NCBI GenBank assembly: GCA_937864035.1
Contig: CALMIO010000003.1
Span: forward strand, 14,673 to 78,672
Reading direction: 5' to 3'
DNA length: 64,000 nucleotides
Origin: an uncultured Pseudomonadota bacterium
GTDB taxonomy: Bacteria > Bdellovibrionota_C > UBA2361 > CALMIO01
Both the position numbers and the translations under genes were made by a program. Positions within the stretch are counted from its first letter, which is position 1, and the number at the start of each line of letters is the position of its first letter. The notes below the pieces were generated by a model. It did not search any database. It was not told the DNA's origin and saw nothing but the letters and a program-made list of their open reading frames with translations. Shown here in pieces: positions 1-64,000 of this stretch.

Positions 1-2
1 TT

Positions 3-305
3 TCTGAGATTCTAAAAACTACTCTTCGTGTAAAAGGGCTCGATCAAAAGATTCAAAAGTACAGTTTTGTTGAAAATTGGCATCAAATTGTTGGCAAAGA
101 TATTGCCGATCACTCCCGCCCCGACAAAATCCAAGGAGGAGCTTTTTACATAAGGGTCCAAAGCTCCTCTTGGGCCCAGGAGCTTACTTTTTTTAAGGAT
201 CTTATCATAAAAAGATTGACAGAGCATTTAAATCTGACCGATCCTTTAAACGGAGATCGCAAAATATCCGATCTCCGTTTTATAGTTGATAGCCGCGCTT
301 TTTAG
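3..305 (+). CDS. DUF721/DciA-like protein, 3' portion (5' end lies outside the window)
   Basis: Frame-3 ORF open from the window edge to TAG at 303-305. Translation SEILKTTLRVKGLDQKIQKYSFVENWHQIVGKDIADHSRPDKIQGGAFYIRVQSSSWAQELTFFKDLIIKRL resembles the DUF721 family (HSRP..GG.L.V.V.SSAW.QEL) that usually sits near dnaN/recF/gyrB. It is absent from the supplied ORF track because it has no start codon in the window. Confidence 0.55.
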   Translation, partial: SEILKTTLRVKGLDQKIQKYSFVENWHQIVGKDIADHSRPDKIQGGAFYIRVQSSSWAQELTFFKDLIIKRLTEHLNLTDPLNGDRKISDLRFIVDSRAF

Positions 306-341
306 AAGCTAGGGCTTTAATAAAAAAACTTGATCGTGTAA

Positions 342-2159
<1,818 letters not shown>

Positions 2160-2210
2160 TTTTTTAATGCCGCTTTTTACTTTCAAAAGATAACTTGTTA
2201 AGATAGTTAT

Positions 2211-3035
2211 ATGCCTTTCTCTAGGAAGCAAATGAAGCTTTTTGATCAAGATCGTTTATTGGTAATCGCTGGTCCATGTCAGATTGAAGGTCGCGATCAC
2301 GCTTTGATGGTGGCGGAAAAACTGTCTAATGTTTGCCGCAATTTTGGAGTTAATTTTGTTTATAAAAGCTCTTTTGACAAAGCTAATCGAACCTCAGCAA
2401 ATTCCGAGCGCGGCGTTGGTATGGAAGAGGGTCTGCGAATTTTACAAGAGGTACGCCGGCAGATTGGTTGTCCGATTCTTTCTGATATTCATCTTCCCGA
2501 TCAGGCTACGGTTTGTGCCGAAATTTTAGACATAATTCAGATACCGGCTTTTTTGTCGAGACAGACAGACTTATTGCAAGCCGCCGGGAAAACAGGACGG
2601 ATTATTAACATAAAAAAGGGGCAATTTATGCATCCGGCTGATATGTTTTTTGCCGCTGAAAAGATCGAAAAAGTTGGCAATAATCAAATCATGCTTTGTG
2701 AGCGGGGTAGTTCATTTGGTTACCGCGATTTAGTTGTTGATATGCGCTCTTTAATTATCATGCGAAGCTTAAATTATCCAGTTATTTTCGATGCCACTCA
2801 TAGCGTTCAGTCGGTTGGCGGCGCTGCCGGTAGAAGCGGCGGCGCTTCCGAGTATGTAATTCCTTTGGCTAAAGCCGCTTTGGCTGTTGGAGTTGATGGC
2901 ATTTTTGTCGAGACTCACAATGATCCAACCAAGGCTCCATCTGATGGGTCTTCGATGCTACCGCTTGACCAATTTGAGAATTTGCTTTCGCAAGCGGTTG
3001 AAATTGATCGTTTAAATTATGGGAGCGCTAAATAG
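2211..3035 (+). CDS. kdsA: 2-dehydro-3-deoxyphosphooctonate aldolase (KDO-8-phosphate synthase)
   Basis: 274 aa with KdsA-type motifs (GPCQIEG, FKSSFDKANRTS, DVTHSVQ). An alternative start 7 codons downstream (MKLFDQ) is preceded by AGGAAG. Confidence 0.95.
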   Translation: MPFSRKQMKLFDQDRLLVIAGPCQIEGRDHALMVAEKLSNVCRNFGVNFVYKSSFDKANRTSANSERGVGMEEGLRILQEVRRQIGCPILSDIHLPDQATVCAEILDIIQIPAFLSRQTDLLQAAGKTGRIINIKKGQFMHPADMFFAAEKIEKVGNNQIMLCERGSSFGYRDLVVDMRSLIIMRSLNYPVIFDATHSVQSVGGAAGRSGGASEYVIPLAKAALAVGVDGIFVETHNDPTKAPSDGSSMLPLDQFENLLSQAVEIDRLNYGSAK

Positions 3036-3766
3036 TGAGACTATCTAAGGCTTCTAGTTATAAAATAACTTTATTAGTAATCGTTTTATTTTTTACTTTT
3101 GGGGTTTGGTCGCTCAAACGCAATGAGCGCGCTCCCGATCAGGATATAGCAAAAAAGTTTTTGAAAGAAGAGGTTGGAGAAACCGATGAATTATCGGCAG
3201 TGATGGCGGATGTTAAAACATCTCTTAATGGTGAGGGCGTTTCTAATCAATCTGCTCCGTTCGTGTTGCATAATTTTAAAAGGCGCTCAGTCGAAGGTTC
3301 TGATCTCAAATGGGAGATAGAAGCGACTAGTGGAACTTATGCGGCGGATACAGGAGACGCTTGGCTAAAGGAGGCAAATCTTTTACTTTCTCAAGCGGAT
3401 GGCAATCTTGTTAGGGTTCTTTCTCAATCGGCAAAGTTAAAATTTGCCGGCAACGATATTTTAAAAGGTGTTTTTGCTGATGGTTTAATTCTGACTCAGA
3501 TTGATAAAAAAGAGTGCTCCAAAGAGAGCTCTTGTAGTAATCAGGGGAGGAGAATCGAGGGCGAAAAATGTTGTAAAGAATCGGAAGAAACAACTCTTAA
3601 GACAACTAGCGGTGTTTACGACAAAGAGAGAGATCTTTTTCAGACAGCTGACCCGGTAACGATTGTTCGCGAGAACGCAACTATTAGCGGAGTTGGGATG
3701 AAGGCATTTTTAGAGAAAAGAGAATTTCACATATTAAGCAATGTTACTACTGAAATTAAAGGATAA
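3035..3766 (+). CDS. lptC: LptC-like LPS export protein (membrane-anchored)
   Basis: GTG start overlaps the kdsA stop (TAGTG) and is preceded by GGGAG. It has an N-terminal TM helix, sits in the kdsA-lptC-lptA-lptB order, and has a beta-rich OstA-like body. It contains a Cys-rich insertion (CSKESSCSNQGRRIEGEKCC). Confidence 0.55.
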   Translation: MRLSKASSYKITLLVIVLFFTFGVWSLKRNERAPDQDIAKKFLKEEVGETDELSAVMADVKTSLNGEGVSNQSAPFVLHNFKRRSVEGSDLKWEIEATSGTYAADTGDAWLKEANLLLSQADGNLVRVLSQSAKLKFAGNDILKGVFADGLILTQIDKKECSKESSCSNQGRRIEGEKCCKESEETTLKTTSGVYDKERDLFQTADPVTIVRENATISGVGMKAFLEKREFHILSNVTTEIKG

Positions 3767-4445
3767 AATCGACTGGCGATTTTTTGTTTTGCCGATCGTG
3801 GCATTTGCGGGATTAACCTTTTTGCGAACGAAGGTTGCTTGCGCCGATCCATCTCAAAAAGGCGGCGCCATCGCGATTAGCGTCAAACCTTCAGCCGAAT
3901 CTGCTTCAAGCAAGACAGCTGATAAAAATCAAAAAGATAAGCAGACCGGCGATTCAGCTGGTGGAGGTTTGTTCTCTTTTAGTTCAAATCCGGAATTTGA
4001 CAAACAGCCAACATATGTTACCTCTGATAAGCTGAATCTTTATTCTAATCGGCGATTTTTTGAATATCTTGGAAACGTCGTCGTTACTAAAGGTGACTTA
4101 ATAATTCACTCTGATATTCTTGAGGGTACTTACGACGAAAACAATCAGGTCGAGAAATTGATCGCCAGATCTAATGTTAGAATAACTAAGGGAGAGAATA
4201 TTAAAGCAAACAGCCAAAAAGCGACTTTTTTTGCTCACAACGATACAGTTGAATTGACGGAAAATCCCCAAGTTGAGCAGGAAGGAAGTGTTCTAAACGC
4301 TGATCTGGTTAGAATATTTCTTAAAGATAATCGGAGCGAGGCGGAGGGGAAAGTTTCTGTAAAATTAGTAGAAAAAGGGGCGCCAGCCACCCCGACTCCG
4401 GAGATTGAACCAACCCCAATTCCAAAACCAAAGCTTTTAAGGTAA
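3741..4445 (+). CDS. lptA: LPS transport periplasmic protein LptA (OstA N-terminal domain)
   Basis: Signal peptide (FFVLPIVAFAGLTFLRTKVACA) and OstA-like domain (YVTSDKLNLY...GNVVVTKGDLIIHSD...ARSNVRITKGEN). Pro-rich C-terminus. Overlaps lptC by 26 bp. Confidence 0.75.
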   Translation: MLLLKLKDKIDWRFFVLPIVAFAGLTFLRTKVACADPSQKGGAIAISVKPSAESASSKTADKNQKDKQTGDSAGGGLFSFSSNPEFDKQPTYVTSDKLNLYSNRRFFEYLGNVVVTKGDLIIHSDILEGTYDENNQVEKLIARSNVRITKGENIKANSQKATFFAHNDTVELTENPQVEQEGSVLNADLVRIFLKDNRSEAEGKVSVKLVEKGAPATPTPEIEPTPIPKPKLLR

Positions 4446-4524
4446 GCTGATTTTCTAGCTCAAGCTTTAATTATAAGAGAGTTATTCTTAATTGTCAATT
4501 TTTTTCAGTCATTAGAAAGTTTTT

Positions 4525-5256
4525 ATGAATCATCTTTTGCGAGCTGATAATATTTCAAAAAGCTACGGCGGCAGAAGAGTGGTTGATGGTGTTAGTTTAA
4601 ACCTACAAAGCGGTGAAATAGTTGGCCTCTTGGGTCCAAATGGAGCCGGTAAGACAACCAGTTTTTACATCTGCCTTGGGCTTGCCAAACCTGATGGCGG
4701 TCGGGTTTCTTTTGATGAGCGTGAAATAACTAATCTGCCTATGTATCAACGAGCTCGGCTTGGCATAGGTTATTTGCCACAAGAACCTTCAATCTTTAGA
4801 AAATTGACGGTTTATGACAATGTTTACTCTATCCTTGAAACTAGAAAAAAATTCAACAAACAGGAGCTTCATGCTTATACCTTAGAGTTGTTAGATCAGT
4901 TGGGCGTTGGCGGCAAATTAGTTGATAGTCCAGCTAGCGCACTTTCTGGAGGAGAACGCAGACGCGTTGAAATCGCTCGTTGTTTGGCGCTTGATCCAGC
5001 TTTTATACTATTAGATGAACCTTTTGCCGGCATTGATCCTCTGGCGATAGCGGACATTCAACAGATAGTTGCCGATCTTGCCCGGCGTGGCATTGGCGTG
5101 CTCATTACCGATCACAACGTGCGCGAAACGCTTGCTATTTGCAGTCGCGCTTATATTTTGGTTGATGGTAGAGTTTTAGAAGAGGGGACCCCTGACGTTA
5201 TAGCGAACAGCGAAAAAGCTCGCCGTTATTATCTTGGGGACGATTTCGCGCTTTAA
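4525..5256 (+). CDS. lptB: LPS export ABC transporter ATP-binding protein LptB
   Basis: 243 aa. Walker A GPNGAGKTT, ABC signature LSGGERRRVEIAR, Walker B ILLDEP. Position immediately after lptA. Confidence 0.9.
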   Translation: MNHLLRADNISKSYGGRRVVDGVSLNLQSGEIVGLLGPNGAGKTTSFYICLGLAKPDGGRVSFDEREITNLPMYQRARLGIGYLPQEPSIFRKLTVYDNVYSILETRKKFNKQELHAYTLELLDQLGVGGKLVDSPASALSGGERRRVEIARCLALDPAFILLDEPFAGIDPLAIADIQQIVADLARRGIGVLITDHNVRETLAICSRAYILVDGRVLEEGTPDVIANSEKARRYYLGDDFAL

Positions 5257-5629
5257 AATCAGCTTCAGATGAAAGTTTTTTTGACTAAAGTTTCTTTTTG
5301 ATAAATTCTAATCAGGAGGAGACGGCTTTTTTGCCGAATCGAAAGATGGGAGTTTGGCGAAATAAAATCGAGACAATTTTCTGGCCTCAACTGTAAAACA
5401 GAGCACGTTGTTTTTTAAAATTATTTAGCAATTAGTTAAAGCTCCGGCAAAAAACTTCTTAATTTAGCAGTCTTTAGCTTACATCGCGACTTTAAATTCG
5501 ATAATCACCGATCAATAATTTTGCGAAGGGTCATGGGCTTTGCCCCGAACGGCGAAAACGACCCCTTCCGCGCTCAAGTTTGCGTGCTTGTCAGTGTCGG
5601 CAAATTTATTACTTTTGTTGACAAACTCT

Positions 5630-6472
5630 TTAAAAATCAGCAGTAATATCCTTTAAAATAGCTTCTTTTTGAGTTGTGCGCTCATTTTGATTGATTGTTT
5701 CCGTAGAGGAGTTCTTACTGCCTCCAACAATAGCCGCGCTCTTGTTATTATTAGTTTGAGCAGCTTGCTTCTGTTGCTCCTCGAATTGGGCGCGAGCGGA
5801 ATTTGATTGATCGGCTGTTTGATCAACAAATTGATCGGCTGTTTGATCAACAAATTGATCGGCTGTTTGATCAACAAAATTGCCAGTTTTTGTTTCAGCA
5901 TTACCGTTGAAATTTGCATTTTCTCTTGTTGGTGGTTGTTTAAAAGAGTTGCTTGCGCTCTCCTCGATCTTATTGCTATCGGAATTTCCACTATTGGAAT
6001 AGCTCACAGAGGAGGAAGCTATGATTTTGCGAGACGTCTCGGAATTGGAATTGGTGTCAAATGAATCTCCTCGCTTAACATTTCTATTGTCATTGATTGT
6101 GGTTGGTTCAAGCCAGCTTTTGGCTGTATTGATTGGTTGTTTGCGCTGATCGCTAGTGCCCATAAGGGGCATTGGGTCGGTTCTAACCGCATACTCAAGC
6201 GGCACCCTAATTATGTCTCCGACACGAAGTTTGTTTGCTGGAACAGCCGGATTGGCGTCAGCCAAAGTTTGCCACGAGGTTGTCTTGCCAAAATACCATT
6301 TTGCCATATTGGCGTAAGTGTCGCCCGGTCTGATTATGTGTTCGAGATACTGCTCGGTTAGTTCATTGTAGGTTGATTGTTTTGGGCGTTGCTTGTGGCA
6401 ATTTATTATAAATAATCCACAAAATATAATTATTGTTAAGGCGTGAAAGTATTTGAAGATTGAAAGTTGCAT
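5630..6472 (-). CDS. Secreted LysM-domain protein with low-complexity S/N/Q-rich tail and an internal tandem repeat
   Basis: N-terminal hydrophobic signal/anchor (LTIIIFCGLFIINC) and a LysM-like segment (IIRPGDTYANMAKWYFGKTTSWQTLADANPAVPANKLRVGDIIRVP). The repeat encodes FVDQTADQ x3. Confidence 0.8.
   Translation of the reverse strand: MQLSIFKYFHALTIIIFCGLFIINCHKQRPKQSTYNELTEQYLEHIIRPGDTYANMAKWYFGKTTSWQTLADANPAVPANKLRVGDIIRVPLEYAVRTDPMPLMGTSDQRKQPINTAKSWLEPTTINDNRNVKRGDSFDTNSNSETSRKIIASSSVSYSNSGNSDSNKIEESASNSFKQPPTRENANFNGNAETKTGNFVDQTADQFVDQTADQFVDQTADQSNSARAQFEEQQKQAAQTNNNKSAAIVGGSKNSSTETINQNERTTQKEAILKDITADF
5807..5878. repeat. Perfect 24-bp tandem repeat x3 (unit ttgatcggctgtttgatcaacaaa)
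   Basis: Read directly: three identical in-frame copies at 5807-5830, 5831-5854 and 5855-5878, with a partial fourth copy upstream. Each unit carries the 8-bp palindrome TTGATCAA and two GATC sites. It lies inside the LysM protein ORF. Confidence 0.92.
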
Positions 6473-6556
6473 AAATTTATAAAGAAGATTTCCTAAAATA
6501 TTATATCTCTTTTAATTGCCATAGCCTATAACTTTTGCGGCGTTGTTTCAAGAGAG

Positions 6557-7102
6557 TTATGTTTTCTGGTAAAAAACAAGCTCAGTTGAGCCATAACGCC
6601 TTTTTTCAATCTCACTAAAGGTTGCTAGACTTAGGATTTCATACTCTTGGGGATGTATCTGTGCTATAATTTTGCCTCTCTGATTGACTAGACTGGGGCG
6701 CTCGGCAATAGCTCTGACTGCTTCTATCCAAAGTCCTTTAAACTGAGGGGGGGCAATATATATATGGTCAAAACTATCTTTGCTTCTTTTGATGAAGGCA
6801 AAAGCATCCCCTTTAAAGATTGTGGCGTTGCTCTCTAGTTTAGTTTTGCGCAAATTACTAGCGATTGTTTCTTGGGCGGCACGCGCAATCTCAACGAATA
6901 TAACCTGCCGCGCTCCGCGGCTTAAAGCTTCAATTCCAACGCCGCCACTGCCGGCGAACAGATCCAAGAAGCGGGCATTTTCGATCTCTGGACTGAGGAT
7001 ATCAAACAGAGGAACTTTGACTCGATCTAATATTGGCCGTGTCGTTTCACCGGGTACTGAATTTAGTTTGATGCCTTTGGCTGTTCCGCCGATAACACGC
7101 AC
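6557..7102 (-). CDS. rsmD: 16S rRNA (guanine966-N2)-methyltransferase RsmD
   Basis: 181 aa with SAM-binding motif DLFAGSGGVGIEALSRGA and the N6-adenine/N2-guanine MTase motif (YIAPPQFKG, close to DPPY). Confidence 0.85.
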   Translation of the reverse strand: MRVIGGTAKGIKLNSVPGETTRPILDRVKVPLFDILSPEIENARFLDLFAGSGGVGIEALSRGARQVIFVEIARAAQETIASNLRKTKLESNATIFKGDAFAFIKRSKDSFDHIYIAPPQFKGLWIEAVRAIAERPSLVNQRGKIIAQIHPQEYEILSLATFSEIEKRRYGSTELVFYQKT

Positions 7103-7127
7103 GCGCTACTCGCTACACTAAATAAAG

Positions 7128-8456
7128 TTAATAAAGGGCGCGATTTAGATCCCATTTTTCAAGATAGTTTCTGATAAACGCCAAAAATCCTCCACCGAGA
7201 GCGCCATCAATAATTCTATGGTCGTAAGATAAAGTCAGATAGCACATTTCGCGAATGGCGATCATGTCGTCAACTACTACTGGACGTTTAACGATTGCTC
7301 CTAAACAGAGAATAGCAACTTGCGGTTGATTGATTATCGGTGTTCCGATCACCGTGCCAAAACCACCAACATTGGTAACTGTGAAAGTGCCTCCAACTAC
7401 ATCGTCCGGCATCAGTTTTTTATTGCGGGCTCTGGTTGCTAGATCGTTTAAATCTCTAGCGATTCCGACTAGAGTTTTCTCTTCGGCGCGTTTAATAACG
7501 GGCACGATTAAACCGCTTGTGCCAAGAGCGACCGCACAACCAAGATTGATGTGTCTTTTTAAAACTATATTCTTTCCATCAACTGAAGCGTTTAAAAATG
7601 GAAACTGCAAAATTCCTTTTACGGCCGCTTCAAGAAAGATCGGGGTAAAGCTTAAACTAAAACCTTCGCGCTCTTCGAAAGCTTGTTTGTTAGCCTTGCG
7701 CCAACGCGAGATGTTAGTAACATCAACTTCTTGGATTGAATAAACGTGAGGGCTTGTGTGCTTGGAGCGCACCATGTGTTCGGCAATAGCGGCTCGCATA
7801 TTATCCATCGGTACTATTTTTTGCACTTCACTCCCCCAGTCGATCTCTAAAATCGCGTTGGTTTGAGGAGTGTGTGCTGCCGCCCCAGATTCAACAGGCT
7901 TAACACTACCTCGTTGTTCCACATAGCTTGTTAAATCTTGTTTTGTAATTCGACCTCCACTGCCGCTACCAGTAATTTTGCCAAGTTCGGTGTCGCTTAA
8001 ATTGTGTTTTGCGGCAAGGCTTTTAACCAGGGGTGATATAAAACGAGTTGATTTGTGGTCGCTGCTGATCTGAACGACACCGCTAGCCTGCTGAGCCGGT
8101 GGCGCTGTCGTTTTTGTTATCTTAGCGCGTGAAGACTCCTCTTGCGGCACTTGGTTGACAGATTGTTTACTTTCAACTTTTTTAACGGAGTTGTTGTCAT
8201 CGGTTTTTGAGGCATTTGCTGATTCGCTGATAATAGCTATAACTTTTTTTACTGGAACAACATCTCCCTCCTTATAGAGAATCTCTGAGAGGTAACCAGA
8301 GGCCGGCGCTGGAATCTCAGAGTCAACTTTATCAGTTGAGATCTCTAAAATAACCTGATCGCGTTCAACCTTGTCTCCCGGCTTGACGCGCCATTTTAAG
8401 ATCTTTGCTTCTGTTATTGATTCGCCCATTTGAGGCATTACCATTTCGGTCGCCAT
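7128..8456 (-). CDS. Dihydrolipoamide acyltransferase (E2) of a 2-oxoacid dehydrogenase complex
   Basis: N-terminal lipoyl domain (EAKILKWRVKPGDKV...EISTDKV), a peripheral subunit-binding domain, and a C-terminal catalytic domain with DHRIIDGA. Confidence 0.9.
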   Translation of the reverse strand: MATEMVMPQMGESITEAKILKWRVKPGDKVERDQVILEISTDKVDSEIPAPASGYLSEILYKEGDVVPVKKVIAIISESANASKTDDNNSVKKVESKQSVNQVPQEESSRAKITKTTAPPAQQASGVVQISSDHKSTRFISPLVKSLAAKHNLSDTELGKITGSGSGGRITKQDLTSYVEQRGSVKPVESGAAAHTPQTNAILEIDWGSEVQKIVPMDNMRAAIAEHMVRSKHTSPHVYSIQEVDVTNISRWRKANKQAFEEREGFSLSFTPIFLEAAVKGILQFPFLNASVDGKNIVLKRHINLGCAVALGTSGLIVPVIKRAEEKTLVGIARDLNDLATRARNKKLMPDDVVGGTFTVTNVGGFGTVIGTPIINQPQVAILCLGAIVKRPVVVDDMIAIREMCYLTLSYDHRIIDGALGGGFLAFIRNYLEKWDLNRALY

Positions 8457-8486
8457 AGTAATAATTTGAATTTATTAAGAGTTTAG

Positions 8487-10574
8487 TTAAAATTTTAGCA
8501 GTTCTTCGAGCGCTTGGTAAAGAGTTTCGTTCTGGGGTAAGACGAATTTCTCAAGGTTGCCGGCATGCGGAATACCGGCCACGTCGAGCGCCGCCACCCG
8601 TTTTACCGGAGCGTCGAGCCAAGTAAAGCAGTTTTCCGAGATTTGAGCCGCTATTTCCGCTCCAAAACCCATAAAAGCAGTGTCTTCGTGGGCTATTAAA
8701 ACCCGAGAGGTTTTCATTAGGCTGTTAGCGATTGTTTCAAAATCTAATGGCAAAATAGTTCGAAGATCGATAACTTCGATTTCAGCTCCCATTTTTTCGG
8801 CGGCCTCCTTGGCTACTGTCAAAGCTTTGTTAACTAACGCTCCCCAAGTTACGATGGTTGCTGAATTTCCCGAGCGAACAACTTTGGCTTTGCCAAATGG
8901 CAACATCCAGTTATCATTTCCAATAACTCCTTTAGCGTAAACTTGTCTGTATAAGCCTTTGTGTTCCAAAAACAAAACCGGATCATTCATTCTGATAGCG
9001 GTTCTCAGTAATCCGGCGGCATCGGTCGCGTTTGATGGATAAGCGATATAGAGTCCCGGAAAGTGAGCAAAAGTCGCTTCAATATTTTGCGAGTGATAAA
9101 GTCCTCCGTGTATGTAACCACCGACGGGAACTCGAATAACCGCTGGCGCTGAAAAATCGCCGTTCGAGCGGAAACGGATCTGCGCCAGTTCATTTCTGAT
9201 CTGCATCATTGCTGTCCATATATAATCGCCAAACTGGATCTCGGCGATCGGTTTTATTCCGTAGGTGGCGGCTCCGATGGCGACACCGGCGATCGAGCTT
9301 TCCGCCAGTTGTGTGTTAAAACACCTTTCTTTTCCATGTTTGGTTGTCAAATTCGAGGTAACCGTGAAAACACCGCCTTTGCCACCGGCCACATCTTGGC
9401 CAAAGACAATTATTTCTGGATTTTTTTTCATCTCTTGATCGAGCACTTTGTTCAAAGCGTCAACTAAGAACAATTCTTCACCGCTTTCAGTTTGTTTTTC
9501 CTCAATTTTGAGCCAAGGATAGGGATCGTTGTAGTTTGATTCTTCCAAATCTTGTTCTTTAGGAAACGGTTGAGTTTCTGCCCATTCTGCGGCGAGATCT
9601 ATCTCTTTTTTAATCTTTTCTTCGAGTGTTTTAATTTTGTCGGTGCTGATGATTTTTTCTTTAAGTAGTTGCTCGCGTAATGATCCGATCGGGCAGAGTT
9701 TTTTTTCAGCGGCAAGCTCCCTTTCAGTTCGATACTTGAGGTGGTTATCGGAGATTGAATGGCTTTGAAGGCGCGCCATGTATGCTTCAACGAGCGCCGG
9801 ACCTTGACCGTTTGCCGCTTGTTGATAAGCTTTGCTGATTACCTTTAGAGTTTCACCGTAATTTGAGCCGTCAACTTCAAAACTTGTTAAGCCAGCGTAA
9901 CCGGAGACCATCTTGGCGACGCTTTTGCCCGGTATTTGATCTGATACCGGCACCGAAATCGCGAAACCGTTATTTTGGATCATAAAAACAATCGGAAGTT
10001 TTTCTCGTGCCGCCCAGTTAAGCGCTTCGTGAAAATCGCCTTGGGCGCATGCGCCTTCGCCGGCGGAGACGTAAACAACCTCTTTAGCTTTTTTGTATTT
10101 GATCGCCAACGCCATGCCAACTGCTTGGCAGAACTGGGTGCCGGTCGGCGAACTTTGAGCTACCACACGGAGTTTTTTATGTCCGTAATGGTTTGGCATC
10201 ATCCGTCCGTGCGAGTTTGGGTCATCTTCTTTATTTAAATTGCTGAGCATTATCTCGCGGTCGCTCATGCCGAGGGCGACGACCAGTGCGAGATCTCGAT
10301 AATATGGATAAAACCAATCTTTTCCGGCTTTGAAAACTTTTGCGGCGGCGACGCCAACGGCCTCATGGCCGGCACAGCCGATTTGAAAGTGACACTTGTT
10401 TTGTTTGTAAAGGACGATTGCTTTTTCGTCGAGAGCGCGAGCGCGAAACATAACTGCGTAGGCATCGATTAAAGATCTATCTCTCTCTAAAGTCGTTTTT
10501 TCTTTTGAGAGCTGTTTGCCGTGGCGTTTTGATTTTTCGCTTTTCGAGCCGTGTGTTTGGGCGATAAAGTTCAT
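8487..10574 (-). CDS. 2-oxoacid dehydrogenase E1 component, fused alpha-beta subunits (TPP-dependent)
   Basis: 695 aa. The N-terminal half is E1-alpha-like (TPP binding, GEGACAQGDFHEALN) and the C-terminal half is transketolase-like E1-beta. It lies directly upstream of E2. Confidence 0.9.
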   Translation of the reverse strand: MNFIAQTHGSKSEKSKRHGKQLSKEKTTLERDRSLIDAYAVMFRARALDEKAIVLYKQNKCHFQIGCAGHEAVGVAAAKVFKAGKDWFYPYYRDLALVVALGMSDREIMLSNLNKEDDPNSHGRMMPNHYGHKKLRVVAQSSPTGTQFCQAVGMALAIKYKKAKEVVYVSAGEGACAQGDFHEALNWAAREKLPIVFMIQNNGFAISVPVSDQIPGKSVAKMVSGYAGLTSFEVDGSNYGETLKVISKAYQQAANGQGPALVEAYMARLQSHSISDNHLKYRTERELAAEKKLCPIGSLREQLLKEKIISTDKIKTLEEKIKKEIDLAAEWAETQPFPKEQDLEESNYNDPYPWLKIEEKQTESGEELFLVDALNKVLDQEMKKNPEIIVFGQDVAGGKGGVFTVTSNLTTKHGKERCFNTQLAESSIAGVAIGAATYGIKPIAEIQFGDYIWTAMMQIRNELAQIRFRSNGDFSAPAVIRVPVGGYIHGGLYHSQNIEATFAHFPGLYIAYPSNATDAAGLLRTAIRMNDPVLFLEHKGLYRQVYAKGVIGNDNWMLPFGKAKVVRSGNSATIVTWGALVNKALTVAKEAAEKMGAEIEVIDLRTILPLDFETIANSLMKTSRVLIAHEDTAFMGFGAEIAAQISENCFTWLDAPVKRVAALDVAGIPHAGNLEKFVLPQNETLYQALEELLKF

Positions 10575-10600
10575 AACCTTTAAGGATCGCAGTATTTGAG

Positions 10601-12430
10601 TTAATTGTAAAGTCGATCAATTTCCTCTTTAAAACGTTGCTCTATTAAGTGGCGGCGAGGTTTTAAAGTTGGAGTTAACAGGTTATTTTCGATCGAAAGC
10701 TCGGAGTCGATTAAAGCGAATTTTTTTATGGTTTCAAAGCTAGCTAGTTGCTTATTTGCCTGAGCAACTTGGTTGGCAAAAGCTATTTTGATCTCTTCTA
10801 TAATTTCTGATCTTTGTTTAGTCGGTTTACTCTCGGTTGACGCTCTTGAGAGGGTTTCCGAAATTTCAAAGTAGCTTTGATCTATGATTGCTAAAGCTAC
10901 TATATAATTTCGACCTTCTCCACAAATAAAAGCGTGAGATATGCCAGCGACCCCTTTTAGTAATTGTTCAAGCTTGTCTGGCACAATCTTTTTACCTCCG
11001 GAAGTAACAATCAGCTCTTTTTTTCTGCCTGTGATTGTTAAAAATCCTTCCTGATCAATTGATCCAAGATCTCCGGTATGAAACCAACCATCTTTGTCGA
11101 AAGAGTCGGCGGTTGCTTGAGGGCGTTTGAAGTAGCCGCTAACAACGTTTGGGCCGCGAATTAAGATTTCGCTATCAGTTGCGGTGCGGCATTCAATATC
11201 GTTAGCCAGTGGAGGACCTACAGTTCCGATCTTTTTTTTGCCGATTCTATTAACATGAGTGGCGACGCAGGTTTCAGTCAATCCGTAACCTTCAAGAATT
11301 TCTATTCCTAATTTTTCGAAAAAAAGCGCGGTTTCTAAAGGTAATTTAGCGCTACCTGATATTATGTATTTAAAATTTTTACCAAAGAGAGTTTTTTTAA
11401 TTTTATTCTTTAAGGGCGCACTCCAAAACGCTCCCCGTAAAGTTTGTTTTGTTAGCCAGCCGCGAAGGCCTTTATGACTGGCAAGATGGTTTATCTTAAG
11501 ATGTATTTTTTCTAAAATTCTTGGCACTAATGGAAAGATGCTTGCTTCAGAATCTGCCATATCTTTAGCTAAAGCTGTCGGATCAAAAACGGTGCGTTTT
11601 TTATCGACTACTCTTGGAAAGGCAAGGGCGCAACCGGCAACCGCGCCGATATAACCCATTAGTCTCGCGAAAGAGTGAGCAAGTGGCAAAGCTAAAAATA
11701 TTGTGTCTTTTGTTGTAAACAGATTAGCTTCAAAAGCTTGTCTTAGATTAGCCAAGTGATTCTTTTCCGTTTGCGGCACTCCTTTGGGTGCGCCGGTAGT
11801 GCCTGAGGTGTAAACGAGCGATGCCAAAAGATCAACGTGGTTTTCTTTAAACTGGGGTGGAGTTGGGTTTGGGCATAAGTTAACGATCTCTTCAAAAGTT
11901 TTAATGTTAAGATTCTCTGCTGGCGAATCACAGTTTTCAAAGGTTATTATTTCGCTAACTGTTAGGCGCGTTTCAAAAGGGGGATTATTTTCGATTTGAG
12001 GTATTTGGATCAGGTTCTTTGTTATCTCTATAATTTTTTCAAGTTGACTCTCGTTTTCGACAACAATGAGTGACGTTTCTGAGTCATAAAGTAAGAAACC
12101 TATATCTTGCCAAGTTAAGCTTGGATATATCGCCACAACGCAGGCTCCCAAAGAGAGAATCGCCAGATCCATTTCAAGCCATTCCGGTCTTGTTCCGGAG
12201 ATAATCGCGACTTTATCTCCCCGTTTGACTCCGCGCTCTGCCAGATAGTCAGCGATATTCGCGACTCTTTTGGCGCTTTCACCAAAAGATTGTTTTTGCC
12301 ACTCCCAAACGCCGCTTGTAATCTCTTTGGGATGTTTAAAAAAAAGTCGCTCCGGATTAGCGGCGGCTATTTTGAAAAATCCCTCAGCCAGAGAGTTTAA
12401 GCTTGTAAAATATGATTTAGATAGTATCAT
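10601..12430 (-). CDS. Long-chain fatty-acid--CoA ligase (AMP-forming acyl-CoA synthetase)
   Basis: 609 aa with AMP-binding motif YTSGTTGAPKGV and the GYGLTET motif. Confidence 0.85.
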   Translation of the reverse strand: MILSKSYFTSLNSLAEGFFKIAAANPERLFFKHPKEITSGVWEWQKQSFGESAKRVANIADYLAERGVKRGDKVAIISGTRPEWLEMDLAILSLGACVVAIYPSLTWQDIGFLLYDSETSLIVVENESQLEKIIEITKNLIQIPQIENNPPFETRLTVSEIITFENCDSPAENLNIKTFEEIVNLCPNPTPPQFKENHVDLLASLVYTSGTTGAPKGVPQTEKNHLANLRQAFEANLFTTKDTIFLALPLAHSFARLMGYIGAVAGCALAFPRVVDKKRTVFDPTALAKDMADSEASIFPLVPRILEKIHLKINHLASHKGLRGWLTKQTLRGAFWSAPLKNKIKKTLFGKNFKYIISGSAKLPLETALFFEKLGIEILEGYGLTETCVATHVNRIGKKKIGTVGPPLANDIECRTATDSEILIRGPNVVSGYFKRPQATADSFDKDGWFHTGDLGSIDQEGFLTITGRKKELIVTSGGKKIVPDKLEQLLKGVAGISHAFICGEGRNYIVALAIIDQSYFEISETLSRASTESKPTKQRSEIIEEIKIAFANQVAQANKQLASFETIKKFALIDSELSIENNLLTPTLKPRRHLIEQRFKEEIDRLYN

Positions 12431-12545
12431 TGATTATCAGTGCTCTATTGAGAGGTGACAAAATTCTTACTCTTTGATAAAAAAGAGCTCTTGTCTTGTA
12501 TAATTTTAAATTTCTTAACTTAGATAAATTTTACCAATTTTTATT

Positions 12546-13949
12546 ATGTCTTTACAATCACGAGATCTAATAGTGCTTGGCGGAGGACCGGGTGGTTATG
12601 TTGCCGCTATTCGCGCCGCTCAGCTTGGTCGAAACGTAACTCTTGTTGAGCGGGAAGCGCTTGGCGGAGTTTGTTTAAATTGGGGATGCATCCCCTCTAA
12701 AGCTCTTCTGAAGTCGGCAGAAGTTTTCGCTAAAATACAGGAGGCAGCTGAGTTTGGGATAGAGGTTAGCAAGCCAAAAGCTGATTTTGTGAAAATTATT
12801 GATCGTTCGCGCGACGTTGCCAACAAGATCTCTGGCGGTGTCAGCTATCTTATGCGCAAAAACAAGATAGAGGTTGTCTTAGGGGAGGGAAGGTTAAAAA
12901 AGGGAAATTTATTAACCGTCAAGGATCGAGCAGGCAAAGAGCAGAGTTACAGCTATAAAGATATTATTATCGCGACAGGCGCGCGTGCGCGCGCTTTGCC
13001 CGGATTTGAAGTTGATGGGGAAAGTGTTCATAATTATCGGACAGCGTTAGCGTGTCGCAAACAGCCTAAAAAGCTCTTGATCATTGGCGCTGGTGCGATC
13101 GGAATGGAGTTTGGTTATTTTTATTCGGCGCTTGGGAGTCAGGTAACGATCGTTGAGATGCTCGATCAGGTTTTGCCGATCGAAGACAGCGAGGTTGGAG
13201 TTGCTTTGCAAAAAAATTTCGAGAAAAAGGGAGTGACCATTAAGCTTGGTTCTGCTGTTGGTGATCTGAAGCGAGAAACTCGCGGTGGTTTGAGTGTTCT
13301 TTTAAAAGCAAAAAGCGGCGGCGAGGAGCGTTGGAGTGGAGACATGTTGTTGGTCGCGATTGGTTTTGTTCCAAATACCGAAAATTTAGGTTTAGAAGAT
13401 GTTGGCATCGCCACAGATCGCGGGTTTATTAAGGTTGATTCATCGATGAGAACTAACGTTCCCAATCACTATGCTATTGGGGATGTTATTGGGGCGCCGA
13501 TGCTGGCGCATGTCGCTAGCCACGAAGGATTGGTGGCGGCGGAAGTTGCCGCTGGCAAGTCGCTTGCGGTGATGCATTATGACAATGTGCCCGGCTGTAC
13601 TTATTGTCAGCCACAGGTGGCATCGGTTGGATTAACGGAGAAACTTGCCAAAGAACGGGGGCTTAAGTATCGGGTTGGTAAGATTCCATTTAGCGCTATT
13701 GGTAAAGCAGTAGCGATTTCCGAGAGCGAGGGGTTTATCAAGGTTTTGATTGACGATGAGGTTGGCGAGGTTTTAGGAGTTCATATCATTCATCCTGAAG
13801 CAACTGAGTTGATCTCTGAGGCTGCTTTGATCAGATCGCATGAGGGGATAGCCGCTAGCGTGGTTGATACTATTCATCCTCATCCGACACTCTCTGAGTC
13901 GATGGCAGAAGCGATGGCGCTCGCGCTCGGCAGGCCAATCAATTTTTAA
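12546..13949 (+). CDS. lpdA: Dihydrolipoyl dehydrogenase (E3)
   Basis: 467 aa. FAD motif GGGPGGYVAAIRAAQLG, redox-active disulfide GGVCLNWGCIPSK, and a C-terminal dimerisation domain with HPHPTLSE. Confidence 0.95.
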   Translation: MSLQSRDLIVLGGGPGGYVAAIRAAQLGRNVTLVEREALGGVCLNWGCIPSKALLKSAEVFAKIQEAAEFGIEVSKPKADFVKIIDRSRDVANKISGGVSYLMRKNKIEVVLGEGRLKKGNLLTVKDRAGKEQSYSYKDIIIATGARARALPGFEVDGESVHNYRTALACRKQPKKLLIIGAGAIGMEFGYFYSALGSQVTIVEMLDQVLPIEDSEVGVALQKNFEKKGVTIKLGSAVGDLKRETRGGLSVLLKAKSGGEERWSGDMLLVAIGFVPNTENLGLEDVGIATDRGFIKVDSSMRTNVPNHYAIGDVIGAPMLAHVASHEGLVAAEVAAGKSLAVMHYDNVPGCTYCQPQVASVGLTEKLAKERGLKYRVGKIPFSAIGKAVAISESEGFIKVLIDDEVGEVLGVHIIHPEATELISEAALIRSHEGIAASVVDTIHPHPTLSESMAEAMALALGRPINF

Positions 13950-14395
13950 TTTCGGCTGGTTGGTTTTGCGGAGTTAATGTCGGGTTTTTTTGTCTAATAA
14001 AGATTTGTAATCGCTTGCGAGTTGGCTTTAGGATGTTTTTTGCAAGCATAGCGTAGCGACGATTTTTCCTAAAAGGTTTGTTCTACTAAAAAAAAGAATT
14101 TTTTTGATGGTTTTTAACTTTGTGTTTTAGCGTTTAGCAACTTGCTATGGATTCTCTTCGGACTTGTTTTTACCAGCAACTATTTTACGGTTATGCGATC
14201 AAAAATTTACTTACTTGTTAAGTAATCTTGTTGCTTAAGAATTTTTAGCGGCGACAAAAAACTACCTTTAAAAAATTTTCTCCGTGTAATTTTACTTGCT
14301 TATCGCTCCTGTTTGAATGTCATCGCTATTATTGCAAAGCCGAATGCTTCTTTATACTCCTCAAAATCTTTTTTTTCTAAATTAAGTTTGTCTAG

Positions 14396-14589
14396 TTAAC
14401 TTAAAAAATTTCTTGTTATCTGGCTTAATTCGATGATTTTTTGGGTTTCGTCGGTGATGTTTACAGATTGACCCAATTTTTCTGTATATTCTTTTAGTAG
14501 CTCTTGCGCTAAATCTGCTGGCGAATGTGGGGTAAATTAGTGTTCGCGTTCGCTTGTTGTGTTGTTTTTGGCTGTTCCTGATCGGGCAT
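14396..14589 (-). pseudogene. Small ORF or frameshifted small gene with a strong Shine-Dalgarno sequence (27-aa ORF followed by a 40-codon continuation in the +1 frame)
   Basis: Minus-strand AAGGAGG sits 8 nt upstream of ATG at 14589. The ORF (MPDQEQPKTTQQANANTNLPHIRQQI) stops at 14509. The +1 frame continues (ADLAQELLKEYTEKLGQSVNITDETQKIIELSQITRNFLS) to a stop at 14396. It lies in an 800-bp gap that is otherwise non-coding. Confidence 0.25.
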
Positions 14590-14755
14590 GAAGAAAACCT
14601 CCTTTAAAATGTTATGTAAATATAAAGCAATTTTGAAAAAGCTTTTTAGATAGTTACCACAAAATATAACAATGTTATAAAAATGTCAAGAGCTTTTGAG
14701 ATTTAGAGTAACTAAAATTTCAGCCAGTTTATAGATAGAGCTGGGCGTCGCGGGA

Positions 14756-15340
14756 TTATTTATTTAAAGGATTAAAGGTTAAAATTATTCCTTCGGGGGT
14801 CGTGTAATTTAAGATCTCAACAAAACGGCTATTGGCAAAAATATGTGAAATGCAGGGCATGCCTCTGAGTAGTTTCCGTTCAATCAGAGCCTCAAGCAAA
14901 AAACCAGCAAGCAAAACCTGATGGCGCTCCGCGCCAACCTCTTTTTCGATAAAAACATCCAGAGAAACTTTATCGTCAACCGATACTTGGTGCTCTTCTG
15001 ATAGCACTTTGACCCCTTTGTGCGAAAGCGGAATAAGTCTAGTGGCGTAGTTGACGGTGTAATTAAAGATCGCTTCTTCACTAAGAGCGATCGCCGCAGA
15101 ATAGTTTTCGCAGTGATTAATTAGGTCGGTTTTAATCTTTTCCATAAGCGGCAAACTGCCGTCAACAACGACCGCTTCGTGTGGTTCGGGAGAGACGTAA
15201 ACACCGCCGATAAATTTTGAAACACCACCGATAATAAACCGCCCCCTGAAAAAACCGAAAGGCGCGTGAGCGGCTGAACGCTTTTCGTAAAACTGCGAGT
15301 TTTTAATACGCGCCAAGGCTTTTGCTATCCCATCATCCAT
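14756..15340 (-). CDS. Hypothetical protein (194 aa), no family recognised
   Basis: Long ORF with coding-like composition, downstream of and co-oriented with the collagen-like gene. I see no recognisable motif. Confidence 0.55.
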   Translation of the reverse strand: MDDGIAKALARIKNSQFYEKRSAAHAPFGFFRGRFIIGGVSKFIGGVYVSPEPHEAVVVDGSLPLMEKIKTDLINHCENYSAAIALSEEAIFNYTVNYATRLIPLSHKGVKVLSEEHQVSVDDKVSLDVFIEKEVGAERHQVLLAGFLLEALIERKLLRGMPCISHIFANSRFVEILNYTTPEGIILTFNPLNK

Positions 15341-15556
15341 AAGCAGAAGGGTACGGTATTAGTTCTTGCGAAGACAAGCTGTAAAAGTTTTATAAAGCGT
15401 CTATTATTAAACTACCGTTTTGTTCGGCGCTCTTAAGAGAGCGCTGAAAGATATTTCAAAATCAAAAATAGCGTAAGGTCTAAAATTATCCCTGCTGTTT
15501 GCTAAGATTTTTTGACAGGTCTTAATATATAAATTTTCAAAACATTTCTTGAGGCT

Positions 15557-17071
15557 TTAGTAAGTCATTACTACTGTTGGAATCATGCCGCCACCTCCTC
15601 CCGGTGTAGGATCTCCTCCCCCTGATCCCGGAAGAGTTGCTAATGCTGTTGGTAATGGTGGAGGATCTATAGTTGGCATTGGTGTTTGTGTTCCTCCGCC
15701 ACCACCCGGTGTAGGCGTAGGTGTTCCGCAGTTTTCAGTTGTAAAGCTAGCGAATTGAGCTCCTGCAGGGACACTAAACGTGAATGTTTTTTCTCCTGAA
15801 TGATCTGTTGCTGTTGCAACAGCAACAGGTAATGCCAAGGGTATTGGCGTTCCTGATGTGTTGAAGACAACACCAGCTATGATATTATGTCCTATTACAG
15901 AAACCGTACCTCCTTGTGGTTCTATTATTTGAGTGACCAGCCCGCATGTTGTAGGTTGAGGTGGTGGTGGCGGCGGCGGGCCTCCATTGCAACTGCTTGG
16001 ACATACTCCGGGCGCTCCGGGAGGTCCTTGCGGTCCTGGGGGACCTTGCTCTCCTTGAGGTCCTGGATCGCCTTTATCACCTTTAGGTCCTTGTTGTCCG
16101 GGTGGCCCAGCAGGACCAGCCAGACCCTGTGGTCCCGGAGGACCTTGCTCTCCTTGAGGTCCTGGATCGCCCTGAGGGCCCATAGGTCCCGGATCTCCCT
16201 TATCACCTTTCGGGCCTGCTTGTCCAATTGGACCTTGCAAACCGGGTTCGCCTTGTGGACCTTGTGGCCCAATCTCACCTTGATCACCCTTTGGTCCTTG
16301 TTGTCCGGGTTCTCCTTGTGGTCCGGGTGGCCCAGCAGGACCAGCTTGGCAGTTTGTTGCTGTGCATAAACCCGGATCACCTTGATCCCCTTTAGGACCT
16401 TGTGGTCCGGCTGGTCCTGCAGGACCAGCTTGGCCCTGTGGTCCTTGCGGACCAATGGCTCCCGGTAATCCTTGGGGTCCTGCAGGACCAGGATATCCCC
16501 TTTCTCCTTGCGGTCCTTGTGGTCCTTGCTGACCCGGATCTCCTTTGTCGCCTTTATCACCCTTAGGACCTTGCGGACCCGGTATACCATTTAGATTAAG
16601 TCGTTGAATAACACCTTCTGATATCCAAAAATATCTAACGTTTTGTTCTTGTAAATATTTGATGGCTTCCGCTAAACTTTTCCCTCTTAACCCCCGCAGT
16701 AAATGGTTAAAATATTTTTTTGAGTTGTTTTGAAATTTTTTTACAGCTTCAGATAATCGAACATTGCCTCGGCTTCCAGCTGGGCATTTGCCATTTGCTA
16801 ACATAGGAGTTGCAAAATCCGTCATCAATGCTTTGCGTACATCGTTAGCAAAAACACCTTTAAAGATACCACCTCCAGTTAACACATATCTCAAACCGGC
16901 AACCGCCAAGATACATCTGGCTTCTAATTGGTTTGCTTCGTTGATAGGTAATATTTGAACAGTTTTGTTATCTTCAGCTTTGGCAGCGTGAGTTTGCTGA
17001 AAGCTAATAAAAAGTGTTAATAAAGTACCGCCAAAAGCGATTAACAAATAACGAGTAATTTTGTTTGGCAT
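15557..17071 (-). CDS. Secreted collagen-like (Gly-X-Y repeat) protein
   Basis: N-terminal signal/TM segment ([17 protein letters not shown]) and a ~130-aa N-terminal domain. About 215 aa of [11 protein letters not shown] Gly-X-Y triplets are interrupted once (LCTATNCQA). A Cys/Pro knot ([21 protein letters not shown]) follows, then a ~100-aa C-terminal domain and a P/G/T-rich tail. The DNA contains exact 32-nt (16041-16072 = 16140-16171) and 25-nt (16096-16120 = 16321-16345) direct repeats. Confidence 0.85.
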
Positions 17072-17400
17072 AAACTATAATAATTGAAATTTGCGATCCA
17101 CGAGTTGCTTTTCTAACATTTTTAAATTTCGGCACACTTACGATTTTTCTGTAGGAGAAAATTGATCGCCTAAAACAACGGTTTAGGAGGAAATAATTGC
17201 ACAAAGCTATTTTTTAGTTTTTCATATTTTTTCCTTAACATCTTATGACAAGATAGCTAATTTAATTTCAGCCCAGCGCTTTTCACCAAGCCACTAGCTA
17301 AGCTTGATCCTTTCTTTTATTGACTGAGCCGCCACTAAACTGTTACAACGATACCTTCAGAACTAATTTTTTCTACTGTTAAACTGTTCAACTTTTTTTA

Positions 17401-18165
17401 ATGCGTAGACTTTTTAAAAAGCTAAACATTGTTGTTTTCTCGGTATTTTTAGGGTCATTTTGGGGTCCCTCACCGGCGTTTGCCGACCGATCTCTTCTTA
17501 AAGATTGGAATGGTGATGGTCAAGTAATTCTGCTCGCCTTTGGGGATAGTATTACCTTTGGTGTTGGGGATAAACCGAATAGTGGTGGTTATCCTACTAG
17601 GCTTGCTGAACTTTCAGGAGTGCGAGTTATCAATGGTGGCGTACCCGGAGAGGAGTTTTTGGGGGGCGGATCGCGAAGGTTAATTAATCTGATTCGTGGG
17701 ACCGAAGCTGATGTTATTTTAATAATGGAGGGCACGAATGATGCCGTGCGCCGCGCTGATAGCGGCGCTCTGCGAGCCGAATTTCAAAAAATCATCAATG
17801 CCGCCCGCTATCTAGAAAAACCGATAGCGCTATTAAAGCCTCCCTCTCCTTGTTGCGATCATAGCTCGATAATTCCATTTGTTGATAGTTATTCTGATAT
17901 TATCGGTTATCTTACTTCAATCAACGACATCAGGGTTGTTGATGTAAAACTTGCTTGGGAAACTACCTGCCAAGATCGCTTAAACTGTGAACTTTATAAT
18001 TTACCTGAAGGATTACACCCTAATTCTCGCGGTTATGATGTGATAGCGCAAACGGTTTTGGCGGCGCTCGTTGGAATTGATATTTTTGTCGCTGGCGGCG
18101 CTGCCAAGTTGGAGTCGGCTTTTAATCTTCCCGCAGGCACAATTATAGTTAAACCTAAAGAGTAA
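17401..18165 (+). CDS. Secreted SGNH/GDSL-family hydrolase (lipase/esterase)
   Basis: Signal peptide, GDSL block ILLAFGDSITFGVGD, GxND block MEGTNDA, and a C-terminal DxxH-like region. Confidence 0.8.
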   Translation: MRRLFKKLNIVVFSVFLGSFWGPSPAFADRSLLKDWNGDGQVILLAFGDSITFGVGDKPNSGGYPTRLAELSGVRVINGGVPGEEFLGGGSRRLINLIRGTEADVILIMEGTNDAVRRADSGALRAEFQKIINAARYLEKPIALLKPPSPCCDHSSIIPFVDSYSDIIGYLTSINDIRVVDVKLAWETTCQDRLNCELYNLPEGLHPNSRGYDVIAQTVLAALVGIDIFVAGGAAKLESAFNLPAGTIIVKPKE

Positions 18166-18194
18166 ATTTGCTTTGGAAATTTTTTTGTTTACGG

Positions 18195-18950
18195 ATGAAA
18201 AATTTGTCGCGAAAAAAAGTTGGTATGTTCTATAAGCTAGCTTTCTATCTTTGTTTTTTAGCTGTTTTGCAATCTCTTTTTGCTTGCGGCGGTGGTGGTG
18301 GAGAAGGAGATGGCGATGGTGGTGGCGCGCCGAACGGTGGCGGCGGCAAAGACGCGGCGATTGGCGCGAGGATTCTTCACGGCTCACTGAGCGCCCCTCC
18401 AGTTGAGCTTTATTCCAGTTTAAAATCAGGACCGCTTGGAAAAGGTCTTTTTGGGGGCAATGCTCCGCATTTTGGGTTGGCTTCGGCGCCGCAGGTTTTA
18501 TCTCTAGCTATTACAAGAGATGCGAACGCTGTTTTTGCTTCTCACACGGTTGATCTGTCAGTTCAGCCACGGATATCTTTGTTGATTTTTGGCAATAGCA
18601 AGGTTGGCGGGACGCAAACGGCGGTTTTTGAAAACATCTCCAAAATTGCTGTTCCTCAAGGGAGTGATCAAGCTAGTTTAAGTGGCATTCGGGTGGTGCA
18701 CGCTGCTTTTGGAGCCGCACGAATAACTCTTCAGGTGGCGGGCGCAGAGCAATCGCTTGGCGCCAGTTATGGAGGAGTTTCTGAGTACCTTTTGGTTCCG
18801 AGCGGTGCGACCACCATAACAGCTTTTCGGGCTAGTGATCGTTTCAAAATAGGGGAGAGATTAGTCGAGCTAGCTCCAGCTCGCAACCACACTGTGTTGG
18901 TTGGAGGTGAGGTGGATTTCTTTTCGTTCGTTAAAATGTATCCTGACTAA
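18195..18950 (+). CDS. Lipoprotein with a Gly/Asp-rich linker and a DUF4397-like beta-rich domain
   Basis: Lipobox (LQSLFAC), then CGGGGGEGDGDGGGAPNGGGGKD, then repeated R[IV]xHxx...V motifs (ARILHGSLSAPPVELY; IRVVHAAFGAARITLQV) reminiscent of DUF4397. The track ORF starts earlier (18168); the ATG at 18195 gives a clean signal peptide. Confidence 0.55.
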   Translation: MKNLSRKKVGMFYKLAFYLCFLAVLQSLFACGGGGGEGDGDGGGAPNGGGGKDAAIGARILHGSLSAPPVELYSSLKSGPLGKGLFGGNAPHFGLASAPQVLSLAITRDANAVFASHTVDLSVQPRISLLIFGNSKVGGTQTAVFENISKIAVPQGSDQASLSGIRVVHAAFGAARITLQVAGAEQSLGASYGGVSEYLLVPSGATTITAFRASDRFKIGERLVELAPARNHTVLVGGEVDFFSFVKMYPD

Positions 18951-18999
18951 AAGAGCTTGTTTATGATAGTCAGAGGTAAGTTTTTTTAAAATAGGGACG

Positions 19000-20454
19000 A
19001 TGATGGAAATTGCTCCTATATTGTTTGCTAAATCAGAAAGCCGCGATCTTTTCTTTTCACAGAAGATGGCCACCCGTCACGGGTTGATTGCTGGAGCAAC
19101 TGGAACCGGCAAAACTGTGAGTTTAAGGGTTTTAGCGGAGGGTTTTAGCCGCTCTGGTGTGCCGGTTTTTTTAGCTGATGTTAAAGGCGATCTCTCTGGT
19201 TTGGCGTGCGCTGGCGAGATTTCCGGCAAAGTTGCCGAAAGAGTCGAAACACTTGGTTTGTTGAATTTTGTCCCCGAATCTTTTCCGGTTGCCTTTTGGG
19301 ATCTTTTTGGTAAGAGGGGTCATCCACTGCGCACTACTATCTCTGAAATCGGACCGTTACTGCTTGGTCGGTTGCTTGGTTTAAATGAAACTCAATCGGC
19401 GGCGCTTTCGATTATTTTTAAGTTTGCTGATGATAATGGTTTATTGCTTTTGGATCTTAAAGATCTTAAGGCGGTTATTCAAAATTTTGCCGAAAATAGC
19501 CGAGAACTGCTGACAACTTATGGAAACATCGCTCCAGCCACTTTTGGCGCAATTATTAAAAATATCATAGCTTTTGAAAACCAAGGGGGCGAAAAATTTA
19601 TTGGGGAGCCGGCTTTGGCGATCGCTGATCTAATAAGAGTTGATGTCTTTGGCAAGGGAGTAATTAATATCTTTGATGCCTCCATAATTAACACCGCGCC
19701 TTTGGTTTATACGAGTTTTATGCTCTGGTTGTTGTCTGAACTTTTCGAGGAATTGCCGGAAGTGGGAGATCTTGCTAAACCTAAATTAGTTTTCTTTTTT
19801 GACGAGGCTCATCTTTTATTTACTGACGCTCCCAAAGAACTTATTTCTAAAGTTGAACAATTGGTTAGATTGATCCGCTCAAAAGGAGTGGGAGTTTATT
19901 TCGTGACTCAATCCCCCCTTGATATTCCAGCCGCCGTGCTTGAACAGCTTGGTAATCGTGTGCAACACGCCCTGAGAGCTTTTACTCCAAGTGGGCAAAA
20001 GATGGCGCGGGCGGCGGCTGATACTTTTAGGGCAAATAAAAATTTTTCGGTGGCGGAAGCCATCTCTGAGCTGGCGATCGGCGAAGCATTGGTTTCTTTT
20101 TTGGATGAGTTTGGAACTCCGCAAGTTGTCGAACGGGCGTTAGTAATGCCACCGTGGTCAAGGTTGGCGCCGCTAAGCGACGGCGAATTTGTGGCGGAAC
20201 TAAGAGCTTCCTCAATTTACGGCAGATATGAAAAGAGCTTAGATCGCGAATCAGCCTATGAAATTTTGGCAAATCGCCAGAAAATTAGTTATAAATCCTC
20301 TAATGATGCTGGACTTGATCGTTCTGGTGGAAGCGGAAGTTTTATAGGGGGTATGATCGCTTCGATTGGGAAAAGCGCCCTTAGAAGCTTTGCTAGCGCC
20401 ATAGGCCGAGAGATATCTCGCGGTCTTTTAGGTGGTATTCGCCGCCAAAGATAA
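19000..20454 (+). CDS. DUF853-family P-loop NTPase (HerA/FtsK-like ATPase, YjgR-type)
   Basis: Walker A (GATGTGKTVSL), Walker B (KLVFFFDEAHLLF), and a Gly-rich C-terminal tail (GGSGSFIGGMIASIGKSALRSFASAIGREISRGLLGGIRRQR) typical of DUF853 proteins. Confidence 0.8.
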   Translation: MMEIAPILFAKSESRDLFFSQKMATRHGLIAGATGTGKTVSLRVLAEGFSRSGVPVFLADVKGDLSGLACAGEISGKVAERVETLGLLNFVPESFPVAFWDLFGKRGHPLRTTISEIGPLLLGRLLGLNETQSAALSIIFKFADDNGLLLLDLKDLKAVIQNFAENSRELLTTYGNIAPATFGAIIKNIIAFENQGGEKFIGEPALAIADLIRVDVFGKGVINIFDASIINTAPLVYTSFMLWLLSELFEELPEVGDLAKPKLVFFFDEAHLLFTDAPKELISKVEQLVRLIRSKGVGVYFVTQSPLDIPAAVLEQLGNRVQHALRAFTPSGQKMARAAADTFRANKNFSVAEAISELAIGEALVSFLDEFGTPQVVERALVMPPWSRLAPLSDGEFVAELRASSIYGRYEKSLDRESAYEILANRQKISYKSSNDAGLDRSGGSGSFIGGMIASIGKSALRSFASAIGREISRGLLGGIRRQR

Positions 20455-20621
20455 CCTTTAAGACGCCTTTATGCAACTTTGTTTGTCGTAGTTTAGATGT
20501 GAGTTAAGATCTTACTGAATTTTCTCTCTCCTGAAATTACAACGACCAGTCTTGCAATAAAAATCGTAATATCATAATTATATTGATAAGCGGGCTATAT
20601 AAGTGGTTGTTTGTATAAATA

Positions 20622-22274
20622 ATGTCAGCTGTACAATCTAGTACTAGTATTAGTAGGAAGATCCCACTGCCGATAGTTTCTTTTGTCGTTAATCAAGAAA
20701 AGGACTCAACTTTCAATTATTGGTTGCACAACGATCCGCCATTATTATCATTATTGAGTGATAGTTTTTTGGCATTTGCCGCTTGCGCACCCAGCTCTGC
20801 TGATCGCAAAGCTCTCTCTAGTTCGCTAATCGAAGATTTCAACCGGATGTTGTCAGCATTGATGGTCGCTTATCGACATTTAGAATTAAACAATAAAGAT
20901 ACTCAAGCTCCTTGTTTTGCCGCCGACATAGAAGCGGATCTACTGGAACACCCTTATTTGGTTCGCGATTTGCCCCGATTTAACAGAGATCTTTTCAAAA
21001 GCTATATTGAGCTTATACGAGAAAAACAGACTCCTCCACTTATAAAACTACTTTTTTTGGCAAGTTTATCTAACTGCGTGGATAAGATGGTTGATGAACA
21101 AGTATTTACAGATCGAAACATAAAAAAGATCTCAATCGCAGAAATTCAGAATGAAAAATCTCTTGCTAAAGCCGAGATGGTGTTGATTGAAGGATATCTT
21201 TTTTTTGTTCATAGTTTGTTTCAAACGAACGAATCGATCCGGGTATCTCGTTTAATGGAAAGAAATTTATTTATGGTTATTGCCGATCATACGATTGATG
21301 AAGATTTGCGTCTTAAAGCGGCTTCGCTTTTAATAGACCAAAACTATGATTTAACTGGCATTATTGATTCCTTATTAGGAGATTATGGCTCTGTTGCCGT
21401 CAATAGGCGAGGCGGCGCGGCGCGTCAACAATTTGCTAATCGCCATTTTGTTTATAAATTATTACTAATCTGCCCTGAAGAAAGGAGAAATTGCTCGGAG
21501 TTAATTACCTTAGAGCGATTAGCCGCCGAGCCCGATTTGTCGATCAAATTCAACATTGCCACTTTAATGCTTATAGATAAAAATGACACCGTTAATGAGT
21601 TGGCTAGATACCTTTATTATTTTGATCAATTTCATGATCAATCATCTAGTTTAGCGGCTTTTTCTAAACCAGATCTTTTCACTAAATATATTTTGTTTGG
21701 AGCAGTTGATAATAAGGAGAAAATCTCTGGCTTCTGGCAGCAAGAGCGTATTGAGTTTTTTGCCGATCAGTTAACACTTGATCAACAGTTTGGGGTCTAT
21801 AATTTTTTGCTGGCGGCGATCAACAATCATATGTCAAGAGGTTATTATTTCCCTTCATACAACGATCTTAAGCAGGAGGATTGGGTAGCACATTTTGAGG
21901 ATGCTATTAATATTATTCTCTCTTTAAATAAAATTAAAAATGAAGATTTATTTTTAGCGGGGTTATTTCGTCTCGCGATTAATACATATAGCTATGGTGT
22001 TTACCAACAATTTGGAAAAATTTCGAATTTTTTTACCGAGCTGGGTCTAAATCGGACTCGTCCTTGGATTAAAAATTATCTATTGCCCTTTGTTATTGAG
22101 CAGTTTAAGGGTGAGTATTCTCAAGCAATTTACAATCCAGAGATTGTTTATAAGGTGTTCATTGAGATTGCCAATACGCTTAATATGCCGGATGATTTGG
22201 TTGGGCCGGTTTATCAAGCGAAGGCTTATTATGATTCTTTGCAGGCAGGTCGAGTCAGATCAAGAAAGTCATAA
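20622..22274 (+). CDS. Hypothetical protein (550 aa), predicted all-alpha, no family recognised
   Basis: Long uninterrupted ORF flanked by AT-rich non-coding DNA (167 bp upstream, 415 bp downstream). No TM helices and no catalytic motifs recognised. Confidence 0.65.
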   Translation: MSAVQSSTSISRKIPLPIVSFVVNQEKDSTFNYWLHNDPPLLSLLSDSFLAFAACAPSSADRKALSSSLIEDFNRMLSALMVAYRHLELNNKDTQAPCFAADIEADLLEHPYLVRDLPRFNRDLFKSYIELIREKQTPPLIKLLFLASLSNCVDKMVDEQVFTDRNIKKISIAEIQNEKSLAKAEMVLIEGYLFFVHSLFQTNESIRVSRLMERNLFMVIADHTIDEDLRLKAASLLIDQNYDLTGIIDSLLGDYGSVAVNRRGGAARQQFANRHFVYKLLLICPEERRNCSELITLERLAAEPDLSIKFNIATLMLIDKNDTVNELARYLYYFDQFHDQSSSLAAFSKPDLFTKYILFGAVDNKEKISGFWQQERIEFFADQLTLDQQFGVYNFLLAAINNHMSRGYYFPSYNDLKQEDWVAHFEDAINIILSLNKIKNEDLFLAGLFRLAINTYSYGVYQQFGKISNFFTELGLNRTRPWIKNYLLPFVIEQFKGEYSQAIYNPEIVYKVFIEIANTLNMPDDLVGPVYQAKAYYDSLQAGRVRSRKS

Positions 22275-22689
22275 TATTGACCGTTATCTTGCTATCTTTC
22301 TTTTTAAGGAGGGAACCTTGATTTAATTAAAAGAGGGGGATTTTATAGCTGAAGCTGTATTTGCGTTATTTTAGAAATACTTAGAAATAATTCCCTCTAA
22401 ATCTTGATTTATTTAGTTGATATTGCTAAAATATTACCCCTCTGTCTCTAATATCCGTCCCGCCAGATAACTTTTCTTTCTAGCGGTGTCGATTTGTTTT
22501 TGCGATAACTTGCCCGCGAAAAAATCACTAGCTTGCGAAAGCCTAAGTGATTTGTAGAATTCGTTGGCATCTAAAATAAAAAACAAAAGATCAAAAAAAG
22601 AGAGATTAGTAAAGAAAAACGTTTGCGGCTTGATGGGGCGGGGATGTTAAAGATTGGGTAAAATTTTGCGGCGTAGTTAGTATATTAAT

Positions 22690-22905
22690 ATGAATGAGCA
22701 GAGAGGTGGTATAATAGCGGGTATATTAGGTTTGCCCGATTATATTCGCGAGAGTGTTGCTGAATTAAAAAAAGTCGCCTTTCCGACTAAGAGAGAGACC
22801 GTACAAGCCGCGCTCGCCACTTTCGTAATTATAGCTTTTTTTTCGATCTGTATATTTTTATTTGATCTAATCTGTCAGTGGTTAATTACTCTATTGATAG
22901 GTTAA
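22690..22905 (+). CDS. secE: Preprotein translocase subunit SecE
   Basis: 71 aa with a single C-terminal TM helix (ALATFVIIAFFSICIFLFDLICQWL). Its position immediately upstream of nusG is conserved. Confidence 0.85.
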   Translation: MNEQRGGIIAGILGLPDYIRESVAELKKVAFPTKRETVQAALATFVIIAFFSICIFLFDLICQWLITLLIG

Positions 22906-23003
22906 TTTAATTAAATGTCGGTTTACGGATTGATATAGTGAGTAGGGGCGCAATTTAATGTTTTTTACTTTTTTAAACGTCTTTGATTGAGACGTAAAGT
23001 TTT

Positions 23004-23552
23004 ATGGTTACTGAAAATAAGGAGAAGCGTTGGTATGTTGTGCAAACGCACGCAACTTTTGAGTTGCGTGCAAAAGAGGCTCTAGAGGAGCGTATTCGTA
23101 AACACAATATGGAAGAAGCTTTTGGCGAGATTCAGGTTCCGCAAGAAACTGTGGTTGAGTTGGTCAAAGGGCAGAAAAAAACCTCCTCTAAGAAGTTTTT
23201 CCCCGGTTATATTCTCGTGCAGATGGCGATGAATGAGGATACTTGGTTATTAGTAAAAGATACCCCTCGTATTTTAGGTTTTATTGGCAACGCCAAAGAT
23301 CCTGAGCCGCTCGAGCAAGTTGAGGTTGACCGTATTTTGAATCAAGTTGCCGAAGGTAAAACTTCTCCGCGGACAAAGATGAATTTTGAGAATGGTCAAT
23401 TGGTTAAGGTAATTGATGGTCCATTTATGGATCTTAGCGGCGTGATTGATGAGGTTAAACAAGATAAGGGCAAACTTAGAGTTTTAATCAACATATTTGG
23501 CCGCTCAACTCCGGTTGAGTTGGAATTTGGACAGGTTATTAAGGCAAGTTAA
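23004..23552 (+). CDS. nusG: Transcription termination/antitermination factor NusG
   Basis: 182 aa. NGN domain (WYVVQTH...FPGYILV) and a C-terminal KOW domain (GQLVKVIDGPFMDLSGVIDEV). Confidence 0.95.
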   Translation: MVTENKEKRWYVVQTHATFELRAKEALEERIRKHNMEEAFGEIQVPQETVVELVKGQKKTSSKKFFPGYILVQMAMNEDTWLLVKDTPRILGFIGNAKDPEPLEQVEVDRILNQVAEGKTSPRTKMNFENGQLVKVIDGPFMDLSGVIDEVKQDKGKLRVLINIFGRSTPVELEFGQVIKAS

Positions 23553-23569
23553 TTTTTTAGGAGAGTTTT

Positions 23570-24034
23570 ATGTCTAACAAAGCGCCAGCCGCTCCAGCTG
23601 CTGGAGGTAAGGGGAAAAAAGAGGTTACGGCAATTGTCAAGTTGCAGATACCGGGCGGTCAGGCTAATCCTGCTCCACCGATTGGACCTGTTTTGGGACA
23701 ACATGGTGTTAATATCATGGAGTTTTGCAAGCAATTTAACGCCAAGACTCAGAAAAATCAGGGTGAGGTTACACCAGTTATCCTTACGGTTTATAAGGAT
23801 CGCAGCTTTACCTTTGAACTTAAAACTCCTCCGGTTTCTTATCTTTTGCGCAAGGCGCTTGGAAAAGAGAAGGGTTCAGGCGTGCCAAACAAGGAAAAGA
23901 TCGGCTCTTTGTCGAAATCAAAGGCGATGGAGATTGCTAAGCTCAAAATGCAAGATTTAAATTGTAATGATGAGCAAGCCGCCTTTAGAACTGTTTGTGG
24001 GACTGCTCGCAGTATGGGAATTGATATTCAATAG
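23570..24034 (+). CDS. rplK: 50S ribosomal protein L11
   Basis: L11 signature ([25 protein letters not shown]) with an N-terminal A/P-rich extension. Confidence 0.95.
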
Positions 24035-24075
24035 GGTTGCGGCGGAAAGGATCTTTAAAATTATTCGGAAATTTT

Positions 24076-24789
24076 ATGTCGAACAAAGATAGAAAATTAA
24101 AAAGCAAACGGGTTAGATCTCTCGTGGCTAAATATGATCAATCAAAAACTTATAGCCTGCAGGAAGGTTGTCAGTTGGTTGCTGGGCTTGCGAGCGCTAA
24201 ATTTGATGAAACAGTAGAAATTGCTCTAAAGCTTGGGGTTGATCCTAAAAAATCGGATCAAAATGTTCGAGGAAGTGTTCCTTTGCCAAATGGTTTGGGT
24301 AAAAAAATTAGAGTACTTGTCTTTGCGAAGGGGGAAAAAATTGCTGAAGCGCAAGGAGCGGGCGCCGATGAAGTTGGTGGGGATGATTTAGTTGAAAAGA
24401 TTCAAAAAGGTTTTTCTGATTTTGATGTTGTAGTCGCAACCCCTGATATGATGGTAGCTGTTGGTAAAGTGGGCAAGGTTTTAGGACCGCGAGGATTAAT
24501 GCCTTCTCCTAAAATTGGCACAGTTACTTTTGATGTGGGCAATGTGGTACGTTCTTTGAAATCGGGACGAGCGGAGTTTCGGGTAGAAAAAGCAGGAATT
24601 GTTCAAGCTCAACTTGGAAAAGCATCTTTTGGAGCGGAAAAAATCTATGAGAACGCGCAGGCTTTAATTGCCGCTGTTAACAAGGCCAAGCCTAGCACCA
24701 GCAAGGGTATTTATTTGCAGTCGGCCAGCCTTTCGCTAACAATGAGTCCATCGGTTCATTTAGATCCGGCTCCGCTAAGGAATATTTAA
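24076..24789 (+). CDS. rplA: 50S ribosomal protein L1
   Basis: L1 motifs ([12 protein letters not shown]; [14 protein letters not shown]). The ATG at 24076 aligns with the canonical L1 N-terminus. The track ORF uses an upstream TTG at 24037, which would add 13 residues. Confidence 0.93.
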
Positions 24790-24858
24790 GTGAGGTTTTG
24801 TATTATTGATTTAATAACAGCATAGATAGGGAGAGAGTTTTTCAAAAAGAGATATTTT

Positions 24859-25401
24859 ATGGATAAGCAGGCAAAAACAGATATTATCTCACAGATAGAA
24901 GCTAGTTATAAGGCGGCGCAGCTTACTCTTTGTGCCGATTATCGGGGTTTGACGGTGGCTCAAATCACAAAACTGCGCAAGGAGATCAGGGCTGTTGGCG
25001 GCAGAGCTGTTGTTGTCAAAAACACCTTGGCTAAATTGGCTACTAAAAATATTGCTCAAGTGAGCGGTGATTCGGCTGCAGCCGAAAAATTTCATGCTCT
25101 TTTTAGTGGACCTAGCATGATTGTTTTTGGCGTTGCCGATCCAATTGCGCCCGTTAAAGCGATTGTTAATTTCGCGAAAGAAAACGAGAAGCTCAGCCTC
25201 AAGGGGGGTTGGTTTGAAAATACTTATATTGATAGCGCTGGCTTAGAAGCCCTTTCGAAGCTTCCAAGCAAGGAAGAAGTTTTGGCAAAGCTTTTGGCTT
25301 TGATCAATGCGCCAGCAGTTCAGCTGTTAAGGTTGCTGAAGGCTCCGGCTGAACAAACGGTTAGAGTAATTGAAGCCCAACGTAAGAAACTTGAAGGATA
25401 G
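24859..25401 (+). CDS. rplJ: 50S ribosomal protein L10
   Basis: 180 aa with L10 features (RGLTVAQITKLRKEIRAVGG..VVKNTL) and a C-terminal L7/L12-binding helix. Confidence 0.95.
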   Translation: MDKQAKTDIISQIEASYKAAQLTLCADYRGLTVAQITKLRKEIRAVGGRAVVVKNTLAKLATKNIAQVSGDSAAAEKFHALFSGPSMIVFGVADPIAPVKAIVNFAKENEKLSLKGGWFENTYIDSAGLEALSKLPSKEEVLAKLLALINAPAVQLLRLLKAPAEQTVRVIEAQRKKLEG

Positions 25402-25453
25402 ATTTTGAGGTAGATTTTTATTTTGATTTTTCTAAAATAAGAAAGGAGAAAAA

Positions 25454-25846
25454 ATGAGTGAAACAAATGTAACTTATGATCAGGTTAAAACCTTTATCAA
25501 GGGCATGACGCTGACACAAGCCGCTCAGCTTGTTAAAGAACTTGAGGATGAGCTAGGCGTATCAGCCGCTGCTCCAGTTGCTATGGTAGCTGGTGGTGCG
25601 GCAGCTGGTGGTGCGACTGCCCAAGCTGAAGAGCAGACCGAGTTTGCTGTTCATCTTGATGCGGCTGGCGAAAATCGAGTTGGCGTTATTAAGGTTGTTC
25701 GCGAGATGACAGGCCTTGGCTTGAAAGAGGCTAAGGATCTAGTTGACGCGGCTCCTAAGCTAGTCAAGGAGGGCTTGCCTAAGAATGAAGCCGGAGATTG
25801 GAAGAAAAAACTTGAGGAAGCAGGCGCGAAAGCCTCTGTTAAGTAA
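25454..25846 (+). CDS. rplL: 50S ribosomal protein L7/L12
   Basis: 130 aa. N-terminal dimerisation domain, Ala-rich hinge ([17 protein letters not shown]), and C-terminal domain ([21 protein letters not shown]). Confidence 0.96.
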
Positions 25847-26306
25847 GAGGTTTTTTCGTTTTGAAAGCGGCAATTTTTATAAGTTTGGTTAAATATCTTA
25901 TTTTGCCCTAATTTTGTGGCTTAGGGGTATCTCTTGATTTTTTAACTGAAATTTATGATAATTGATCTTTCATGCCTTTTGTCTTGGGGAGTAATTGTTA
26001 CTTCATAATACTTTAGGGATTGCTAAGCTGGTGTTTAGTCTTTGTTAAATAAAACTCTCTAACTGGAATAAATTTTTTTAAGTTGCTTGCTTTTTTGATC
26101 TATTTAGATTTTGGCAAGCGATTATAACTTTTGATTCTAAATCAATGGTTTGATCTTAAGTGTTGTGACCAAATATTCCGATGGTCGCAAGTGGTTTTTT
26201 AAATCACACTTTAACTTTGATTTGAATCATTAAGATCTTTTAGACCAAAGAGATTTTTTGCTAAGTCGTCCCAGCTTATTTTTTAGTTGCAGATATATAT
26301 CGCGCT

Positions 26307-29300
26307 ATGTCTAATAAAATTAAAACAAATTTTAGAGTTCGCCATAATTTTTCAAAGATACCAGAGTTAGTAGAGATTCCAAATTTAATAGGCATACAGA
26401 AAAAATCATACGACAAATTTTTACAGCTTAACGTTGATCCGGAAAAACGAGCTGATATCGGTTTACAAAAGGTTTTTAAATCGGTATTTCCAATCAAAGA
26501 TTTTAGCAACCGCGCTTCTCTTGAATTTGTTTCTTATACCCTAGGCGCTCCTAAATACGAGATTGATGAGTGTCGCGATCGCGGCATGAGCTGGGCTGCG
26601 CCATTGCGGGTAACGATTCAACTGGTGTTGTGGGACGTTGACGCTGAAAGCGGCAAGAGGAGTTTAAGCGCTCTCAAAGAAGATCTTGTTTACTTTGGCG
26701 AGGTGCCGCTTATGACCGAGCGAGGTACCTTTATTATCAACGGCATTGAGAAGGTGGTTGTCAGCCAATTGCATCGTTCGCCGGGAGTTTTCTTTGGGCA
26801 CGATAAGGGAAAGAGTCATGTTTCTGGTAAACTTCTTTATTCAGCGAGGGTAATTCCTTATCGGGGTTCTTGGATCGATCTTGAGTTTGATATCAAAGAT
26901 ATACTTTTTGCCAGAATAGATAGGCGTCGCAAGATGAACGCTACTATCTTGCTTCGATCGCTTGGCAAATCAATAGATGACATTATTTCTTATTACTATA
27001 AATTTGATCAGATCGCCTTTGGTAAAAGAGGTGTCGTAACAAAGGTCTTTAAACCGGATCAACTTGAAGGTCAAAAGGCTTACTCTGAAGTGAAAGCCGG
27101 AGGGAAGACTTTGGTTAAGGAGGGGGCAAAATTTAATCGTGCTACGATTCGACGAATGCAAGAGGCTGGCATTGAAGAGGTTGAGATTGATCCACAATCA
27201 CTTGCGGGAATGATCAGTTATGACACTATTATTGAAGCTGTCGAGGACATTTTACACCCCAAAAGTGGCTCAAAAATAATTGAAAAAGGAGAGGTTGTCA
27301 TTGGTTGGGAAGAGATCAAGGAGCGGTTGCATGAAGTCGTTAATACGCTTGATGAGGCTAAGGGACGCGCGCTCTGTGAAAAGCTCCGTGTTTTAGTCAG
27401 CGCTGGCCAAGAATTAACATTAGATCGCCTTAACACCAAAGGCGAGGTTGTTGAGCAAGGTAATGTTTCGCAGATTCGAGGGAAAGACATCAGCAGTTTA
27501 AGAGTAATATATTTAGATGAGTATCATATCGGTGATGGACTTCTAAAAACGCTTCTTTCCGACAAGATGGAGCCCGATCTCGGTGATATATACGGCAGGC
27601 TGATTGGCGCGCCGACAAGAGAGAGCTTAATTGAGATGTATCGCCGTATTCGTCCGGGCGATCCGCCAAGACCAGAAACTGCCAGCGCTTCTTTTAAAAA
27701 TCTATTCTTTAAACCAGAGAGGTATGATTTATCTGATATTGGTCGTTATAAGTTAAATTACAAACTTTACACCGCGCTTGGCAAAGAAGCTCCACCCCAA
27801 GATCTTGGGGTTTTAACAGATCGAGATATTATGGAAACCGTTCGTTATCTTTTGGAGTTAAAGAGCGGCAATGATCCTCAACGTTATATTGCGGATGATA
27901 TAGATCATCTTGGCAATCGCCGCGTTCGTGCGGTTGGCGAGTTAGTTGAAAATCAATTTCGCATAGGGCTTGTCAGGATGGAGCGCGCCGTGCGAGAGCG
28001 GCTTGGAATGCATGATGTTGATACTTTAGTGCCGCAAGATTTGATCAACTATAAACCAGTTGCGGCAGTCATTAAGGAGTTTTTCGGCTCATCTCAGCTT
28101 GCTCAATTTATGGATCAGGTTAATCCCTTATCTGAAATTACTCATAAAAGGAGACTGTCTGCTCTTGGTCCGGGGGGGTTGACCCGTGATCACGCGGGCT
28201 TTGAGGTGCGCGACGTTAACACTTCCCACTATGGCAGGATCTGTCCGATTGAAACTCCCGAGGGTCAAAATATCGGTTTGATCTCTTCTCTTTCAACTTA
28301 TGCTAGGGTTAATGAGTTTGGATTTCTTGAGACGCCTTATCGTTTAGTTAGCTCTAATGGGCGAGTGACTGATGATGTTGTTTATATGACTGCTCTCGAA
28401 GAGGAGCAGGAAACGATCGCTCAAGCCACGGTAAAGCTAGATAAAAAAGGAGCCATTTTAGAAACTTCGATACCGTGTCGTCGTAAGGGAGAGTATGTTT
28501 CAGTCCCGCCGGAAAACGTAACTAAGGTTGATGTCAGCCCTAAACAGATTGTCAGCGTTGCGGCCTCTCTTATCCCTTTTCTTGAAAACGATGATGCTAA
28601 TCGTGCTTTGATGGGATCTAATATGCAGCGTCAGGCGGTACCATGTCTTCGCAGTGAGGCTCCTCTTGTTGGAACTGGGATGGAGCAGGTTGTGGCAAAG
28701 GATTCGGGGGCTACTATTTTGGCGAAGCGAGCTGGTAGAGTAGTAAGCGTTGATGCCGAAAGGATTGTGATTAAAGCCGATCGTGTTTCTGATAACCCTC
28801 TCGACACTGGAGTGGATATTTATAATTTAGTCAAATTTCGCCGTAGTAATCAAGGAAGTTGTTTAAATCAAAAGGCTATAGTTCGTACTGGCGAACGGGT
28901 TAAAACAGGGGAGATTATAGCAGATGGTCCTAGCACTGATATGGCGGAACTTGCTCTTGGGCAAAATGTGTTAGTCGCTTTCATGCCGTGGAATGGCTAT
29001 AACTTCGAGGATTCTATTTTGATCAGCGAAAACTTGGTTAAACGAGATGTTTTTACTTCGATCCATATCGAAGAATTTGAGTGCGTCGCTCGCGACACGA
29101 AGCTTGGTAAAGAGGAGATTACCCGTGATATTCCGAATGTTGGCGAAGAGGCTCTTAAGAACTTGGATGAATCCGGCATCGTTCGCATTGGCGCCGAGGT
29201 TAAAAGCGGCGACATTATTATTGGGAAGATTACTCCAAAGAGTGAAACTCAGCTAAGTCCCGAAGAAAAGTTACTGCGAGCAATCTTCGGTGAAAAAGCT

Positions 29301-30770
29301 GGCGAAGTTCGAGATTCGAGCTACCGAGTTCCGCCCGGCATTGAGGGCACTGTTATTGGCGCGCAGGTTTTTTCTCGCAAAGGAGCGGATAAAGATGAAA
29401 GAACTTTGGCGCTTGAAAAGCGAGAGATTGGCAGATTGGAGAATGATTTTAAGGACGAAACAAAAATTATTAGAGAGACATCTTTTAGGGAGATTGTTTC
29501 TCTGCTAGTTGGCAAGCGCACGACCGCTAAGTTGCTCAACGAAAAAAGAGCGCAACTTTTAGCAAAAGATGTTGAGATAACAGAGGAGATTTTAAGCGAT
29601 CTGCCTTTTGAATACTTGCGCGACATACAGGTTGGTGATGATAAAATCAATGAAAATCTTAGCAAAATAGTCGTTCGCACCAGCCAGCTAATTAACGCGA
29701 AACGTGCCGCCCTGAATGAGAAGATTAAGCGGCTTAAAGAGGGGGACGAATTAGCGCCCGGCATTATCAAACTTGTCAGAGTGTTTGTGGCGATGAAAAG
29801 GAAGATCCAAGCTGGCGACAAGCTTGCTGGTAGGCATGGTAATAAAGGGGTGTTGGCGAAGATTTTGCCGCAAGAAGATATGCCATATTTAGATGATGGA
29901 ACGCCGGTTGATGTTGTTTTGAATCCTCTGGGTGTTCCTTCTCGTATGAATATTGGACAACTTCTTGAGACTCATCTGGGATGGGCATCGTATAACATAG
30001 GTAAAAAAATATCTAATTGCTTAAGCCGCATTATTGATCTGAAAACTGGTGTTGAGTGGTCCGATATTAACCCTAGAGATCGTGCCGAGGTGGTAGAAGA
30101 GCTGCGCCAGCTTCTTTCGCAAGTTTTAACCGAGGAGACAAACAGCGATTTACTAACAAAGCTTACCGATGAAGAGATTTTGATGGTTGCCAGCAAGCAT
30201 CTTGGCGGAGTCTTCTTTTCAACTCCGGTTTTTGATGCCGCTAAAGAGGGTGACATTGATCGTTTGTTAGCTCTTACCGGCAATGATCCAAGTGGCAAGG
30301 TTACTTTGTTTGACGGTCGCACTGGCGAACCTTTCAAGGAGGCGGTGACTGTTGGTGTGATGTATATGTTGAAGCTTGATCATTTGGTTGATGATAAAAT
30401 TCATGCCCGTTCGATAGGTCCATATTCGTTGGTCACTCAGCAGCCACTTGGTGGTAAAGCCCAATTTGGTGGACAACGTTTAGGAGAAATGGAAGTTTGG
30501 GCATTGCAAGCTTACGGAGCGGCTTACGCTTTGCAAGAGTTCTTGACTGTTAAATCTGATGACGTAACGGGTCGTACCAGAATGTACGAGTCAATCGTTA
30601 AAGGTGAACACATTCTTGAACCCGGCTTGCCGGAATCGTTTAATGTTATGCGCAAAGAACTTCAATCTCTCTGTCTTGATGTTAATCTGATAGAAGATGG
30701 TGAGGGATTAACCTCGCAACAGGCTATTGATCAACAAACTGGTATAACTTTTGAAGCGTCAACAAATTAA
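26307..30770 (+). CDS. rpoB: DNA-directed RNA polymerase subunit beta
   Basis: 1487 aa with conserved beta-subunit blocks ([25 protein letters not shown]; rifampicin-region [30 protein letters not shown]; NMQRQAVP). It is about 145 aa longer than the E. coli protein because of lineage-specific insertions. Confidence 0.98.
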
Positions 30771-30801
30771 TTTTCTGGTTTTTATATACTAAAAGGTAAA
30801 G

Positions 30802-33800
30802 ATGGACGAGCTATTTACTCTCTTTGAGAAACCCAAAAATCCGATCCGTTTTAACGCGATGAAAATTGCTTTAGCTAGCCCTGAGGTTATGAAGGGTTGG
30901 TCGCACGGTGAGGTAACCAAACCTGAGACGATCAATTATCGGACTTTAAAGCCAGAGCGTGATGGTTTGTTTTGCGCTAAGATCTTTGGGCCGGTAAAAG
31001 ACTACGAATGCATCTGCGGCAAATACAAAAGGCTCCGCCATCGTGGCGTTGTTTGCGAAAAGTGCGGTGTGGAGGTTATTCAATCTAAGGTCAGGCGGGA
31101 GCGGATGGGACATATAGAACTTGCTTGTCCGGTGGCTCACATTTGGTTTTTGAAAAGTTTGCCTAGCAGGATAGGGGCTGTGCTTGACATATCGCTACGC
31201 GATCTCGAGAAAGTTTTATATTTTGACAATTATATAGTTATTGGTGCGGGAAAAACTCCTTTAACGGTCGGCCAACTTCTAAGCGATCGTGAATATCGCG
31301 AGGCGCGCAATGATTATGGCGATGGCTTTACTGCTGGTATGGGCGCTGATGCTGTTTTGGAACTTTTAAAAAAGATTGACGTTGCCGCTCTTTCCGCTGA
31401 ACTTAAACAGGAGCTCAAAGTTACCAATTCTGATGCCAAGAGAAAGAAAATCGCCAAGCGTCTAAAGGTTCTGAACTCTTTCCTGCGAAGCGGCGTTAAG
31501 CCAGAATGGATGATCTTAACAATTTTGCCGGTGATTCCACCAGATCTTAGGCCACTTGTTCCGCTTGATGGTGGCAGATTTGCTACTTCTGATCTGAACG
31601 ATCTTTATCGTCGCGTCATAAATCGTAACAACCGTTTAAAACGTTTGATTGAACTTGGTGCTCCTGACATTATTATTCGCAACGAAAAGCGTATGTTGCA
31701 AGAGTCGGTTGACGCTTTGTTTGACAACGGGCGGCGCGGTCGAGTTGTGCAAGGACCAAATAAGCGACCATTAAAGTCTTTAAGCGATATGCTGAAAGGC
31801 AAAACAGGTCGTTTTAGGCAGAATCTACTTGGGAAACGAGTTGACTATTCGGGGCGTTCCGTTATCGTGGTCGGTCCTGAGCTCCGTCTGCATCAGTGCG
31901 GTTTGCCGAAGAAGATGGCTTTAGAACTTTTCAAGCCTTTTATTTACAACAAACTTGAAGAGCGTGGTTATGTTACTACCATTAAGAGCGCGAAAAAAAT
32001 GGTAGAAAAAGAGAAGTCAGTTGTTTGGGATATTCTTGATGAGGTTATTAAAGAGCATCCTGTTTTGCTAAACCGCGCACCGACTCTTCACCGTCTCGGC
32101 ATTCAGGCTTTTGAGCCGTTGCTAATAGAAGGTAAAGCAATACAACTTCATCCCCTTGTTTGTACCGCCTTTAACGCCGACTTTGACGGAGATCAAATGG
32201 CAGTACATGTGCCACTTTCGATCGAAGCACAAGTTGAGGCTCGAGTGTTGATGATGTCAACTAATAATATCTTAAGCCCAGCCAATGGCAAACCGATCAT
32301 TGTGCCATCTCAAGATATAGTGCTTGGTCTTTATTATATGACAAGAGAACGTCCTTTTGCGCAGGGTAGCGGCAGAATCTTTTCTAACTTACACGAGGTT
32401 CTGCTTGCTTGGGAGTTAGGAGAGCTTGATTTGCAAGCTAAAATTAAGGTGCGAATTGCCAATAAGGATCAACAGACACAATTGGTTGAGACAACAACCG
32501 GTCGTTGCTTGTTAGCTCTTATTGTGCCTCATCAATTGCCATTTTCTCTGTTTAACAGAGTTTTTAAGAAAAAAGAGATCTCTAATTTGATTGATGAGTC
32601 CTTCAGGCTACAGGGAGCCAAGGCAACTGTCATTTTAGCAGACCGCATTAAAGATGTTGGGTTTAGAATGGCGATGAGAGCCGGTATTTCGATCGGCGTT
32701 AAAGACATGATTATTCCAGAATCAAAAATAGATCTTTTAAGAGATGCTGATATTAAAGTGGGCGAAGTTGAGTCTCAGTATCAGGAGGGTTTGATTACTT
32801 CTGGTGAAAGGTACAATAAGGTGCTGGATGTTTGGTCTGAGGTTGGTGACAAGATAGCCGAAGATATGATGCAGGGGATTTCGACATCAGAATTTAAAAA
32901 CCCTGAGAGCTCTGAAAGCAAGCGCGGCCCATCGTTTAATCCGATTTATATTATGGCGGATTCGGGAGCTCGTGGTTCGATTCATCAGATTAAACAGGTT
33001 GCCGGTATGCGTGGTTTGATGGCAAGACCCGATGGTTCGATTATAGAGCAGCCTATTAAAGCTAACTTCCGCGAGGGACTTTCGGTTTTACAGTATTTCG
33101 TTTCCACTCACGGGGCGCGTAAAGGTTTGGCGGATACTGCTCTTAAAACGGCCAGCTCTGGTTATTTAACTCGCAAACTAGTTGATGTTGCCCAAGATAG
33201 TATTGTTACTGAATATGATTGCAAAACAACAGAGGGCATTGAGATTTCGGCTCTGATTGAAGGGGGCAAAGAGATTGATTCATTGGCTAATCGCATTTTA
33301 GGTAGAGTTGCCGCTGAGGATATTCGCGATCCGGTCACGGGAGAGATTTTAGTTGAACGTGATCAGGAGATCAACGAGGAGCGAGCCAACGCGATTACCA
33401 CGGCCGGAATAGACACCGTTTTTATCCGTTCGGTTCTAACTTGTGAATCAGATAAGGGGGTTTGCGTTCTTTGTTATGGTCGGGATTTAGCGCGAGGTCA
33501 TGTTGTAAATGTTGGCGAAGCGATTGGAGTCATTGCTGCCCAATCAATTGGCGAGCCGGGAACACAGTTAACGATGAGAACTTTCCATGTTGGCGGCGCG
33601 GCTTTGGGCAGAGCTGAGCAAACTAGCTTACAGGTAAAGTTTGCCGGTGAGATTAAGTTTGAAGGGGTAAGGCTTGCGACCAAACGTGACGGCAGTCAGA
33701 TTGTAATGAGCCGCAAGAGTGAGGTTGTAGTTGTTGACACGACTGAGAGCCGCGAGCGCGAAAGACACCCATTGGTTTATGGCGCTAAGCTCAAAGTCAA

Positions 33801-34947
33801 GGAGGGCGCTAGTGTTTCTCCGGGAGATATAATTGCCGAGTGGGATCCGTTTACAATTCCGATTTTGAGCGAAGTTGCTGGCCGTGTTGAGTGGCAAGAT
33901 ATTAATGAGTACACCATGGAGGAGCGCACTGATGAGCGTACTGGTTTCTCTGAGCGCGAGATTGTGCAATCTAAAGACAGGACATCTGATAGCCGTCCAC
34001 GAATTTTAGTTTATACCGAGTCTGGCGAGACTAAGGTTTATAACTTGCCGGTAGGAGTTAGAGTGGTGGTCGAGCACAATTCTGATATTGATGCCGGTGA
34101 TGTTATTGCCAAAAGAGAACGGGCTACTACCAAGACAAAAGATATTACCGGTGGCTTGCCGCGGGTTGTTGAACTGCTTGAGGCTAGAAAACCCAAAGAT
34201 CCCGCGATAGTTTCTGAAATTGAAGGAGTTGTTGATTTTGGGGATGACTCGCGAGGCAAGCGTTGTTTAATTGTTAAACCTGAAGTTGGAGAGCCGATTG
34301 AATATTTAATACCGAAAGGTAAGCATGTTGCAGTGCAGAGAGGGGATCATGTCAGGGCTGGCGAAGCATTGACTGACGGTTCGACCAATCCACATGATAT
34401 TTTAAGGATTGAAGGTGTCAGGGCTTTGGCAAGCTTCTTGGTAAACGAAGTGCAGGAGATATACCGCTTGCAAGGCGTGCAGATTAACGACAAACATATT
34501 GAAGTGATTGTGCGTCAGATGTTGAAACGGGTGGTTATTAGCGATCCGGGCAGTACCGATTTCTTGGCTGGTGACAGCGTGCCGCGACATCGTGTTATAG
34601 CGGAAAATCAACGAGTTGTTGCTCAAGGAGGACAACCAGCGACTTATGAACATCAATTGCTTGGTATTACCAAAGCGGCTCTTTCGACTGAATCTTTTAT
34701 TTCTGCCGCTAGCTTCCAAGAGACCACTAAGGTATTAACCGAAGCGGCTATTTCTGGTCGGGTTGATCATCTAAATGGTCTTAAAGAGAATGTGATTATG
34801 GGTCGGTTGATTCCGGCGGGTACGGGGGTCGCGAGTTATGCGAAACCAGATATTAAAGTCGAAGGCAGTGAGCATGTCGATATTAATGAAAAGGTTAGAT
34901 ATAAAATCAGTCAGAGTTCATTAGAATCTCTTGCCGGTTTACTTTAG
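30802..34947 (+). CDS. rpoC: DNA-directed RNA polymerase subunit beta'
   Basis: 1381 aa. Zn-finger CxxC...CxxC near the N-terminus, catalytic NADFDGD motif, and the trigger-loop region. Confidence 0.98.
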
Positions 34948-34965
34948 TGATATCCGGATTCAAAG

Positions 34966-35799
34966 ATGGTAATTCCCCAAGAGACTTACTCTAAAGAGCT
35001 TTTTCCAAATGGTCGGTGGCTTTTATGTTGCCCTGATCATTATGGGATTAAGTACGAAATTAACCCATGGATGAATTTACAAAACACAGCTAATTCCAAG
35101 CTTGCTTGGTGTCAGTGGAAGGGGTTGCATCATGCGATTTTAAGGCTTGGTGGTTGGGTTGAATATGTTGAGCAATTTGAGTCGTCTCCTGATATGGTTT
35201 TTACCGCTAATGGTGGTTTGGTTTCTGGCAACACAGCTTTACTTGCTAAGTTTAAATACCCTGAAAGACGTGGTGAGGAGGCTGGTTTTAGAAAATGGTT
35301 TATAGAGCATGGATTTAATGTTGTTGAGCTTGGCACTGATGGTTATTTTGAAGGCGAGGGGGATGCTTTATTTGCCGGTGAAACTCTTTTTTGCGGTTAT
35401 GGTTTTAGATCGGACAAAGTTGTTTATTCGAAGGTTGCCGAGCTTTTGAAAATCAAGAAAATCATTTTATGTGAGCTTGTTGATCCTTATTTTTATCATT
35501 TAGATACCTGCTTTGCTCCGTTAAACGAGAGACAGGCTTTGATTTGGCCAAAAGCCTTTAGCCCTGAGTCGATCAAAAATATTGAAAAGGAGATTGAGCT
35601 TATTGCTGTTAGCGAAGCGGAGGCGCGACTTTTTTGTTGCAATCTAGTAGTATTAGGGAAGGGGGTTATTTTACCGGCTGGCGCCGAACTGGTAGCGGCG
35701 GAGCTTGGCAGAAGGGGGTTCGAGCCGCATCAAGTCGAGCTTTCGGAATTTATCAAGGCTGGCGGAGCGGCTAAATGTTTGACTTTAAGGCTTGGTTAG
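34966..35799 (+). CDS. Amidinotransferase-superfamily protein (DDAH/arginine-deiminase-like fold)
   Basis: 277 aa with a C-terminal catalytic-Cys motif (GGAAKCLTLRL) and internal HLDT and D/E blocks typical of the guanidino-modifying enzyme superfamily. It starts 18 bp after rpoC. Confidence 0.7.
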   Translation: MVIPQETYSKELFPNGRWLLCCPDHYGIKYEINPWMNLQNTANSKLAWCQWKGLHHAILRLGGWVEYVEQFESSPDMVFTANGGLVSGNTALLAKFKYPERRGEEAGFRKWFIEHGFNVVELGTDGYFEGEGDALFAGETLFCGYGFRSDKVVYSKVAELLKIKKIILCELVDPYFYHLDTCFAPLNERQALIWPKAFSPESIKNIEKEIELIAVSEAEARLFCCNLVVLGKGVILPAGAELVAAELGRRGFEPHQVELSEFIKAGGAAKCLTLRLG

Positions 35800-36320
35800 T
35801 GAATAAAAGACCCACAAAACAAGACTTCTTAAACAGCATTTTTAAAAATTATCTTGTGTTCCGTGAAAAATTATTGGAAAGCTGACTAGAGGGTAGAAAA
35901 AACTCTAAAAGGCGATCGAATATAATGCAAGAAATTTGCAGAAAAAGACTATAAGCCTTGCAAAAGTAATTGAACCAAAATAGTCGGAACGTGGGCATAC
36001 TTTCCAGTTTCAAAGAGAGTTAAGAGCAAAGGGGGCTAATTGGCAGGTAAAACGGTTTGGGGTCGGTTTGCAAGGAAGTTTGAAGAGCGTTGCGGCGGTG
36101 AGAAAGAAGAAAAAAACGGACCGCTCCCCTTGGACGTTGCGAGGCGAGAACGATGAGGGAGATATATATGGAGAGATATATATAAAGCCTGCCTATATTT
36201 GAATCTTCAGTGAAAAATCACCCTTTTTTATAGTGCCACCCTCTTTTAATTGATTTTAAAGGATAATCAATATAAGCCAAAAATTTAGAAAACCTTTTAA
36301 AAACAGGGTGGCGCTATTAA

Positions 36321-36581
36321 CTAAAAAGTCCCAGTGGTTGTTGTAGTATGAAAGTCGCGATCCATAACAGTTTTGCGACCCTCTTTTTTGGCGTTTTCTA
36401 TCGCCTTTAAACACTCTTTACGAACAATATTTGATAATATCTCCGCTACGCTGGCTGATGTGTTCATACCAGAAGCTGTTTTAACGAAGCTTTTGAGTTT
36501 TGAAACTACAACTAAGATGTCTTTGCTAGTTGTTCCGCCTGCCTCGCCAACTCTTACGTTATTGGTTGCTGTTTGATCCAT
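36321..36581 (-). CDS. Small histone-fold protein (bacterial histone, DUF1931/HBb-like)
   Basis: 86 aa. AAGGAG lies 8 nt upstream of ATG at 36581. The core (ILVVVSKLKSFVKTASGMNTSASVAEILSNIVRKECLKAIENAKKEGRKTVMDRDF) aligns with archaeal HMfB (ARITLAKILEEMGRDIASEAIKLARHAGRKTIKAEDI). It shares the loop-2 RKT motif plus downstream Asp. It also matches the singlet histone fold I recall for Bdellovibrio Bd0055 and Aquifex Aq_328. Confidence 0.6.
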   Translation of the reverse strand: MDQTATNNVRVGEAGGTTSKDILVVVSKLKSFVKTASGMNTSASVAEILSNIVRKECLKAIENAKKEGRKTVMDRDFHTTTTTGTF

Positions 36582-36868
36582 ATCCTGACTCTCCTTAATA
36601 AGTTAAAATTGAGTTTATAAAAAATAAAAGAGATATTTAAAGCTAGTTCAACTTATATCCTCTTTTCAAAGGCTATCCTTATAGCATCCAACTTTTGGCT
36701 TTTAAAGTCAAAGAAAATCGTAAGTACCTAATTTGACTATTTTTTTGTTAATATAGATTTTTACTATATGTTTAATATCTTTGATTATAGAGAGTTTTAA
36801 ATTACCCTCTAACTCTGCTAAGTTACTCTGATTAAGAATTCTTTGTATATTACAGTTTATATACGAGA

Positions 36869-36898
36869 TTGACAGGATAAGTATTACTTAAATATCAA
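36869..36898 (+). promoter_or_regulatory. Candidate sigma70-type promoter upstream of accD (TTGACA, 17-18 nt spacer, TATCAA)
   Basis: TTGACA at 36869-36874 and TATCAA at 36893-36898. It sits very close to the accD ATG (36910), implying a near-leaderless transcript. This is a by-eye call only. Confidence 0.2.
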
Positions 36899-36909
36899 TT
36901 TTTTAAATT

Positions 36910-37764
36910 ATGGGATGGTTTACTAGAAGCAAAGCGCCTAAACCAGTAGCTGAAGTTTCCGAACGAGACACGCTACTTGATGATGTTTGGACAAAGTGCC
37001 CGGGGTGCGAAGTAATCACCTTTACCAAAGAGCTTAAAAAAAGCATCGGAGTTTGTCCTAAATGTAATTACCATTTTAGGTTAACGGCGTCTCAACGAAT
37101 ACCTCTATTAACCGACAGACACTCTTTTGTCGAACTCGATTACGATCTTCAGTCAACCGATCCACTTAATTTTAAAGATAGCAAACGTTACAAAGAGCGA
37201 CTAAAAAGAGCCGCCAAAGCGAGTGAATCACCAGAAGCCGTGCGCACCGGAAAAGCTCGTATAAACAATATACCAGTAATGCTGGGGGTTTTTGAGTTTG
37301 GTTTTATGGGCGGTAGTATGGGATCGGTAGTTGGTGAAAAATTGACTAGAATGATTGAAATTGGCATCGAGGAAAAAAAGCCAGTTATTATAGTTTCCGC
37401 CTCTGGCGGCGCCCGAATGCAAGAGGGGATTTATTCTCTAATGCAAATGGCGAAAGTTAGTGCGGCACTAGCAAAACTTGGGTCAAACCATTTGCCTTAC
37501 ATCTCTGTTCTTACCGATCCAACCACTGGCGGCGTTGCCGCTTCTTTTGCTATGTTAGGCGATATAATTATTGCCGAACCTAAGGCGTTAATAGGGTTTG
37601 CTGGTCCGCGAGTGATTGAGCAAACAATCAGACAAAAATTGCCGGAGGGTTTTCAGCGAGCTGAGTTTCTTTTGGAACATGGAATTATAGATAGGATAGT
37701 TCAACGCGCTGATATGAAAGATGAGTTGACAATAATTCTAAAAAATCTTGGGTTTTCTGCTTAG
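36910..37764 (+). CDS. accD: Acetyl-CoA carboxylase carboxyltransferase subunit beta
   Basis: N-terminal Zn ribbon (CPGCEVITFTKELKKSIGVCPKCNYH) and a crotonase-fold carboxyltransferase domain (GGSMGSVVGEK; SGGARMQEG). Confidence 0.95.
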   Translation: MGWFTRSKAPKPVAEVSERDTLLDDVWTKCPGCEVITFTKELKKSIGVCPKCNYHFRLTASQRIPLLTDRHSFVELDYDLQSTDPLNFKDSKRYKERLKRAAKASESPEAVRTGKARINNIPVMLGVFEFGFMGGSMGSVVGEKLTRMIEIGIEEKKPVIIVSASGGARMQEGIYSLMQMAKVSAALAKLGSNHLPYISVLTDPTTGGVAASFAMLGDIIIAEPKALIGFAGPRVIEQTIRQKLPEGFQRAEFLLEHGIIDRIVQRADMKDELTIILKNLGFSA

Positions 37765-37766
37765 CA

Positions 37767-40382
37767 GTGGTCGTTAGAGTTAACTTTTTATTTTATTCTC
37801 TTTCTCAATATAAATCCTTTTTGCGATTGCTATCGGCGCTACTCGGATTTTTCTTATGCTATCTTAACGCGCCCGCGTTAGCCCAATCTGTTGCAAGACC
37901 TAATCAGCGCAAATTGTTCGATGAGGATCTTAAAGACAACGTGATAGCGGCTCGCAAACTTCAGGCCGATGCCGCCAAGACTCAAGATAATCCAAAGCAG
38001 GAGATAGATATCGAGTCGCCCTCGCTTTCAATGGATCGAGAGAGCGAAGTTGTGTTCGCGCGAGATGGAGTTGTTCTTAGTAAAGGACTTTTGCGCGCGT
38101 CAGCCAGAGAGAGCGATATCGACACTAAAAACAAAGAAGCCGAACTACGAGGCGATGTTTATATCGGTACTCCGGAATTTAGCCTTAATGGAGATAAGGC
38201 ACGATTTAATTTTGAAGAGGAAACAGGAAATTTTCACGATTCTTACATAGAGTTTGAAGAGGGTGGCTATGGAGTTGCCAGCGAATACGCCCAGAAATTA
38301 AGCGAATTTGAGTATGAATTTAAAAATCTTAAATTCTCCACCTGCCACTGCGAAGATTGTGGTCAAGATGTCGCGAAACAACCTTGGTATTTTACCTCTT
38401 CGCGCACCTTTATTACCCAAGATGGTCATGGACATGCTTATAATGTTGTTTTTCGCTTTAAGGGAGTTCCATTGATTTATGTCCCTTATTTTTTCTTTCC
38501 TGCTAAAGTTGAGAGATCTTCTGGTTTGTTGGCGCCAACTTTTGGTTTTAGTAACCAAGATGGTTTTCAATATCGCCAACCTATTTATATTGTTCCCAGC
38601 GACACCAACGAGCTTTTAATTACACCGTTTACCGAAACGCGCAGTCGCAATGGAGCTTGGTTTGATTATAGACACTCTTTTGTGAACAATAATTCTTTAA
38701 GGGTAAAATTACTCTATTCTAATGAAGGACCGCGAGGAAATTCTGCCAGAGGTTTGCAAATCGCTGACGCGGCGGGAAGATCATTTTTCCACGATCCAAC
38801 TATTGATACGAATCGTATCGGCGCCTATGTTTCTCAGCTTTATCGCACCGAACCCGAAGCGTTGCTGCCGACGACGATTGTTACTGACGCGCATTTTGCC
38901 AGTGATAATCTGATGATTCGTGAAATTGAGGATAATGACATAGCGTTGCCCGATGCCGCTTTTTTGAGCTCTAGCATGGTGGCTCGATCTCAATTGGGAA
39001 GGTATTTAACGGCTGAGCTAGCGGGTGAATATAACCAAACTATCTTCGGCAACCAAGATCTCGATGTTTTTCAACGCGCCCCGCGGGTATCTCTTTATGG
39101 CGGGTATAATCTTGATCCCTTTGGCAAGAACATGCTTGGGGCAAAGTTGCGTCTAAGTGGAATGTTAAATTACACCAACTTTTATCGTAGTGGAGAGTTT
39201 ATTGAGAGTATAGGCGAGAAAGTGGGTTTTGATGGAAGCAGGGTGCAATTAGCTCCCCGCTTAGAGATGCCATTTCATTATAAAAATTATTTTAATGGCT
39301 CCGTAAACCTCTCGTATCTTCGCAATATATATAATCTTGATAATCGTTTGACTGTTTCAGGAGAAGAGTTGGATAGCTCCAGCTCAAATGATTTTGTAAC
39401 TTTGTCTGCTGGACTTGGTACGGCTTTTGAGCGGGTTTACGAATTGCCAGAAGATAATATTTTGACTTATTTGACATCGCTTGGAACTCAATCACAATCA
39501 GCTGATCTCAAAAGGGTCAAACATACCTTTGAGCCATTTGTCGGTTTTTTGTTTTCTCCTCCCGCGAGCCAAGATCGCCGCTTGATTTTTGATTCAACCG
39601 ACGTCAACCGACAACGCTCTCAGATTAGTTATGGTTTTTCGACCTCGCTTTTGGGGCGTTTTTTGCCGAAAGAAAGTTTTGTTTATCAATCGCGTGAACT
39701 TGCTCCGCGAGTTGAAGATCTGAATCTTTTTGAAACTCGTCCCGGCGTTCCCGAGCTGGATGATTTTGGCGGCGCTAGAGGAGGTAGTTTTTCTACTAGA
39801 CGTGGTTCAATCTCTGAATTGGCTCGCTTTAGCTTACAGCAGGTTTATGATTTTGTTGAAAAAGATAAAGACCTGAATCCTAATATTCGACCACTCTCTG
39901 ATTTAACCGGGCGACTTTTGCTTTTTCCATCGGCTTACACCGCTTTTGATATTACCTCGACTTTTAGCACTTATGACAGGGATGTTACCAGCCTCTCTTT
40001 AGCTACGAACTTATCAGATGATCGCGGCGATGTTCTCAGATTGAACTATCTTTTTATATCGCCTCAGGAAGACGCCACTAATCCTAATGCTTTTGTCCGC
40101 CAAAGACAGGGACAGCTTGAGGCGCAATTGCAACTGACCATTACCGATCAAGTAAAACTTGGATACTATACCCGGTATGATGATAAAACTTCGACCTTTA
40201 TTGAAAATCGTTCGATGTTGCGTTTCATTGGTTCTTGCAATTGTTGGAGTATTGATGTTGGTTATCGCGATCGCGCTAATCCCGACAGGCAAAACGTTTT
40301 CGTCAATTTAAATCTTTTGGGAGTTGGCAGTCTCAATCAACAGCTTATGTCCTATAGGCGCAATCAGTCTAATTTGCAATAA
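37767..40382 (+). CDS. lptD: LPS-assembly outer-membrane protein LptD (OstA family)
   Basis: 871 aa. The GTG start lies 3 bp after the accD stop. Signal-like N-terminus, OstA N-terminal-type domain, and a large beta-barrel-rich body ending with an aromatic-rich C-terminus typical of OstA_C. Confidence 0.75.
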   Translation: MVVRVNFLFYSLSQYKSFLRLLSALLGFFLCYLNAPALAQSVARPNQRKLFDEDLKDNVIAARKLQADAAKTQDNPKQEIDIESPSLSMDRESEVVFARDGVVLSKGLLRASARESDIDTKNKEAELRGDVYIGTPEFSLNGDKARFNFEEETGNFHDSYIEFEEGGYGVASEYAQKLSEFEYEFKNLKFSTCHCEDCGQDVAKQPWYFTSSRTFITQDGHGHAYNVVFRFKGVPLIYVPYFFFPAKVERSSGLLAPTFGFSNQDGFQYRQPIYIVPSDTNELLITPFTETRSRNGAWFDYRHSFVNNNSLRVKLLYSNEGPRGNSARGLQIADAAGRSFFHDPTIDTNRIGAYVSQLYRTEPEALLPTTIVTDAHFASDNLMIREIEDNDIALPDAAFLSSSMVARSQLGRYLTAELAGEYNQTIFGNQDLDVFQRAPRVSLYGGYNLDPFGKNMLGAKLRLSGMLNYTNFYRSGEFIESIGEKVGFDGSRVQLAPRLEMPFHYKNYFNGSVNLSYLRNIYNLDNRLTVSGEELDSSSSNDFVTLSAGLGTAFERVYELPEDNILTYLTSLGTQSQSADLKRVKHTFEPFVGFLFSPPASQDRRLIFDSTDVNRQRSQISYGFSTSLLGRFLPKESFVYQSRELAPRVEDLNLFETRPGVPELDDFGGARGGSFSTRRGSISELARFSLQQVYDFVEKDKDLNPNIRPLSDLTGRLLLFPSAYTAFDITSTFSTYDRDVTSLSLATNLSDDRGDVLRLNYLFISPQEDATNPNAFVRQRQGQLEAQLQLTITDQVKLGYYTRYDDKTSTFIENRSMLRFIGSCNCWSIDVGYRDRANPDRQNVFVNLNLLGVGSLNQQLMSYRRNQSNLQ

Positions 40383-40457
40383 GTCATCAAGTTCGAAGTT
40401 GTTTTTTTGCGCCATGGCGGTTGGTCTGGAAGTTGTTTTTTTTATATGTTATAAAAG

Positions 40458-41510
40458 TTGAATATGAAAGTTTTAGTTACCGGCGCCGCCGGTTTTATCG
40501 GCTCTAATTTAATTCATCTGCTCTCTAAAGAGCGGTCAAATTGGAGGCTTTTCGCCCTTGACCTGCTAACCTACGCTGGCAATCTGGAAAATCTGGAACC
40601 TTTGATTTCTCAAGATAAAATTAGTTTTATTCGTGGAGACGTTTGCGATCGCGATTTGATGAATGCTCTTTTCGGAGAGCACCGCTTTGATCTGATTTTT
40701 CATCTAGCCGCCGAAAGTCATGTTGATCGTTCGATTTTAAATAGCGAAGCTTTCGTGAAGACAAATGTTTTAGGAACGCAAGTTTTGCTTGACGCTTTGC
40801 GAGGTTTTAGTAAAAACGCTCGTTTTATCCATGTGTCAACCGACGAGGTTTACGGCTCCTTAGGCGCGACTGGTCGTTTTTTGGAGACCACTCCGCTTGA
40901 TCCTTCTAGTCCTTATAGCGCCTCGAAAGCGGCTTCGGATCTGTTGGTTTTAGCGGCGCATAAAACTTACAAGTTAAATGTTATCGTTACTAGGTGCACT
41001 AATAATTACGGTCCGTACCAGTTTCCCGAGAAAATAATTCCACTGTTCGTGACTAATGCGATGGGCGATCAGTCTTTGCCAGTTTATGGGGATGGTTTGC
41101 AGGTGCGCAGTTGGCTTTGGGTCGAAGATCACTGCTTGGCGCTTTTAAAAATCGCCGAAAACGGGCTTGCCGGAGAGATATACAACATTGGCTGTGAAAG
41201 CGAGGGCGAACTGCCCAATTTGGAGCTAACAAAGATGATTTTGAAACTGCTTGGCAAGCCTGAAAGTTTAATTCAACACGTTGCTGATCGGCCGGCACAC
41301 GACAGGCGATACGCGGTTGACACCTCTAAAATTCGCGAGCAACTTGGTTGGCGGCCTAAAATAAGTATTCATGAGGGACTTATTAAAACGGTTGATTGGT
41401 ATAGGGCGAATGTCGCTTGGTGGCAGAGGATTAAAAGCGGCGCTTATCTTGAATATTATAAGAAAAATTACGCCGATCGCGATTCTCTTGGGGAGCAAAT
41501 AATTAACTAG
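40458..41510 (+). CDS. rfbB: dTDP-glucose 4,6-dehydratase
   Basis: 350 aa. Rossmann GAAGFIGSN and catalytic YSASKAASD (YxxxK). RmlB-type C-terminus. Confidence 0.93.
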   Translation: MNMKVLVTGAAGFIGSNLIHLLSKERSNWRLFALDLLTYAGNLENLEPLISQDKISFIRGDVCDRDLMNALFGEHRFDLIFHLAAESHVDRSILNSEAFVKTNVLGTQVLLDALRGFSKNARFIHVSTDEVYGSLGATGRFLETTPLDPSSPYSASKAASDLLVLAAHKTYKLNVIVTRCTNNYGPYQFPEKIIPLFVTNAMGDQSLPVYGDGLQVRSWLWVEDHCLALLKIAENGLAGEIYNIGCESEGELPNLELTKMILKLLGKPESLIQHVADRPAHDRRYAVDTSKIREQLGWRPKISIHEGLIKTVDWYRANVAWWQRIKSGAYLEYYKKNYADRDSLGEQIIN

Positions 41511-41544
41511 TCGCTCAAAATCGACTTTAGGTAGTAAATCAATT

Positions 41545-42423
41545 ATGCGCATATTGTTATTTGGGGGCAGTGGACAGCTAGGTTATGAAATTATTAAGCG
41601 CGCCGCCGATCTCAGCTTTCTTATTAGCTCTCCGGTACAAAGTGAACTTGATATTACCGAGCAAACAGAGATTTTATCGCTCGCTAAGAAATTAAAGCCC
41701 GATCTAATTATAAATTGCGCCGCTCACACGGCGGTTGATCAAGCCGAGAGCGAACCAGAGTTGGCATTAAAGATTAATGCCACTGGAGCAAAAAACTGCG
41801 CGTTAGCGGCGAAAGCGACTAACGCTAGGTTGATTCAGCTCTCAACTGATTATGTGTTTAGCGGCGATCAAAAGATCCCTTTGAAAGAGGAGGATTCTAC
41901 AAAACCTCTTTCAGTTTATGGGCAAAGCAAGCTCTTAGGGGAGCAGTGGATACTGCAGGAGTATCAGGAGAATTCATTGATTGTGCGCACCAGCTCTCTT
42001 CACGGGGCGCGAGGCAGTAACTTCGTGAGGACAATGCTCAAACTGTTTAAAGAAAAAGAGTTGGTCGAGGTGGTTGATGATCAGTGGATGTCGCCAACTT
42101 GGGCGGGTTCGCTGGCGGAAATTTTGCTTGATCTTGCCCGTATGCCTGATAAAAAGGGGATAGTGCATGCTTGCGATGCTGGATCGATTTCTTGGTTTGG
42201 TTTTGCGGAAGAGATCTTAAGGCAAGCAAGCGCCAAAGGCGCGACTTTTAACCCGAACTTGCGGCTAAAACCGACCGAACTCGCGCGGAGTGTTCGTCCA
42301 GCTAAGCGCCCTCAATTTTCAGTGCTTGATTGTTCAAGGCTCGAAGGCTGGTTGGCGCGTCCCCGGATCACTTGGCAAGAAGGTTTAGCGCGTCATCTGA
42401 GCGAGATCACCTTTGAGTATTAA
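41545..42423 (+). CDS. rfbD: dTDP-4-dehydrorhamnose reductase
   Basis: 292 aa with RmlD-like layout (GGSGQLG; YGQSKLLGE; STDYVF). Confidence 0.88.
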   Translation: MRILLFGGSGQLGYEIIKRAADLSFLISSPVQSELDITEQTEILSLAKKLKPDLIINCAAHTAVDQAESEPELALKINATGAKNCALAAKATNARLIQLSTDYVFSGDQKIPLKEEDSTKPLSVYGQSKLLGEQWILQEYQENSLIVRTSSLHGARGSNFVRTMLKLFKEKELVEVVDDQWMSPTWAGSLAEILLDLARMPDKKGIVHACDAGSISWFGFAEEILRQASAKGATFNPNLRLKPTELARSVRPAKRPQFSVLDCSRLEGWLARPRITWQEGLARHLSEITFEY

Positions 42424-42442
42424 GTAAGATTACTATATTTTT

Positions 42443-43567
42443 TTGAGTGATATGTTAGATATTAAAAGAGAGGTTGTTTTTACTGTTTTAGCTGGAGGTC
42501 AGGGGACTAGATTTTGGCCGATCAGCAGACAAGCCAAGCCAAAACAATTTCTTCAGCTTGATGGAAGCAATCAGAGTTTATTGCAGGCCGCCATTAAAAG
42601 GGTGCAACCTCTATTAAAGAGTTGTTCTTCTGCCTCTTTATTGGTAATTGGCAACATTAGCCATAAAGGTTTGTTGAAAGAGCAGGCTGGCGAAGCTGAT
42701 TTAATTCTTGAACCAGAAGGGAAAAATACGGCGATTTCAATTGGTTTGGCGGCTCTTTATGCGAAACGCCGCGATCCGAATGCGATTTCGGTTATTCTTG
42801 CCGCCGATCATGTTGTAAAAAACGAGGATATTTTTCGAGAGAGGTTGGCGACTGCCATTAGATTAGCCGATCAAACATCTTCTTTAATCACCTTAGGAAT
42901 AACCCCAAATTCTCCTCATACCGGATATGGTTATATTAAGCGAGGAGAGCTATATCAGGAGGGTGTTTATAAAGTAGAGAGATTTTTTGAAAAACCAAAC
43001 CTTGAACGGGCTCAGCAATATTTAGAAAGCGGGGAGTATTTCTGGAATTCGGGAATGTTTATTTGGAGAGCCGAAAGTATCTTGAGGGCGATCGAGGAAT
43101 TTTTGCCAGAAACTTATTCGGCTTTAAAGATTATTAACGATGGTTTTAGCAGTGGCAGATTAAATCAGATATTAGCAGAGATTTTCCCTCGTTTACAAGC
43201 AATTTCAGTCGATTTTGGGGTTATCGAACATTCGCGTGATTTATTGGTTGTTGAAAGTGGTGATATCGAATGGAGCGATCTTGGTTCTTGGGACTCTTGG
43301 GCCAAGGAGTGTGGCGAGCGAAGATCCAATTCCTTTGACGAGGGTAATTTTGCTGGAAAAAATTTAACCAAAGGAGATGCCTTGCTCTTGGATTGTGAAA
43401 ATTGCATAGTCAATGTTGAAGGTACATATGTGGCGGCGATTGGTTTAAAAGATATTGTTGTGATTGATTCTGGGGACGCTTTGTTGGTCTGTCAGCGCGA
43501 TAAGTTGCAAGATGTTCGCAAGGTGGTGGAGCATTTAAAACGTTCCGGCAGAAATGAATTGATTTAA
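42443..43567 (+). CDS. manC: Mannose-1-phosphate guanylyltransferase (nucleotidyltransferase domain only)
   Basis: 374 aa with an NTP-transferase N-terminus ([18 protein letters not shown]) and a left-handed beta-helix-like C-terminus. No cupin/PMI domain. Confidence 0.8.
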
Positions 43568-43584
43568 TTTTTTGTTTTATCTTT

Positions 43585-44574
43585 ATGAGTAAAAAAACAG
43601 CAATTATTACCGGAATTACCGGACAAGACGGCTCGTATCTTTCCGAATTTTTGCTTGAAAAAGGCTATCAAGTGGTTGGTGTTATTCGCCGCTCGTCAAC
43701 GGAAAATTTCGAGCGGATCGAACACATAAAAGATCGATTGATTTTGGAATCTGGCGATCTTCATGATCAAAGCTCTTTAGTGGCTATTATCTCAAAATAT
43801 CAACCGATAGAGGTTTATAATTTGGCGGCGCAAAGCTTTGTCTCTACCAGTTGGCACCAACCGATTTTGACGGCTGATGCGACCGGCGTTGGCGTTGCTC
43901 GCATTTTGGAGGCGATTAGGCTTGTTAATCCAAAAATCAAGTTTTACCAAGCGAGTTCTTCTGAGATGTTCGGCAAGGTTCAAGAAACACCACAAAAAGA
44001 GACAACTCCTTTTTATCCCCGTTCTCCGTACGGCTGTGCCAAGGCTTTTGGCCATTATTTAACTGTTAATTATCGGGAAAGTTATGGGATGTTCGCCGTT
44101 TCCGGAATTTTGTTTAACCATGAATCTCCTCGGCGAGGTTTGGAGTTTGTTACTCGCAAGATAACCGATGGCGTTGCTAGGATTAAATTAGGGATGGCGA
44201 CGGAGCTCCGTTTGGGCAATCTTGAAGCCAAGAGGGATTGGGGGTTTGCTGGCGACTATGTCAGGGCGATGTGGCTGATGCTCCAGCAGGATCAACCTGA
44301 TGATTTTGTAATCGCCACTGGACAAACTTGGAGCGTTAAGCAGTTTGTTGAATTGGCTTTCGCTAAAGCTGATCTTGATTGGCAAAAATTTGTAAAAACT
44401 GATCAACGTTTTATGCGGCCGGCTGAAGTTGATCTATTGATTGGGGATGCCAGCAAAGCTCGGGCAAAACTTGGATGGCAACCCGAAGTTTCTTTTGAAA
44501 AGCTAGTTGAAATGATGGTTCAAAATGACATTAAAAGGTTATCGACGACTGCTGATCTGAAAAACTCTCGTTGA
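43585..44574 (+). CDS. gmd: GDP-mannose 4,6-dehydratase
   Basis: 329 aa with Gmd-specific blocks ([17 protein letters not shown]; [15 protein letters not shown]; YGCAKAF; [10 protein letters not shown]). Confidence 0.95.
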
Positions 44575-44590
44575 ACTTCTTAAATTTTCC

Positions 44591-45547
44591 ATGAGAGCCC
44601 TGATAACTGGAGGAACTGGTTTTATTGGCAAGCATCTTGCAAGCTATTTAATTAGCTGTGGAGATGATGTTGCCGTTACGGGTATTGAGCCTCGACCAGA
44701 TCTAACAGTTGCGTTGGCCGCGTCTCAAACCTCGGCGCGCTTTATTCAATTTGACATTCGTGATTACAATCGTTGTCGATCAGTGATCGCGGAATATCTG
44801 CCTGATGTTATCTATCATTTAGCGGGCATGGCTTTCGTGCCTGATTGTGAAAGCGATTCGCAAAAAGCGTTTGAAACTAATCTTTATGGGACTTACAATG
44901 TGGCTAAGGCCGCCGCTGAAATTGAGAAAAAGCCAAAATTAATTTTTTTAAGTTCGGCGGCAGTTTACGGTGCTGTTGAAATTTCGGAGCTTCCGGTCGC
45001 TGAAACAAGACTGGCAAAACCAAACGACAATTACGGTTTAAGCAAATTGCTCGCTGAAATAGCGATTGATAAAATCTCTCGGGTTGATGGTTTGCGGTAC
45101 GTTGCTCTTCGGGCGGTTAATCAACTGGGGGCTGAGCAGGATCAACGTTTTGTGACGGCTAATTTTGCGATGCAGATCGCCAAAATCGCTTCTGGCAAAA
45201 GTGATAGCCGCGAGATTTTAACTGGCAATTTGGCAACCGAGAGGGATTTTCTCTCGGTGCGCGACGCTGTTCGCGCTTATCGCTTGGCGGCTTGTTCTGA
45301 TTTTTCCGGCGTTTTGAATCTTGGTAGTGGCAAGAGGCGTAAGATAGGTGAGCTTTTGAAAACGCTTCTTGATATTGCTGGCGTTGAGGCCGAGATTAAA
45401 CAGGATCCCAAGCGGATACGTTTAAAGGAAACACCAGCTTTTGAGGTTTGTATCAGGAAAGTATCTCAGGTTTTGGATTGGCGGCCGACGGTCTCTTTTG
45501 AGGAGATGCTAAAAGAGGTTTACGAATATCAGCTCTCGGTTTTGTAG
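44591..45547 (+). CDS. rmd: NAD-dependent epimerase/dehydratase, probably GDP-4-keto-6-deoxy-D-mannose reductase (Rmd-like)
   Basis: 318 aa. GGTGFIGKHL, YGLSK (YxxxK), and blocks that parallel P. aeruginosa Rmd (ERDFLSVRDAVRAY; EAEIKQDPKRIR). It is adjacent to gmd. Confidence 0.65.
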   Translation: MRALITGGTGFIGKHLASYLISCGDDVAVTGIEPRPDLTVALAASQTSARFIQFDIRDYNRCRSVIAEYLPDVIYHLAGMAFVPDCESDSQKAFETNLYGTYNVAKAAAEIEKKPKLIFLSSAAVYGAVEISELPVAETRLAKPNDNYGLSKLLAEIAIDKISRVDGLRYVALRAVNQLGAEQDQRFVTANFAMQIAKIASGKSDSREILTGNLATERDFLSVRDAVRAYRLAACSDFSGVLNLGSGKRRKIGELLKTLLDIAGVEAEIKQDPKRIRLKETPAFEVCIRKVSQVLDWRPTVSFEEMLKEVYEYQLSVL

Positions 45548-45680
45548 TTATTTATAGCGATAGATAGCTCTAAAAAGCTTTATAAGTTGGCAAAGATATG
45601 TCGATTTAACTTGAATTTTTATCTGATGATGATTATTTTATAGGAAAGAATGCCATATTAAATTATTTTATTTATAACCG

Positions 45681-46574
45681 ATGTTTAAACGAATAACTTT
45701 ATTTCTACTCACAAACCTCCTTGTTATTTTAACCATTTCGATACTCCTTCAGGTTTTGGGGGTTAGGCCGTATCTTACCGCGAACGGTATTGATTTTTCG
45801 GCGCTTATGATCTTTTGCTTGATCTGGGGCTTTACCGGTTCTTTTATCTCCTTACTGCTCTCTAAGCAGATGGCGAAGTGGGCAATGGGGGTAAAAGTTA
45901 TCGATCCAGAACGTTCGAGCGATTATGATTGGCTGATTCAAACCGTTACTAATCAAGCGCGCGCCGCTGGTCTTCGGGTATCGCCCGAAGTTGGCGTTTA
46001 CAATTCACCTGAAATTAACGCTTTTGCCACCGGTCCGACGAAGAATAACAGTTTGGTCGCTGTTTCAACCGGACTGTTAAATTATATGAATAAAGAAGAA
46101 GCGGAAGGGGTTTTGGCGCACGAAGTCGCCCACATAGCCAATGGTGATATGGTGACGATGACTCTGATTCAAGGGGTGGTTAACTCATTTGTTTTATTTT
46201 TATCCCGTTTGTTGGGTTTTGTTGTCAGTCAGGGTGTCAAAGAAGAATCGAGAGCAATGGTCAGAATGATCGTAACTATTCTGCTTGATATATTGCTTGG
46301 AATTTTAGGTATGTTGGTTGTGGCTTATTTTTCCCGTATGCGCGAATATAAAGCCGACGCTGGTAGCGCTCGCATAGCGGGAAGAGATAAGATGATCGCC
46401 GCGCTTGAGGCATTAAAAAGAAACGCTGGGTTACCACCTCCGCAACTAGCCGCCAGCAAGGGGATGCAGGCTTTGATGATATCTAGTGGAGAACGCCGAA
46501 ACGCTTTGTCTCTGCTTTTTTCAACTCATCCGCCGCTAACTGATAGAATTGAAGCGTTAAAAAATTTTGCTTAA
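45681..46574 (+). CDS. htpX: Protease HtpX (M48 family)
   Basis: 297 aa with N-terminal TM helices, HEVAHIANGD (HExxH), and downstream TM helices. Confidence 0.9.
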   Translation: MFKRITLFLLTNLLVILTISILLQVLGVRPYLTANGIDFSALMIFCLIWGFTGSFISLLLSKQMAKWAMGVKVIDPERSSDYDWLIQTVTNQARAAGLRVSPEVGVYNSPEINAFATGPTKNNSLVAVSTGLLNYMNKEEAEGVLAHEVAHIANGDMVTMTLIQGVVNSFVLFLSRLLGFVVSQGVKEESRAMVRMIVTILLDILLGILGMLVVAYFSRMREYKADAGSARIAGRDKMIAALEALKRNAGLPPPQLAASKGMQALMISSGERRNALSLLFSTHPPLTDRIEALKNFA

Positions 46575-46661
46575 AGTATTTTTTGGTACGATTTGTAAAT
46601 CGTTAGCTTGGGATTGCTTGATAAGTTGTTATAGTTAGGAATATGAACGACTTTTTCTTTT

Positions 46662-47201
46662 TTGCCGGAGAAATTGAGCTTGAAAAGCAATCAAACTAAA
46701 TTTGAAAAATCTAAAACTTTCCCCTCAGTAGCGATAGTGCTTGAATCTGCAAGCGATCTTGGTTTGTTTGATGTTGGCGCCAAAATTTTAGAAAAACTAG
46801 ATATATCATATCAGATATTTTCAATCTCTCCATTAAAAGCGCCGCTTGCTCTCTCCGAGTTGGCGCTTTCTGCTGAAGAAAGTGGCTTTGCCGTGATTTT
46901 GGCAAGTAGTGCTAGCGGCGGCGATCTGCCGATCTTGCTTTCTGCCCATACTATCCTTCCAGTTATTGGTTTTGGCTCGGAGAATCTCTCTCTTTGCCGT
47001 AGCTCTAACGGGGCGGCCCTTTCGTTTACCGGTGATTTTGGCAGTGATGGTGTCAATGCCGCTTTAATGGCGGCATCAATTCTTGCTCTTTCCGATCCTA
47101 ATATCAAAAAACGTTTATTGGCTTTTCGAGCCGAACAAAGCGAATCTGTTATGCGCGAGCGCATAATTAAACGTTTCGATCCCAAACTTGTTGATCTTTA
47201 G
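46662..47201 (+). CDS. PurE-fold (AIR carboxylase family) protein, catalytically divergent
   Basis: 179 aa that align along their length with E. coli PurE (VAIVLESASD vs VAIVMGSKSD; ...ILASSASGGDLPILLSAHTILPVIGFGS vs [28 protein letters not shown]). The essential SAHRTP His loop is SISPLKAP, and the GS of GSxSD is ES. Confidence 0.7.
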   Translation: MPEKLSLKSNQTKFEKSKTFPSVAIVLESASDLGLFDVGAKILEKLDISYQIFSISPLKAPLALSELALSAEESGFAVILASSASGGDLPILLSAHTILPVIGFGSENLSLCRSSNGAALSFTGDFGSDGVNAALMAASILALSDPNIKKRLLAFRAEQSESVMRERIIKRFDPKLVDL

Positions 47202-47212
47202 TTCGGCTTTAA

Positions 47213-48253
47213 TTGCAGGCGGTGAATAACTTAGGAAAATCTCTGCTAATTTCTCTGGCTTCGCTTATTTTTACCCTCTTTTTATTTGAGCTTATATATC
47301 GTTTATTTTTTACTGCTCCTTCAGATAATTTGCCAGCTTGGAGCGATCGGCCGCGAAGATACTTTATGGCAGAAGGGTCGACTGACTTTAGGGACTACGC
47401 CTATTCCGATCAGAAGCCAGCGGGTGTTTTTAGAATAGCGGTGGTTGGCGATTCTTACTCCTTTGCTCCATACATGCAATTTACCGACGCTTTCCCGAAA
47501 GTTTTGGAACGGATGCTTAACTTAGCTGGCTCCCAAATCAAAGCTGAAGTAATAAATTACGGCGTGCCGGCATATTCAACCGCGCATGAAGTAGCTTTAG
47601 TTGAAAAAGCGATCCGCCAATCAGCCGATCTTATTATCTTACAGGTTACCCTTAATGATCCAGAGCTCAAGCCTTATCGCCCCACGGGACTTAACCTTAA
47701 TCAAATTGATAAATTTGGACCACTTAAACTCTCGCCGTTCTGGGAGAAGGTTACGGACTTATTTCGTTCTTGGAGGTTTATTCTCGAACGTTTGCACAAC
47801 TTGCGAACTCACAGGGCTTATAAAGAGTATTTTATTGATCTTTTTAAAAACAAAAAAACATTTGATCACTTTAAGCAATCAATTGAGAAAATTTCTAAAA
47901 CCGCAATAGCGGCGAATACCAAAATCGTCGCGGTTATATTTCCGCTATTTGGATTGCCTTTGGATAATAAATATCCTTTTTTTGAAATCCATAAAATAGC
48001 GGGAGATGTTTTAAAAGAGACAGGGATTAAAGTTCTTGATTTATATGAACCCTTTAAAGGCATACCGCTAGAACGTTTGCAGGTAATCGTTGGAGTTGAT
48101 CGACACCCGAACGAGATCGCTCATAGGATATCAGCCGAAGCTATCTATGATTGGCTGGAGGCAGAAGGTATATTGCCAGACGATTTAAGGATAAAAAATT
48201 TTTACAAGGAGCGAATAGGGCTGAACCCTAAAAGCACCTTTGCTTCCAAGTAA
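47213..48253 (+). CDS. Membrane-anchored SGNH/GDSL-family hydrolase
   Basis: N-terminal TM helix (LLISLASLIFTLFLFELIYRLFF), GDS block (RIAVVGDSYSF), and a C-terminal DxxH-like (VDRHPNEIAH). TTG start, with an alternative GTG 3 codons downstream. Confidence 0.7.
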   Translation: MQAVNNLGKSLLISLASLIFTLFLFELIYRLFFTAPSDNLPAWSDRPRRYFMAEGSTDFRDYAYSDQKPAGVFRIAVVGDSYSFAPYMQFTDAFPKVLERMLNLAGSQIKAEVINYGVPAYSTAHEVALVEKAIRQSADLIILQVTLNDPELKPYRPTGLNLNQIDKFGPLKLSPFWEKVTDLFRSWRFILERLHNLRTHRAYKEYFIDLFKNKKTFDHFKQSIEKISKTAIAANTKIVAVIFPLFGLPLDNKYPFFEIHKIAGDVLKETGIKVLDLYEPFKGIPLERLQVIVGVDRHPNEIAHRISAEAIYDWLEAEGILPDDLRIKNFYKERIGLNPKSTFASK

Positions 48254-48285
48254 AATTAGGTATGTACCACGCTACGCTGGAGATT

Positions 48286-49020
48286 TTATTTAAAACTTGT
48301 TCTATACAGCTCAAACCGAAAATTTGCCAAAAAAATAGCCAAGATCGAGGCGATCAAAATAGACGGTAGCCAAGTAATCAAGTTGTTAACGTCGACAAAT
48401 TGGAAATAAACGGCGCCCGGCAGAAGCGGATCACTAAAAACAATGGCGCTTAAAGAGGAGAGATTAAAACCAGTGAGTAATAAAACCGGCAACGTTTGCA
48501 CGAGCAAAACAGGCAACAGCCAGCTGAAGGTGCGATTAAAAAATATCGACGCGCTTTCCGAAAACGCTTCAAGGCCGCCGATCTCTTTTTCAACGATTGT
48601 TTCCGGCAATGAGTTGAAAACGAGCAGTATAATTAGATTAAGGTAAAAAACAAATTCAGGAGAGGAGTGGGCTGCGCTTTGAAGCAAAGATTTAAACAGT
48701 AAATGTCCGATCCAAAAGATAAAATATGTGTTGATAAATAATAAAAAGCGATCAGTGCGAAAAGATAAAAATTTTTTCCAACGGGGTCGCCAGCTGCGGC
48801 CCACGTCCAACAACTCATAAAAATAGGTTAAAACAAAAATCCACAAAATTGCTAGTAGTAGCCCTACAACAAGAGCGTTTGGGAAAAACGCGATGATCTG
48901 GCTGAAAAAGCTTTGCAGAGTAAAAAGCAAGCTGACGGCAATAATGGTAAAAGGAGAATAAACTAGTTCGCTGGCGGCAAAATGCAAAGCCTTCAGGTAT
49001 TTTTTAAATTTTATTTCCAT
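48286..49020 (-). CDS. Polytopic membrane protein, no family recognised
   Basis: 244 aa with about 7 hydrophobic helices. Overlaps the 5' end of pcnB by 10 bp (operon). Confidence 0.6.
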   Translation of the reverse strand: MEIKFKKYLKALHFAASELVYSPFTIIAVSLLFTLQSFFSQIIAFFPNALVVGLLLAILWIFVLTYFYELLDVGRSWRPRWKKFLSFRTDRFLLFINTYFIFWIGHLLFKSLLQSAAHSSPEFVFYLNLIILLVFNSLPETIVEKEIGGLEAFSESASIFFNRTFSWLLPVLLVQTLPVLLLTGFNLSSLSAIVFSDPLLPGAVYFQFVDVNNLITWLPSILIASILAIFLANFRFELYRTSFK

Positions 49021-50264
49021 TGGCAGTCTTGTTTGAGTCGTGCAAAAACATTTGTGAAATAATCACCTCCGGCAATAGCTAATACTGAGAAAAAATCATG
49101 GGCCAGATCAGCTATTTTTCGCGCCTTTAATCCTTTTAGGCTCTGATCTCGTTCAATCCCTTGCAAGGTGTCTTTGATGAACTTGATTAAATCAATAATT
49201 TCATCTTTAGCTCGGCGCGTCATAAATAAATTACCGATTGAATCATTAAGGGCTTGCAATATTCCTTCTTTGCTATTTAACTCTTTTAGTTCTTTTAAAA
49301 ATCTTCCTCTAAAGTCGCTACTACCAATTAATGAGTAAATCACAAGTCCGGCAAGCATTACTAGTTCATCCTTAAATTGTTCGTAAACAACTCTCTTGTC
49401 GCACTCAATAAAAAAACGCTCGTAAAACAACCACTCTGCTCCAGTTTGAGCCGTTTGTGGAATTAGTTTTCCAAGAATACCAGTAGACCTCATTAAATTC
49501 AAAAAAGGAGCGAAAGAGCCGCTTAGCATGTCTTTTTTAAGTTCATCGTATACCCTGACAGCGCTGGCTTTGAGAATTAGATCGCTCGACTCCAGTAGAG
49601 CATTATAGCACTGCTCTTCAATTTTAAAGCCGGTGCGCGCGCTATGCCGTAGAACTCTAAGCAAACGCACCGGATCTTCGGCAAAACGTTCACGTGGATC
49701 GCCAATAACACGAATTGTTTTATTTTGCAGATCTTCCCAACCGCCGACGTAATCGATAATCGAATAACTTCTAAGATCATAAAAGAGGCCGTTAATTGTT
49801 AGATCGCGGCGCAAAGCGTCGGTTTCCTCGGTTCCGTAAACATTTTCTGAGTTTCGAAGATTTTCAAGGGATAAATCTTCCCTGTCTTGGTTCTCTTCAA
49901 TTTCCATCGGTAGGAAACCGGCATTGTCACGAAAAGTAGAGACCTGAATGATACGATCTTTTGAGTAATATACCTGAACTAATTTAAACCTCCTCCCAAT
50001 AATTCGGCTGTTTCTAAAAAGTTTCTGGATTTGGCGTGGCCTGGCGTCGGTACAAACATCAAAATCTTTGGGGCGTTTATTAAGCAGTAAATCGCGCACG
50101 GCTCCGCCAACAAGATGAGCTTTAAAACCGTGTTCGTTTAGGCGCATCATTACTTTCAGAGCGTCTTGGCTTATTCTTTGGCGGGCTATGGAATGAGCAT
50201 GTCTAGGTATGATTTTTGGTTTGATGGCCGTTGTTTTGCTAGCTGTCTTTAAGGCGTTTGGCAT
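49011..50264 (-). CDS. pcnB: Poly(A) polymerase / CCA-adding tRNA nucleotidyltransferase family protein
   Basis: 417 aa with the Pol-beta nucleotidyltransferase head (LVGGAVRDLLL...KDFDV) and an RNA-binding body. The lack of a C-terminal HD domain favours poly(A) polymerase or a CC-/A-adding enzyme. Confidence 0.8.
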   Translation of the reverse strand: MPNALKTASKTTAIKPKIIPRHAHSIARQRISQDALKVMMRLNEHGFKAHLVGGAVRDLLLNKRPKDFDVCTDARPRQIQKLFRNSRIIGRRFKLVQVYYSKDRIIQVSTFRDNAGFLPMEIEENQDREDLSLENLRNSENVYGTEETDALRRDLTINGLFYDLRSYSIIDYVGGWEDLQNKTIRVIGDPRERFAEDPVRLLRVLRHSARTGFKIEEQCYNALLESSDLILKASAVRVYDELKKDMLSGSFAPFLNLMRSTGILGKLIPQTAQTGAEWLFYERFFIECDKRVVYEQFKDELVMLAGLVIYSLIGSSDFRGRFLKELKELNSKEGILQALNDSIGNLFMTRRAKDEIIDLIKFIKDTLQGIERDQSLKGLKARKIADLAHDFFSVLAIAGGDYFTNVFARLKQDCQWK

Positions 50265-50449
50265 TGGCTTAAAAATGTATGTTAGCTGTTTAGCGATAAC
50301 TACTATCTAAAGGTAATAAATTGATCGGTCGATTATCAATTGTAGAAATTAGCGGGTCAAACTGGCCATAATTGTATAATATTCAGCCTAGCTAATTAAT
50401 AGATACTCCTAAAAAGAGCAATTAAATAAGGCGGAGGTAGAAATAAAAG

Positions 50450-50689
50450 ATGGCACGAGGTTTTTATAATACCGAATTTAATGATCCAGACTTAAAATGG
50501 TTAATAGAGAGTTTTTGTGACAATAAAGGTGAATGCATTATTGTTGCTGGCGCGCAACAGCCGATAGTCTTACTGCCGCTTAACCAATCTAAAACCGCTC
50601 AACTTATTGGCTCAAGTAACTCTATCGACAAAAATCCGCAAATTAACAACAACGCTAAGCAGATTAAAAGTAATAATCATAATTGCTAG
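50450..50689 (+). CDS. Small hypothetical protein (79 aa)
   Basis: GGAGG lies about 11 nt upstream of the ATG. Divergent from pcnB and convergent with icd. Asn/Gln-rich tail and no homology recognised. It could be non-coding. Confidence 0.3.
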   Translation: MARGFYNTEFNDPDLKWLIESFCDNKGECIIVAGAQQPIVLLPLNQSKTAQLIGSSNSIDKNPQINNNAKQIKSNNHNC

Positions 50690-50758
50690 CCTAGAGTCAA
50701 TTCGCCGCCGCCAAGTTGTAAACGGTTATTGATTCCCTTTGCAGACTATGGCTCTTTA

Positions 50759-52204
50759 TTAACCGCCTTGATCAAGCGAATAACCTCTTTCATCTTCAAA
50801 CTGGTAGAGGTTTTCACTCTTGACTAGATCAACACCTTTTTGCGACAAACTTTCCATTAAACGCAAACAATCGGCAAACTTAATTTCTTGATCTCCCGCG
50901 CCCAAAAAACGACAGCGCCATTGATCTGTGAACAGCGTTTCTTTAATGCCTTCTGGCCAAACCTTGACGCCGCGATTTGATATTGTTTTTAAAGAAAGAG
51001 TCGTTTCTGTTGTTTTAAGCCGCGCTAGCAGATCATCTATCGAAGATGTTTTATAGTCGACAAACAGATCAATCCCAACTAATTTTTTTGTTGGACGTTT
51101 AGGATTGCTGGAGCTAATTAACGCCATATTGGTTGAGCTATCTCCTTTGATATTTGAAGAAGCAAGCTTACTTGGTGTCTGTCCAAGCCGCTTAATAACT
51201 TCAGCTGCGAACTCTTTGGTGCCTACTTTGGCGGCGCTCAAACCCTCTTGATAAATGTCGTAAGTATGGATGCCATCTTCGATTGTCTTGAGCCAAGCGT
51301 TTTGAACCTTGTTGGCTATCTCACCTTGTCCAATGTGAACCAGCATCAAAACGGCGGCTTGCAGAAGGCCGCTAGGGTTTGCCATATTTTGGCCAGCACG
51401 CCGAGGAGCTGACCCATGAATAGCTTCAAACATGGCGCAAGTCGCGCCGATATTTGAAGATCCAGCCAAGCCAACAGAGCCAGCGATCTGCGCGGCGACG
51501 TCGCTTAAAATATCTCCGTAAAGGTTTGGCATTACCACTACGTCGAAAACTTCCGGCGTGTCAGCAAGTTTGGCGGCGCCGATATCGACAATCCAATGTT
51601 CTTTTTCGAGGTTTGGATATTCAACTCCAATCTCATCAAAGATTTTATGAAAAAGGCCGTCTGTCATCTTCATAATGTTGTCTTTGGTAAAGCAGGTTAC
51701 TTTTTTCCTGCCGCTAGTTTTGGCGAATTCAAAGGCGTAACGAACTATTCTTTCGCAACCCTGTCTTGAAAATATTTTATGCGAACTGTAAATTTCGGCG
51801 CTTTGCCTGTATTCAATGCCGGCGTAAAGATCCTCTTCGTTTTCCCTAATAATAACAACATCCATACCTGGGTGTTTTGTTTGCACGAATGGCGCGAACG
51901 ATTTGCAAGGCCTGACGTTAGCAAATAATCCTAGGCTTTTTCTTACTGTGACGTTCAGGCTTTTAAATCCACCACCTTGCGGAGTGGTTACTGGAGCTTT
52001 AAGAAAAACTTTATGCTCTAACAATTTTTCCCAATCGGATGGTGTGATGCCGGCGTTAATGCCGCGCATGTATACCTTTTCGCCGATTTCGATCTCTACA
52101 GGATCAATTTTGGCGCCAGCGGTAGTGATGATATCAAGCGTTGCCGACATGATTTCTGGGCCAATTCCATCTCCGCGAGCGATTACTATTTTTTTACTTT
52201 GCAT
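50759..52204 (-). CDS. icd: Isocitrate dehydrogenase (IDH/IMDH family) with ~130-aa C-terminal extension
   Basis: 481 aa. N-terminal GDGIGPEIM, substrate and metal-binding blocks (NLYGDILSD; GSAPRRAGQN). The C-terminal 130 residues are not found in E. coli-type IDH. Confidence 0.85.
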   Translation of the reverse strand: MQSKKIVIARGDGIGPEIMSATLDIITTAGAKIDPVEIEIGEKVYMRGINAGITPSDWEKLLEHKVFLKAPVTTPQGGGFKSLNVTVRKSLGLFANVRPCKSFAPFVQTKHPGMDVVIIRENEEDLYAGIEYRQSAEIYSSHKIFSRQGCERIVRYAFEFAKTSGRKKVTCFTKDNIMKMTDGLFHKIFDEIGVEYPNLEKEHWIVDIGAAKLADTPEVFDVVVMPNLYGDILSDVAAQIAGSVGLAGSSNIGATCAMFEAIHGSAPRRAGQNMANPSGLLQAAVLMLVHIGQGEIANKVQNAWLKTIEDGIHTYDIYQEGLSAAKVGTKEFAAEVIKRLGQTPSKLASSNIKGDSSTNMALISSSNPKRPTKKLVGIDLFVDYKTSSIDDLLARLKTTETTLSLKTISNRGVKVWPEGIKETLFTDQWRCRFLGAGDQEIKFADCLRLMESLSQKGVDLVKSENLYQFEDERGYSLDQGG

Positions 52205-52424
52205 AAGCGCGCCCCATTAAATACATTTAAAGTTTACTAAACTTAGGTTTAATACAAATTATTTGGAGAGGTTATTGTAACTGAAGTATTCATAAAACAA
52301 AAGAGCCTCGCAGAATCCGTAATTTGAGAGAGTCTAGTCAACGAGCTATGGTTTTTATTTAAACCCTTTGTCTTTAAATTTTACTTTATTTGATCAGTTT
52401 TGGTTGTAAGGTTTGTTTTGCAAA

Positions 52425-53456
52425 TTATTTTATTGTTGTTACTCTGTTCCAAAAAACTTTTAGATCACCGTTAACTTCATCAAAAATATTTGAAAAAAAC
52501 GGGAATTTATGGTAGTATAAGTAAGTTTGCATAAGTTCAGCGTTATTCCCGCTGGTAAGAGGTGGTCTGAAATCAACCTCTTGTTTTTGCCAACTTTCGC
52601 TCCAAAGCTCAAAAGCCTCTTTTTTTCTGTGTATTTTCTCCTCTGCCGTAATATTAGAGTTAAAAATTTCACTGAATGTTTTGTATAACTCGACAATCCG
52701 TTCGGCGATTATTAGAGATCGTTCGATGCGCTTTTTGGCTTTCTTTACCAGTTCCTCATATTTTACCAAACAATCTTGCCGCGAAACGGAGCGCTCTTTT
52801 AGTTTGTTCTTGTAAAATAACAATGCCGCTTGCAATCCAAAAAAGTGCGCTAAGCCCTCGTTAAAAACGGCGTCGTTTTTCTTCCAAAAGGTGCGATGAG
52901 CTAACTCGTGCAAGATAGTTTCGGTGAAAGCCAGTTCGTCAGAGTGTATAAAGGTGCTCAGTAAAGGATCGTTAAAATATCCAAGCGAACTGTAAGCGGT
53001 TACTGGTCTTATAGAGATTTCGTAGCCCAACTCTCGCAGTTTTCCCGCTTCTTTGAGCGCATCTTCTTTTGAGAAAAATCCTTTGTAAGGAATTTGTCCA
53101 ACTATTGGGAAATGCCACCGTTTGGTTTCAAACGAGTCTGGCTTAACTGCCACTAATAGCCAACTTAAAGCATCTTGTTTTAGATCGACGTAACTTGTGT
53201 AAGCTCGATCGACTTTAAGATTTAAATAGAATTTGGCGTAATTGCGGATCTCGGCGGCAAGCTCAAAGCGCTCTCTGATTCTCTGATTAAGATTTTTTTC
53301 TTTTAGCAGTCGTTCGATTTTTTCTCTTTGCCAGAGAATACGAGCTTGTTGGTAACCACTGCTTGCTAAATAACCGATTCCGCCACAACTCATGCTCAGC
53401 ATTATCAAGGCGATCGCGCCTCCATAAAGCAGTCGGCGGGAAAGGAGGCTCTTCAT
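52425..53456 (-). CDS. Putative zinc metallo-aminopeptidase (HExxH; predicted-aminopeptidase family lipoprotein)
   Basis: 343 aa. Signal with Cys (MLSMSCGG), then HELAH followed by a downstream Glu (EGLAH). The architecture is like the Aminopep family. Confidence 0.65.
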   Translation of the reverse strand: MKSLLSRRLLYGGAIALIMLSMSCGGIGYLASSGYQQARILWQREKIERLLKEKNLNQRIRERFELAAEIRNYAKFYLNLKVDRAYTSYVDLKQDALSWLLVAVKPDSFETKRWHFPIVGQIPYKGFFSKEDALKEAGKLRELGYEISIRPVTAYSSLGYFNDPLLSTFIHSDELAFTETILHELAHRTFWKKNDAVFNEGLAHFFGLQAALLFYKNKLKERSVSRQDCLVKYEELVKKAKKRIERSLIIAERIVELYKTFSEIFNSNITAEEKIHRKKEAFELWSESWQKQEVDFRPPLTSGNNAELMQTYLYYHKFPFFSNIFDEVNGDLKVFWNRVTTIK

Positions 53457-54601
53457 CGGGTATTATTAGTAATCGTTGATTGGCTATTTTGTTGTAAAGC
53501 GCGAGCCCGCTCTCCTTCTAGGTCAATCGTTTTTGCGGAGGTGTATGATGGATAACGTAGTGAAAACAGTTCAGAGCTAATAAGTTGTTTGATTATTGGC
53601 ATTGTTGTTAGATCTTGTTTTGGGAATTCCGCCACGAAGAGCGCGAAATTTTCTGATTTATTTACTGCCTTACTAAACAAGATTCGGTGATCTTGATTCA
53701 TAAATATTCCATCATAAATTGTGCCACTCCCAAGATTAAGATTTATAATTTTACTGGTGTCTAACTGGTAAATCCCCAAGCTAACGTCATCTAGCAAACC
53801 GTACGAGAAAACCAATAAGCGGCTGTTTGTTGACCAACTGGCGCGGCAATAAGTTTTAATACCGCCAAGTGGACAATTTTCAAGGCGCGTATTCAGATCT
53901 AACAGACACACATCCCAGCCGGGCCAAAAGCGGTTGGTTGTGTATGAAATAATCTGATTATTAGGAGAGAGACGAGGAGTTGAGTTGCGGCCCTTAAAGG
54001 ATGTCAGTTGAATGATTTTGCCTGAGACGATTTCAAATTGTTTTACGTTGGCGTCTCGTCCGCGACCGCCGCTTTCGGAGACAAAGAGTATGTTTTTACC
54101 ATCTGCGCTCCAGCTTGGATGATCTTCCGGGGCTTTGCTTTGAGTCGCGCTTTTTTGATTGCCGCCAAACCAGCTTGCCGTAAAGATTTGGTTATGGCCG
54201 TTGCGATTAGAAACGAAAGCTAGCTGTTTGCCGTCAGGAGCCCAAGTTGGGTAAAAATTATTAGCTTGTTCTTGGATAATCAAAGAACGCACTTTTCGAT
54301 CGTCGAGATCTAAGACAAAAATCCCGCTCCAGCCATCATTTAATTCCGCCGTAAAGGCTAGTAATCCACTTAAACCGTTTGTTTCTCCGATCTGAAAAAG
54401 CTCACTTAATCGTTCCGAATCAAGTTTTACAATTTCTACTGCTTTAAGTTGGGGTTGAGAAGCTGATTGGTTGGTTGAGTTGATGGCAGAGCTAGCTTGC
54501 GACAATTGTTGTTTATCTTCGGCTAAAATTGCCAAAGGAGTTAAGGGAGCCAAATTGGAAAAGAGGCTTATTAAAAATATGGCGAAATTGAGATGTTTCA
54601 T
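53453..54601 (-). CDS. TolB-like periplasmic beta-propeller protein (PD40/WD40-like repeats)
   Basis: Signal peptide and repeated PD40 motifs (PTWAPDGKQLAFVSNRNGHNQIF; PSWSADGKNILFVSE; PRLSPNNQIISYTTNR). Overlaps the upstream gene by 4 bp. Confidence 0.75.
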   Translation of the reverse strand: MKHLNFAIFLISLFSNLAPLTPLAILAEDKQQLSQASSAINSTNQSASQPQLKAVEIVKLDSERLSELFQIGETNGLSGLLAFTAELNDGWSGIFVLDLDDRKVRSLIIQEQANNFYPTWAPDGKQLAFVSNRNGHNQIFTASWFGGNQKSATQSKAPEDHPSWSADGKNILFVSESGGRGRDANVKQFEIVSGKIIQLTSFKGRNSTPRLSPNNQIISYTTNRFWPGWDVCLLDLNTRLENCPLGGIKTYCRASWSTNSRLLVFSYGLLDDVSLGIYQLDTSKIINLNLGSGTIYDGIFMNQDHRILFSKAVNKSENFALFVAEFPKQDLTTMPIIKQLISSELFSLRYPSYTSAKTIDLEGERARALQQNSQSTITNNTR

Positions 54602-54819
54602 AGGTTTTTCAAAGGAATTTCGATTTTTATCTTATTAGCGGCGAGTTTTATTCCAAGTAGTGGTTGATCGATAAGGTAGAGCGATTTTGCTAAGCAAAAT
54701 ACTCTAGAAATATTAAAATAGCTCTCTAGTTTCTAAAAGAGATTATAAATAACTTAGCTTTTTGTTGACTTCGAGCGGCTAGAATTGCTATAAGTCACTT
54801 AAAGTATATTGCTTGCTAG

Positions 54820-55992
54820 TTGACCATTCCGGTCAAAATTACGGTTTCTAAAGGGTTATTGTATATGAATGAAGATAATCAAAGTGGCGATCTAAAAGTT
54901 TCCTCAATCGGCGGGTCCCAAACCGGTACTGGTGGTCAAATAAGCGTCGATAATCTTAACTCGCAACTGATTGGTTCTCAAATTCTTGCCCCTACGGTTA
55001 GCGCGCGTGGCACGATTGACGGAGTGGTTCTGCGGCTTGATGGTCGTGGTGGCATAGAGAAGCTTGAACGTTCTTTGAATGATTTTTTGCTAGAGCGCGC
55101 CGCTTATTTTACTGGTAGCGAGGTTTCTCTTGAATGGGTCGGAATTCGCCCAAACGATGAGATTTTAGAGAAAATAACCTCTCTGCTAAAAGAGAAGTTT
55201 AATATTACCGTTAAAACATCGGGCGTTCGAGAGAAAAGAAGGGTGGGGGTTAATGATCCTGTTCGTGCCGCTCAGGAGTTTAGCGATCAAGCCGATAATA
55301 GGCAATCTGAAGAGAGAAATCAGCATGGGTTTTTCAGCTCCTCTGGTTTTACCAAAAATCAAAGCGCAAGCGCGGCTACTTTTAACAATCACGCTAGAAC
55401 TATGACACCATCATCAAACGTAGATTTTTCTAAGAGCGAGTTAAAAGTTGATCGTGTTGCTGGAGCTGATATGTTTCCCAGAATTCGCGGTTACAACCAG
55501 ACGACTCGCCCTACTGATTCTTCAAGGCGATATGAAACTTCTTTAGTTGAAAATCAGCTTGCTGGCAGTTTTGATACCTATGAGGAGGAGAAAACTCCTT
55601 TTTCGCTTGCTTGGTGGGATGAAGCTGATGCTCGTGTGTTGTACGCGACTTTGAGGTCTGGTCAAAAGATAGAATCTGAGCACACAGTAGTTGTTATAGG
55701 CGACGTTAATCCGGGCGCTGAGGTTGTGGCTGGCGGGGATATTATTGTTTTGGGGCATTTGCTTGGATTGGCTCATGCGGGCGCATATGATGAGACTGGA
55801 GGAGGAAGGATAATTATCGCTTTGAATTTTCAACCCACGCAGATTAGGATAGGTTCTCTAATCTCTCGTGGTGGAGGTGATAGTCGGAGCAAGTTCAGTG
55901 GCTTCGCGGCTCCTGAAATTGCTAAAATAGAGAGCGGGGAAATAATCGTTGAGCCCTTCCAATCAAAGTCGCAATTTGCTAAAAAGAGCTGA
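54820..55992 (+). CDS. minC: Septum site-determining protein MinC (long form)
   Basis: The C-terminal beta-helix dimerisation domain (VVIGDVNPGAEVVAGGDIIVLGHLLGLAHAG) matches MinC-C. It lies directly upstream of minD-minE. At 390 aa it has an unusually long S/T/N-rich linker. The start may instead be the ATG at 54865. Confidence 0.8.
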   Translation: MTIPVKITVSKGLLYMNEDNQSGDLKVSSIGGSQTGTGGQISVDNLNSQLIGSQILAPTVSARGTIDGVVLRLDGRGGIEKLERSLNDFLLERAAYFTGSEVSLEWVGIRPNDEILEKITSLLKEKFNITVKTSGVREKRRVGVNDPVRAAQEFSDQADNRQSEERNQHGFFSSSGFTKNQSASAATFNNHARTMTPSSNVDFSKSELKVDRVAGADMFPRIRGYNQTTRPTDSSRRYETSLVENQLAGSFDTYEEEKTPFSLAWWDEADARVLYATLRSGQKIESEHTVVVIGDVNPGAEVVAGGDIIVLGHLLGLAHAGAYDETGGGRIIIALNFQPTQIRIGSLISRGGGDSRSKFSGFAAPEIAKIESGEIIVEPFQSKSQFAKKS

Positions 55993-56018
55993 TAATTTCA
56001 TATTGGTAAAAAAGAGCA

Positions 56019-56840
56019 ATGAATATCAAAAATGGCATAAATAAGAAGAGCGAAGGCGAGATATATGTGGTTACTTCTGGTAAAGGCGGTGTTGGCAAAA
56101 CAACCACTACCGCTAGCCTTGGTGCGGCGCTAGCCCTGCGTGGCAAGAGGGTGTTGGTGGTTGATGCTGATATCGGCCTGCGAAATCTTGACGTAATCTT
56201 GGGTCTTGAAAATCGGATTGTTTTTAATCTGGTCGATGTTGCTAAGCAGATCTGTAAACCTTCACAAGCTTTGATTAAATCAAAAAAATCAAACAATCTC
56301 TTTTTGTTGCCTGCGTCGCAAACTGACGATAAAGATGTTGTTACTGAAGACGAGGTCCGCTCGGTACTTGATCAATTTAGGCGGGAGTTTCATTTTATTT
56401 TGGTTGACTCTCCGGCTGGTATAGAGCAAGGATTTCGCAACGCTTGCGCTGGAGCCGATAAAGCGTTGGTGATTACGACTCCGGAGATTCCGGCGATTCG
56501 CGATGCTGATCGGGTTATTGGCTTGTTAAGCGCCAAAAGTGTTGAACCACGGTTGATTATCAACAGGATTGATTTTGATATGGTTCGGCGCGGCGATATG
56601 CTTTCGGTAGAAGATGTGCAGGATATTTTGGGAATTGAATTACTCGGAGTTATCGAAAGAGACGAGAATGTTATTGTTGCCGCTAATAATGGTGAGCCAG
56701 TGGCTTATAATCCTAAATCCAAAGCTGGTCAAGCATTCAGCAGGATTGCTGGCAGAATGTGTGGAGAAGATATTCCGATAGAGGATTTTTCAAACAATGG
56801 ATTTTGGGGGCGTCTTACTCGTAGGCTTGGGGTAGGGTAA
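56019..56840 (+). CDS. minD: Septum site-determining ATPase MinD
   Basis: Deviant Walker A (VVTSGKGGVGKTTTTASLG), the conserved DxD/GLRNLD switch region, and a C-terminal amphipathic membrane-targeting helix. Confidence 0.95.
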   Translation: MNIKNGINKKSEGEIYVVTSGKGGVGKTTTTASLGAALALRGKRVLVVDADIGLRNLDVILGLENRIVFNLVDVAKQICKPSQALIKSKKSNNLFLLPASQTDDKDVVTEDEVRSVLDQFRREFHFILVDSPAGIEQGFRNACAGADKALVITTPEIPAIRDADRVIGLLSAKSVEPRLIINRIDFDMVRRGDMLSVEDVQDILGIELLGVIERDENVIVAANNGEPVAYNPKSKAGQAFSRIAGRMCGEDIPIEDFSNNGFWGRLTRRLGVG

Positions 56841-56890
56841 TTTTTAGGGATGGCGAAAAAACAGCTTGGCGGTGTACCCTAGGAGGACTT

Positions 56891-57301
56891 ATGTTTGGAT
56901 TGTTTAAAAAGATAGTCACTAATGGCAAAGTTGCCAGCAAAGATAACGCTCGTAGTCGTTTGCATCTTGTTTTAGTGCAAGATCGCACTGGTCTCTCAAC
57001 TCAAGAGATGTCGAGGTTCAAAGAGGAATTAGTAGAGGTTTTTAAGCGTTATTTTCTCTTTGACGAGCGCACCTTTGACATAAATTACCGGCGCGAGCGC
57101 GATATGACAACCCTTTCGATCAATTCTCCGGTTAAGGTACGTCGTGGAACTTCGGTTGGTAGCAAATCTTTAAGTTCTATTAAAAAACCTCTCCTTGAAA
57201 AAGAGGTAACCATTGATAATCCTTCCGCAACTAGAACTCTTTCCGGACAAGCCTCAGATATTAATTTGCAAGAGAGTAATCAAAATCCCAAGATAGAATA
57301 A
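56891..57301 (+). CDS. minE: Cell-division topological specificity factor MinE (with C-terminal extension)
   Basis: The N-terminus (MFGLFKKIV..KDNARSRLHLVLVQDR) matches MinE. At 136 aa it is longer than the usual ~90 aa and carries a ~45-aa S/T-rich tail. Confidence 0.85.
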   Translation: MFGLFKKIVTNGKVASKDNARSRLHLVLVQDRTGLSTQEMSRFKEELVEVFKRYFLFDERTFDINYRRERDMTTLSINSPVKVRRGTSVGSKSLSSIKKPLLEKEVTIDNPSATRTLSGQASDINLQESNQNPKIE

Positions 57302-57354
57302 GATCTTCCAGCGTCGTCGCGTTTTTTTCGGATTAAACTCTTTAACGCAATTTG

Positions 57355-57681
57355 CTAACAAACCGAATTGATCCACTCCCAGTAACCTGTAGAGAGGTCA
57401 TCAGCTTTAATTATAACTATTTCCGGTGTTGTATATGGGTGTAGCTCTAGAATTCTTTGTTTGAGTTGATTAGCTGATTCGCTCTTTGATTTGATAATAC
57501 AAAGAACTTCCGCTGATTTTTCAACAACCCCCTTCCAGCGATAGATTGATTGAATTGGAAGTAGTTGTATGCAGGCCGCTAACTGTTCGTTAATCAAAAC
57601 TTCTCCGATTCTTTCGGCAGTTTGTGTATCAGCAAAAGTTGTTAGTGTAACAATTAACCGAGTGTGATTGTCAGTAGTCAT
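57355..57681 (-). CDS. cutA: Divalent-cation tolerance protein CutA
   Basis: 108 aa with the CutA1 signature (LAACIQLLPIQSIYRWKG....ELHPYTTPEI). Confidence 0.85.
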   Translation of the reverse strand: MTTDNHTRLIVTLTTFADTQTAERIGEVLINEQLAACIQLLPIQSIYRWKGVVEKSAEVLCIIKSKSESANQLKQRILELHPYTTPEIVIIKADDLSTGYWEWINSVC

Positions 57682-58648
57682 TTTTTAACTCTTCCTGAAT
57701 AGATTTTTTCTCTAAAGATTTTTTTCTTATATTTGGCTTTTGCTTGGTAATTGATGTTGGCGTTTTTTTCTGATTTATTTCGGCTTTCTTCAAGCTATAT
57801 TGAGCCTCATCGTATCTATCGCGAGCGTCTGGCAATAATTGATGAAGTTGTTTTAGGCGAGCCGCGTTTGATGGATGGGTCGATAAAAAGGCAAAGGTTT
57901 CGTTTCGTAGATCAGGGTCATTTTTAGCGCGTTCCCAAAATCTCACAGCTTCTTCCGGATCATATCCAGCGTCAGCCGCTATAAATAAACCGATCCGATC
58001 GGCTTCCAGCTCTTTTATTTGCAAATTTGGGTTTAAAACTATTGCTTCTACAGTGTTGCGGAGCAAAAATTCTGCTAAATCGCCCAGTGGTCCATAGCCG
58101 CGGCTGTATAAAATTTGACCACCGATAATGCCAGCAATGCCAGCAAAAATTCTGCCAACCTCTTCGTGAGGATCAGCGGCGGTGTGGCCAGCTAAAACGT
58201 GGGCGATTTCATGCGCCAAAATAGCCGCTAGTTCGCTATCTGATATTGCCGCTTTGACCATGCCGCTCCAAATAAATATGTAATTGCCCCTAGTGGCAGA
58301 GGCGTTTTTAATTCGATCATCTTCAAAAAGATGCACCTGCCATGGATTTTGATTAACCATTGCCGCTTTTGTTAAACGATCAGTTATATCGCGCACGCGG
58401 TTAATCATATCATCGTTTCGGCTTAGTTGATATTGATTGCCAAGCTCGCTAAATACTGTTTGCCCATATTGTTCGTCGGTCGCTGATAAATAGTGTTGTG
58501 TTGGTATTTGTCCGGGTTGATATTTGAAATTTCTGGTCGCGCAAGCGGTAAGGCTGAAAAGCAAAATTATTTTTAAACAATTGGCGATTTTAAAGCTGAG
58601 TCGCGTGGTTAGTCGATCAGTTAGCCAATCCAATTTTTTTTTGGTCAT
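57671..58648 (-). CDS. M48-family zinc metalloprotease lipoprotein (BepA/YcaL-like)
   Basis: HEIAHVLAGH (HExxH) and lipoprotein signal (ILLFSLTAC). The start is set at ATG 58646-58648 (MTKKK...), which forms an ATGA overlap with the stop of the upstream gene. The track ORF extends 41 codons further upstream without a signal peptide. It overlaps cutA by 11 bp. Confidence 0.85.
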   Translation of the reverse strand: MTKKKLDWLTDRLTTRLSFKIANCLKIILLFSLTACATRNFKYQPGQIPTQHYLSATDEQYGQTVFSELGNQYQLSRNDDMINRVRDITDRLTKAAMVNQNPWQVHLFEDDRIKNASATRGNYIFIWSGMVKAAISDSELAAILAHEIAHVLAGHTAADPHEEVGRIFAGIAGIIGGQILYSRGYGPLGDLAEFLLRNTVEAIVLNPNLQIKELEADRIGLFIAADAGYDPEEAVRFWERAKNDPDLRNETFAFLSTHPSNAARLKQLHQLLPDARDRYDEAQYSLKKAEINQKKTPTSITKQKPNIRKKSLEKKSIQEELKNDY

Positions 58649-59097
58649 CAGTTGAAAAGAGAAAATGCTCCGAAAAATGCAGGAACATAACGGAGAAATG
58701 TTTGTGGCCTCCGCTTGCAAATTAAAGTTAAATCCGTAATTGTTGGCGCATAAAACGGAAAACACTCCCAACGCTCTTGCCCAAGGGCAGACAATGATTT
58801 TTGTAATCCTAACTCGTTTTGAGCTTTTGGCATTACCACTTTGTATTCCCAGACAAAGAGCTTAGAGAGTTGTTCGTTAGTTAGTTGTGATAGCTTTGTA
58901 CTGCCATCGGTTGCGAATTCGTAAGCTTGCTCAAGAATATCTTTGCCGTTAGAGCTAGTTAAATTAGAATTATCTGAAGCTGAAGTTGAATCCTTTTTGC
59001 AACTAATGACACTTAAAGTAAAAATACAAAACGCCAAAGAAGTTAGAGGTAGTTTTTGTAGAGTTCCGCGGTGAAAAATAGATATTAAATGGCGCAT
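58648..59097 (-). CDS. Hypothetical lipoprotein (149 aa)
   Basis: Signal peptide with lipobox (FTLSVISC). Its stop overlaps the start of the M48 protease gene (ATGA), suggesting translational coupling. Confidence 0.6.
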   Translation of the reverse strand: MRHLISIFHRGTLQKLPLTSLAFCIFTLSVISCKKDSTSASDNSNLTSSNGKDILEQAYEFATDGSTKLSQLTNEQLSKLFVWEYKVVMPKAQNELGLQKSLSALGQERWECFPFYAPTITDLTLICKRRPQTFLRYVPAFFGAFSLFN

Positions 59098-59216
59098 ACT
59101 CTTTAAATATAGGATATCTCGATTTATTAAGTAATTTATTGTACTCTATATTCTTAAAAAATTCCAATAAAATCGCATTAGCTTGGAGTAGTTTTATAAA
59201 AAAAATTTAATAAACG

Positions 59217-60587
59217 GTGGTAAAAAAGGTTCATTACACAATAGAACTGATTGAGATTTCCAAAAGTTTTAAGCGACTTAATTTTGCTAACAAGCGCTCT
59301 TATACGACCTTGAAATCTTTTTTTTTAAACCCTTGGAAAACTCTCTTTGACGATCGATCTGTTAAACGTGTTGCTGTACAGAACATTACTATGAGAGTGC
59401 CAAGAGGCGCCTCTGTTGGGGTCATTGGCAGAAATGGTTCTGGCAAATCAACGCTTTTAAAGTTGATTACTGGAATATATAGGCCAGATAGCGGTCGGAT
59501 TAATGTTCATGGGCGGGTGGCGGCGCTAATTGAGCTTGGAGCTGGTTTTCATCCTGATTTTACCGGGCGTGAAAATGTTATCTTGGGTGGTTTAATGCAT
59601 GGCTTGAGCCGCCTTCAGATTGAGGAGCGTTTGGAGGAAATTATAGCTTTTGCCGAACTTGAAGAAGCAATTGACGAACCAATTCGTTGTTATTCTTCCG
59701 GTATGTTTATGCGACTTGGTTTTAGTTTAGCTGTGCATACAGATCCGGATATTTTGATTATTGATGAGGTGTTGTCGGTTGGGGACGAGGCTTTTGTTCG
59801 TAAATGTAAAGAGCGAGTAGCGGCGTTGAAAGCCGCTGGCAAAACTTTATTGTTAGTTACTCACGATTTAGAGGCGGCTCTGCGCTGGTGCGATGAGGTT
59901 ATTTGGCTTGATCATGGAGAGATTAAAGATCGCGGTGATCCAAGGAGGGTTATTGACGCTTATCGAGGTTTTTTGGAAAAGGGAGAAGAGCAACAGCTTT
60001 CAGAGAAAAACAGGCAAACAGATCATTATAATACAAACCTATTAGATGATCAAGAAAAATCGGTCGCTTTTGTCGAGCAAAATGAATTAAGCGACTCCTT
60101 TAATTCTGATTTTGCTAATGCGTTTGGTGTTTCTGGAGGCGCCATCAGCCTAGCTGAGTTTAAGAGGTGGGGAAGTCGTGAGCTTGAAATACGGGCGGTT
60201 GAACTTTTGGATCAGGCTGGCCAACAACGTGCTTTGTTTCATGGCGGCGATGTTATGATAATTAAGATTATTTATAAGCAAAACGAGATTGTTGATGATT
60301 ATCATTTTGGGATAGCAATTCGCCGCAATGATGGCCTAATGGTATTTGGCACAAACACTTTGATAGAGGGCCAAACAATTATTATTAAAAATGATGGTGT
60401 CATTACTATCGAATTAAAGGATTTTTCTCTGCTGGAGGGAAGTTATCTGCTTGATGTTGCCGTTCATCGCTCCGATGGATATCCATATGATTATCATTCG
60501 GCTGTTTTGCATTTTGCCGTTCGTTCAGAGAAGCCTCGCATTGGAGTTTGTGCTCCGATTTTAACATGGGAGGTTGGGCAATTATGA
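59217..60587 (+). CDS. wzt: Polysaccharide/O-antigen export ABC transporter ATP-binding protein (Wzt/TagH-like) with C-terminal glycan-binding domain
   Basis: Walker A GRNGSGKST, signature YSSGMFMRLGFS, Walker B ILIIDEV. About 200 aa lie beyond the nucleotide-binding domain, as in Wzt proteins that recognise a terminal modification. Confidence 0.85.
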   Translation: MVKKVHYTIELIEISKSFKRLNFANKRSYTTLKSFFLNPWKTLFDDRSVKRVAVQNITMRVPRGASVGVIGRNGSGKSTLLKLITGIYRPDSGRINVHGRVAALIELGAGFHPDFTGRENVILGGLMHGLSRLQIEERLEEIIAFAELEEAIDEPIRCYSSGMFMRLGFSLAVHTDPDILIIDEVLSVGDEAFVRKCKERVAALKAAGKTLLLVTHDLEAALRWCDEVIWLDHGEIKDRGDPRRVIDAYRGFLEKGEEQQLSEKNRQTDHYNTNLLDDQEKSVAFVEQNELSDSFNSDFANAFGVSGGAISLAEFKRWGSRELEIRAVELLDQAGQQRALFHGGDVMIIKIIYKQNEIVDDYHFGIAIRRNDGLMVFGTNTLIEGQTIIIKNDGVITIELKDFSLLEGSYLLDVAVHRSDGYPYDYHSAVLHFAVRSEKPRIGVCAPILTWEVGQL

Positions 60588-61390
60588 ATATCTTAAAAAG
60601 ATCTTTTGTTGATTCTTGGGAACATCTTGCTAAACTCTGGCGATTTCGCTCTTTACTAATAGCGCTGGTTGGCAGGCATCTTAAAAGCCGTTATCGTGGT
60701 TCAATTTTAGGATTTATTTGGACTCTTCTAAATCCGCTTTTACAAATAACAATTTACACGATTGTTTTTAGATATTATATGAGATTTGGCGAGATCCCTA
60801 ATTACACTGTTTTTTTACTGTGTGGATTACTGCCGTGGCAGTGGAGCGTTGCCGCCTTAGCCGAGGGCGCTAGCGCAATAGTCGGCAACTCTCATTTTGT
60901 GACAAAAGCTCTCTTTCCGGCTCAGCTTTTACCAGCCTCTGTTTTGCTGACAAATCTCACTAATTTTTTACTCTCCCTGCCAATTCTCTTGCTTTTTCTA
61001 TTCTTTACAATAGGTGCAAGTTGGCAAATTCTTTTTTTGCCAGTTCTAATTTTTCTTCAACTGCTATTTTTATACGGATTAGTTTTATTGACCGCGTCGC
61101 TCAATGTCTCTTTTAGAGACACTCAACATTTGGTTGGACATATGACAATGTTTTTATTTTTTTTAACGCCGATTATTTATTCGGCGCAAACCGTTCCAGA
61201 GCGCTTTAGAGGGTTGCTTAAAATAAACCCATTTACGATTTTTATTTCTAGCTATCACGCTTTGTTGTATGATTCGGCGGTGGTGCCTTTATCAAGCTGG
61301 GCCGCGATGAGCGCACTTTCGCTATTGTTTTTATTGATTGGTTTATTGGTGTTTGAACGTTTGCGAGAAGGTTTCGCTGAATCTTTATAA
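60584..61390 (+). CDS. wzm: ABC-2 type polysaccharide export permease (Wzm-like)
   Basis: The ATG at 60584 overlaps the wzt stop (ATGA) and GGAGG lies upstream. Six TM helices and the ABC-2 family layout. Confidence 0.85.
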   Translation: MNILKRSFVDSWEHLAKLWRFRSLLIALVGRHLKSRYRGSILGFIWTLLNPLLQITIYTIVFRYYMRFGEIPNYTVFLLCGLLPWQWSVAALAEGASAIVGNSHFVTKALFPAQLLPASVLLTNLTNFLLSLPILLLFLFFTIGASWQILFLPVLIFLQLLFLYGLVLLTASLNVSFRDTQHLVGHMTMFLFFLTPIIYSAQTVPERFRGLLKINPFTIFISSYHALLYDSAVVPLSSWAAMSALSLLFLLIGLLVFERLREGFAESL

Positions 61391-61407
61391 TATTTTTGGT
61401 TTTTTAG

Positions 61408-62484
61408 ATGTATAAACGGGAATTTGCCCAATTAGTGCACACCTTAAGTTATGGCGATGCAATTAGTTCGGAGGTTTTGGCAATTGATCGCGCCATCAAA
61501 GAGTTAGGTTGTGGCTCTGCTATTTACGCGATCAATATCCATCCACAAAGAAAAAAAATGGCTCTCGATTACCGCCAGTTGCCAGCTGATTTTCAAGGCA
61601 CCGTGATTTTACACTATTCTCTTGGATCTCCTTTAAATAGAGTGTATTTTGAACTTTCGCGGGCGCGCCGCTTGTTGATACATCATAATATTACGCCACC
61701 TCACTGGTTTGATGGGATAAATAATCGGGTAAAAAGAGATATCGAGCAAGGCCTCCGCGAGTTTCCGGAAATTTGCTCGACCTCCGATCTGATCATTGCC
61801 GATTCAGAATATAATTGCCGCGAGGTTGAAAAACTAAATTTTAAGGGTGTTTTGCTGGAAATTCCTTTTGATCCAGAGCGTTGGTGCGAACCGGCTAATA
61901 AGGGGCTTGCTCGAATTGTTAAAAAGAGCGCTAAATATAATCTGCTTTCCATCGGTCGTCTTGCTCCGAATAAAAAGCTTGAGGATGTTATAAAGCTTTT
62001 TTATTTTTTTCATTATCATCTTGAGAGAGATTCAAGATTATGGTTGGTTGGGATAGATACCGATACTGAGATTTATTCTTTTGAACTAAAGCGCTTGGTC
62101 AACGAGTTGCACCTCGGAGAAGCTGTAACCTTTACCGGTTCGTTAGCCGATTGTGAATTGCGGGCAATGTATGAAAATTGCGACGCTTATTTGTGCATGA
62201 GCGAACATGAAGGATATTGCATGCCGCTAATGGAAGCGATGTATTTTGGTTTGCCGACAATCGCTTTTGCGGCGACGGCGGTACCGCAAACGGTTGCTAA
62301 TGGCGGCGTTTTGTTTAGCGAAAAACATTTAGCCGAATTGGCGGAATTGACGGCTGATATAGTCAGGCCCGGACGACTGCGCGATCAAATTATCGTAGCT
62401 GGCAAGGCAAGGGCGGCTGAGTTAAATTACCCTCGTTTTAAAGAGAGTTTAGCAAAGCTTTTGGAAATATCACCCAGCGACTAA
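61408..62484 (+). CDS. Glycosyltransferase (GT-B fold, family 4-like)
   Basis: 358 aa with a C-terminal GT1/GT4 region (CMSEHEGYCMPLMEAMYFGLPTIA) carrying the E-x7-E-like motif. Confidence 0.8.
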   Translation: MYKREFAQLVHTLSYGDAISSEVLAIDRAIKELGCGSAIYAINIHPQRKKMALDYRQLPADFQGTVILHYSLGSPLNRVYFELSRARRLLIHHNITPPHWFDGINNRVKRDIEQGLREFPEICSTSDLIIADSEYNCREVEKLNFKGVLLEIPFDPERWCEPANKGLARIVKKSAKYNLLSIGRLAPNKKLEDVIKLFYFFHYHLERDSRLWLVGIDTDTEIYSFELKRLVNELHLGEAVTFTGSLADCELRAMYENCDAYLCMSEHEGYCMPLMEAMYFGLPTIAFAATAVPQTVANGGVLFSEKHLAELAELTADIVRPGRLRDQIIVAGKARAAELNYPRFKESLAKLLEISPSD

Positions 62485-62510
62485 GAGCTCGCCGTTAAAA
62501 AGGAAGCCCG

Positions 62511-63716
62511 ATGATTCAACCTGCCAAAATTGCTTTTGACACCAGCGCGTTGATATCAGGCTATAGGGAACACTCAACGCGCGGGATCGGCAGGTACGTG
62601 AAAAATTTAAAAAATTATTTTGAAAAATATCACGTCGATATCCAGAACGAGTTTCAGATTGAGTATTTTGATTATAATGTTGTTTTTGCGGGTAGCAAAA
62701 TTAAAAAGGCAATCGATCTTTTGCCCAGAGGGAGAGAAACGATTGGGCGGCAACTTTTTTATCCATATAAGCTTAAAAAACTACGGCCAACTTTATACCA
62801 TTTTCCCGCTCACATGGATCCGCCGGCGCTAGCTTGCGGTAAATACATAATTACAATTCTTGATTTGATTTTATTTATTCTGAAAGATCTTTATAAAACC
62901 GAGCAAGTTGAGTGGAAATATAATTTTGCTAGATGGCTTGAAAAAAAGGCTATTTTAGGAGCCGCTCATTATCTGGCAATCTCTGCTCACACCGCCCATG
63001 ACTTGGAAAGGGAATTTGGAGTGCCACCAGAAAAAATTACCGTTACCCCGCTTGGAGTGGAGAAATGTTTTTTGGAGTGGGGTCAGCGGGAATTATCGCT
63101 TGAGGAGCGGAGTGCCGTTTACTCGAAGTTGGGACTTGAAACAGATATTCCTTATTTTACTTACATGGGTGGAATTGATTTAAGAAAGAATTTAGTTACT
63201 TTGATAAAAGCGTTGAAAATACTGCATGATCAACTTAACTCGGATGTTCGCAAACCAAAGTTGTTGTTGATTGGCAATATTTCAGAAAATCATCAGAGTT
63301 ATCCAGCGTTAACAAAAGTTATTTATGAGCAGGGCTTGGAAAATTTTGTCGTTAAAACGGGTTTTATCGCGGATGAAGAGCTCCCAAAATTTTTAAAATG
63401 CTCGGTCGCGTTTGTGTTTCCTTCGTTGTATGAAGGATTTGGAATGCCTCCTTTAGAGGCGATGGCTTGCGGCGTGCCAACGATTGCTGCCCGGGCTTCT
63501 TGTTTGCCCGAGATTCTTGGCACAGCGGCGCTAATGGTTGAGCCAACCGACGCCTTGGAGATGGCGAACGCTATGTTAGCTTTTATGGGGAAAAAGGACT
63601 TAAGGAACCGTTATGCGGAGCTAGGTTGGCGGCAAGCGAAACAGTACACTTGGGAGCGGACGGGGGAACTGACGCTTGCTGGATATCGTAAAGCTTTAGC
63701 TGAAGGAAGGAGATGA
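62511..63716 (+). CDS. Glycosyltransferase family 4
   Basis: 401 aa with FPSLYEGFGMPPLEAMACGVPTIA (EX7E motif). Confidence 0.85.
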   Translation: MIQPAKIAFDTSALISGYREHSTRGIGRYVKNLKNYFEKYHVDIQNEFQIEYFDYNVVFAGSKIKKAIDLLPRGRETIGRQLFYPYKLKKLRPTLYHFPAHMDPPALACGKYIITILDLILFILKDLYKTEQVEWKYNFARWLEKKAILGAAHYLAISAHTAHDLEREFGVPPEKITVTPLGVEKCFLEWGQRELSLEERSAVYSKLGLETDIPYFTYMGGIDLRKNLVTLIKALKILHDQLNSDVRKPKLLLIGNISENHQSYPALTKVIYEQGLENFVVKTGFIADEELPKFLKCSVAFVFPSLYEGFGMPPLEAMACGVPTIAARASCLPEILGTAALMVEPTDALEMANAMLAFMGKKDLRNRYAELGWRQAKQYTWERTGELTLAGYRKALAEGRR

Positions 63717-64000
63717 GGGATTTTTTTCTTATTTTAACATTGGTTTTAGTTGCCATCGTGTTGCGTTTAGATCCGCTGGTGGCAACCAATTTTTCGATTG
63801 ATTCAGACGAAGCGATCGTTGGTTTAATGGCTAAGCACATCAACGAAACGAGCAAGATACCGGTTTTTTATTATGGTCAGCCTTACATGGGTTCTTTTGA
63901 GGCGCTGGTTGCCGCGATCTTGTTTAAACTTTTTGGAATTTCGAGTGTTACTCTTAAAACAACTCCATTGATATTTTCGGTGCTCCTGATCCCTTTGATT
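63713..64000 (+). CDS. Integral-membrane glycosyltransferase (ArnT/PMT-like, GT39/GT83-type), 5' portion; continues past the window end
   Basis: ATG at 63713 overlaps the upstream stop. N-terminal TM helix, then an early DxD-like motif (FSIDSDEA) and a second TM helix, as in undecaprenyl- or dolichyl-phosphate sugar-dependent GT-C enzymes. Confidence 0.55.
   Translation, partial: MRDFFLILTLVLVAIVLRLDPLVATNFSIDSDEAIVGLMAKHINETSKIPVFYYGQPYMGSFEALVAAILFKLFGISSVTLKTTPLIFSVLLIPLI

Follow-up and report, generated by a model that had tools for sequence, protein, structure and literature searches.

A putatively secreted collagen-like protein of an uncultured Oligoflexia bacterium with cysteine pairs in the interruption and at the end of its Gly-X-Y rod

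What kind of structure does a bacterial gene encode when a long series of Gly-X-Y triplets lies between two unfamiliar domains, and do the exact DNA repeats inside such a gene make its product variable in length? These questions were raised by an open reading frame in the 64,000-nucleotide stretch of DNA that we analyzed (the window). The preliminary description had taken its product to be a secreted collagen-like protein and a possible length-variable surface fiber or adhesin. The open reading frame was real and lay on the minus strand; no strand had been given before. The host was named from neighboring proteins that were annotated as 'Oligoflexia bacterium', and it is an uncultured Gram-negative member of the Oligoflexia (Bdellovibrionota), a poorly known lineage. 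The gene and the parts of its product were as follows.

15557..17071, minus strand: complete coding sequence of the collagen-like protein, 504 aa plus a stop codon (open reading frame call; the identical gene was called on two NCBI MAG contigs)
16985..17071, minus strand: predicted Sec signal peptide, aa 1-29, before AKAEDN (hydropathy and motif heuristic)
16589..16984, minus strand: N-terminal non-collagenous domain, aa 30-161 (132 aa), with Cys53 and Cys96; apparently an orphan
16364..16588, minus strand: collagen segment 1, aa 162-236, 25 Gly-X-Y triplets including 4 KGD, triple-helical length of about 21 nm
16343..16369, minus strand: interruption LCTATNCQA, aa 235-243, nine residues between two Gly
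16001..16342, minus strand: collagen segment 2, aa 244-357, 38 Gly-X-Y triplets including 5 KGD, about 33 nm
15944..16003, minus strand: C-terminal junction, aa 357-376, C-PSS-C-NGG-P7-QPTT-C
15728..15946, minus strand: predicted small beta-rich C-terminal domain, aa 376-448 (73 aa), between Cys376 and Cys448 (AF2 model)
15560..15727, minus strand: Pro/Gly/Thr-rich tail, aa 449-504, 13 P, 15 G, and 11 T among 56 residues

Over 12.7 kb that included the whole gene, the window showed 0 mismatches to three separate assemblies, namely, ENA ERZ794913 NODE_5 (414 kb), GCA_035324065.1 (751 kb), and GCA_035324815.1 (1048 kb). All three of the assemblies that contained the gene represented the same strain. 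Because three separate assemblies were identical over this distance, a misassembly of the repeat region is unlikely.

The product matched the Pfam Collagen family PF01391 in four stretches (E = 7.4e-26; 90.1 bits against a cut-off of 27.2). Its runs of 25 and 38 triplets place it in this family, whose members carry Gly-X-Y repeats that score above the gathering threshold. The proposed layout of a collagen region between two end domains was thus right in kind and needed correction in its numbers. We counted 63 triplets (25 + 38) where about 70 had been estimated, the 132-aa N-terminal domain sits behind a 29-aa signal peptide, and the folded part of the C-terminal region spans about 73 aa, not about 100 aa, with the P/G/T tail adding 56 aa. 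Bacterial collagen-like proteins are very common, and the protein is a real, slightly unusual member of this common class.

The N-terminus looked like that of an exported protein. The most hydrophobic window (aa 8-24; mean Kyte-Doolittle value of 1.99) was the sole strongly hydrophobic segment of the protein. It was preceded by Lys4 and Arg7, the residues T-H-A and A lay on either side of the predicted cut, and a lipobox Cys was absent. This rule-of-thumb reading of hydropathy, basic residues, and cleavage motif agrees with the earlier suggestion that the protein is secreted. The domain that follows the signal peptide was basic (pI of about 10). An AF2 single-sequence model of this domain was all-helical and weak (pLDDT of 53), and it had no Foldseek match in the PDB below E = 1.

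The rod itself was acidic. Pro occupied 32 of the 63 X positions and Gln or Pro occupied 39 of the 63 Y positions, and the nine KGD triplets accounted for every Y-position Lys. The eight Cys residues of the protein fell into four local pairs, two of which adjoined the putative helix. Cys236 and Cys241 lay in the interruption (G-x-C-x4-C), with KGDQGD immediately before it, and Cys357 and Cys361 (C-x3-C) lay exactly at the C-terminal end of the Gly-X-Y rod, with the polyproline spacer after them. Both the LCTATNCQA break and the 23-residue Cys/polyproline end of the rod were found as originally described. These features were also uncommon. Among the best 120 of the 6778 collagen-like proteins matched by a full-length search, two Cys within 12 aa of the end of a collagen run occurred in 2 proteins, and a run of at least six Pro occurred in none. 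In a set of 126 comparison proteins that included those 120 matches, we found no example of G-x-C-x3/4-C after a collagen run or of a run of at least six Pro.

The Cys arrangement can be set beside that of animal collagens. The junction between COL1 and NC1 in FACIT collagens reads G-x-C-x4-C. Collagen IV, collagen III, and FACIT collagens resemble the present protein in having two close Cys per chain, and here one pair was in the interruption and the other was at the C-terminal end of the helix. In the animal proteins, Cys placed in this way yield three disulfides between the chains and so clamp the trimer (PMC12107170; PMC4863159). The spacings were C-x4-C and C-x3-C, compared to C-x1-2-C in collagen IV and adjacent Cys in collagen III. 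There was no sequence homology to animal collagens beyond the Gly-X-Y repeat, and any likeness would be convergent. In collagen IV, two Cys per chain in an interruption suffice for a three-disulfide interchain knot that clamps the trimer (PMC12107170); by this standard, the two close Cys per chain that we found in the interruption and at the helix end make a cystine knot a reasonable inference from Cys spacing. The cystine knots of FACIT collagens and minicollagens form after the helix and then stabilize it (PMC4863159). In addition, KGD and KGE triplets act as interchain electrostatic clamps and are enriched around interruptions in collagens from all domains of life (PMC11923368).

Minicollagens consist of a short collagen stretch flanked by polyproline, and the order of elements in the present protein (helix, then polyproline and a C-x3-C-type Cys motif) was similar to that of the cnidarian proteins (PMC4863159). 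Minicollagens have 12 to 16 triplets, polyproline on both sides, and a six-Cys domain (CX3CX3CX3CX3CC) at each end (PMC4863159), whereas in our protein the triplets number 63, polyproline is limited to a Pro7 run on the C-terminal side, and C-x3-C occurs once. We rejected membership in the minicollagens on the grounds that the six-Cys domain was absent.

Relatives were found for the collagen part only, and both end domains appear to be orphans, with no detectable relative in any of the collections searched. Separate searches of protein, structure, genome, metagenome, and phage collections bore out the preliminary statement that the N- and C-terminal domains match nothing recognizable. A word-index search of 5.8 billion proteins returned no match to either domain, and a HMMER scan of 1.84 billion representative proteins, in which the N- and C-terminal parts were joined and the collagen was removed, returned no homologue. 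The lone HMMER match, P0006 (E = 1.3e-6), was a repetitive multi-haem CxxCH-type protein that aligned over a 17-residue stretch only, and it was rejected as a low-complexity match. Nothing usable was found among PDB sequences. The end domains had no match in Pfam, NCBIfam, or PHROGs, and the NCBIfam and PHROG matches that were obtained covered the collagen part only. Degenerate peptide patterns of the end domains were absent from GTDB genomes, JGI metagenomes, and IMG/VR; an exact 32-mer search of metagenomes gave no match, as did tblastn of the end domains against 50,697 phage records and local phmmer against the 126 collagen-like proteins. All 6778 matches in the full-length protein search were obtained via collagen only. 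Within the window, there were no paralogues and no further Gly-X-Y runs. When synteny was followed via the conserved neighbor HerA (best match 59% identical), a collagen gene or either end domain was present at 0 of 80 loci. A close relative of the organism is absent from the searched genome set.

For the C-terminal domain, the AF2 single-sequence model had five strands (model residues 22 to 94). It was a weak model, in which pLDDT averaged 57 and was about 70 in the strands, and the edges of its beta domain coincided exactly with Cys376 and Cys448. The best Foldseek match of this weak model in the PDB had an E value of 0.1. Its best match in BFVD (E = 0.02, not significant) was to phage proteins with either a tail function or no known function. 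We found no C1q or BclA-like match by sequence or, with the same weak model, by fold. The tail contained two TPGGGGG units, ended in MIPTVVMTY, and had a pLDDT of about 40. An LPXTG motif, a PEP motif, and matches to sorting-domain models were all missing from the tail, and scans of the whole protein with Pfam, NCBIfam, and motifs recognized no autotransporter signal or other signal for secretion across, or anchoring in, the outer membrane.

How, then, does the protein compare with the known bacterial collagens? The general plan of a signal peptide, a non-collagenous N domain, a Gly-X-Y rod, and a C-terminal region is shared with Scl1 and Scl2 of Streptococcus pyogenes, Lcl of Legionella, and Bcl of Bacillus, as is the abundance of Pro, Gln, and charged KGD triplets in the rod. 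The kinship with Scl- and Bcl-type proteins that had been suggested was not supported by the searches. Scores against the NCBIfam models were far below the cut-offs (SclB, 128.2 bits against 325; SclA, 84.4 bits against 400; Lcl, 83.8 bits against 500), and the best-scoring stretches for SclB and SclA were mainly on the collagen part. Unlike the Scl proteins, the protein has an N-terminal domain unrelated to the Scl V domain and lacks LPXTG; neither an LP.TG motif nor a hydrophobic C-terminal anchor, the sortase features of Scl1 and Scl2, was present in it. The C-terminal domain showed no relationship by sequence to BclA/C1q-like or Lcl domains, and the fold comparison used the weak model. The protein also differs from the Scl, Lcl, and Bcl proteins in its Gram-negative Oligoflexia host and in its helix-adjoining Cys pairs plus polyproline, which were absent in 118 of the 120 closest collagen-like proteins.

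Taking the sequence features together, we consider it fairly probable that the product is exported via Sec by an Oligoflexia bacterium and assembles into a homotrimeric collagen-like fiber with Cys clamps. Three chains would coil around one another to give rod segments of about 21 and 33 nm (about 55 nm in all), joined by a hinge where the nine residues interrupt the triplets. Bacteria usually lack hydroxyproline, and we assumed that it is absent here; the stability of the rod would then come from X-position Pro and from interchain Lys-Asp salt bridges at the nine KGD triplets. In the oxidizing periplasm, C236/C241 and C357/C361 would form interchain disulfide knots that hold the chains in register and prevent fraying, the role of such knots in collagen IV, collagen III, and FACIT collagens. 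Judging by Cys positions and by analogy with these animal proteins, the two pairs probably clamp the trimer, although they could instead make intrachain loops (C-x4-C and C-x3-C). The low GC3 of the gene, given below with the locus, counts against the model in suggesting that the gene is foreign or recently acquired. As in cnidarian minicollagens, the Pro7 run may act as a rigid spacer in the polyproline-II conformation and hold out the small beta domain, putatively closed by a C376-C448 disulfide, as a distal or ligand-binding tip. The basic, predicted helical N-terminal domain would be the best candidate for trimer nucleation or for attachment to the acidic cell envelope. Finally, the exact intragenic repeats would be what remains of a past duplication of about 11 triplets within the gene, not an active length switch.

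A more ambitious version of this model is that the protein is a bacterial collagen that independently evolved metazoan-type clamps. It would have a collagen IV-like knot in the interruption, a collagen III/FACIT-like knot at the C-terminal end, a polyproline spacer, and a new disulfide-closed tip, it would be oxidized by Dsb proteins, and both of its end domains would be new folds or families. We offer this version tentatively, and it may well be wrong.

Surface fibers matter for cell-cell contact in predatory members of the Oligoflexia/Bdellovibrionota. If the Cys pairs do form interchain knots, the protein would be a naturally occurring example of a bacterial triple helix whose register is locked covalently; Cys residues in Scl2 are currently added by engineering, using tags such as GGPCPPC (PMC8968730). 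The part that knots and KGD salt bridges play in collagen folding could then also be studied in a simple setting that lacks both hydroxyproline and Hsp47. The guidance of folding by knots and KGD triplets is an open question for non-animal collagens (PMC11923368). The practical value is modest.

The clamped homotrimer model leaves room for more than one location of the fiber. Instead of a surface adhesin fiber, the protein might be a structural or spacer protein inside the periplasm or envelope, or a released matrix or biofilm protein. The signal peptide, which is accompanied by no recognizable outer-membrane anchor, autotransporter, LPXTG, PEP-CTERM, or lipobox signal, is consistent with such a placement. 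Moreover, peptidoglycan or membranes are possible ligands of the basic N-terminal domain, and the C-terminal nonapeptide, with its alternating hydrophobic residues and Tyr end, may serve as a docking site for a partner in the envelope. At about 55 nm, a stiff rod exceeds the typical width of the periplasm, which argues against a periplasmic position. Furthermore, the known bacterial collagen-like proteins that have been reviewed are surface or exosporium structures (PMC8968730). We regard a periplasmic, envelope-internal, or released protein as unlikely.

The DNA repeats bear on the proposal that the gene is a contingency locus, in which in-frame repeats drive expansion and contraction of the collagen stalk of a surface adhesin, as in BclA or Scl. 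Two exact repeats had been noted in the gene, and both were present and in frame; neither could be extended by one base.

16041-16072 = 16140-16171: 32-nt exact direct repeat, offset of 99 nt (33 aa)
16096-16120 = 16321-16345: 25-nt exact direct repeat, offset of 225 nt (75 aa)

Both offsets are multiples of 9. In 2000 shuffles of synonymous codons that left the protein unchanged, the longest exact repeat had an expected length of 16.9 +/- 2.9 nt; the probability of a repeat of at least 32 nt was 0.001, and that of a repeat of at least 25 nt was 0.02. The 32-nt repeat therefore exceeds what codon bias on a repeated peptide produces, and it records a true internal duplication. At least one such duplication, the in-frame placement of the repeats, and the recurrence of 11-aa and 16-aa peptide modules at differing spacing, as after past in-frame insertions or deletions, are what a contingency adhesin would predict; the 16-aa peptide is duplicated in segment 2, at aa 301 and aa 334. 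However, just two short, dispersed exact pairs were present. TRF detected periods of 9, 18, and 27 nt (2 to 5 copies, 66 to 90% matches) in a periodic region that was 66 to 77% identical, and it detected no perfect or homogenized tandem array in the gene, the hallmark by which contingency genes are recognized. Compared to true tandem arrays, repeats of about 30 nt with a spacing of 100 to 225 nt seldom recombine or slip. Since the repeats are not homogenized and the gene is identical in the three assemblies, which represent one strain, the proposed length variation is unsupported, and a contingency adhesin seems quite improbable.

The least probable reading is that the gene is a captured or remnant phage fiber gene, encoding a tail fiber or decoration protein and not a cellular structure. 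Collagen-like phage tail fibers do combine a collagen-like stalk with a small C-terminal beta domain, many PHROG tail-fiber families matched the protein (best E = 1.4e-42), and the C-terminal domain had its best, though weak, fold matches among phage proteins (E = 0.02 to 0.1), but all of the PHROG matches were on the collagen repeats with small overhangs at most, the end domains were unmatched in the phage records and IMG/VR, and a Sec signal peptide is unexpected on a virion fiber. Thus, neither homology outside the repeats nor a phage neighborhood, the two marks of a phage fiber, was found. The neighbors were housekeeping genes, namely, those for 2-oxoacid dehydrogenase E1/E2/E3, an acyl-CoA ligase, a GDSL lipase, and a HerA-like ATPase, as well as secE-nusG-rplKAJL-rpoBC, and no integrase, tRNA, Rfam element, or phage gene was located near the gene. 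A scan for promoters and terminators yielded no more sites than in shuffled sequence. One feature of the locus does favor a phage source: the GC3 of the gene (0.259) was the lowest of the 46 genes in the window (mean of 0.39; minimum of the others, 0.311), which hints at a foreign or recently acquired gene.

The gene at window positions 15557 to 17071, from an uncultured Oligoflexia bacterium, encodes a collagen-like protein with orphan domains, putative cystine clamps, and a polyproline spacer; the kind itself is well known. The coordinates in the preliminary description corresponded to exactly one ORF, and translation, Pfam, and repeat comparison confirmed that it carried the collagen triplets, the LCTATNCQA break, and the exact DNA repeats. 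The interpretation given there held up in part. The collagen run that had been estimated at about 70 Gly-X-Y triplets was also present, with a translated count of 63. LCTATNCQA separated two Gly-X-Y runs, and a Cys/polyproline junction followed the second. The collagen repeat was the sole Pfam match in the ORF (PF01391, E = 7.4e-26, 90.1 bits; cut-off, 27.2 bits). As a by-product, the periodicity of the sequence also gave rise to long ORFs on the other strand and in a second reading frame.

Features of the collagen-like protein and its gene
15557..17071, minus strand: ORF, 504 aa
aa 1-29: signal peptide, cut before Ala; two basic residues, hydrophobic window, and small-x-small cleavage motif
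aa 30-161: N-terminal domain, basic (pI about 10), two Cys
aa 162-236: Gly-X-Y run 1, 25 triplets, uninterrupted
aa 244-357: Gly-X-Y run 2, 38 triplets, uninterrupted
last 56 residues: tail, Pro/Gly/Thr-rich, predicted disordered, ending in MIPTVVMTY
16041-16072 = 16140-16171: 32-nt exact repeat pair, offset 99 nt, not extendable
16096-16120 = 16321-16345: 25-nt exact repeat pair, offset 225 nt, not extendable

The signal peptide was called by rule of thumb, and aa 8-24 formed the sole strongly hydrophobic window of the protein (mean hydropathy, 1.99). The AF2 model placed helices in the N-terminal domain with low confidence (pLDDT 53). The collagen rod had an acidic pI of 4.4. Pro occupied 32 of its 63 X positions, and Gln and Pro occupied 23 and 16 of the 63 Y positions, respectively. 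Gly-Asp came after all nine Y-position lysines, giving nine KGD triplets. The eight Cys fell into four local pairs (53/96, 236/241, 357/361, and 376/448), and the 376/448 pair exactly bracketed five AF2-predicted beta strands (strand pLDDT about 70, mean 57).

All 6778 matches in a full-length search were confined to the collagen part, which alone has relatives. The remark that the N- and C-terminal domains match nothing recognizable was borne out when these end domains were searched without the collagen part. Specifically, we found no homolog with local phmmer among 126 proteins (including the 120 best of the 6778 matches), in a word-index search, in a HMMER scan of all 1.84 billion representatives, among PDB sequences, in phage records, or in GTDB genomes, JGI metagenomes, and IMG/VR. 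The single HMMER match was a low-complexity match to a multi-heme protein and was rejected. The searches lacked a self-match because the exact 504-aa sequence was absent from the 15-billion-protein collection, though the gene was called on two NCBI MAG contigs. Fold searches with weak models of the end domains yielded nothing significant; the best PDB match had an E of 0.1, and the best viral match (E = 0.02) was to uncharacterized phage, decoration, and tail proteins. Genomes reached via the conserved neighbor HerA were at most 59 % identical, and none carried a collagen gene or either end domain. Within this HerA-linked set, the host lineage has no close sequenced relative.

The protein is a putative counterpart of bacterial collagen-like surface proteins in the way it works, yet it lies outside the named families. 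Its collagen-like character was supported by PF01391, and the suggested kinship with named families was not: the SclB, SclA, and Lcl model scores were far below their cut-offs, and the LPXTG motif, an Scl-type feature, was absent, as was any PEP-CTERM-like or other sorting signal. No C1q or BclA-type domain was detectable via Pfam, PDB sequence, or Foldseek with a weak model. Minicollagen identity was rejected because the six-Cys domains were absent. The protein also does not look like a phage fiber: its PHROG matches fell on the repeats alone, and its context and end domains were not phage-like.

The sequence points to an exported chain with enough Gly-X-Y for a rod some 21 + 33 nm long. Three such chains would wind into a triple helix stabilized by X-position proline and KGD salt bridges. 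KGD/KGE triplets have been described as electrostatic clamps between chains, with enrichment near the interruptions of collagens from all domains of life (PMC11923368), and KGDQGD directly preceded the break in our protein. Two Cys pairs occupied the places of animal-collagen cystine knots, one inside the interruption and one at the C-terminus of the helix. In the case of collagen IV, two Cys per chain in an interruption suffice for a three-disulfide knot, which clamps the helix and nucleates refolding (PMC12107170). FACIT and minicollagen knots arise after helix formation, and polyproline stretches flank the minicollagen helix (PMC4863159). Based on the places of the Cys pairs and these precedents, we propose that disulfides may clamp the helix in the oxidizing periplasm, that the Pro7 run may serve as a spacer, and that a beta tip domain may be closed by a disulfide. 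The basic N-terminal domain would be a nucleation or envelope-binding end.

Cys pairs beside a collagen run were found in two of the 120 best matches (P0108 and P0126), and none of the 120 had six or more consecutive Pro; such pairs are thus uncommon among these bacterial collagen-like proteins. In P0108 and P0126, at least two Cys adjoined a collagen run, with GIACWDSNENSLCEK after a run and YNPCNSNCICPPG before one, and these proteins may be further disulfide-clamped bacterial collagens.

The collagen gene was present on ENA ERZ794913 NODE_5 (414 kb) and on contigs of the NCBI MAGs GCA_035324065.1 (751 kb) and GCA_035324815.1 (1048 kb). Both NCBI loci were identical to the window over ~12,750/12,750 bases, which argues against the collapsed-repeat assembly error raised in the preliminary description and indicates that only one strain was sampled. 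In 2000 permutations of synonymous codons with the protein held fixed, the expected length of the longest exact repeat was 16.9 +/- 2.9 nt (P = 0.001 for at least 32 nt; P = 0.02 for at least 25 nt). The 32-nt repeat, which falls inside a 16-aa peptide present at aa 301 and aa 334, therefore marks a genuine internal duplication. Tandem Repeats Finder reported periods of 9, 18, and 27 nt in the collagen region, with 2-5 copies and mostly 66-77 % matches, and the region as a whole is no homogenized array. Recombination between the exact repeats would remove 33 or 75 residues in frame, and this, together with the duplication, speaks for length variation of the gene. We consider such variation improbable, however, because the exact repeats are both short and scattered within a degenerate array, and because the sampled assemblies, all of one strain, contained no variant allele.

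The context of the gene is ordinary chromosome, and neighboring proteins were annotated as 'Oligoflexia bacterium' MAG proteins. One flank contained 2-oxoacid dehydrogenase E1, E2, and E3 genes and an acyl-CoA ligase gene; the other contained GDSL lipase, DUF4397 lipoprotein, and HerA-like ATPase genes and secE-nusG-rplKAJL-rpoBC. No tRNA or Rfam element was found around the gene. The collagen gene had the lowest GC3 of the 46 window genes, at 0.259 overall and between 0.25 and 0.27 in each of its three parts; the GC3 of the other genes averaged 0.39 (sd 0.036) and was never below 0.311. The low GC3 hints at horizontal acquisition from an AT-richer source; the atypical composition suggests either such acquisition or a special codon bias.

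No Shine-Dalgarno-like sequence preceded the ATG (17072-17100, minus strand), and a TATTAT hexamer, which a consensus promoter scan did not report, was located 6 nt upstream (…TTCAATTATTATAGTTT-ATG). Based on these two observations, the mRNA might have little or no leader.

An 806-nt AT-rich stretch (13950-14755; GC 0.34) between the E3 (lipoamide dehydrogenase) gene and a 194-aa orphan gene contained no ORF of at least 40 aa, tRNA, or Rfam match. The 194-aa gene (14756-15340, minus strand; GC3 normal at 0.44), which lies on the same strand as the collagen gene, 216 nt downstream of it, and a 550-aa gene (20622-22274, plus strand) were singletons in the 15-billion-protein collection and had no Pfam or NCBIfam family. 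The N-terminus of the DUF4397 protein (18168-18950, plus strand) was lipoprotein-like (…LQSLFAC), and the Gly-rich linker behind it (GGGGGEGDGDGGGAPNGGGG) resembled the GGGGG units in the collagen protein's tail. The start codon of the DUF4397 gene was called differently in each of three assemblies. The rpoB-like ORF (26307-30770, plus strand) was long at 1487 aa, relative to about 1340 aa for a typical bacterial rpoB product, and probably carries lineage-specific insertions.

Follow-up and report, generated by a model that had tools for sequence, protein, structure and literature searches.

Bd0055 (HBb) of Bdellovibrio bacteriovorus HD100 (UniProt Q6MRM1) is the type member of the 'bacterial dimer' α3 histones. 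In the α3-truncated class, α3 is 3-4 residues long and α2 falls 4-5 residues short of its nucleosomal counterpart (Schwab et al. 2024, PMC11390915), and HBb accordingly has a shortened α2 and an α3 of one turn (PMC11317129). Two modes of DNA engagement have been described for HBb: an HU/IHF-like mode in which the DNA is bent (Hu et al. 2024, PMC11317129), and a filament mode in which dimers, one every 2.5 bp, densely coat straight DNA (Hocher et al. 2023, PMC10627809). The short N terminus of HBb touches neighbouring dimers in the filament crystal. Homologues of Bd0055 are present in 67% of Bdellovibrionota genomes, and the mutations A48H, S45F and I61L turn the protein into a DNA wrapper (both PMC10627809). 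[quoted passage not shown] A further bacterial histone-fold protein, Aq_328 of Aquifex aeolicus, is a pseudodimeric doublet with two folds per chain (PMC12701072).

The gene described here occupies 36321..36581 on the minus strand of a 64-kb window, the window being the whole stretch of DNA analysed. It is read from the ORF list and the sequence as 86 codons for amino acids, begins with ATG and ends in TAG (36321-36323), and its translation is identical to the sequence quoted in the initial annotation. The canonical ribosome-binding site claimed there is present as AAGGAG at 36596-36591, 9 nt 5' of the ATG. The most probable reading, to which we assign roughly 85%, is that its product is one of the HBb (Bd0055) bacterial 'dimer' α3-truncated histones, in an uncultured Oligoflexia bacterium, homodimer formation included. 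The features of the locus are as follows.

36321..36581, minus strand: complete CDS of a probable HBb/Bd0055-type singlet histone (ORF list; exact protein in three assemblies).
36591..36596, minus strand: Shine-Dalgarno sequence AAGGAG (sequence read).
36522..36581, minus strand: N-terminal extension, residues 1-20, MDQTATNNVRVGEAGGTTSK, predicted to be disordered, net charge 0.
36351..36521, minus strand: predicted histone-fold core, residues 21-77 (AF2, Foldseek, gapless HBb alignment).
36471-36506, minus strand: predicted α1, residues 26-37 (AF2 model).
Residues 38-42, minus strand: predicted loop L1 (AF2 model).
36384-36455, minus strand: predicted α2, residues 43-66 (AF2 model).
Residues 67-73, minus strand: predicted loop L2, including R69-K70-T71 (AF2 model).
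Residues 74-77, minus strand: predicted truncated α3 (AF2 model).
36324..36350, minus strand: C-terminal tail, residues 78-86, HTTTTTGTF, Thr-rich, predicted to be disordered.
36227..36320, minus strand: inverted repeat with 21-nt arms (36300-36320 and 36227-36247), 86% complementary, with 52 nt between them.
36582..36909, no strand: divergent intergenic region common to accD, 328 bp, 23-25% GC (composition profile).
35800..36320, no strand: gap of 521 bp that separates the histone gene from the convergent DDAH-like gene.

The GC content of the gene (0.38-0.42) lies close to that of the window (0.42). A spurious ORF was considered and is ruled out by conservation, since 320 homologues and 11 invariant alignment columns accompany the protein. 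Between M1 and M39 there is no ATG, GTG or TTG in frame, and M39 is already past α1; a complete fold therefore requires that the 20 N-terminal residues be translated as well.

In a phmmer search against all PDB chains, HBb/Bd0055 ranks first (8CMP, 8FVX; also 9EZZ and 9F0E) with an E-value of 5e-13, and the alignment spans residues 21-77 without a gap. BLASTP against HBb gives 28 identical residues out of 57 (49%) with 68% positives. A profile was built from the alignment of the 117 closest homologues, and with this profile the PDB search returns HBb at 6e-25, HLp at 2.5e-10, HTkC at 6e-9 and HMfB at 0.03. Similarity to histones at this level far exceeds chance. The bacterial dimers are a category defined by sequence clustering; for the present protein HBb is the best PDB match and FtF HLp, at 2.5e-10, represents the next group. 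The features that define FtF, nucleosomal and DUF1931 histones are lacking. The initial annotation had likened the protein to the singlet bacterial histone Bd0055, and this likeness is borne out by sequence, predicted structure and family-defining residues alike. Its parallel suggestion of kinship with Aq_328 and DUF1931 is rejected: the single sequence scores 14.1 bits against the DUF1931 model (PF09123), below the cutoff of 21.8, and the family profile retrieves no PDB match to Aq_328, a doublet, even at E <= 10.

In a collection of 5.8 billion proteins, 320 sequences are homologous at E <= 1e-3. At least 507 relatives come from a scan of 185,579 species-representative genomes, and an exhaustive profile search among 1.84 billion representatives returns 544 clusters (50% identity) at E <= 1e-10. 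The best 80 of the at least 507 relatives belong mostly to Bdellovibrionota, with some from Planctomycetota, Chlamydiota, Myxococcota and others. The HBb family is uncommon among bacteria and expected in Bdellovibrionota. The exact protein (P0001) carries the NCBI label 'hypothetical protein PKD37_00200 [Oligoflexia bacterium]', and its locus shows no difference over 6.3 kb among three assemblies (GCA_035324815.1, GCA_035324065.1 and ERZ794913), two of which are metagenome-assembled genomes of Oligoflexia, a class of Bdellovibrionota. The public label may be explained by the sub-threshold scores of the single sequence, which reaches 15.4 bits against a cutoff of 21.4 for Pfam CBFD_NFYB_HMF (PF00808; E 0.022) and 22.8 bits against a cutoff of 50 for NCBIfam archaea_histone (NF043032). 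The refuting condition set in the initial annotation, no significant profile hit to histone-fold families and a predicted structure without the fold, does not overturn the reading: the single sequence stays below threshold for both Pfam families, whereas 109 of the 117 closest relatives match CBFD_NFYB_HMF at E < 0.1 and the predicted structure has the helix-strand-helix form of a histone.

The AlphaFold2 model, computed from the 117-sequence alignment, consists of three helices (residues 26-37, 43-66 and 74-77), and the block-mean pLDDT across residues 21-70 is 94-97. The two ends are predicted with far lower values, the mean pLDDT being 62 for residues 1-10, 52 for residues 11-20 and 54 for residues 81-86; residues 12-17 fall below 50. 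A tandem-copy fold calculated without an alignment gave an uninformative model (pLDDT 46, pTM 0.31). In a Foldseek search of the PDB, the top five matches of the monomer model are all HBb chains, with target-normalised TM scores of 0.90-0.96 and rmsd values of 0.7-0.9 Å, followed by HTkC and HLp (TM 0.86-0.91) and then by the archaeal nucleosomal histones. The predicted α2 has 24 residues and α3 has 4, lengths that place the protein in the α3-truncated class. The helix-2 and loop-2 boundaries of the initial annotation agree with the model to a residue or two (α2 43-66, L2 67-73, α3 74-77).

An HMf-like archaeal nucleosomal histone, assembling into tetramers or hypernucleosomes that wrap DNA, was implied by the earlier alignment to HMfB, which had been described as matching residue for residue. 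Such a match holds for residues 44-76, the second half of the fold, and fails for the fold as a whole. These are also the only residues matched by the two archaeal-histone models (PF00808 and NF043032), and both matches lie under the curated cutoffs, although the RKT motif and the RD clamp are common to the two proteins. The model points away from this type of histone: compared with HMfB, α2 lacks about one turn and α3 amounts to one turn, 4 residues against approximately 10, so the protein is α3-truncated and not an HMf-type nucleosomal histone. Superposition on HMfB gives a TM score of 0.70 and an rmsd of 1.8 Å, compared with 0.94 and 0.9 Å for HBb (9ezz_A), and the position of the tetramerisation histidine is taken by K66. 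We regard a nucleosomal, HMf-like identity as having next to no probability.

The residues that define the HBb family can be followed directly, as a position in HBb plus 18 gives the position in this protein. Eleven columns are invariant across the 117 relatives: K28, K30, A60, A64, R69, K70, T71, V72, M73, R75 and D76. The RKTxxxxD motif reads R69-K70-T71-V72-M73-D74-R75-D76, in which every residue is invariant but D74, itself at least 90% conserved in the same set. The putative RD clamp, R51-D58 in HBb, corresponds to R69-D76, and the auxiliary acid D49 corresponds to E67. The ten main DNA-contact residues of HBb are N22, R57, S9, T53, T8, S24, K10, K12, K52 and K16 (PMC11317129), and nine of them are kept here as N40, R75, S27, T71, S42, K28, K30, K70 and K34; the sole change among the ten is T8 to V26. 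The three α1 lysines in this set, K10, K12 and K16 of HBb, are K28, K30 and K34, the first two of which belong to the invariant columns. The hydrophobic dimer interface of HBb, formed by V11, L31, I35, L38 and I59, corresponds to L29, L49, V53, E56 and F77, and the column containing L38 and E56 is variable across the family. The calculated pI of the core is 9.6 and its net charge is +4, a basic character in keeping with a DNA binder. Predicted monomer fold, sequence and family-defining residues all match HBb.

The closest neighbouring group is that of the FtF histones, and an FtF α3 histone like HLp or HTkC would form a torus-shaped tetramer wrapping about 60 bp. The truncated α2/α3 fold is common to both groups, HLp and HTkC are the next-best matches in structure and in sequence, FtF histones are known in Bdellovibrionota from the class Bacteriovoracia, and their bacterial members often have N-terminal tails (PMC11390915). 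The E-value of the profile for HBb is nevertheless 15 orders of magnitude better than that for HLp. At the FtF interface, R(-6) and N(-2) are replaced by N63 and E67, so the signature of that group is missing, and the lysine of the RKT motif, which is weak among FtF histones and a conserved residue of the bacterial dimers (PMC11390915), is present as K70. The N-terminal tail is non-basic here, unlike most FtF tails. An FtF assembly is therefore very unlikely. The positions equivalent to A48, S45 and I61 of Bd0055, at which the wrapping mutations were made, are K66, N63 and T79.

By analogy with HBb, the protein would most likely act in the nucleoid as a homodimer that binds DNA without regard to sequence. 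As suggested by the crystal structures and biophysics of HBb, two copies would associate head to tail into an obligate handshake homodimer. Each end of the dimer would present a paired L1/L2 surface, with N40-T41-S42 contributed by one chain and K70-T71 together with R75 by the other, and the first turn of α1 (S27, K28, K30 and K34) would add to this DNA-contact surface. The contacts would be made to backbone phosphates across the minor groove, with no sequence specificity. As the residues of both the FtF and the archaeal tetramer interfaces are missing, the dimer should not form a DNA-wrapping tetramer or hypernucleosome. It would either bend DNA locally in the manner of HU/IHF or cover straight DNA in a dense filament. 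Following HBb further, it may be abundant and nucleoid-associated, with a monocistronic transcription unit of its own.

On one side of the gene lie nusG-rplK-rplA-rplJ-rplL-rpoB-rpoC and a DDAH-like gene, and on the other accD-lptD and sugar-nucleotide genes. The initial annotation had described a gene standing alone in a housekeeping neighbourhood. The 521-bp gap and the spacer on the accD side are confirmed; the housekeeping neighbourhood is not conserved and proves uninformative. Within 4 kb of the best 80 of the at least 507 related loci, accD, lptD, rpoC and the DDAH-like gene are found in none (0/80), hence the rpoBC/accD context is incidental and carries no information, and a functional linkage to the neighbouring genes is rejected. 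Three homologues whose contigs were inspected sit in unrelated contexts; at these three loci and at the present one, the gene stands alone between intergenic gaps of approximately 150-600 bp. A second histone paralogue is absent from the 64-kb window, in which the family HMM, run against all six-frame fragments, matches this gene only.

The flanks carry few recognisable signals. The gap 35800-36320 contains no ORF of at least 60 aa and no Rfam match; the whole window has no Rfam match at gathering thresholds and no tRNAs, and a search of 35750-36950 in E-value mode returns chance-level eukaryotic families only. Directly after the stop codon begins the inverted repeat 36227-36320, which may be the 3' stem-loop of the histone mRNA and is statistically unremarkable: the folding stability exceeds that of shuffled sequences neither for 36180-36330 (z -1.26) nor for 36020-36215 (z -0.52). 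A canonical intrinsic terminator was considered for this repeat and rejected, the terminator scan having found none at the gene. A close homologue (L084) has a textbook terminator. The divergent region 36582..36909 presumably holds the promoters of both the histone gene and accD. A σ70 consensus scan finds no site 5' of the histone gene and none in 36582-36909, and the sole promoter-like match, 36280-36253 on the minus strand, lies downstream of the gene.

Codon usage gives a CAI of 0.635 relative to rplK/A/J/L, rank 28 of 45, which is a weak test given the small reference set; 58% of random 85-codon segments reach this value or more. The high expression suggested in the initial annotation is an expectation carried over from HBb; codon usage and promoter scan are without signal. 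Average codon usage would suit a protein that has the histone fold but serves a specialised purpose at low abundance, such as regulation or bridging between other proteins. Against such a role stand the alignment to Bd0055 itself, the retention of 9/10 DNA-contact residues and of the RD clamp, the strong constraint on the core, with its 11 invariant columns in 117 sequences, and the basic character of that core (pI 9.6, net charge +4). Bd3044, by its description, is a longer and less conserved protein; the present one is neither. A specialised role is unlikely, and a general nucleoid histone of the HBb type remains the preferred reading.

The disordered non-basic tails are the only feature here that goes beyond the type member HBb. 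Among the 117 closest relatives, the N-terminal extensions are non-homologous and rich in E, T, S and N, and those of at least 8 residues have a net charge of 0 to -5 in all but one case. The C-terminal tails of the same relatives range from 0 to 23 residues and are rich in A, T, S and P, often with runs of Thr. Basic tails, in contrast, are found on the histones of eukaryotes and Asgard archaea and on bacterial FtF histones (PMC11390915). No description of non-basic tails on bacterial dimer histones was found in the literature searched. Absent from HBb, these tails could alter oligomerisation or DNA binding. They might be sites of Ser/Thr phosphorylation or glycosylation, act in auto-inhibition, or provide a spacing that tunes dimer-dimer packing on DNA. 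That they mark a non-basic-tailed HBb subgroup, with the tails serving as regulatory modules, is a speculative proposal to which we attach a low probability; if true, regulation through histone tails would have a counterpart in bacteria that evolved independently.

Beyond annotation, the identification matters little: a 'hypothetical protein' label is corrected to that of a probable HBb-type histone. It adds an example from the class Oligoflexia to a family that has been experimentally characterised only in Bdellovibrio bacteriovorus. The tail-bearing variants are, in addition, natural constructs for asking if the choice between filament formation and DNA bending depends on the N terminus, a question left by the two structural studies of HBb.

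Among the known systems, the most distant are Aq_328 and DUF1931 (PF09123), which resemble the present protein only at the level of the histone-fold superfamily; here a single fold is contained in 86 aa. With the archaeal HMfA and HMfB (PF00808, 1A7W), the protein has in common the second half of α2, the GRKT of L2 and the start of α3 with the RD clamp, as well as, by analogy, handshake dimerisation. HMfB differs in an α2 that is one turn longer, a full-length α3, a His49-based tetramer interface and the formation of hypernucleosomes; the identity is 20-25% and the profile E-value only 0.03. The FtF histones HLp (Leptospira perolatii, 9QT0-2) and HTkC (Thermococcus kodakarensis, 9F2C) are closer, with the same α3-truncated fold (rmsd 1.1-1.2 Å), an RxTxxxxD motif and, in many bacterial members, tails. 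Their identity to the present protein is 30-38%, and as the FtF tetramer-interface residues are absent, neither a torus nor a wrapping of roughly 60 bp is expected.

HBb is the nearest counterpart. The two proteins have in common RKTVM-x-RD with the RD clamp, the MNTS loop L1 and the S-K-x-K-x-x-x-K pattern of α1; both are without tetramerisation residues, come from the same phylum and are encoded by a stand-alone gene. Unlike HBb, whose N terminus extends by about 2-4 residues, the present protein has a 20-residue non-basic N-terminal extension and a 9-residue Thr-rich C-terminal tail. V26 and E56 replace T8 and L38, and α1 has fewer lysines because the positions of K13 and K18 are S31 and A36. 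The host belongs to Oligoflexia rather than Bdellovibrionia. In conclusion, this protein is, with the probability given above, an uncharacterised addition to a histone family that was described in 2023-2024, and its host belongs to the phylum in which that family is commonest.

The HBb-type family, to which the 86-aa histone at 36321-36581 (minus strand) belongs, is under-detected by curated profile libraries. The precomputed Pfam annotation is blank in nearly all of the 120 homologues listed, and PF00808 (the CBFD_NFYB_HMF histone profile) gives sub-threshold or marginal matches in 109 of the 117 closest homologues, the set aligned for the comparisons below. A profile search with the family itself recovers, besides singlets, P0121, P0123 and P0127 (126-149 aa) and P0122 (274 aa). 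Among such matches are chains that carry two tandem HBb-type folds, and P0121 looks like a duplicated singlet of the P0017 type. Others are longer fusions with Cys-rich N-terminal regions, which may be what Schwab et al. call ZZ histones.

Within the fold, the position matching the dimer-interface residue L38 of HBb (Bd0055 of Bdellovibrio bacteriovorus) is occupied by a glutamate, E56 (window 36414-36416). In the alignment, most relatives carry L, A, Q or W in this column; the glutamate recurs in P0035 and P0055, which have the surrounding motif 'ECLKAIENA' in common with the query.

The surroundings of the gene contain the following features:

20622-22274, plus strand: 550-aa ORF between the HerA-like ATPase gene and nusG
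34966-35799, plus strand: DDAH/amidinotransferase-like gene (PF19420, E 7e-13)
36000-36215: GC-richer stretch in the 521-bp gap between the DDAH-like and histone genes, 45-51% GC versus ~30% on both sides
36158-36181: tandem GGAGAGATATAT x2, inside the same gap
36227-36247 and 36300-36320: arms of a 21-nt inverted repeat, 86% complementary, with a 52-nt loop, starting at the first base after the histone stop codon

The inverted repeat has a fold z-score of -1.26, and since no T-run follows it (36227-36320), it is not a canonical terminator. Further into the gap, the plus strand of the GC-richer stretch is strongly purine-rich, with a GC skew of up to +0.37 and an AT skew of up to +0.23; 36000-36215 has neither an Rfam match nor a stable fold. 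Beyond the gap, the DDAH-like gene starts 18 bp after rpoC and apparently lies in one transcription unit with it. Such a gene is an unusual tail for an rpoBC operon. For the 550-aa ORF, no Pfam match was found at E <= 1e-5.

Among 81 related loci, the sole recurrent neighbour found is a gene for an FKBP-type peptidyl-prolyl isomerase. In 13 of them (L007, L008, L011, L021, L038, L041, L043, L044, L051, L058, L063, L072 and L076) it immediately precedes the histone gene in the same orientation, ~350-540 bp upstream of that gene's centre, and its product looks like a lipoprotein; the window contains no FKBP-type isomerase gene. The histone gene of P0003, the closest long-contig homologue, has a textbook intrinsic terminator at ~5290-5345 of its locus L084. 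Its neighbours, within 5858-10255, are a gene for bacteriorhodopsin and a cluster of carotenoid genes (amino-oxidase/crtI-like, SQS_PSY, lycopene cyclase and BCD).

Disordered, non-basic tails are frequent in the HBb-type histones near the query, whose own tails are encoded at 36522-36581 (N-terminal) and 36324-36350 (C-terminal). Across the 117 aligned homologues, the N-terminal extensions are rich in E, T, S and N, with a median length of 8 aa and at least 15 residues in 20 proteins; those of at least 8 residues carry a net charge of 0 to -5, with one exception. The C-terminal tails (median 6 aa, maximum 23) are rich in A, T, S and P and include poly-Thr runs. In this they differ from eukaryotic, Asgard and face-to-face (FtF, alpha3-truncated) histones, whose tails are basic.
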